Below are positions 1 to 16,788 of a stretch of DNA of 16,788 bases, piece by piece (position 1 is the first letter of the stretch; each line of letters begins with the position of its first letter). The DNA lies in contig CAYYQL010000048.1 in assembly GCA_964473825.1 (NCBI GenBank), positions 1-16,788 on the forward strand, written 5' to 3'. The position numbers were made by a program, and so were the translations under genes. The notes under the pieces were generated by a model. The model saw only the letters and a list, made by a program, of their open reading frames with translations. It ran no database searches and had not been told where the DNA came from. Source of the stretch: an uncultured archaeon. GTDB lineage: Archaea; Asgardarchaeota; Thorarchaeia; Thorarchaeales; Thorarchaeaceae.

Positions 1-94
1 GGATTCTTATGAACTATTGGAACTCGTAGTCCAGAGGAGCCTTGGTGCACACAAGACAAGCATCATATGTTCAGTGGCGACTTGCTAACAGGTC

Positions 95-391
95 ATGATT
101 CGAATCCATCTCTATGGAATACTCCGAGCCCTCGTACCCGGAAGCAACGCACACGAAGACACGGTACTCGAACGGGAGGTCACATCGGGAGATACATTCA
201 GTGATCTGCTCAAGGCATTGGGGCTGACACCTGAAGACATGGGAGACTGCTTCCTGAACGGACGGTTGGCAATGCTGTCAGACACAGTATCTGATGGTGA
301 CCGAGTCGGGCTATTTCCTTTCAACATGAGACTGATAGATGGGGGCATGCACCTCAAACACCACCCGCAAAGGCGAAACTGGGACTTGTAG
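95..391 (+). CDS. MoaD/ThiS-family (ubiquitin-like beta-grasp) protein with a C-terminal extension after GG
   Basis: MoaD-like N-terminus (MIRIHLYGILR), 'TFSDLLKALGL', 'FLNGR' and 'SDGDRVGLFP'. The diglycine (IDGG) is followed by 14 more residues. Confidence 0.8.
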   Translation: MIRIHLYGILRALVPGSNAHEDTVLEREVTSGDTFSDLLKALGLTPEDMGDCFLNGRLAMLSDTVSDGDRVGLFPFNMRLIDGGMHLKHHPQRRNWDL

Positions 392-776
392 TGCATGGGA
401 CCCGACTAGCGCGCTACCAGCAGGTGCAGGCATCATTCTGTCTGAAGAGAGTCTTTGGATGAAATCAAGAGATATTCTGCATCAACATGTCACAGAGTTC
501 CCTCCGATATTGGCGACGATTGCACCGGAGGCCAGAGTGTTCTGTGGGCTGAGACCATGGAGATTGACAGTTTCATGTCAGTGTTGGTCAACGTCAAGAT
601 GGGAGAAAAAAGGCCTCGAGATTGCCTCATGGTTCTCTTCTGGAGCCGCTATCCATAAGATGCTCATCCAGTATCGGAGAGATGATCTGGCAGAACAAAA
701 AGAAGAACAAGGCTTGCAGGGGGCTTCTTGTGAAGGGGTTTCAATTCCTGACCCCCTGAAAACCACATACTCAGCA

Positions 777-815
777 ATGGCAGCGGACTTATGTATCATA
801 GACCACCGCTGCCAT
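777..815. terminator. Stem-loop just downstream of the ssb-1 stop (possible 3' UTR or terminator structure)
   Basis: Perfect 10-bp inverted repeat ATGGCAGCGG (777-786) / CCGCTGCCAT (806-815) with an inner TATG/CATA pairing. It lies about 15 nt past the minus-strand stop at 830. Confidence 0.45.
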
Positions 816-829
816 GAGTCTAATGAAGT

Positions 830-1228
830 CTACCAACTGGTTCCACGAGATCTCTGAGGACGTCTATGGTTCTCCTCAGACATGTCTCTCTCGACATTCA
901 CTTCCTCAATCTCATCCTCGGCCTCAGTCAACTCGCTCTCACGACCAAACTTCAGGCGAAGATTCCCTCTGAACAACCCTGTATGGGCATTCGTCAGGGT
1001 ATAGGTCTTTCCAACTTCAACATTCTCTATGCTATCGTCCCAGAGGGGGACTACAACCGTACCAGAACTGTCGCCAACAACGGCGTCCGCGACTCGGTGG
1101 GTAGAGTCATCACGGCGTGATGTGACTTCTTTCGCATCACTCTTTTCAAGTACCTTGAACGTGACATTGATGTCCCCGAGTTGGGGTTCAAGTTCTGCAA
1201 TTTCGACGTCTCGCGTATCGGATGTCAT
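830..1228 (-). CDS. Single OB-fold ssDNA-binding protein (SSB/RPA-like), copy 1
   Basis: OB-fold signature 'INVTFKVLEK...EVTSR.D...HRVADAVVGD.SGTV...LWD...GKTY.L.NAHTGLFRGNLRL'. Start moved to the ATG at 1228 because AAGTGAT (RBS-like) lies upstream and the length then matches the paralog (132 aa). Confidence 0.88.
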   Translation of the reverse strand: MTSDTRDVEIAELEPQLGDINVTFKVLEKSDAKEVTSRRDDSTHRVADAVVGDSSGTVVVPLWDDSIENVEVGKTYTLTNAHTGLFRGNLRLKFGRESELTEAEDEIEEVNVERDMSEENHRRPQRSRGTSW

Positions 1229-1352
1229 GTGTATCACTTTTCCACAGGCATTCATAGAAGGAGCGTACCAAAGGAATGCACTAAGAAGCGCAGATTCTCG
1301 TTGCTACGTGACTCTCAATTTCTGCACTGCTACCTTCTCCGTGAAACGCCGA

Positions 1353-1367
1353 CTTATAAACCTCAGG
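1353..1367 (-). promoter_or_regulatory. TATA-box promoter element of ssb-1 (CCTGAGGTTTATAAG)
   Basis: A 15-mer identical to 2927-2941, containing TTTATAAG, at nearly the same distance upstream of each ssb start (125 vs 129 nt). Confidence 0.65.
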
Positions 1368-1448
1368 AAGAAGAGTTCGAAGTTGTAAACGAGTTCCCAG
1401 CTTGCCCAACGACACCTTCTTTACTCCCACGCGGTCACTAGCAGAACC

Positions 1449-2249
1449 ATGAAGATTGCGGTCGTCGGAAAAGGTGGAGTCGGAAAGACAACAGTAGCGG
1501 GAACTCTCGCCCGACTGGTGGGGCGAGATGGAAAAAAGGTTCTCGCCGTGGATGCAGACCCGAACTACAACCTGTGGTCAGTCATTGGGATTGATAGTGA
1601 GCGCGCTGCACAGATTGTTCCTCTACTCAATGATGAGAGCCTTATCGAAGACAGAACACAGAGGAAGATTGTCAAGGTTCTGGGGGAGTACTTTGAACTC
1701 AATCCTCGCGTTGAAGATATTGCAGACAAGTTCGCAATCGATGGACCTGATAATGTTCGGCTGCTGGTTGCCGGCACAGTCACAATGGGAGACTCGGGAT
1801 GCATGTGTCCCTCTGCAGCACTCCTCAAGGCCTTGATTCGGCACCTGACGCTCCAAGAAGACGAGGTGTTCATCATGGATATGGATGCAGGGATCGAGAA
1901 CCTGGGAAGAGGTACGACAAGGGGAATGGACACGCTTTTGGTAGTGGTAGAGCCAGGAAAGCGCTCTCTGGAGACTCTCGCAAGAGTCAAGAGACTGGCC
2001 AAGGACATCGGGACCGAGACCGTCTACGCAGTTGCAAACAGGGTTGATGGGGAGAGTGATAGGGAGGCCATTGCAGCGTATGCAGAAGATCTAGGAGTCG
2101 AGATACTGAGCTATATCCCACGTGACCCTATACTCAAGAGAGCCGACCTGAGAGGGATTGCCCCACTCGATATGCCTGAACAGGGTCCTGCAATGGAAGG
2201 GATTCGAACATTGAAAGTGAAACTCTTAGGAGTTCTCAACCAGATATAG
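1449..2249 (+). CDS. cooC: CooC/AcsF-family (MinD-type) nickel-insertion ATPase for CO dehydrogenase/ACS maturation
   Basis: Deviant Walker A GKGGVGKT, 'LAVDADP..NL', metal-binding 'GCMCP' (CxC), 'DMDAGIENLGRG' and 'VVEP'. Confidence 0.9.
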   Translation: MKIAVVGKGGVGKTTVAGTLARLVGRDGKKVLAVDADPNYNLWSVIGIDSERAAQIVPLLNDESLIEDRTQRKIVKVLGEYFELNPRVEDIADKFAIDGPDNVRLLVAGTVTMGDSGCMCPSAALLKALIRHLTLQEDEVFIMDMDAGIENLGRGTTRGMDTLLVVVEPGKRSLETLARVKRLAKDIGTETVYAVANRVDGESDREAIAAYAEDLGVEILSYIPRDPILKRADLRGIAPLDMPEQGPAMEGIRTLKVKLLGVLNQI

Positions 2250-2399
2250 AATAATGATTTCAAAGGACTCAAAAAAGAAAAGATATTGGAGGACTGCAAG
2301 ATTCGCGTTTCGCTACCTCTCGCAAGTCACTCATTTAATTTATTGGAGGCAGGCTTCTCTCAGCCTGTCCCAGTCCGTGTATGATTGGTAGTCGTGGCT

Positions 2400-2798
2400 T
2401 TACCAGCTTGTGCGGCGAGAGCTGCGCCTGCTGCTGTGATCAACCTCAGACATGTCTCGCTCCACGTTCACTTCCTCAATCCCTTCATCAAGCTCTTTCA
2501 GCTCGCTCTCGCGACCGAACTTCAGGCGAAGATTGCCTCGGAAGAGCCCTGTGTGGGCATTAGTCAGCTTGTACGTCTCTCCAATTTCTACATTCTCAAT
2601 GCTATCGTCCCATAGTGGAACTACAACTGTGGCTGTGTTGTCGCCAACGACGGCGTCAGCCACGCGGTGAGTCGAACCGTCACTTCGTGAAGTGACTTCG
2701 TTTACATCGCCCTTCTCAAGCACCTTAAAGGTTACATCAATGTCGCCCATGCGGGGCTCAAGGTCTGCGATCTCTGTTTCTCGTGTTTCTGATATCAT
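2400..2798 (-). CDS. Single OB-fold ssDNA-binding protein (SSB/RPA-like), copy 2
   Basis: 132 aa, about 75% identical to 830-1228 by manual alignment with no gaps. ATG at 2798 is preceded by AAGTGAT. Confidence 0.88.
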   Translation of the reverse strand: MISETRETEIADLEPRMGDIDVTFKVLEKGDVNEVTSRSDGSTHRVADAVVGDNTATVVVPLWDDSIENVEIGETYKLTNAHTGLFRGNLRLKFGRESELKELDEGIEEVNVERDMSEVDHSSRRSSRRTSW

Positions 2799-2926
2799 GT
2801 ATATCACTTGCTTGTAACAGGCGTCCAAAAAAAGAAACGTATCAAAGAAGCGTGCCGTAGTTGGCTGCTTGCGTGTTCAACTTTACTCCTAATATTCGCG
2901 CTGTAGTTTCAGCTCAGGAGGCTGTC

Positions 2927-2941
2927 CTTATAAACCTCAGG
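2927..2941 (-). promoter_or_regulatory. TATA-box promoter element of ssb-2 (CCTGAGGTTTATAAG)
   Basis: Identical to 1353-1367. No plus-strand gene follows here, so the element most likely serves ssb-2. Confidence 0.65.
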
Positions 2942-2999
2942 GAACCGATGAAGCACGGCCGGGCAAGAGAATGGGGAAGGACATGCAGTACGAGGCGGG

Positions 3000-4328
3000 T
3001 CATGGCTTCTGGCCAACAATTATGAACTCCACAGGATAGGCAATCGATGTGGCATCAGACACCGAAGTGAAGCGACCGGTCTTCTTGTCTCGCGTCTGAG
3101 GGAGGATCTTAGACGGGATCTCCCGCTTGATGACCCGGTCAAGCCGGAACCCGGAGTATTGTATGCTCTCAGCAAAGACCTGCGCATTGAGAATGTCTAC
3201 ACCCTTCAGTGTAGTATTCCCGATGACAAAACAGCATCGCCCACCAGCACGAAGAATCCTGAAGCTCTCATCAAAGACACTGTCCATGTCACTGAAGAAT
3301 ACAGCTATCTCATCAGCGGTCCTCTCGTCATTCTCCCTGACTCGTCCAACAACAGACTGACCGATTTCGCTCCGAAAGTGAGGAACCCTCTTGGATCGAT
3401 ATGCTGAGCCTATGAAGTCCTCACGATAGCTGCGCAGGTCTGCTGCCAGGTCAAGCCAGATGGTGGACAGTTGATGCAAGTCAGCATACTCGTAGCTTGT
3501 CACATAGGGACTCGAGGTCACAATGAGATCAACACTCTCGTCTTCAACATGCTGCTGCCGTGCGTCTCCGCGACGTACGTCGAGGTACTCGTCTAAGTCT
3601 AATCGAACCGTCTTGGGAACCACCTCATAAAACTCCCTGTTGCCTCTCACCATTCTCCGGAGATGCCTCTTCAAGGCCACATAGGGCTTTGTGGGACTCT
3701 TATCCACATGACGTGTTGGTTTCGTGCTCCTCTGCAACCAGACGGAACAGGTCTTGAGGATGTGACTGAACCCTACCAGCAAGAATGTCCGTATCCGTGC
3801 GTCGCCCTCTTGGATTATTAAGGTCAGTATCTTTCCAAGTTCTTCTCTGTGTTCCGGTGGAAACCAGTAATCAATGCGTTCAGAGTGCCTCTCAGGAATC
3901 GTCTTGACTATCTGTTCCGGAGGGAAAGCCTGATCTGAAACAATCGCTTTGGTCTCTTGAAGAAAGTCACTCACCTTCTCGACAAGATAGTCTGGCTCTA
4001 TCGGAGTGGCCTTCGCCTTTGTGATGAGGTGGGCAATCCCGTTGATGTCTGAACCTGTGGCCCTGTACCCGCGAGAGATTGCGCTGGCAATTGTGGTCCC
4101 ACTTCCATAGAAGGGATCGTTCACATGGGCGGTCCGGGTAGAGCTATAGATATCGAACAGCTTCTCGACAATCTGAGGAATGAACTTCGCTGGATATCTG
4201 TGATAACCATGCGTCCACTTGTTCGTATCAGAACGAGTGCATTCGGCAAAGGCCCATCCTGGATCCACTTGAGTGTTCTCAAACAGGCGGATAACATCAT
4301 CAGAACGCAGAGGGGGTCTTGATTCCAT
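3000..4328 (-). CDS. Amino-DNA methyltransferase (probably N4-cytosine, alpha-type motif order), orphan
   Basis: 'THGYHRYPAKFIPQ' and SAM-binding motif I 'DPFYGSGTT' precede catalytic motif IV 'DLIVTSSPY', followed by 'RILRAGGRCCFVIGN'. No endonuclease gene is adjacent. Confidence 0.88.
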   Translation of the reverse strand: MESRPPLRSDDVIRLFENTQVDPGWAFAECTRSDTNKWTHGYHRYPAKFIPQIVEKLFDIYSSTRTAHVNDPFYGSGTTIASAISRGYRATGSDINGIAHLITKAKATPIEPDYLVEKVSDFLQETKAIVSDQAFPPEQIVKTIPERHSERIDYWFPPEHREELGKILTLIIQEGDARIRTFLLVGFSHILKTCSVWLQRSTKPTRHVDKSPTKPYVALKRHLRRMVRGNREFYEVVPKTVRLDLDEYLDVRRGDARQQHVEDESVDLIVTSSPYVTSYEYADLHQLSTIWLDLAADLRSYREDFIGSAYRSKRVPHFRSEIGQSVVGRVRENDERTADEIAVFFSDMDSVFDESFRILRAGGRCCFVIGNTTLKGVDILNAQVFAESIQYSGFRLDRVIKREIPSKILPQTRDKKTGRFTSVSDATSIAYPVEFIIVGQKP

Positions 4329-4467
4329 GGCGGACGGGTCCTCGACTGCGCGAACTTATTACTTGCTCACACTTCAACTATTCGGTCGTTGACAGCGCAG
4401 TCTCGAGACCTTCAAGACCATTGAGTCAGTTTCATCAACAAGTCGCGATTACCACACATATCGGATG

Positions 4468-4491
4468 ATATAAATATCGAGATTATACGAT
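4468..4491 (+). promoter_or_regulatory. acr3 promoter: TATA box plus candidate ArsR operator
   Basis: ATATAAAT (4468-4475) is immediately followed by the palindrome ATCG-N8-CGAT (4476-4491), upstream of acr3-arsR. Confidence 0.45.
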
Positions 4492-4543
4492 GATTGTTAG
4501 CCATGCGGACAACCGGCTTGAAGGCCAGAGGTGTAGAGATATC

Positions 4544-5644
4544 ATGAAACAAGATGACGAAGCTGTAGCCGAGGACTATGAAGTAGTATCGCCATACGGA
4601 GAAGAGTTTGAGGAAGAGAAGCATGAGGGCCTGGCAGCATTCGAGAAGTACCTGCCGCTGTGGGTGGGTATCTGTATGGTCGTCGGAATCCTCCTGTCGG
4701 TAACAGTTCCTGGAGTAGCTGAAACAATCGACTCGCTGCAGATAGGAGGAATGTCGATTCCTATAGGAATCGCTCTCTTTCTGATGATGTATCCGGCCAT
4801 GTTGAACATAGAGGGTGCTGAACTGAAAAGGCTGAGAGAGAAGCCAAGACCAATCATACTGACCCTCTTCTCGAACTGGATAGTAGCTCCTCTGGTGGGC
4901 TTTACCCTGGCAAACCTCTTTCTTGCTGGCAATCCGCAGTTGATAGTAGCAATCATTCTGCTGTCCTCTAGTCCGTGCACAGCCATGGTGCTGGTATGGG
5001 GGTACTTGGCGGATGGAAACCAGGAACAGAATGTTCTCAATACAACCCTGAATACTGTGACTATCATGATTCTCTATGCCCCTGTTGTTGCCCTCTTCAC
5101 AGGCATCTCAAACATACCGGTGGATCGATGGCTTCTGGTGATAACTGTGATCGTGTTCATCGGCATCCCCCTGGTGCTGGGTGTTATCAGCAAGAGAGGC
5201 CTTACCGATTGGAAGGGAAAAGAGTGGTTCGATGATGTATACCGACCCGCGGTGGGCAGAGTGGCCCTGTTGGCACTGTTGACAACTCTGATAGTGCTGT
5301 TCTCACTGAATGGCAAGGTGATGCTAGAGAATCCCGACCTTCTCGTTCTCGTATCATTGCCCCTTCTACTGGGATTCGCAATCGTCGTTGGGTACAACCT
5401 CGTTATAACAAGAATGGCAGGACTGGCCTATCGTGAGGGTGTGGTCACCGTCCTCATAGGCTCCTCAAGCCACTTCGAGATCGCAATCGCTACGGCCGTC
5501 TCGATATACGGTATTGGTTCCATCGCGGCCCTCGGGACCACCATGGGACTCTTCTGGGAGGTTCCCGTGATGCTGGGATTAGTATACTTTGCAAGATACC
5601 TGAGAAAGAGGAGCTTCTGGAAAGGAAAACCGCTAGAGTCATAG
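4544..5644 (+). CDS. acr3: Acr3-family arsenite/antimonite efflux transporter
   Basis: 'FEKYLPLWVGICM', 'MMYPAM', 'NWIVAP', 'PCTAMVLVW' and 'SSHFEIAIATAVSIYG...EVPVML', with about 10 hydrophobic segments. Start set at ATG 4544 behind GAGGTG. Confidence 0.93.
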   Translation: MKQDDEAVAEDYEVVSPYGEEFEEEKHEGLAAFEKYLPLWVGICMVVGILLSVTVPGVAETIDSLQIGGMSIPIGIALFLMMYPAMLNIEGAELKRLREKPRPIILTLFSNWIVAPLVGFTLANLFLAGNPQLIVAIILLSSSPCTAMVLVWGYLADGNQEQNVLNTTLNTVTIMILYAPVVALFTGISNIPVDRWLLVITVIVFIGIPLVLGVISKRGLTDWKGKEWFDDVYRPAVGRVALLALLTTLIVLFSLNGKVMLENPDLLVLVSLPLLLGFAIVVGYNLVITRMAGLAYREGVVTVLIGSSSHFEIAIATAVSIYGIGSIAALGTTMGLFWEVPVMLGLVYFARYLRKRSFWKGKPLES

Positions 5645-5695
5645 GGATGCAATGGTCCATACCATAGGTGCGCCTGGCCGAAGGAGTGGTCCAAA

Positions 5696-5989
5696 ATAGC
5701 GAAAGACCGGCAACTCAAATGGAGAGCAGACTTCCACAGTGCGCTGAGTAACCCCAACAGGCTGGATATCCTTGACCTTCTTGGAGAGGAGGAAGTGTGT
5801 CAGTGTGACATCTTTCCAAGAATTGGTCTAGCTCAGTCGACAGTGTCATCCTACTTGGCCCAAATGGTTCGAGCTGGAATCCTGCAGGTTCGCAAGGATG
5901 GGACACGGAAGCTATACAGTGTAAGTGATAAGAGAATCAGCCATATTGTGAAACAGATACGTGAGCTTGCCGAGGACTTGGCAGACTAG
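5696..5989 (+). CDS. arsR: ArsR/SmtB-family metalloregulator (inferred non-canonical ATA start)
   Basis: The frame upstream of the annotated GTG 5795 reads 'AKDRQLKWRADFHSALSNPNRLDILDLLGEEEVCQCDI...LAQSTVSSYL...GIL..RKDG..KLYS', a full ArsR fold with an alpha3 CxC. AAGGAGTGG lies just before ATA 5696. The start position is uncertain. Confidence 0.85.
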   Translation: MAKDRQLKWRADFHSALSNPNRLDILDLLGEEEVCQCDIFPRIGLAQSTVSSYLAQMVRAGILQVRKDGTRKLYSVSDKRISHIVKQIRELAEDLAD

Positions 5990-6194
5990 GGTTTCGGACA
6001 GCTACCCAGAGCTTGGAAGAAGGATATAGAACCAACAGACCCGGGGAATCATAGACTCGTTCCTGTGCCGTTTGGGGAAACACAGCACTCTATTGTCAAC
6101 GAACGGCCAACTTAGTAAGAATGACCAAAAAGGAGAAGAGAGTTCAGATACTCTCTTCAGTGTATACGGACCTGTACAATGCTCGCATCTATTC

Positions 6195-6749
6195 CTATTC
6201 AGGGAGGAACTTGCGGACAAAGGGAGAGGTCTCGCCTCGGCGCATGAAGTGACCTGAGGGGCCTTCACCAAGGAACTCTGAGAACCAGGACTCGTGCTCT
6301 ATTTCTTCATTGAGAATGGATAGGGCGAGCTCGTATGTTCTGTGGTCTTTCCCTGCAGTCATGTTACAAATCTCGGTGTAACCTCTGACCGCACAGCGTT
6401 CAGCACCCACAAGGACTTTCAGAATCTCCTGCACATCTGTGGGGTCTTTGGGAATCTTGGCAGGAGGACATGCTGAAATGTTGTGGAAGTCCACCATGTC
6501 CTCTGGAAGCTGACCACCAAGCTCGTAGATACGTGGGACCAATGCCTCAAAGTGATTCCTATCCTCTATACGGGCTGCCTCTGCTATCTCCTTCACACCC
6601 TCTCCCTCAAGTCCAATCAGATTGGCCCGAAGAATAGTGTAGTAGTAGTATGTTGTCAGCTCGGCAGCTGCGTTCTTAACGAGAAGGTCGAGGAGCTTGT
6701 CTACGTCGACTCCAGCCTTCTCAACCATCTCTCTTGCGACTCTTGCCAT
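6195..6749 (-). CDS. dps: DPS-like (DPSL/thioferritin) ferritin-superfamily antioxidant protein
   Basis: 'NAAAELTTYYYYTILR', 'ARIEDRNHFEALVPRIYELGG', 'ISACPPA', 'AERCAVRGY', 'KDHRTY' and 'EEIEHESWF...PSGHF'. RBS AAGGTGA. Confidence 0.95.
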   Translation of the reverse strand: MARVAREMVEKAGVDVDKLLDLLVKNAAAELTTYYYYTILRANLIGLEGEGVKEIAEAARIEDRNHFEALVPRIYELGGQLPEDMVDFHNISACPPAKIPKDPTDVQEILKVLVGAERCAVRGYTEICNMTAGKDHRTYELALSILNEEIEHESWFSEFLGEGPSGHFMRRGETSPFVRKFLPE

Positions 6750-6778
6750 CTATTATTTCACCTTAATCCTAAATCAAA

Positions 6779-6810
6779 GTTACTTCTATTTAACTGTTAC
6801 TTTCCATAAC
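6779..6810. promoter_or_regulatory. Candidate Fur/PerR operator in the divergent dpsL-fur intergenic region
   Basis: Two adjacent palindromes, GTTA-N8-TAAC (6779-6794) and GTTA-N7-TAAC (6796-6810), in an AT-rich spacer. Confidence 0.45.
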
Positions 6811-6843
6811 TTTATTATGTCCGACGGTTAGCATGACCCTACG

Positions 6844-7239
6844 ATGAACCGTCTTAGAAAACATGGACTCCGGCTGACCCCACAACGAGCTGCAATACTA
6901 ACGATTCTTGAGGGTAAGGGAAAGCTGCACCCCTCATTCTCAGAGATATGCGAGGGAGTCAAAGCAAGACATCCGAATGTAAGCCAGTCCACTGTACTCA
7001 AGAATTTGGCGACATTCGAGGAGATAGGTATTACTCGTAGATTTTCCTTTCAGGGAGAGACACATTACGAGCTGAATACTGCCCCACACGTGAACTTCGT
7101 GGACAAAGAGGGAAGGATCACGGACATTGAAGATGAAACGGTACGAAAGATTCTTGACGAACTCATCGAAACCATAGAGAAGCGCACCGGGATGGACACA
7201 GGCAATCTGCTTGTCATGATGGAAGCCGAGAGACCCTAG
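6844..7239 (+). CDS. Fur/PerR-family transcriptional regulator
   Basis: 'GLRLTPQRAAIL...HPS..EI......HPNVSQSTVLKNL..FEEIG...YELN..PHVNFV...GRITDI'. Divergent from dpsL. Confidence 0.88.
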   Translation: MNRLRKHGLRLTPQRAAILTILEGKGKLHPSFSEICEGVKARHPNVSQSTVLKNLATFEEIGITRRFSFQGETHYELNTAPHVNFVDKEGRITDIEDETVRKILDELIETIEKRTGMDTGNLLVMMEAERP

Positions 7240-7385
7240 AGGAACCGGCTGCACAATTCGAAGCAGTTCATATCATGATACAACGTGCTCCGTCCGTGGA
7301 GAACCGATGGGAGAAATCTCGTGAACTGCTGAACCTAGAATAGGCAGACAGGAAGTAGTCTGACCGACTCCACTCGCCAAGTAAC

Positions 7386-7961
7386 TCACTCGTGAGGGAG
7401 CGAGTCCTGTTGAGCAGATGTGATCTCTTCTGGATGCAGAGGGATATTCTCAAGACTGGGGGGCTTGGCATCAACCAGTGCCGGAAGAACGCATAGTCCT
7501 GTTGTTTCCAACCAGTTCCGCATTCTATCTCTCACAACATCCTTCGAATCGTTTCGTTGAATCGTTTCCAGAGCCTGAATGCCAAATCCATCAAACAGCA
7601 ACGAGTAGTTCAGAACGCCTGAGGTCGTCTTCTGCTCTCCCGTGGTTACGTATGCATGATTGTCAAGAATCAGAATATGCAGATTCTTCGGTCGAACAAA
7701 AGATGTGGTAGTCAGTGAGCTCAGTCCCATCAGGAGATTGCCATCGCCAAGGATGGTGAGAACCTTTCTTTCAGGCTGGCTCATCGCCACTCCCAGACCC
7801 ACGGAGATGGGCAGACCCATACTGCCTCGGAGGTAGACCTGAGGCCGTGGGAGATAGTGATAGACCTGACGACTGATGTTCCCGTTGCTGCTGACGATCA
7901 GTTCGTCCCCGGTGAGGAGCGAGGCAAGTTCTTGGATGACCTCATACCCGTACATTGTCAC
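7386..7961 (-). CDS. TPP-dependent sulfopyruvate/phosphonopyruvate decarboxylase, beta subunit (ComE-like)
   Basis: 'GSMGL..SVGLGVA', TPP motif 'GDGNLLMGL...ILDNHAYVTTGEQ'. The GTG start overlaps the alpha-subunit TGA. Confidence 0.85.
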   Translation of the reverse strand: MTMYGYEVIQELASLLTGDELIVSSNGNISRQVYHYLPRPQVYLRGSMGLPISVGLGVAMSQPERKVLTILGDGNLLMGLSSLTTTSFVRPKNLHILILDNHAYVTTGEQKTTSGVLNYSLLFDGFGIQALETIQRNDSKDVVRDRMRNWLETTGLCVLPALVDAKPPSLENIPLHPEEITSAQQDSLPHE

Positions 7962-8464
7962 AACACCCCCTCTTTCACCAGGAGAGCCACAGGTCTCGCG
8001 GTCTTCTTCATCCTGTCAGACGCCGATTCAATGGTCTGTTCCCAGTTCTCCTCCCTCAGTTCCCAATACGGAACCAAATAGGCGTCCAAGACGCTTCCCG
8101 TCACGTTCCCCATGAGGGAGTGTTCTGGAAAGTCGCGGTCTGGCTCAAGCCCACGCCAGCTGATAATCAGCAGCATGGGCAATCTATAGAGCTGAGCAAG
8201 TGACGTCAGTGCATCACCAATCGTTGCAAATCCGGAGTTCTGCATGATCACAAAGGCACGGGCACCACCGAAGGCCACGCCCGAGGCAATACCTACTGCC
8301 TCATCCTCCCTCGTTGCTGGGATGTACCTGATCGAGTCAGTTAGCTCGAGTTCGTCTATCACTCGTGAGAAGTACGAACACGGAACTCCTGATGCAAAAG
8401 CGAACCCCTGCTCTCGCAGAAGATGGAGAAACTCGGAAGTGACAATCATACCCTCACGCCCCAT
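7958..8464 (-). CDS. TPP-dependent sulfopyruvate/phosphonopyruvate decarboxylase, alpha subunit (ComD-like)
   Basis: 'SGVPCS', 'TREDEAVGIASG', 'IMQNSGF', 'LY.LPML.IISWRG' and 'PEH.LMG'. Alternative start at ATG 8449. Confidence 0.85.
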   Translation of the reverse strand: MGREGMIVTSEFLHLLREQGFAFASGVPCSYFSRVIDELELTDSIRYIPATREDEAVGIASGVAFGGARAFVIMQNSGFATIGDALTSLAQLYRLPMLLIISWRGLEPDRDFPEHSLMGNVTGSVLDAYLVPYWELREENWEQTIESASDRMKKTARPVALLVKEGVL

Positions 8465-8622
8465 TCTCCTGACTTAAATCTCGCGATTCTAGGGGTGGTA
8501 GAAACCGTCATTTCAGGCTGCGGTCCTGTCAAGATACTTGGAACACGTGTTCTAAATGGCGAAAGTCATGTTGCTGGATGAGAGGATTCCAAGGTTCTTT
8601 GCTCAATCTACGGAACAATCCG

Positions 8623-8993
8623 CTATCCGTTCTCACGCTGTGACAGCTGGAGCAGGTTGCCGTCAGGGTCTCTGACCGTGGCATACCACCCTGTTTCGAT
8701 CTCGATTATTGGAGGGCTGCCCAGCAATCCCACCGAGTTCTCTTGAAGAGCCCGTATAGTGCTCTTCAGATCGTCTACCAGCAATGGGACTATAAACCTC
8801 TGTTGCACTCCGTCGTGGCCCTGATGCATCCCAAACCGTGACACCATGGAGTCCCCGGGAAAACGGAACTCTACCCAGTCCTCTCTAGAGGGGGGCGCCC
8901 GTCAGCACGACTCCCAGGCATCTGCTCATACCACTCTGAGAGCGTCTTCAGGTCTTCCGCATAGAGGAAAGCACCATCAATGCCTTGAATCAT
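8623..8993 (-). pseudogene. Frameshifted VOC (glyoxalase/bleomycin-resistance) family gene
   Basis: The N-part 'MIQGIDGAFLYAEDLKTLSEWYEQM' (ATG 8993) and the C-part 'EDWVEFRF...RFGMH...LVDDLKSTI..L....V...GWYATVRDPDGNLLQL' are in different frames. The break lies at about 8885-8918. Confidence 0.7.
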
Positions 8994-9056
8994 AGTCCAT
9001 TGTCTGTTGGAAATGCTGAAACACCTCTGTCTGTAAGAGGACACTGCTGCGCCCAT

Positions 9057-9839
9057 TCAGAGTGAGAACTGATCTCGAAATCTGCTGCTTCGATAGCATG
9101 CCTTGATACATTTTCCACAGACATCCTCAGTGATGCCCTTGGACTGAAGAAACAGCATGTATCGACGACAGTTCTCCCTGTAGTCGGGGAGATCTTCGCG
9201 ATGTCTGATGAAGCCACAAGCATCCTCACAGGCCGTGCAGTCACCGCATCTTGACTCCATTCTCGTCCCGTGCACAAACGGTATTCCAGTGATAATCGAC
9301 GCGAATCTTATGGCGCAACTGAACCTCTCGTGTATGACGAGCTGATTCTTCCCCCTCCATCCAATCCCTGCGTGCTCTGCTACCACCCTATGAGAGATGA
9401 CCATGGGGAAGTACTCATGCACGTGATTTATGTCATCGATGACTCCGCCCATTTTTGCCTTCAGCGGAACACCATCAAACCGCGATGCAATCCGCTCAGC
9501 TAGCCTGTTCAGCACCTGATTCAGTCGGTCATACTCCTGTGCATACCTGTCCCAGCGTAGATAGTCGGGACTATGATTCCGTTTCGTATCGATGCAGTCA
9601 ATGACAGGGTCCCGATATGCGACTGCGATGCTTATTATAGATCCCAAGTCGTAAAGAGAGTCAAAGTCACTTCCCACAGTCTCCCGAAGTTTGGTCTTCT
9701 GAGCATCCATCAGGTCGTCGTATACGACACTGAAACTCGCGACCCCGATGACGCCCCTCTCACGTTCCTCTTGGACCAGTTGGTGAAAGAACTCTGATAG
9801 CTCTTGGGTGTTCTCTTCAGCGTCGTTCATCCGATCCAT
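9057..9839 (-). CDS. Epoxyqueuosine reductase (QueG)/reductive dehalogenase-like 2x[4Fe-4S] protein
   Basis: 'ISHRVVAEHAGIGWRGKNQLVI...IRFASIIT', CxxCxxCxxxC (CGDCTACEDAC) and a second cluster motif C..CGKCIKAC. Confidence 0.8.
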   Translation of the reverse strand: MDRMNDAEENTQELSEFFHQLVQEERERGVIGVASFSVVYDDLMDAQKTKLRETVGSDFDSLYDLGSIISIAVAYRDPVIDCIDTKRNHSPDYLRWDRYAQEYDRLNQVLNRLAERIASRFDGVPLKAKMGGVIDDINHVHEYFPMVISHRVVAEHAGIGWRGKNQLVIHERFSCAIRFASIITGIPFVHGTRMESRCGDCTACEDACGFIRHREDLPDYRENCRRYMLFLQSKGITEDVCGKCIKACYRSSRFRDQFSL

Positions 9840-10039
9840 CTCGATACTCTCTTACAAGTCACTCATCCATCGTCTCTTATATCGGATGTGGAATAAGAAC
9901 GAGGGGGATTGTCACAGAGAGAGAGCAGTCTAGTCGTGGTTCTCGTAGGCTTGGCACACCGTGACCTTCGGGCCTGCAGAAGGTGTAGAGAGATCGTCGT
10001 TACGTGTTGCTCTTACTTCATGGATGTCTGCAAGCAGTG

Positions 10040-10675
10040 CTAGGCAGTCTTCTTGGCGAATATCCAGTATTGCCTCTCGCCACCAAGACTCAATACTCCT
10101 TCAGACAATATCTCAAATCCCAAGTCTTTCACAACTGCCAGTGTCTTCTTCGGTTCGTTCGTGCTCCACAACATGGGTTCGCCAAAGAATCGGCTCATCC
10201 CCTCGGACTCATAGACTCCTGTGTTGAGTACCAGTATCCCATCATTGCTGAGCATGCGATGGAAATTCTGAATGATTTCAGGATGGTGGGTCCGCGGAGT
10301 GTGCCACAGAGTATAGACACAGATGATACCGTCAAAGGACTGATCTGGAAAGTCCAGCATGAGGATGTTCTTCTGGTGTAATGTGGCCTCGGGGACATTG
10401 GCTCTTGCCAGATCCACCATTCTCTTGGAGATGTCAACTCCTGTCACCTCGAAGCCTTTCTTCACCAGGAACTCTGCCGTAGGTCTTCCAACGCCACAGC
10501 CTGCATCCAGAACCCGACCTGAAGAGGGGAGTAGGTCAGAGAACTGCTCCAGCTCATCCCTGAACTTGTTGTTGTCCCTGTGGTTGTGATATGTTTCTCC
10601 CATCTTGTCGTAGCTCTCTTCCACTGTCTTGAATATCTCCAAGAATACCAAATCCTCCTGTGGATCACTGACCAA
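10040..10675 (-). CDS. Class I SAM-dependent methyltransferase
   Basis: 'VLDAGCGVG', 'VTGVDIS..MV..AR', 'SFDGII' and 'L...GIL'. TTG start is uncertain. Confidence 0.9.
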   Translation of the reverse strand: MVSDPQEDLVFLEIFKTVEESYDKMGETYHNHRDNNKFRDELEQFSDLLPSSGRVLDAGCGVGRPTAEFLVKKGFEVTGVDISKRMVDLARANVPEATLHQKNILMLDFPDQSFDGIICVYTLWHTPRTHHPEIIQNFHRMLSNDGILVLNTGVYESEGMSRFFGEPMLWSTNEPKKTLAVVKDLGFEILSEGVLSLGGERQYWIFAKKTA

Positions 10676-11098
10676 TTAAGTACCGCCAGAACGTAGTGCG
10701 TCAAACCATGTACATGTTAACAATATTTAACTGCTGTGCTGAAGGCACAAGGCATCAGTCCCATCTCTCTAAGGAGAGCACCTGCCAATCTGGGCGGTAC
10801 GTGTCATTCCGTGAGAGCGACTCCAATTAGAAGCGACAAGAGCATCAATGTCGGAGAGTCAAACATGACCTTCCCAATCTTGGTCATAGATCCGGAGAGC
10901 GATAAAGTTGGCTTGCCAAGACGCCAATGGCACTTCTGTGGCGTATCGGGCTCCAGCAGTCCTTTTGGATAGAGATGAGGGTGACAGTTGGCGCTGTTCG
11001 AATATCATTCAGGTAGTATCTAAAATTACATGAGTTTATATTTTTATCAGTATATTTGGATTCTATCAGCATTAGAGTTAGAAATCAGGTAGATACGA

Positions 11099-11353
11099 AT
11101 GAGTCTGACAAAGGAGAGCCAGATCGGGAAGAAGTACACAGTGTATCTTCCAAAGGCAGTGGTGGAAGAGGTGAGCCTCAGAGAGGGAATGAAGATCCTC
11201 ATCACTGTCGAGGGAGGTCGTATCATCATAGAACCATTACTGCATCCGATTTACTTGGCCCTGAAGGGAGAGAAGTTCGCGAAGATCACACTTGAGGAGA
11301 TGGAGGCGATAAGTCTTGAAGAACAGTCCAGACACACAGAGGATTCTTCTTGA
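11099..11353 (+). CDS. AbrB/MazE/SpoVT-family antitoxin (VapB)
   Basis: 'IGKKYTVYLPKAVVEEVSLREG......VEGGRIIIEP'. Overlaps the downstream PIN gene. Confidence 0.88.
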   Translation: MSLTKESQIGKKYTVYLPKAVVEEVSLREGMKILITVEGGRIIIEPLLHPIYLALKGEKFAKITLEEMEAISLEEQSRHTEDSS

Positions 11354-11768
11354 CACCTCCTTCCTGTTGCCCTCGTTGGGAATAGAGGTCGAGGAAGAGG
11401 TCATGGACACTCTCAGGAAGCTGGAGTCCACGAAGAACGAGCTGGTGTACTCCGACTGGAGTCTGCTCGAGAGTAACTGGATTGCTGTTCGCCAGATGAG
11501 GAAAGGAAGCTTCAACGAGAGTGTGTTCCGGAGGGGACTACTCAGTATCACAAGGACGGGATACTATACCGGTGTCAGCAGCGAGGCAGAGGACTACCTC
11601 ATGGCTCTCACCCTCGTTCAAGATGGCCACCCGGATATGATTGATAATCTCCTCTATGCCACTGCTCTTCGAAGGGAATACAGCTTTCTCACCATCGACA
11701 GAGACCTGCAGGACTTTGTTACTCGGAACATGGTCCAGAACGTCCTGCTCACTCCATATGACATCTGA
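11316..11768 (+). CDS. PIN-domain (VapC) toxin
   Basis: 'ILLDTSFLLP', 'SLLE', 'HPDMIDNLLYATA' and 'FLTIDRDL' supply the PIN acidic residues. Confidence 0.88.
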   Translation: MKNSPDTQRILLDTSFLLPSLGIEVEEEVMDTLRKLESTKNELVYSDWSLLESNWIAVRQMRKGSFNESVFRRGLLSITRTGYYTGVSSEAEDYLMALTLVQDGHPDMIDNLLYATALRREYSFLTIDRDLQDFVTRNMVQNVLLTPYDI

Positions 11769-11782
11769 CCGTTCATCGGAGA

Positions 11783-11975
11783 TAGGGTACCGTACAGCTC
11801 CCAAAATTCCGGACAGACCTAGGCATCGTTGTATAGATGTTTATATACTCATGACAAGAACATCCTGATGAGGGTGTCCTGACACACGATCGTACCCTGA
11901 CAAAGCCATTCCCAGTGCCGCTCCTGGGAGGACAAAGCTTTGGTGTCCAGATTTGTCCAGCTTACAATGAACGGT
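11783..11975 (+). repeat. Dispersed ~190-bp non-coding repeat, copy A
   Basis: Colinear with 14102-14292, sharing TAGGGTA, ACAGCT, GGACAGA, TTATATnCTC, CCCAGTGCCG, CCTGGG, GACAA, TGGTG, TTTGTCCA and TACAATGAACG. Confidence 0.8.
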
Positions 11976-12038
11976 AATCTTGGCATCAGAAAGGGTCTAC
12001 CCAGGGTAAGGGCACGAACGGCCCCTGAAATCGTTGGC

Positions 12039-12290
12039 TCACTCTTTGAAGGCCCTCTCAGAGTATCTCTGCAGAGTCAGATCATCATAGACCGAATGGA
12101 AATCAACTCCCTCGATGGGTTCTGTGAACTTCTTCCAGGCCTCCTGACGCCTATGTTTCTCAGAATATCCATCGATGAGGAAACGAATGACCGTATCGAG
12201 CTCAACTTGTTTCTGGCTCCGTTTCTCAAGCTCCCCTGCAATCCGAAGTAGTTTCTCTTGAGGGTTTTCCCGGATGGAGATGATGGGCAG
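12039..12290 (-). CDS. Orphan VapB-like antitoxin / ribbon-helix-helix-like protein (CTG start; possibly decaying)
   Basis: Not in the ORF track. Hand translation gives LPIISIRENPQEKLLRIAGELEKRSQKQVELDTVIRFLIDGYSEKHRRQEAWKKFTEPIEGVDFHSVYDDLTLQRYSERAFKE* (83 aa), which has the strand-helix-helix pattern of archaeal VapB-type antitoxins. Confidence 0.6.
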   Translation of the reverse strand: MPIISIRENPQEKLLRIAGELEKRSQKQVELDTVIRFLIDGYSEKHRRQEAWKKFTEPIEGVDFHSVYDDLTLQRYSERAFKE

Positions 12291-12326
12291 GGTCGGTCAT
12301 GGATCAATGACACAACTACGGCAATA

Positions 12327-12380
12327 AGGGTATACCAACAGCTACAGAAAACCTGGACAGAGTTGGACATCTCAATCGCA
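12327..12380 (+). repeat. Partial (5' part) copy C of the dispersed repeat
   Basis: AGGGTATACCAACAGCTACAGAAAACCTGGACAGAGTTGGACATCTCA vs copy B AGGGTATATCAACAGCTATCGAAAACGTGGACAGAGTTTGACATTTCA (42/48 identical). Confidence 0.85.
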
Positions 12381-12488
12381 ATAGGTCTACTCTTGAGCAC
12401 ATATAGACTCCTCGTGGCGCTATCATGGAAATCGTTATTGCCCACTGCCGTCTAGCATCTGAACAGTGTCTGAAGAGAGTGCTGTACA

Positions 12489-12623
12489 TTGTCAGAGAAG
12501 AAACGGCTCAGCAAAATCGCCGGAGTCTTGGACAACGAGAACATCGATGTCATCAAGCGGGCTATCGCAGCAGTCAGAGCCAGGAGTAGAGAACGGATTG
12601 AGAACATCTTCACGGAGAACTAA
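12489..12623 (+). CDS. Small ORF resembling the C-terminal half of a VapB3/DUF217-type antitoxin (fragment)
   Basis: TTG start; MSEKKRLSKIAGVLDNENIDVIKRAIAAVRARSRERIENIFTEN* (44 aa). The 'L..IAG.L......IK.AI...R..SRER' pattern is typical of these antitoxin tails. The DNA-binding N-terminus is missing. Confidence 0.45.
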   Translation: MSEKKRLSKIAGVLDNENIDVIKRAIAAVRARSRERIENIFTEN

Positions 12624-12775
12624 CACTCTCTATGAGGTGTTTGACATTCACCTACATGGTTGCACTGACATCATGTCTCGGGTACAGACACAACACCTTC
12701 TGGACAGACCACCTTAGAATAGACCGAGTTCATGCCGACCTGCTCCTTCTTCCCCTTGAGATAGAGATACCTTCA

Positions 12776-12798
12776 TATACTCTGTCATACACAGTATA
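12776..12798. promoter_or_regulatory. Palindromic operator upstream of the UPF0175/DUF3368 pair
   Basis: TATACTcTGT-cat-ACAcAGTATA, 4 nt before ATG 12803, consistent with TA autoregulation. Confidence 0.5.
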
Positions 12799-12802
12799 CA
12801 CG

Positions 12803-13111
12803 ATGGCAATGGGCGATGTTCTCTCGGTACGGATTGATGAAGAATTGGAGCGGCGGCTTGCCTTCCTGATGGAGAGGCGGAAGATAGTGGACAAGTCGTC
12901 ATACGTGAGGCAACTCATTGCCCGATCTCTGTCGGATGATCTCCTCGACTATCTCGCGGAGGAGGTTGCTGCAAGACATATCAGCATCTGGAAGGCAGCA
13001 TCCATCGCAGACATCCCACTCAGGGCGATGATGAGCAAACTGGCAGAGCGTCACGTGCCAATGTACGATGAACAGGCCCTGAGAGAGGACCTGCTGTTCG
13101 CAGAGGGCTGA
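12803..13111 (+). CDS. UPF0175-family antitoxin (RHH + HTH)
   Basis: 'VLSVRIDEEL...DKSSYVRQLI...ISIWKAASIADIPLR.MM..L.ER.VP.YDE..LREDL'. Start at ATG 12803 or 12809. Confidence 0.85.
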   Translation: MAMGDVLSVRIDEELERRLAFLMERRKIVDKSSYVRQLIARSLSDDLLDYLAEEVAARHISIWKAASIADIPLRAMMSKLAERHVPMYDEQALREDLLFAEG

Positions 13112-13115
13112 TGAC

Positions 13116-13619
13116 GTGATCGCCATCATCAACTCCTCTCCCCTCATCTATCTGGGGAAGATCGGGCTCCTCAACCTCTTGCAGCAAATCTTCGACCAGA
13201 TGTTCACAGTTGAAACCGTGAGAGAGGAGGTCCTTGATTCCTCTGCACCGGAATACGCTATGCTACGCAGTGCATTCGCAGACTGGCTGGTAGTTCATGA
13301 TGTCCCGCAGAGCCCCCTCTACGCACGGCTCGCTGACATGGGCCTGCACCGGGGCGAGACAGATGCCCTGGTGCTAGCCTACCACATGAAGAAACGAGAG
13401 TCAAACTCAGTGATCGTCATCGACGATCTCGCAGGAAGAGAGGTGGCCAGAACACTGGGGCTCAGAGTGACGGGGACCGTCGGGGTCATCCTGCGGGCCA
13501 AGAAGACCGGACTTCTCACGAAGGAAGAGAGCCTAACCAAGATCCGTTCTCTCATTGAGGATACATCGTTCTGGATATCGGCATCACTCTACTCCAAGAT
13601 ACTGGCTGACTTGGAATGA
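13116..13619 (+). CDS. DUF3368-containing PIN-domain toxin
   Basis: 'IINSSPLIYLGKIGLL.LL..IF', 'V.EEV', 'LHRGETDAL.LA' and 'IDD..GR..A..LGL.VTGTVGVIL.AK..GL'. Confidence 0.9.
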   Translation: MIAIINSSPLIYLGKIGLLNLLQQIFDQMFTVETVREEVLDSSAPEYAMLRSAFADWLVVHDVPQSPLYARLADMGLHRGETDALVLAYHMKKRESNSVIVIDDLAGREVARTLGLRVTGTVGVILRAKKTGLLTKEESLTKIRSLIEDTSFWISASLYSKILADLE

Positions 13620-13776
13620 GCCATGAAGCTAATCGGCCAGTCGGATTGGAGAACACGATGTGTAGACTACAGGAGTCACCATAAGGAACGGGAATCTCCC
13701 AATACTGGCGAGATACACCCAGATCAATGCAATGAAACCATCACCTATTTTTGGCTCCTATGCGAGTGTTTCAGAC

Positions 13777-14088
13777 ATGACCAAGAGAGAGGGAAGAATA
13801 GCCGAAGAGAAGAGAACGGTTGAACTGATGATTCGTTACTACTGTGAACATAGACACGATTCAGATGCCCTATGCCCAGATTGCGAAGACCTTCTCGCCT
13901 ACGCCCAGTCCCGGCTGGAAAACTGCAGATATGGCAACGATAAACCAACCTGCAGGAAATGCAAGACTCATTGCTACAGCCCACAGTATCGAGATCGAAT
14001 CAAGACGGTCATGCGGTTCTCTGGCCCGCGAATGCTGTTCACAGCGCCATTGCGATGGATCAGACATGTGCTCCATGACTGGGAATAG
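13777..14088 (+). CDS. YgbA-family (nitrous oxide-stimulated promoter family) protein
   Basis: 'EKRTVELMIRYYC..RH....LCPDC..LL.YA..RL..C.YG..KPTCRKCKTHCY.P..R..IK.VMRFSGPRML'. Confidence 0.9.
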   Translation: MTKREGRIAEEKRTVELMIRYYCEHRHDSDALCPDCEDLLAYAQSRLENCRYGNDKPTCRKCKTHCYSPQYRDRIKTVMRFSGPRMLFTAPLRWIRHVLHDWE

Positions 14089-14101
14089 ACACTGATGTGT
14101 C

Positions 14102-14292
14102 TAGGGTATATCAACAGCTATCGAAAACGTGGACAGAGTTTGACATTTCAGCGCAGGAGCTTATATCCTCCAGCCCATGACTGAGAGCTGGTCCCTCACA
14201 CAGCATCGCTGACCACGACAGAAACCACCCAGTGCCGTTACCTGGGGAGACAACTCTCTGGTGGCCAAGTTTGTCCAACATACAATGAACGA
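14102..14292 (+). repeat. Dispersed ~190-bp non-coding repeat, copy B
   Basis: Colinear with copy A (11783-11975). Its 5' part is 42/48 identical to copy C. Confidence 0.8.
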
Positions 14293-14559
14293 TGCGCTTC
14301 TACTCATAGTGCCTATAGCTCAAATGAAGAAACAAGATGGTGAGGTGAGGGATGCAGACAGCCTCGTGGACCACGTGATTCACCAGATGACTCCGTGAGG
14401 TACTGTGTAGGACTCCAAATAGCCTGATTGCGGAGGCCTCACGTTGAAGTCAAGAATACAGACATTCCATCCTCACAGAGTTGGTTCAATGCCGCTTCTC
14501 GAGGAACACGCAAGTCACACCAGATGCCTTTCGGCTCCAGTATCAACAGGAGACCAGCA

Positions 14560-15342
14560 TCAACTCTGGTCCAGAAACTGTTTCAGACTCTGAGTGGCCT
14601 CTCTCGTGAGTCCTCGAATCACAATGGGAGAGATGGTGATATTGTTACGCTCAGTGACCTCAATGATGTCTGCGGTGTCACCAAGATCTGTTTCGCCACC
14701 TTGAATCCAGTAGTAGGTGCCGCCGTAGGGATCCTCTCTGGCCTCTATCCGGTTCGGCACGGCCGCAATAGTAGATTCGGTTATCACCAGTCTTGAGTCC
14801 TCTGTGACCCTCTTGGGGAAGTTCAGGTTGAGTACATCGATCCCTTCGGGGAATCCCTCTGTAAATATGCGTTCGATAATCCTGAGTGTATATGAACAGA
14901 TGAGGTCAAGGCCACTCTCGACCCCGTTCTGCGTGAACCAGTACTTCGACTCGACATCCTGTGACACAGCCAGAGCCGGATAGCCCTGCAGTGCGGCCTC
15001 CAGAGCGGCGCCGATCGTGCCACTGGTGAGCATACGGTGATAGCCAAGGTTAGCACCAGGGTTGATCCCCGATACGAAGAGGTCAAAGTTGGCTCGCATG
15101 GAGAGCGCAATGGGAACCGAGTCTGCAGGGAACCCGTCATGGATGATGAGTTCGTAGTCCTCGGTCTTGGAGTGCTCAAGAATCCTGATGGGATGACCAA
15201 GACTGAGAGCCTTCCCTGAGCCGCTACGCTGGCTGTCCGGAATCACTGCAAGTACATCGTTGCGCTCTGACAGGACAGACAGCAGCCGCTTCATGCCGAC
15301 ACTTGCCGGTCCATCATCGTCCATCAGGCAGATTGTGTGCAT
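14560..15342 (-). CDS. surE: SurE 5'/3'-nucleotidase
   Basis: 'DDDG', 'P..QRSGSG', 'DGFPADSV', 'SGINPGANLG....SGTIGAALEA', 'LNLNFP', 'DPYG..YYW' and 'ITISP'. Confidence 0.92.
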   Translation of the reverse strand: MHTICLMDDDGPASVGMKRLLSVLSERNDVLAVIPDSQRSGSGKALSLGHPIRILEHSKTEDYELIIHDGFPADSVPIALSMRANFDLFVSGINPGANLGYHRMLTSGTIGAALEAALQGYPALAVSQDVESKYWFTQNGVESGLDLICSYTLRIIERIFTEGFPEGIDVLNLNFPKRVTEDSRLVITESTIAAVPNRIEAREDPYGGTYYWIQGGETDLGDTADIIEVTERNNITISPIVIRGLTREATQSLKQFLDQS

Positions 15343-15629
15343 GTGCTATCTCTCCGTGTCTGTATACTCGTACCGTCATGGTTTGAATCTTGTGATAAGA
15401 GCTGGGCAAGGGCATTGTTCCCCTGTGTTCGTCAGATGGGAGAATGATGACGGTCACTGTTCTGAATCGGCAGCCCTAGGCTCAACAGCTGAAAAGAGAG
15501 AGAGAAGGCCTAGCCTCCACTCAGCCTATTTGACTATGCAATAGAATGGGGTGGTTCGACGCGGTGCCAAGGATAGGCTCTCTCCGCAGTGACCAACGTC
15601 CATCTATGCCCTCAGCCACCTGAGAAAAA

Positions 15630-15911
15630 CTAGTCCAACCACTTGTAACCTCTACTTCTATGGATTATCTCAGTGACTCGAACCTCATGGTCTACCACAG
15701 AGTAGATCGCTCTGTAGTCACCAATGCGTAATCGGAAGAGAGGTGGTTCGGTGTGCGTGATGAGCCGCTTGATGTCCGCCCCAGAACGTCTTTGAAATGG
15801 ACCCTCTTCGAGCTCCTGCAGATGCGACTTGATTCTCCTCTTCTGCCTGGGGTCCAGTAGAGCCAGTTGAGCCACTGCAGTCTTTGATAGGAAGATGCTA
15901 TAACTGGTCAA
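15630..15911 (-). CDS. RelE/ParE-family toxin
   Basis: TTG 15911 behind GAGGAG; 'YSIFLSKTA..QL..LD.....RIK..L..L...P.......DIKRL......FRLRIGDYRAIY.V....V.V.EI.HR..GY'. Confidence 0.88.
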   Translation of the reverse strand: MTSYSIFLSKTAVAQLALLDPRQKRRIKSHLQELEEGPFQRRSGADIKRLITHTEPPLFRLRIGDYRAIYSVVDHEVRVTEIIHRSRGYKWLD

Positions 15912-16095
15912 GGGAAACGAACTCCTCGTCCTCGAGAATCCGTCTCTGCCTTCTGGCAAACTCGACCCGCTCTGCAACATCAAGAAGCCGGCGGATGAGC
16001 TCGTCATAGGTCTCTCCCTTCCGGCCATAGCTCTTCAGGAGGTCACGGGTTTCCTTTGACATCGGAATCGTGGTTGTCTCACCCATAGGTATCAT
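15898..16095 (-). CDS. RHH-like antitoxin cognate to RelE
   Basis: 'TTIPMSKETRDLLKSYGRKGETYDELIRRLL...EEFVSLDQL'. Overlaps the toxin start, with a TTATAAG box about 25 nt upstream. Start at 16095 or 16086. Confidence 0.85.
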   Translation of the reverse strand: MIPMGETTTIPMSKETRDLLKSYGRKGETYDELIRRLLDVAERVEFARRQRRILEDEEFVSLDQL

Positions 16096-16440
16096 GTCTT
16101 ATAGTATTGATAGTCACTTATAATCTTATAGACCCTGAGAGGGTCAAGCGTTCATTGACAGGCTCCTAGAACGAACAGAGGGGTGAAGAGTGAACAGGGT
16201 GGCTCGACTGGGCACAAGGGGCAGGAACCCCATTGCACTGACCTCCGACAAAGTCTGCACCTCGGCTGCATTCCAACTACACTATCAAGAAGAGATTCTG
16301 AGGAAGGAACCAAGTTCTTCTCTCTGAGGTTCCGGTTGGTATACTAGCGACTCTACGTTCAAACCAATCTTTCAGTCCACTGACGTTAGACATTGGGAGC
16401 GGCGACCTGAACACTTCACAGACATAGGCTATCGTCGCTG

Positions 16441-16662
16441 TCATCGCTTCTTGATGTAGATGATTAGTAAGACGATTACTACTGCTATCACTACAGAAAC
16501 TCCAAGGATGAAAGGCATCATAGCCCTTTCTTCGGGGGCGATTGTTTCCGTTGTCAGAGGATCTTCTATGACTGTCACTGCTACAGTGTCACTTGCGCTA
16601 TTACCGCTCCCATCCTGTACCACTAGCACGAAGCTATACGTGTTTGGTTCTAGAATAATGCA
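16441..16662 (-). pseudogene. C-terminal fragment of a cell-surface protein (Ig-like repeat end + transmembrane anchor + basic tail)
   Basis: 'LEPNTYSFVLVVQDGSGNSASDTVAVTV', a Thr/Pro linker, a hydrophobic helix and a KKR tail. An in-frame TAG lies immediately upstream, so the N-terminal part is missing. Confidence 0.6.
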
Positions 16663-16788
16663 CTATCCTCTATTTTCTAGTTGCATTGTCCGACAAAAGT
16701 GTCAGATTTCCCTCTTGCCTGCTCCAGGATGCCTTGTGTAGAGGCTTAAATAGGTTCCATCAGATTGAGGAGTGGACTAGGCAAGTGG

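What the first reader, a model, noticed from the sequence alone, without database searches (positions are those of the whole stretch)
11783..14292. Unannotated ~190-bp repeat family with an internal TATA box and three conserved hairpins, interspersed among toxin-antitoxin genes
Seen in sequence: copies A (11783-11975) and B (14102-14292) are colinear, and a 5' partial copy C lies at 12327-12380. A and B each start 13-14 nt after the stop of a same-strand gene (vapC and the ygbA-like gene). Each has TTATAT (11841; 14161), and about 28-30 nt later, where an archaeal transcription start would fall, three stems begin. Stem 1 is AGGGT/ACCCT (11871-75/11894-98) vs TGGTC/GACCA (14189-93/14211-15), including an apparent compensatory G-C to T-A change. 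Stem 2 is CCCAG-N8/9-CTGGG. Stem 3 is GACAA..TGG-NNN-CCA..TTTGTC, followed by an invariant TACAATGAACG. Inference: a multicopy ~105-nt structured small RNA with its own promoter. Alternatives are a MITE or a recombination site delimiting TA and stress gene cassettes. It matches no RNA or element family I recognise.
Basis: partly seen in the sequence, partly recalled or inferred. Interest (0 to 1): 0.8.

Follow-up and report, generated by a model that had tools for sequence, protein, structure and literature searches.

The report
Gene-less IS607 mini-transposon with guide RNA
The ~190-base repeat is a protein-free mini version of an IS607-type jumping gene that keeps only the transposon ends, a promoter and the folded scaffold of the guide RNA used by TnpB nucleases. 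It is a known kind of mobile DNA, not a new host RNA tied to the toxin-antitoxin genes.

Summary

The family has about 40 hits in this genome (19 full length) and occurs in 16 of 41 related genomes, all in one taxonomic family.

It is not a new RNA family:
- **3' half:** on three contigs it runs on directly from the end of a tnpB gene, so it is the omega-RNA scaffold plus the transposon right end.
- **5' half:** in a relative it lies about 70 nt upstream of an intact serine transposase (MerR HTH + resolvase), so it is the left end.
- **Ends:** both carry paired TTGGACA-type boxes and a GG core, and there is no target duplication.
- **Mobility:** two congeneric genomes have the precise empty site for copy B.
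- **Structure:** Single-sequence folding energies are ordinary.
- **Promoter:** a TATA octamer at fixed spacing is kept in 36 of 39 elements.

The repeat is therefore a non-autonomous IS607-type element that probably expresses an orphan guide RNA for TnpB supplied in trans. Expression and use are inferred, not shown.

This is a new member of a known kind. Earlier follow-ups in this scan read other copies of the family, in this genome and a related one, the same way.

The parts
11786..11974 (+). Copy A, a complete non-autonomous element. The left GG core is 11786-11787, the element proper starts at T11788, and the right GG core is 11973-11974.
   Evidence: nhmmer E 4.6e-35. Covariance model R1 scores 95.9 bits at 11863-11975. 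Alignment.
11809..11825 (+). Copy A left-end pair of direct boxes (CCGGACA, CTAGGCA), 10 bp apart. These are the presumed TnpA binding motifs.
   Evidence: The column pair is conserved in all copies. The same pair is inverted near the right end. IS607 ends carry such helically phased direct motifs (PMC6188088).
11840..11847 (+). Copy A TATA box, TTTATATA.
   Evidence: It matches TTTAWATA exactly. It sits at the family's fixed distance of about 134-137 nt from the right end.
11868..11974 (+). Copy A omega-RNA scaffold. S1 is 11870-75/11894-99. Pseudoknot X is 11901-05 with 11938-42. S2 is 11911-15/11924-28. S3 is 11930-35/11953-58.
   Evidence: Covariation counts. The homologous stretch runs on from tnpB 3' ends on C1, C15 and C26.
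11975..11994 (+). Copy A predicted guide, the flank directly 3' of the scaffold. Its length is assumed to be 16-20 nt.
   Evidence: Assigned by position only. It is unique in the genome.
12329..12452 (+). Copy C, an old decayed copy. The left end with boxes 12353-59 and 12363-69 is intact. The TATA box and scaffold are degraded and the right end is gone.
   Evidence: nhmmer model positions 1-135, E 2.9e-11. Part of it is shared with genome G002.
14105..14292 (+). Copy B, a complete element. The left core is GG at 14105-06, the element proper starts at T14107, and the right core is GA at 14291-92.
   Evidence: nhmmer E 3.7e-54. Model R1 scores 67.7 bits. It is precisely absent from G001:C200 and G002:C15.
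14129..14145 (+). Copy B left-end boxes, GTGGACA and TTTGACA.
14160..14167 (+). Copy B TATA box, CTTATATC, inside a stretch resembling the tnpB promoter.
   Evidence: Local alignment to the region upstream of the C26 tnpB gives 25 matches in a 32-column local alignment, and 0 of 2000 shuffles reach that score.
14186..14292 (+). Copy B omega-RNA scaffold. S1 is 14189-93/14211-15. X is 14219-23 with 14256-60. S2 is 14228-32/14242-46. S3 is 14249-53/14271-75. The right-end boxes are at 14262-68 and 14272-78.
14293..14312 (+). Copy B predicted guide.
   Evidence: Assigned by position. It is unique in the genome. This flank follows the core directly in the empty sites of G001 and G002.

Best explanation
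The repeat is a non-autonomous, gene-less derivative of an IS607-family transposon. The parent carries a serine transposase (TnpA) and a TnpB nuclease.

**Layout, 5' to 3'**
- GG crossover core.
- Left end with two helically phased TTGGACA-type boxes.
- Archaeal TATA promoter. In B-type copies it resembles the tnpB promoter.
- About 105 nt of omega-RNA scaffold: hairpin S1, pseudoknot helix X, hairpin S2 and long-range helix S3.
- Right end, which overlaps the scaffold and carries the same two boxes inverted. It finishes ...ACAATGAAC-GG.

**Shown here**
- The family is real and its ends are sharp.
- Its halves are continuous with tnpB on one side and with tnpA on the other.
- Insertion happens at a GG(T) site without target duplication.
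- The helices covary.
- The TATA box is conserved at fixed spacing.

**Inferred mechanism**
- A serine TnpA made elsewhere binds the boxes and moves the element through a circular intermediate by crossover at GG.
- The promoter transcribes the scaffold together with the 16-20 nt of flanking DNA, which act as the guide.
- A TnpB made elsewhere loads this RNA. The 719-aa protein on contig 26 is the candidate, because its own scaffold is the closest match.
- If the element excises, TnpB cuts the emptied site next to an nGGG-like motif. Repair from a sister copy then restores the element.
- The occupied site would escape cutting because the right end reads ACGG rather than nGGG. The Clostridium botulinum IS607 element makes the same distinction, TCGG against TGGG.
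For: **Family and boundaries**
- There are 40 hits in this genome, 19 full length, with sharp ends GG-GTAyACCAACAGC ... ACAATGAAC-GG-T.

**Right half is the tnpB end**
- Pfam PF07282 hits at C1:114026-114259, C15:318-551 and C26:26422-26595 run straight into model positions 91-189 of the repeat.
- The C26 ORF is a 719-aa TnpB-like protein. It has a GADRGI motif, a CxxC...CxxC zinc ribbon and an HADVNAARNI motif.

**Left half is the tnpA end**
- A repeat-type left end lies upstream of a MerR-HTH/TnpB chimera on C1.
- In genome G009 the same left end lies about 70 nt (its box pair about 28 nt) upstream of an intact 204-aa MerR-HTH plus Resolvase protein, PF00239 E 4e-21.

**Mobility and target**
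- Copy B is precisely absent in two congeneric genomes: CTAG-GA-TCC against CTAG-GG-[element]-GAAC-GA-TGC.
- G002 has another copy inserted at AGGGT|CACAG, a site that is empty in this window.
- Across 39 elements the two left-junction G columns are G in 37 and 36 of 39, and the two right-core positions are G in 39 and 36 of 39, followed by T in 36 of 39. The flanks are otherwise random.
- This matches published IS607 behaviour: a strict GG core, a TGGG target that is also the TAM, a scaffold ending UCGG and no target duplication (10.1101/2023.11.20.567912). It also matches the published subterminal direct motifs (PMC6188088).

**RNA structure**
- On a plain MAFFT alignment, 90% of cells pair, against 33-51% when partners are slid. 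There are 44 double-change cells and 0 of 500 shuffles reach the score.
- On the model-fitted alignment of 52 distinct sequences, 19 of 23 pairs show changes on both sides. All 5 pairs of helix X do, and X was not part of the model.
- S1 persists with at least four different stem sequences. One of them, GTGAATG/CATTCAC, lies inside tnpB coding sequence.

**Promoter**
- 36 of 39 elements have an octamer within 2 mismatches of TTTAWATA, and 29 of the 39 place it 134-137 nt from the right end. This spacing holds even where 20-40 nt are inserted upstream of it.
- TBP is encoded in the genome.

**Co-occurrence**
- 13 genomes hold both the repeat and the large TnpB, 3 hold only the repeat, 2 hold only TnpB and 23 hold neither.

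**Guides**
- Every copy has a different 3' flank that matches only itself.
Against: - No transcript data exist, so the transcription start, RNA length and guide length are all inferred.
- Single-sequence folds are no more stable than shuffles.
- Wobble pairs (39 G-U) barely outnumber A-C cells (31). The transcribed strand is therefore set by context, not by the pair statistics.
- No Rfam family matches the window. The TnpB has no sequence-level relative in the PDB.
- This assembly holds no intact serine transposase, with no PF00239 hit at 95.7% completeness. The copies may be immobile here at present.
- Only B-type copies clearly resemble the tnpB promoter. Copy A does so only weakly, at p about 0.05.
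- The left region of the three full-length tnpB loci in this genome does not match the repeat's left end. The direct parent is therefore not in this assembly.
- Related genomes are not independent samples, which inflates the co-occurrence and shuffle statistics.
Confidence: 0.8

Rival explanations
1. The repeat is an independent host small-RNA gene family that the transposon merely resembles, for example a regulator of the adjacent toxin-antitoxin or stress genes.
For: - The TATA box is conserved at fixed spacing and the structure covaries.
- Two of the genome's five Pfam PIN genes lie within 300 bp of a copy.
- A and B both follow a same-strand gene closely.
Against: - The 3' half is continuous with tnpB and the 5' half with tnpA.
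- The element is present or absent on its own between congeneric genomes, while the neighbouring ygbA-like and surE genes stay in place.
- Another copy sits inside surE in G002.
- The sequence after the scaffold is different in every copy and matches nothing else in the genome.
Confidence: 0.04
2. The repeat is a dead relic: a mini-transposon whose promoter and RNA scaffold are only leftovers of the parent. It is neither transcribed nor used, and it persists only because a transposase copies it.
For: - No expression data exist.
- Folding energy is ordinary.
- Copy C and many partial hits are visibly decaying.
- This assembly has no intact TnpA.
Against: - Compensatory changes in four helices across genera indicate selection on the RNA fold within gene-less copies. 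The TnpA boxes overlap only S3.
- The TATA-to-scaffold spacing is kept while the spacing from the left end to the TATA box varies by 20-40 nt.
Confidence: 0.12
3. The repeat is a palindrome-associated element (PATE) of the IS200/IS605 family. It would be moved as single-stranded DNA by a Y1 tyrosine transposase, with the hairpins serving as DNA-level recognition structures.
For: - TnpB and omega-RNA are most often found in IS200/IS605 elements.
- PATEs carrying omega-RNAs are described (10.1101/2023.03.14.532601).
Against: - The genome has no Y1 transposase, with no PF01797 hit.
- The left end has direct boxes, not a subterminal hairpin.
- There is a GG core at both junctions.
- The same left end adjoins a serine recombinase gene.
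Confidence: 0.02
4. The repeat is an attC-like or other recombination site that delimits mobile gene cassettes (toxin-antitoxin modules).
For: - Three copies lie within 2.5 kb among toxin-antitoxin pairs.
- G002 lacks a 1475-bp block (MazE-PIN, copy A and a small ORF) that ends inside copy C.
Against: - That block's junction lies at an 8-9-bp TTGGnCAT microhomology inside a box of copy C, not at the element's ends.
- Both clean presence/absence cases involve the element alone.
- Most copies elsewhere are solitary.
Confidence: 0.02

Closest known systems
IS607-family transposons with TnpB and a right-end omega-RNA, for example the Clostridium botulinum IStron (CboIStron) and IS1535 (10.1101/2023.11.20.567912; PMC6188088)
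   Same: - A serine TnpA with an N-terminal MerR-type HTH lies next to the left end.
- tnpB lies next to the right end, with the guide-RNA scaffold overlapping its 3' end.
- Both ends carry short direct subterminal motifs.
- There is a GG crossover core and no target duplication.
- The target and TAM resemble nGGG, and the scaffold ends in CGG.
   Different: - This element has lost both genes and is only about 187 nt long.
- It carries an archaeal TATA promoter placed directly before the scaffold.
- It lives in an archaeon. Earlier scan notes call it Thorarchaeota, which I did not test.
- The partner TnpB is about 720 aa, nearly twice the usual size.
- There is no group I intron.
PATEs, the gene-less IS200/IS605 derivatives that often encode omega-RNAs (Meers et al., 10.1101/2023.03.14.532601)
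   Same: Both are minimal elements that keep the ends plus a guide-RNA scaffold. Both must borrow the transposase and TnpB in trans.
   Different: The transposition chemistry and ends differ. PATEs use a Y1 transposase, single-stranded DNA and subterminal palindromes. This element uses a serine recombinase, double-stranded DNA, direct boxes and a GG core.
Asgard aCas1-TnpB loci (groups Cas1H-Asgard-1 and -2; PMC10691335)
   Same: Both involve large TnpB proteins of Asgard archaea with a conserved region downstream of tnpB followed by variable sequence.
   Different: I did not examine a Cas1-like gene here. The link comes from earlier scan notes and from a 395-aa unassigned ORF next to tnpA in G009.
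Classical MITEs (DDE-transposon derivatives)
   Same: Both are short, multicopy, non-coding and non-autonomous, and both are scattered in intergenic DNA.
   Different: This element has no inverted repeats at its tips and makes no target-site duplication. 'MITE' applies only loosely.

Membership tests
IS607-family element (non-autonomous derivative) | The same left end is found next to a serine transposase with an N-terminal MerR-type HTH and a resolvase catalytic domain. | tested here: met
   In G009 locus L079, the left end lies about 70 nt (box pair about 28 nt) upstream of a 204-aa ORF. That ORF hits PF00239 at E 4e-21 and also MerR/HTH_17. The C1 chimera in this genome keeps the HTH part.
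IS607-family element (non-autonomous derivative) | Insertion occurs at a GG core dinucleotide without target-site duplication. | tested here: met
   Two empty-site comparisons were made. Junction statistics cover 39 elements. Copy B used a non-canonical GA core, leaving GG on the left and GA on the right, the left/right core mismatch reported when donor and target cores differ.
IS607-family element (non-autonomous derivative) | Both ends carry short, directly repeated subterminal motifs, with an imperfect inverted repeat between the ends. | tested here: met
   Two TTGGACA-type boxes lie 10 bp apart about 25-45 nt from the left end. The same pair lies inverted about 14-30 nt from the right end. 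Compare PMC6188088.
IS607-family element (non-autonomous derivative) | The element is mobilised by TnpA through a circular double-stranded intermediate. | not testable with these tools
   This needs an excision and integration assay.
TnpB omega-RNA (reRNA) | The scaffold overlaps the 3' end of tnpB and runs to the transposon's right boundary, with the guide being the flank. | tested here: met
   Model positions 91-189 continue from tnpB on C1, C15 and C26. The flanks differ in every copy.
TnpB omega-RNA (reRNA) | The secondary structure is conserved and supported by covariation. | tested here: met
   Thermodynamic stability alone is not exceptional.
TnpB omega-RNA (reRNA) | The RNA is transcribed, bound by TnpB and directs DNA cleavage next to a TAM. 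| not testable with these tools
   There are no expression or biochemical data, and the TAM is only inferred from the 5' junction.
Any curated Rfam family | A match to an Rfam covariance model. | tested here: not met
   The only match in the window at E up to 1 is one chance-level lncRNA hit elsewhere.
IS200/IS605 PATE | A Y1 transposase partner and subterminal palindromic hairpins at both ends. | tested here: not met
   The genome has no PF01797 hit, and the left end has direct boxes.
Classical MITE | Terminal inverted repeats at the tips plus a target-site duplication. | tested here: not met
   Searches show no duplication beyond the shared GG(T). The inverted repeats are subterminal.

The most novel reading that the evidence does not exclude
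The gene-less copies may be selected as a dispersed set of promoter-driven guide-RNA genes. Each would arm the oversized TnpB in trans against its own empty site. Some may have been co-opted by the host, for example to stabilise or regulate variable islands such as this toxin-antitoxin cluster. That would make this the first IS607-type and archaeal case of a stand-alone guide-RNA element with a dedicated promoter.
Probability: 0.15. Interest if true: 0.5.

Novelty: new member of a known kind. Interest (0 to 1): 0.25.

Why it matters
- **Annotation:** about 40 loci in this genome, and many more in its relatives, should be labelled as IS607-type mini-elements and not as novel RNAs or cassette sites.
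- **Biology:** the family gives a compact natural scaffold of about 105 nt, plus its promoter, for an unusually large archaeal TnpB. It also gives natural before-and-after insertion sites that define the target, GG followed by T.
- **Possible use:** this could help anyone who wants to test these TnpB proteins.
- **Limits:** it does not open a new question. Gene-less elements carrying omega-RNAs are already described for the sister IS200/IS605 family.

Tried and rejected
- **Rfam:** a scan of the whole window at E up to 1 found nothing relevant.
- **Y1 transposase and resolvase:** Pfam searches of this genome found neither. No autonomous parent could be shown in this assembly.
- **Left end at full-length tnpB loci:** I looked for the repeat's left end upstream of the three full-length tnpB genes. 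Only the promoter stretch matches. Their far-left regions differ.
- **PDB:** a sequence search with the 719-aa TnpB gave no hit. The protein atlas gave only generic TnpB-like clusters.
- **Single-sequence folding:** folds of A and B on both strands are uninformative.
- **Strand from wobble pairs:** G-U against A-C counts do not decide the strand.
- **Secondary guide targets:** none were found in the genome.
- **Integron or attC reading:** rejected because the junctions are wrong.
- **First covariance model attempt:** it failed on a mistyped structure length and was corrected. Two earlier calls failed on wrong coordinates or frame, and one on a search term that was too short (46).
Full report
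**1. Observation**

- Copies A and B align end to end, and copy C shares the first 48 nt at 88% identity.
- The flanking genes are confirmed by Pfam. A MazE antitoxin and a PIN toxin precede A. A UPF0175/DUF3368 pair lies between C and B. A YgbA_NO protein precedes B. SurE and a ParE toxin follow.

The repeat is far from a chance pair.
- BLAST and an iterated nhmmer profile find 40 hits in this 3.27-Mb genome. Nineteen are full length.
- Their alignment has sharp boundaries. The flanks are unrelated up to GG-GTAyACCAACAGC on the left and beyond ACAATGAAC-GG-T on the right.

**2. What the two halves are**

*Right half.*
- A genome-wide search with the TnpB zinc-ribbon family PF07282 gives nine hits.
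- Three of them (C1:114026-114259, C15:318-551, C26:26422-26595) run straight into partial repeat copies covering model positions 91-189.
- The C26 gene encodes a 719-aa TnpB-like protein. It hits PF07282 at residues 647-703 and PF01385 weakly. It has a GADRGI motif, a CxxC...CxxC ribbon and an HADVNAARNI motif.
- The 3' half of the repeat is therefore the sequence that, in TnpB elements, encodes the guide-RNA (omega-RNA) scaffold and the transposon right end.

*Left half.*
- On C1, a 207-aa ORF fuses a MerR-type HTH to the TnpB C-terminus. It is preceded by a repeat-type left end, GGGGTTGCAGACAGC...GGTGGACAAGATTGGACA.
- In a genome of another genus (G009), the same kind of left end lies about 70 nt (its box pair about 28 nt) upstream of an intact 204-aa protein with MerR HTH and Resolvase domains, PF00239 E 4e-21.
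- That domain order is the signature of IS607-family serine transposases (PMC6188088).
- This genome has no resolvase and no Y1 transposase hit. The copies here are non-autonomous.

**3. Ends, target and mobility**

*Boxes.*
- The left end carries two TTGGACA-type boxes 10 bp apart.
- The right end carries the same pair inverted.
- IS607-family ends are described as having short, direct, helically phased motifs and an imperfect inverted repeat at different distances from the tips, with no target duplication.

*Copy B.*
- Two congeneric genomes hold the exact empty site for copy B. They read CTAG-GA-TCC, where this genome reads CTAG-GG-[TATATC...GAAC]-GA-TGC.
- Copy B thus used a GA core. It kept the element's GG on the left and the target's GA on the right.
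- The C. botulinum study reports the same kind of outcome when donor and target cores differ: the left junction kept the donor's core and the two junctions did not match.

*A reciprocal case.*
- G002 has a further copy inserted at AGGGT|CACAG inside surE, a site that is empty in this window near 14806.

*Junction statistics.*
- Over 39 elements, the two left-junction G columns are G in 37 and 36 of 39.
- The two right-core positions are G in 39 and 36 of 39, followed by T in 36 of 39.
- All other flank positions are random.
- This parallels the published TGGG target and TAM, and the UCGG scaffold end, of an IS607 element.

*Recent movement.*
- The copies on C45 and C6 differ at one base but have unrelated flanks. 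Transposition was therefore recent.

**4. RNA structure**

*Plain alignment.* On a MAFFT alignment of 45 right halves from 16 genomes:
- Three helices pair in 90% of cells, against 33-51% when partners are slid.
- There are 44 cells with changes on both sides.
- 0 of 500 shuffles reach the score.

- CAGAG between stems 1 and 2 pairs with CTCTG in the loop of stem 3.
- It covaries as CAAAG/CTTTG (copy A), CGGAG/CTCCG and AGGAG/CTCCT.

*Stem 3.*
- Five sequences change GGACA/TGTCC to GTACA/TGTAC while the neighbouring boxes stay unchanged.
- This argues for base pairing, not co-evolution of protein-binding boxes.

*Stem 1.*
- It persists with at least four stem sequences: TGGTC/GACCA, GAGGGT/ACCCT, TGAGGT/ACCTCA and GTGAATG/CATTCAC.
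- The last lies inside tnpB coding sequence.

*Covariance model.*
- A model built from 13 sequences finds 53 matches in the loci held.
- On that alignment, 19 of 23 pairs change on both sides.
- The alignment is fitted to the model. Helix X was not part of the model and still shows all 5 pairs changing on both sides.

*Caveats.*
- MFE z-scores are about 0 to +1.
- G-U cells (39) barely exceed A-C cells (31).

**5. Promoter**

- The genome encodes TBP, so it is archaeal and TATA boxes are meaningful.
- In 36 of 39 elements, an octamer lies within two mismatches of TTTAWATA.
- In 29 of the 39 elements it lies 134-137 nt from the right end. That puts it about 27-30 nt before stem 1.
- The spacing holds even where 20-40 nt are inserted between the left-end boxes and the TATA box.
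- In B-type copies the stretch around the TATA box matches the region upstream of the C26 tnpB gene, with 25 matches in a 32-column local alignment and 0 of 2000 shuffles reaching the score. Copy A matches only weakly.
- The simplest history is internal deletion of a full element, joining the left end and the tnpB promoter directly to the scaffold.

**6. Distribution**

- The repeat occurs in 16 of 41 related genomes, all in one family.
- The large TnpB occurs in 15 of them. Thirteen genomes have both.
- Intact serine TnpA genes occur in several genera of that family, but not in this genus as assembled.
- Related genomes are not independent, so these counts are descriptive only.

**7. Mechanism**

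*Shown:* the anatomy, the insertion chemistry footprint, structural conservation and promoter conservation.

*Inferred from the published IS605 and IS607 work:*
- TnpA supplied in trans moves the element.
- The promoter makes scaffold plus flank.
- TnpB supplied in trans uses it to cut the emptied site, so that recombination restores the copy.

Each of 35 copies has its own unique flank, with no second target in the genome. This fits homing and gives no sign of host co-option.

**8. The toxin-antitoxin context**

- Only five PIN genes are found in the genome, and two lie within 300 bp of a copy. The numbers are small.
- The simplest reading is that both accumulate in variable, insertion-tolerant regions.
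- G002 lacks window 10888-12362, which holds MazE-PIN, copy A, a small ORF and the first 45 nt of copy C.
- The junction of that gap falls at a TTGGnCAT microhomology between a small ORF start and box 2 of copy C. This looks like a deletion, not cassette exchange.

**9. Earlier work in this scan**

I reached this reading before opening the notes; it is stated.
- The notes show that other copies of this family in the same genome and a related one were already followed up and read the same way.
- They also name the organism as Thorarchaeota. I did not test this beyond showing that the genome is archaeal.

**10. Verdict**

The element is a gene-less IS607-type transposon carrying a TnpB guide-RNA scaffold. 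It is a new member of a known kind and of modest interest.

Noticed in passing
window 10888-12362 versus G002:C15:54760-54767: G002 lacks a 1475-bp block holding MazE-PIN, copy A, a 74-aa ORF and the first 45 nt of copy C. The junction lies at an 8-9-bp TTGGnCAT microhomology between a small ORF start (10879-10887) and left-end box 2 of copy C (12363-12370). G001 follows the G000 arrangement on the left side.
   Followed up: partly
window about 14806-14807 (inside surE, 14560-15342 minus strand); G002:C15:56939-57143: G002 carries a further copy of the element, in reverse orientation, inside the surE coding region. This window holds the empty site (AGGGT|CACAG in element orientation). surE may be disrupted in G002.
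   Followed up: partly
G000 C45:10579-10769 and C6:94632-94821: These two copies differ at a single base but have unrelated flanks. That implies recent transposition, although no intact serine transposase is in this assembly.
   Followed up: partly
G000 C6:85144-86829 and C6:87050-89161 (locus L034): Two tandem TnpB-like genes (561 and 703 aa) hit PF07282. In a low-identity alignment (23-25%) they lack the first RuvC aspartate and the RuvC glutamate that the C26 protein has. They may be nuclease-dead relatives.
   Followed up: no
G000 C75:683-889 with C75:1130-1486; window 11343-11714 with 11786-11974: Two of the genome's five Pfam PIN-domain genes lie within 300 bp of a copy of the element. 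The numbers are small and there is no mechanism. The likeliest cause is shared residence in variable regions.
   Followed up: partly
window 831-1130 and 2401-2700: A 300-nt direct repeat at 77% identity, spaced 1570 nt apart, overlies two minus-strand ORFs of 141-142 aa. These look like paralogous genes.
   Followed up: no
L033:603-700 (minus), the 3' end of the C2 tnpB gene: Covariance model R1 also matches the end of the more distant 717-aa tnpB on contig 2 (27 bits, E 5e-4). That gene seems to keep a diverged version of the same scaffold.
   Followed up: no
L079:2103-3290 (minus), genome G009: A 395-aa open frame cut by the locus end, with no Pfam match, lies directly downstream of the intact serine tnpA and converges on it. 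Earlier notes mention a giant Cas1-like gene in such elements.
   Followed up: no
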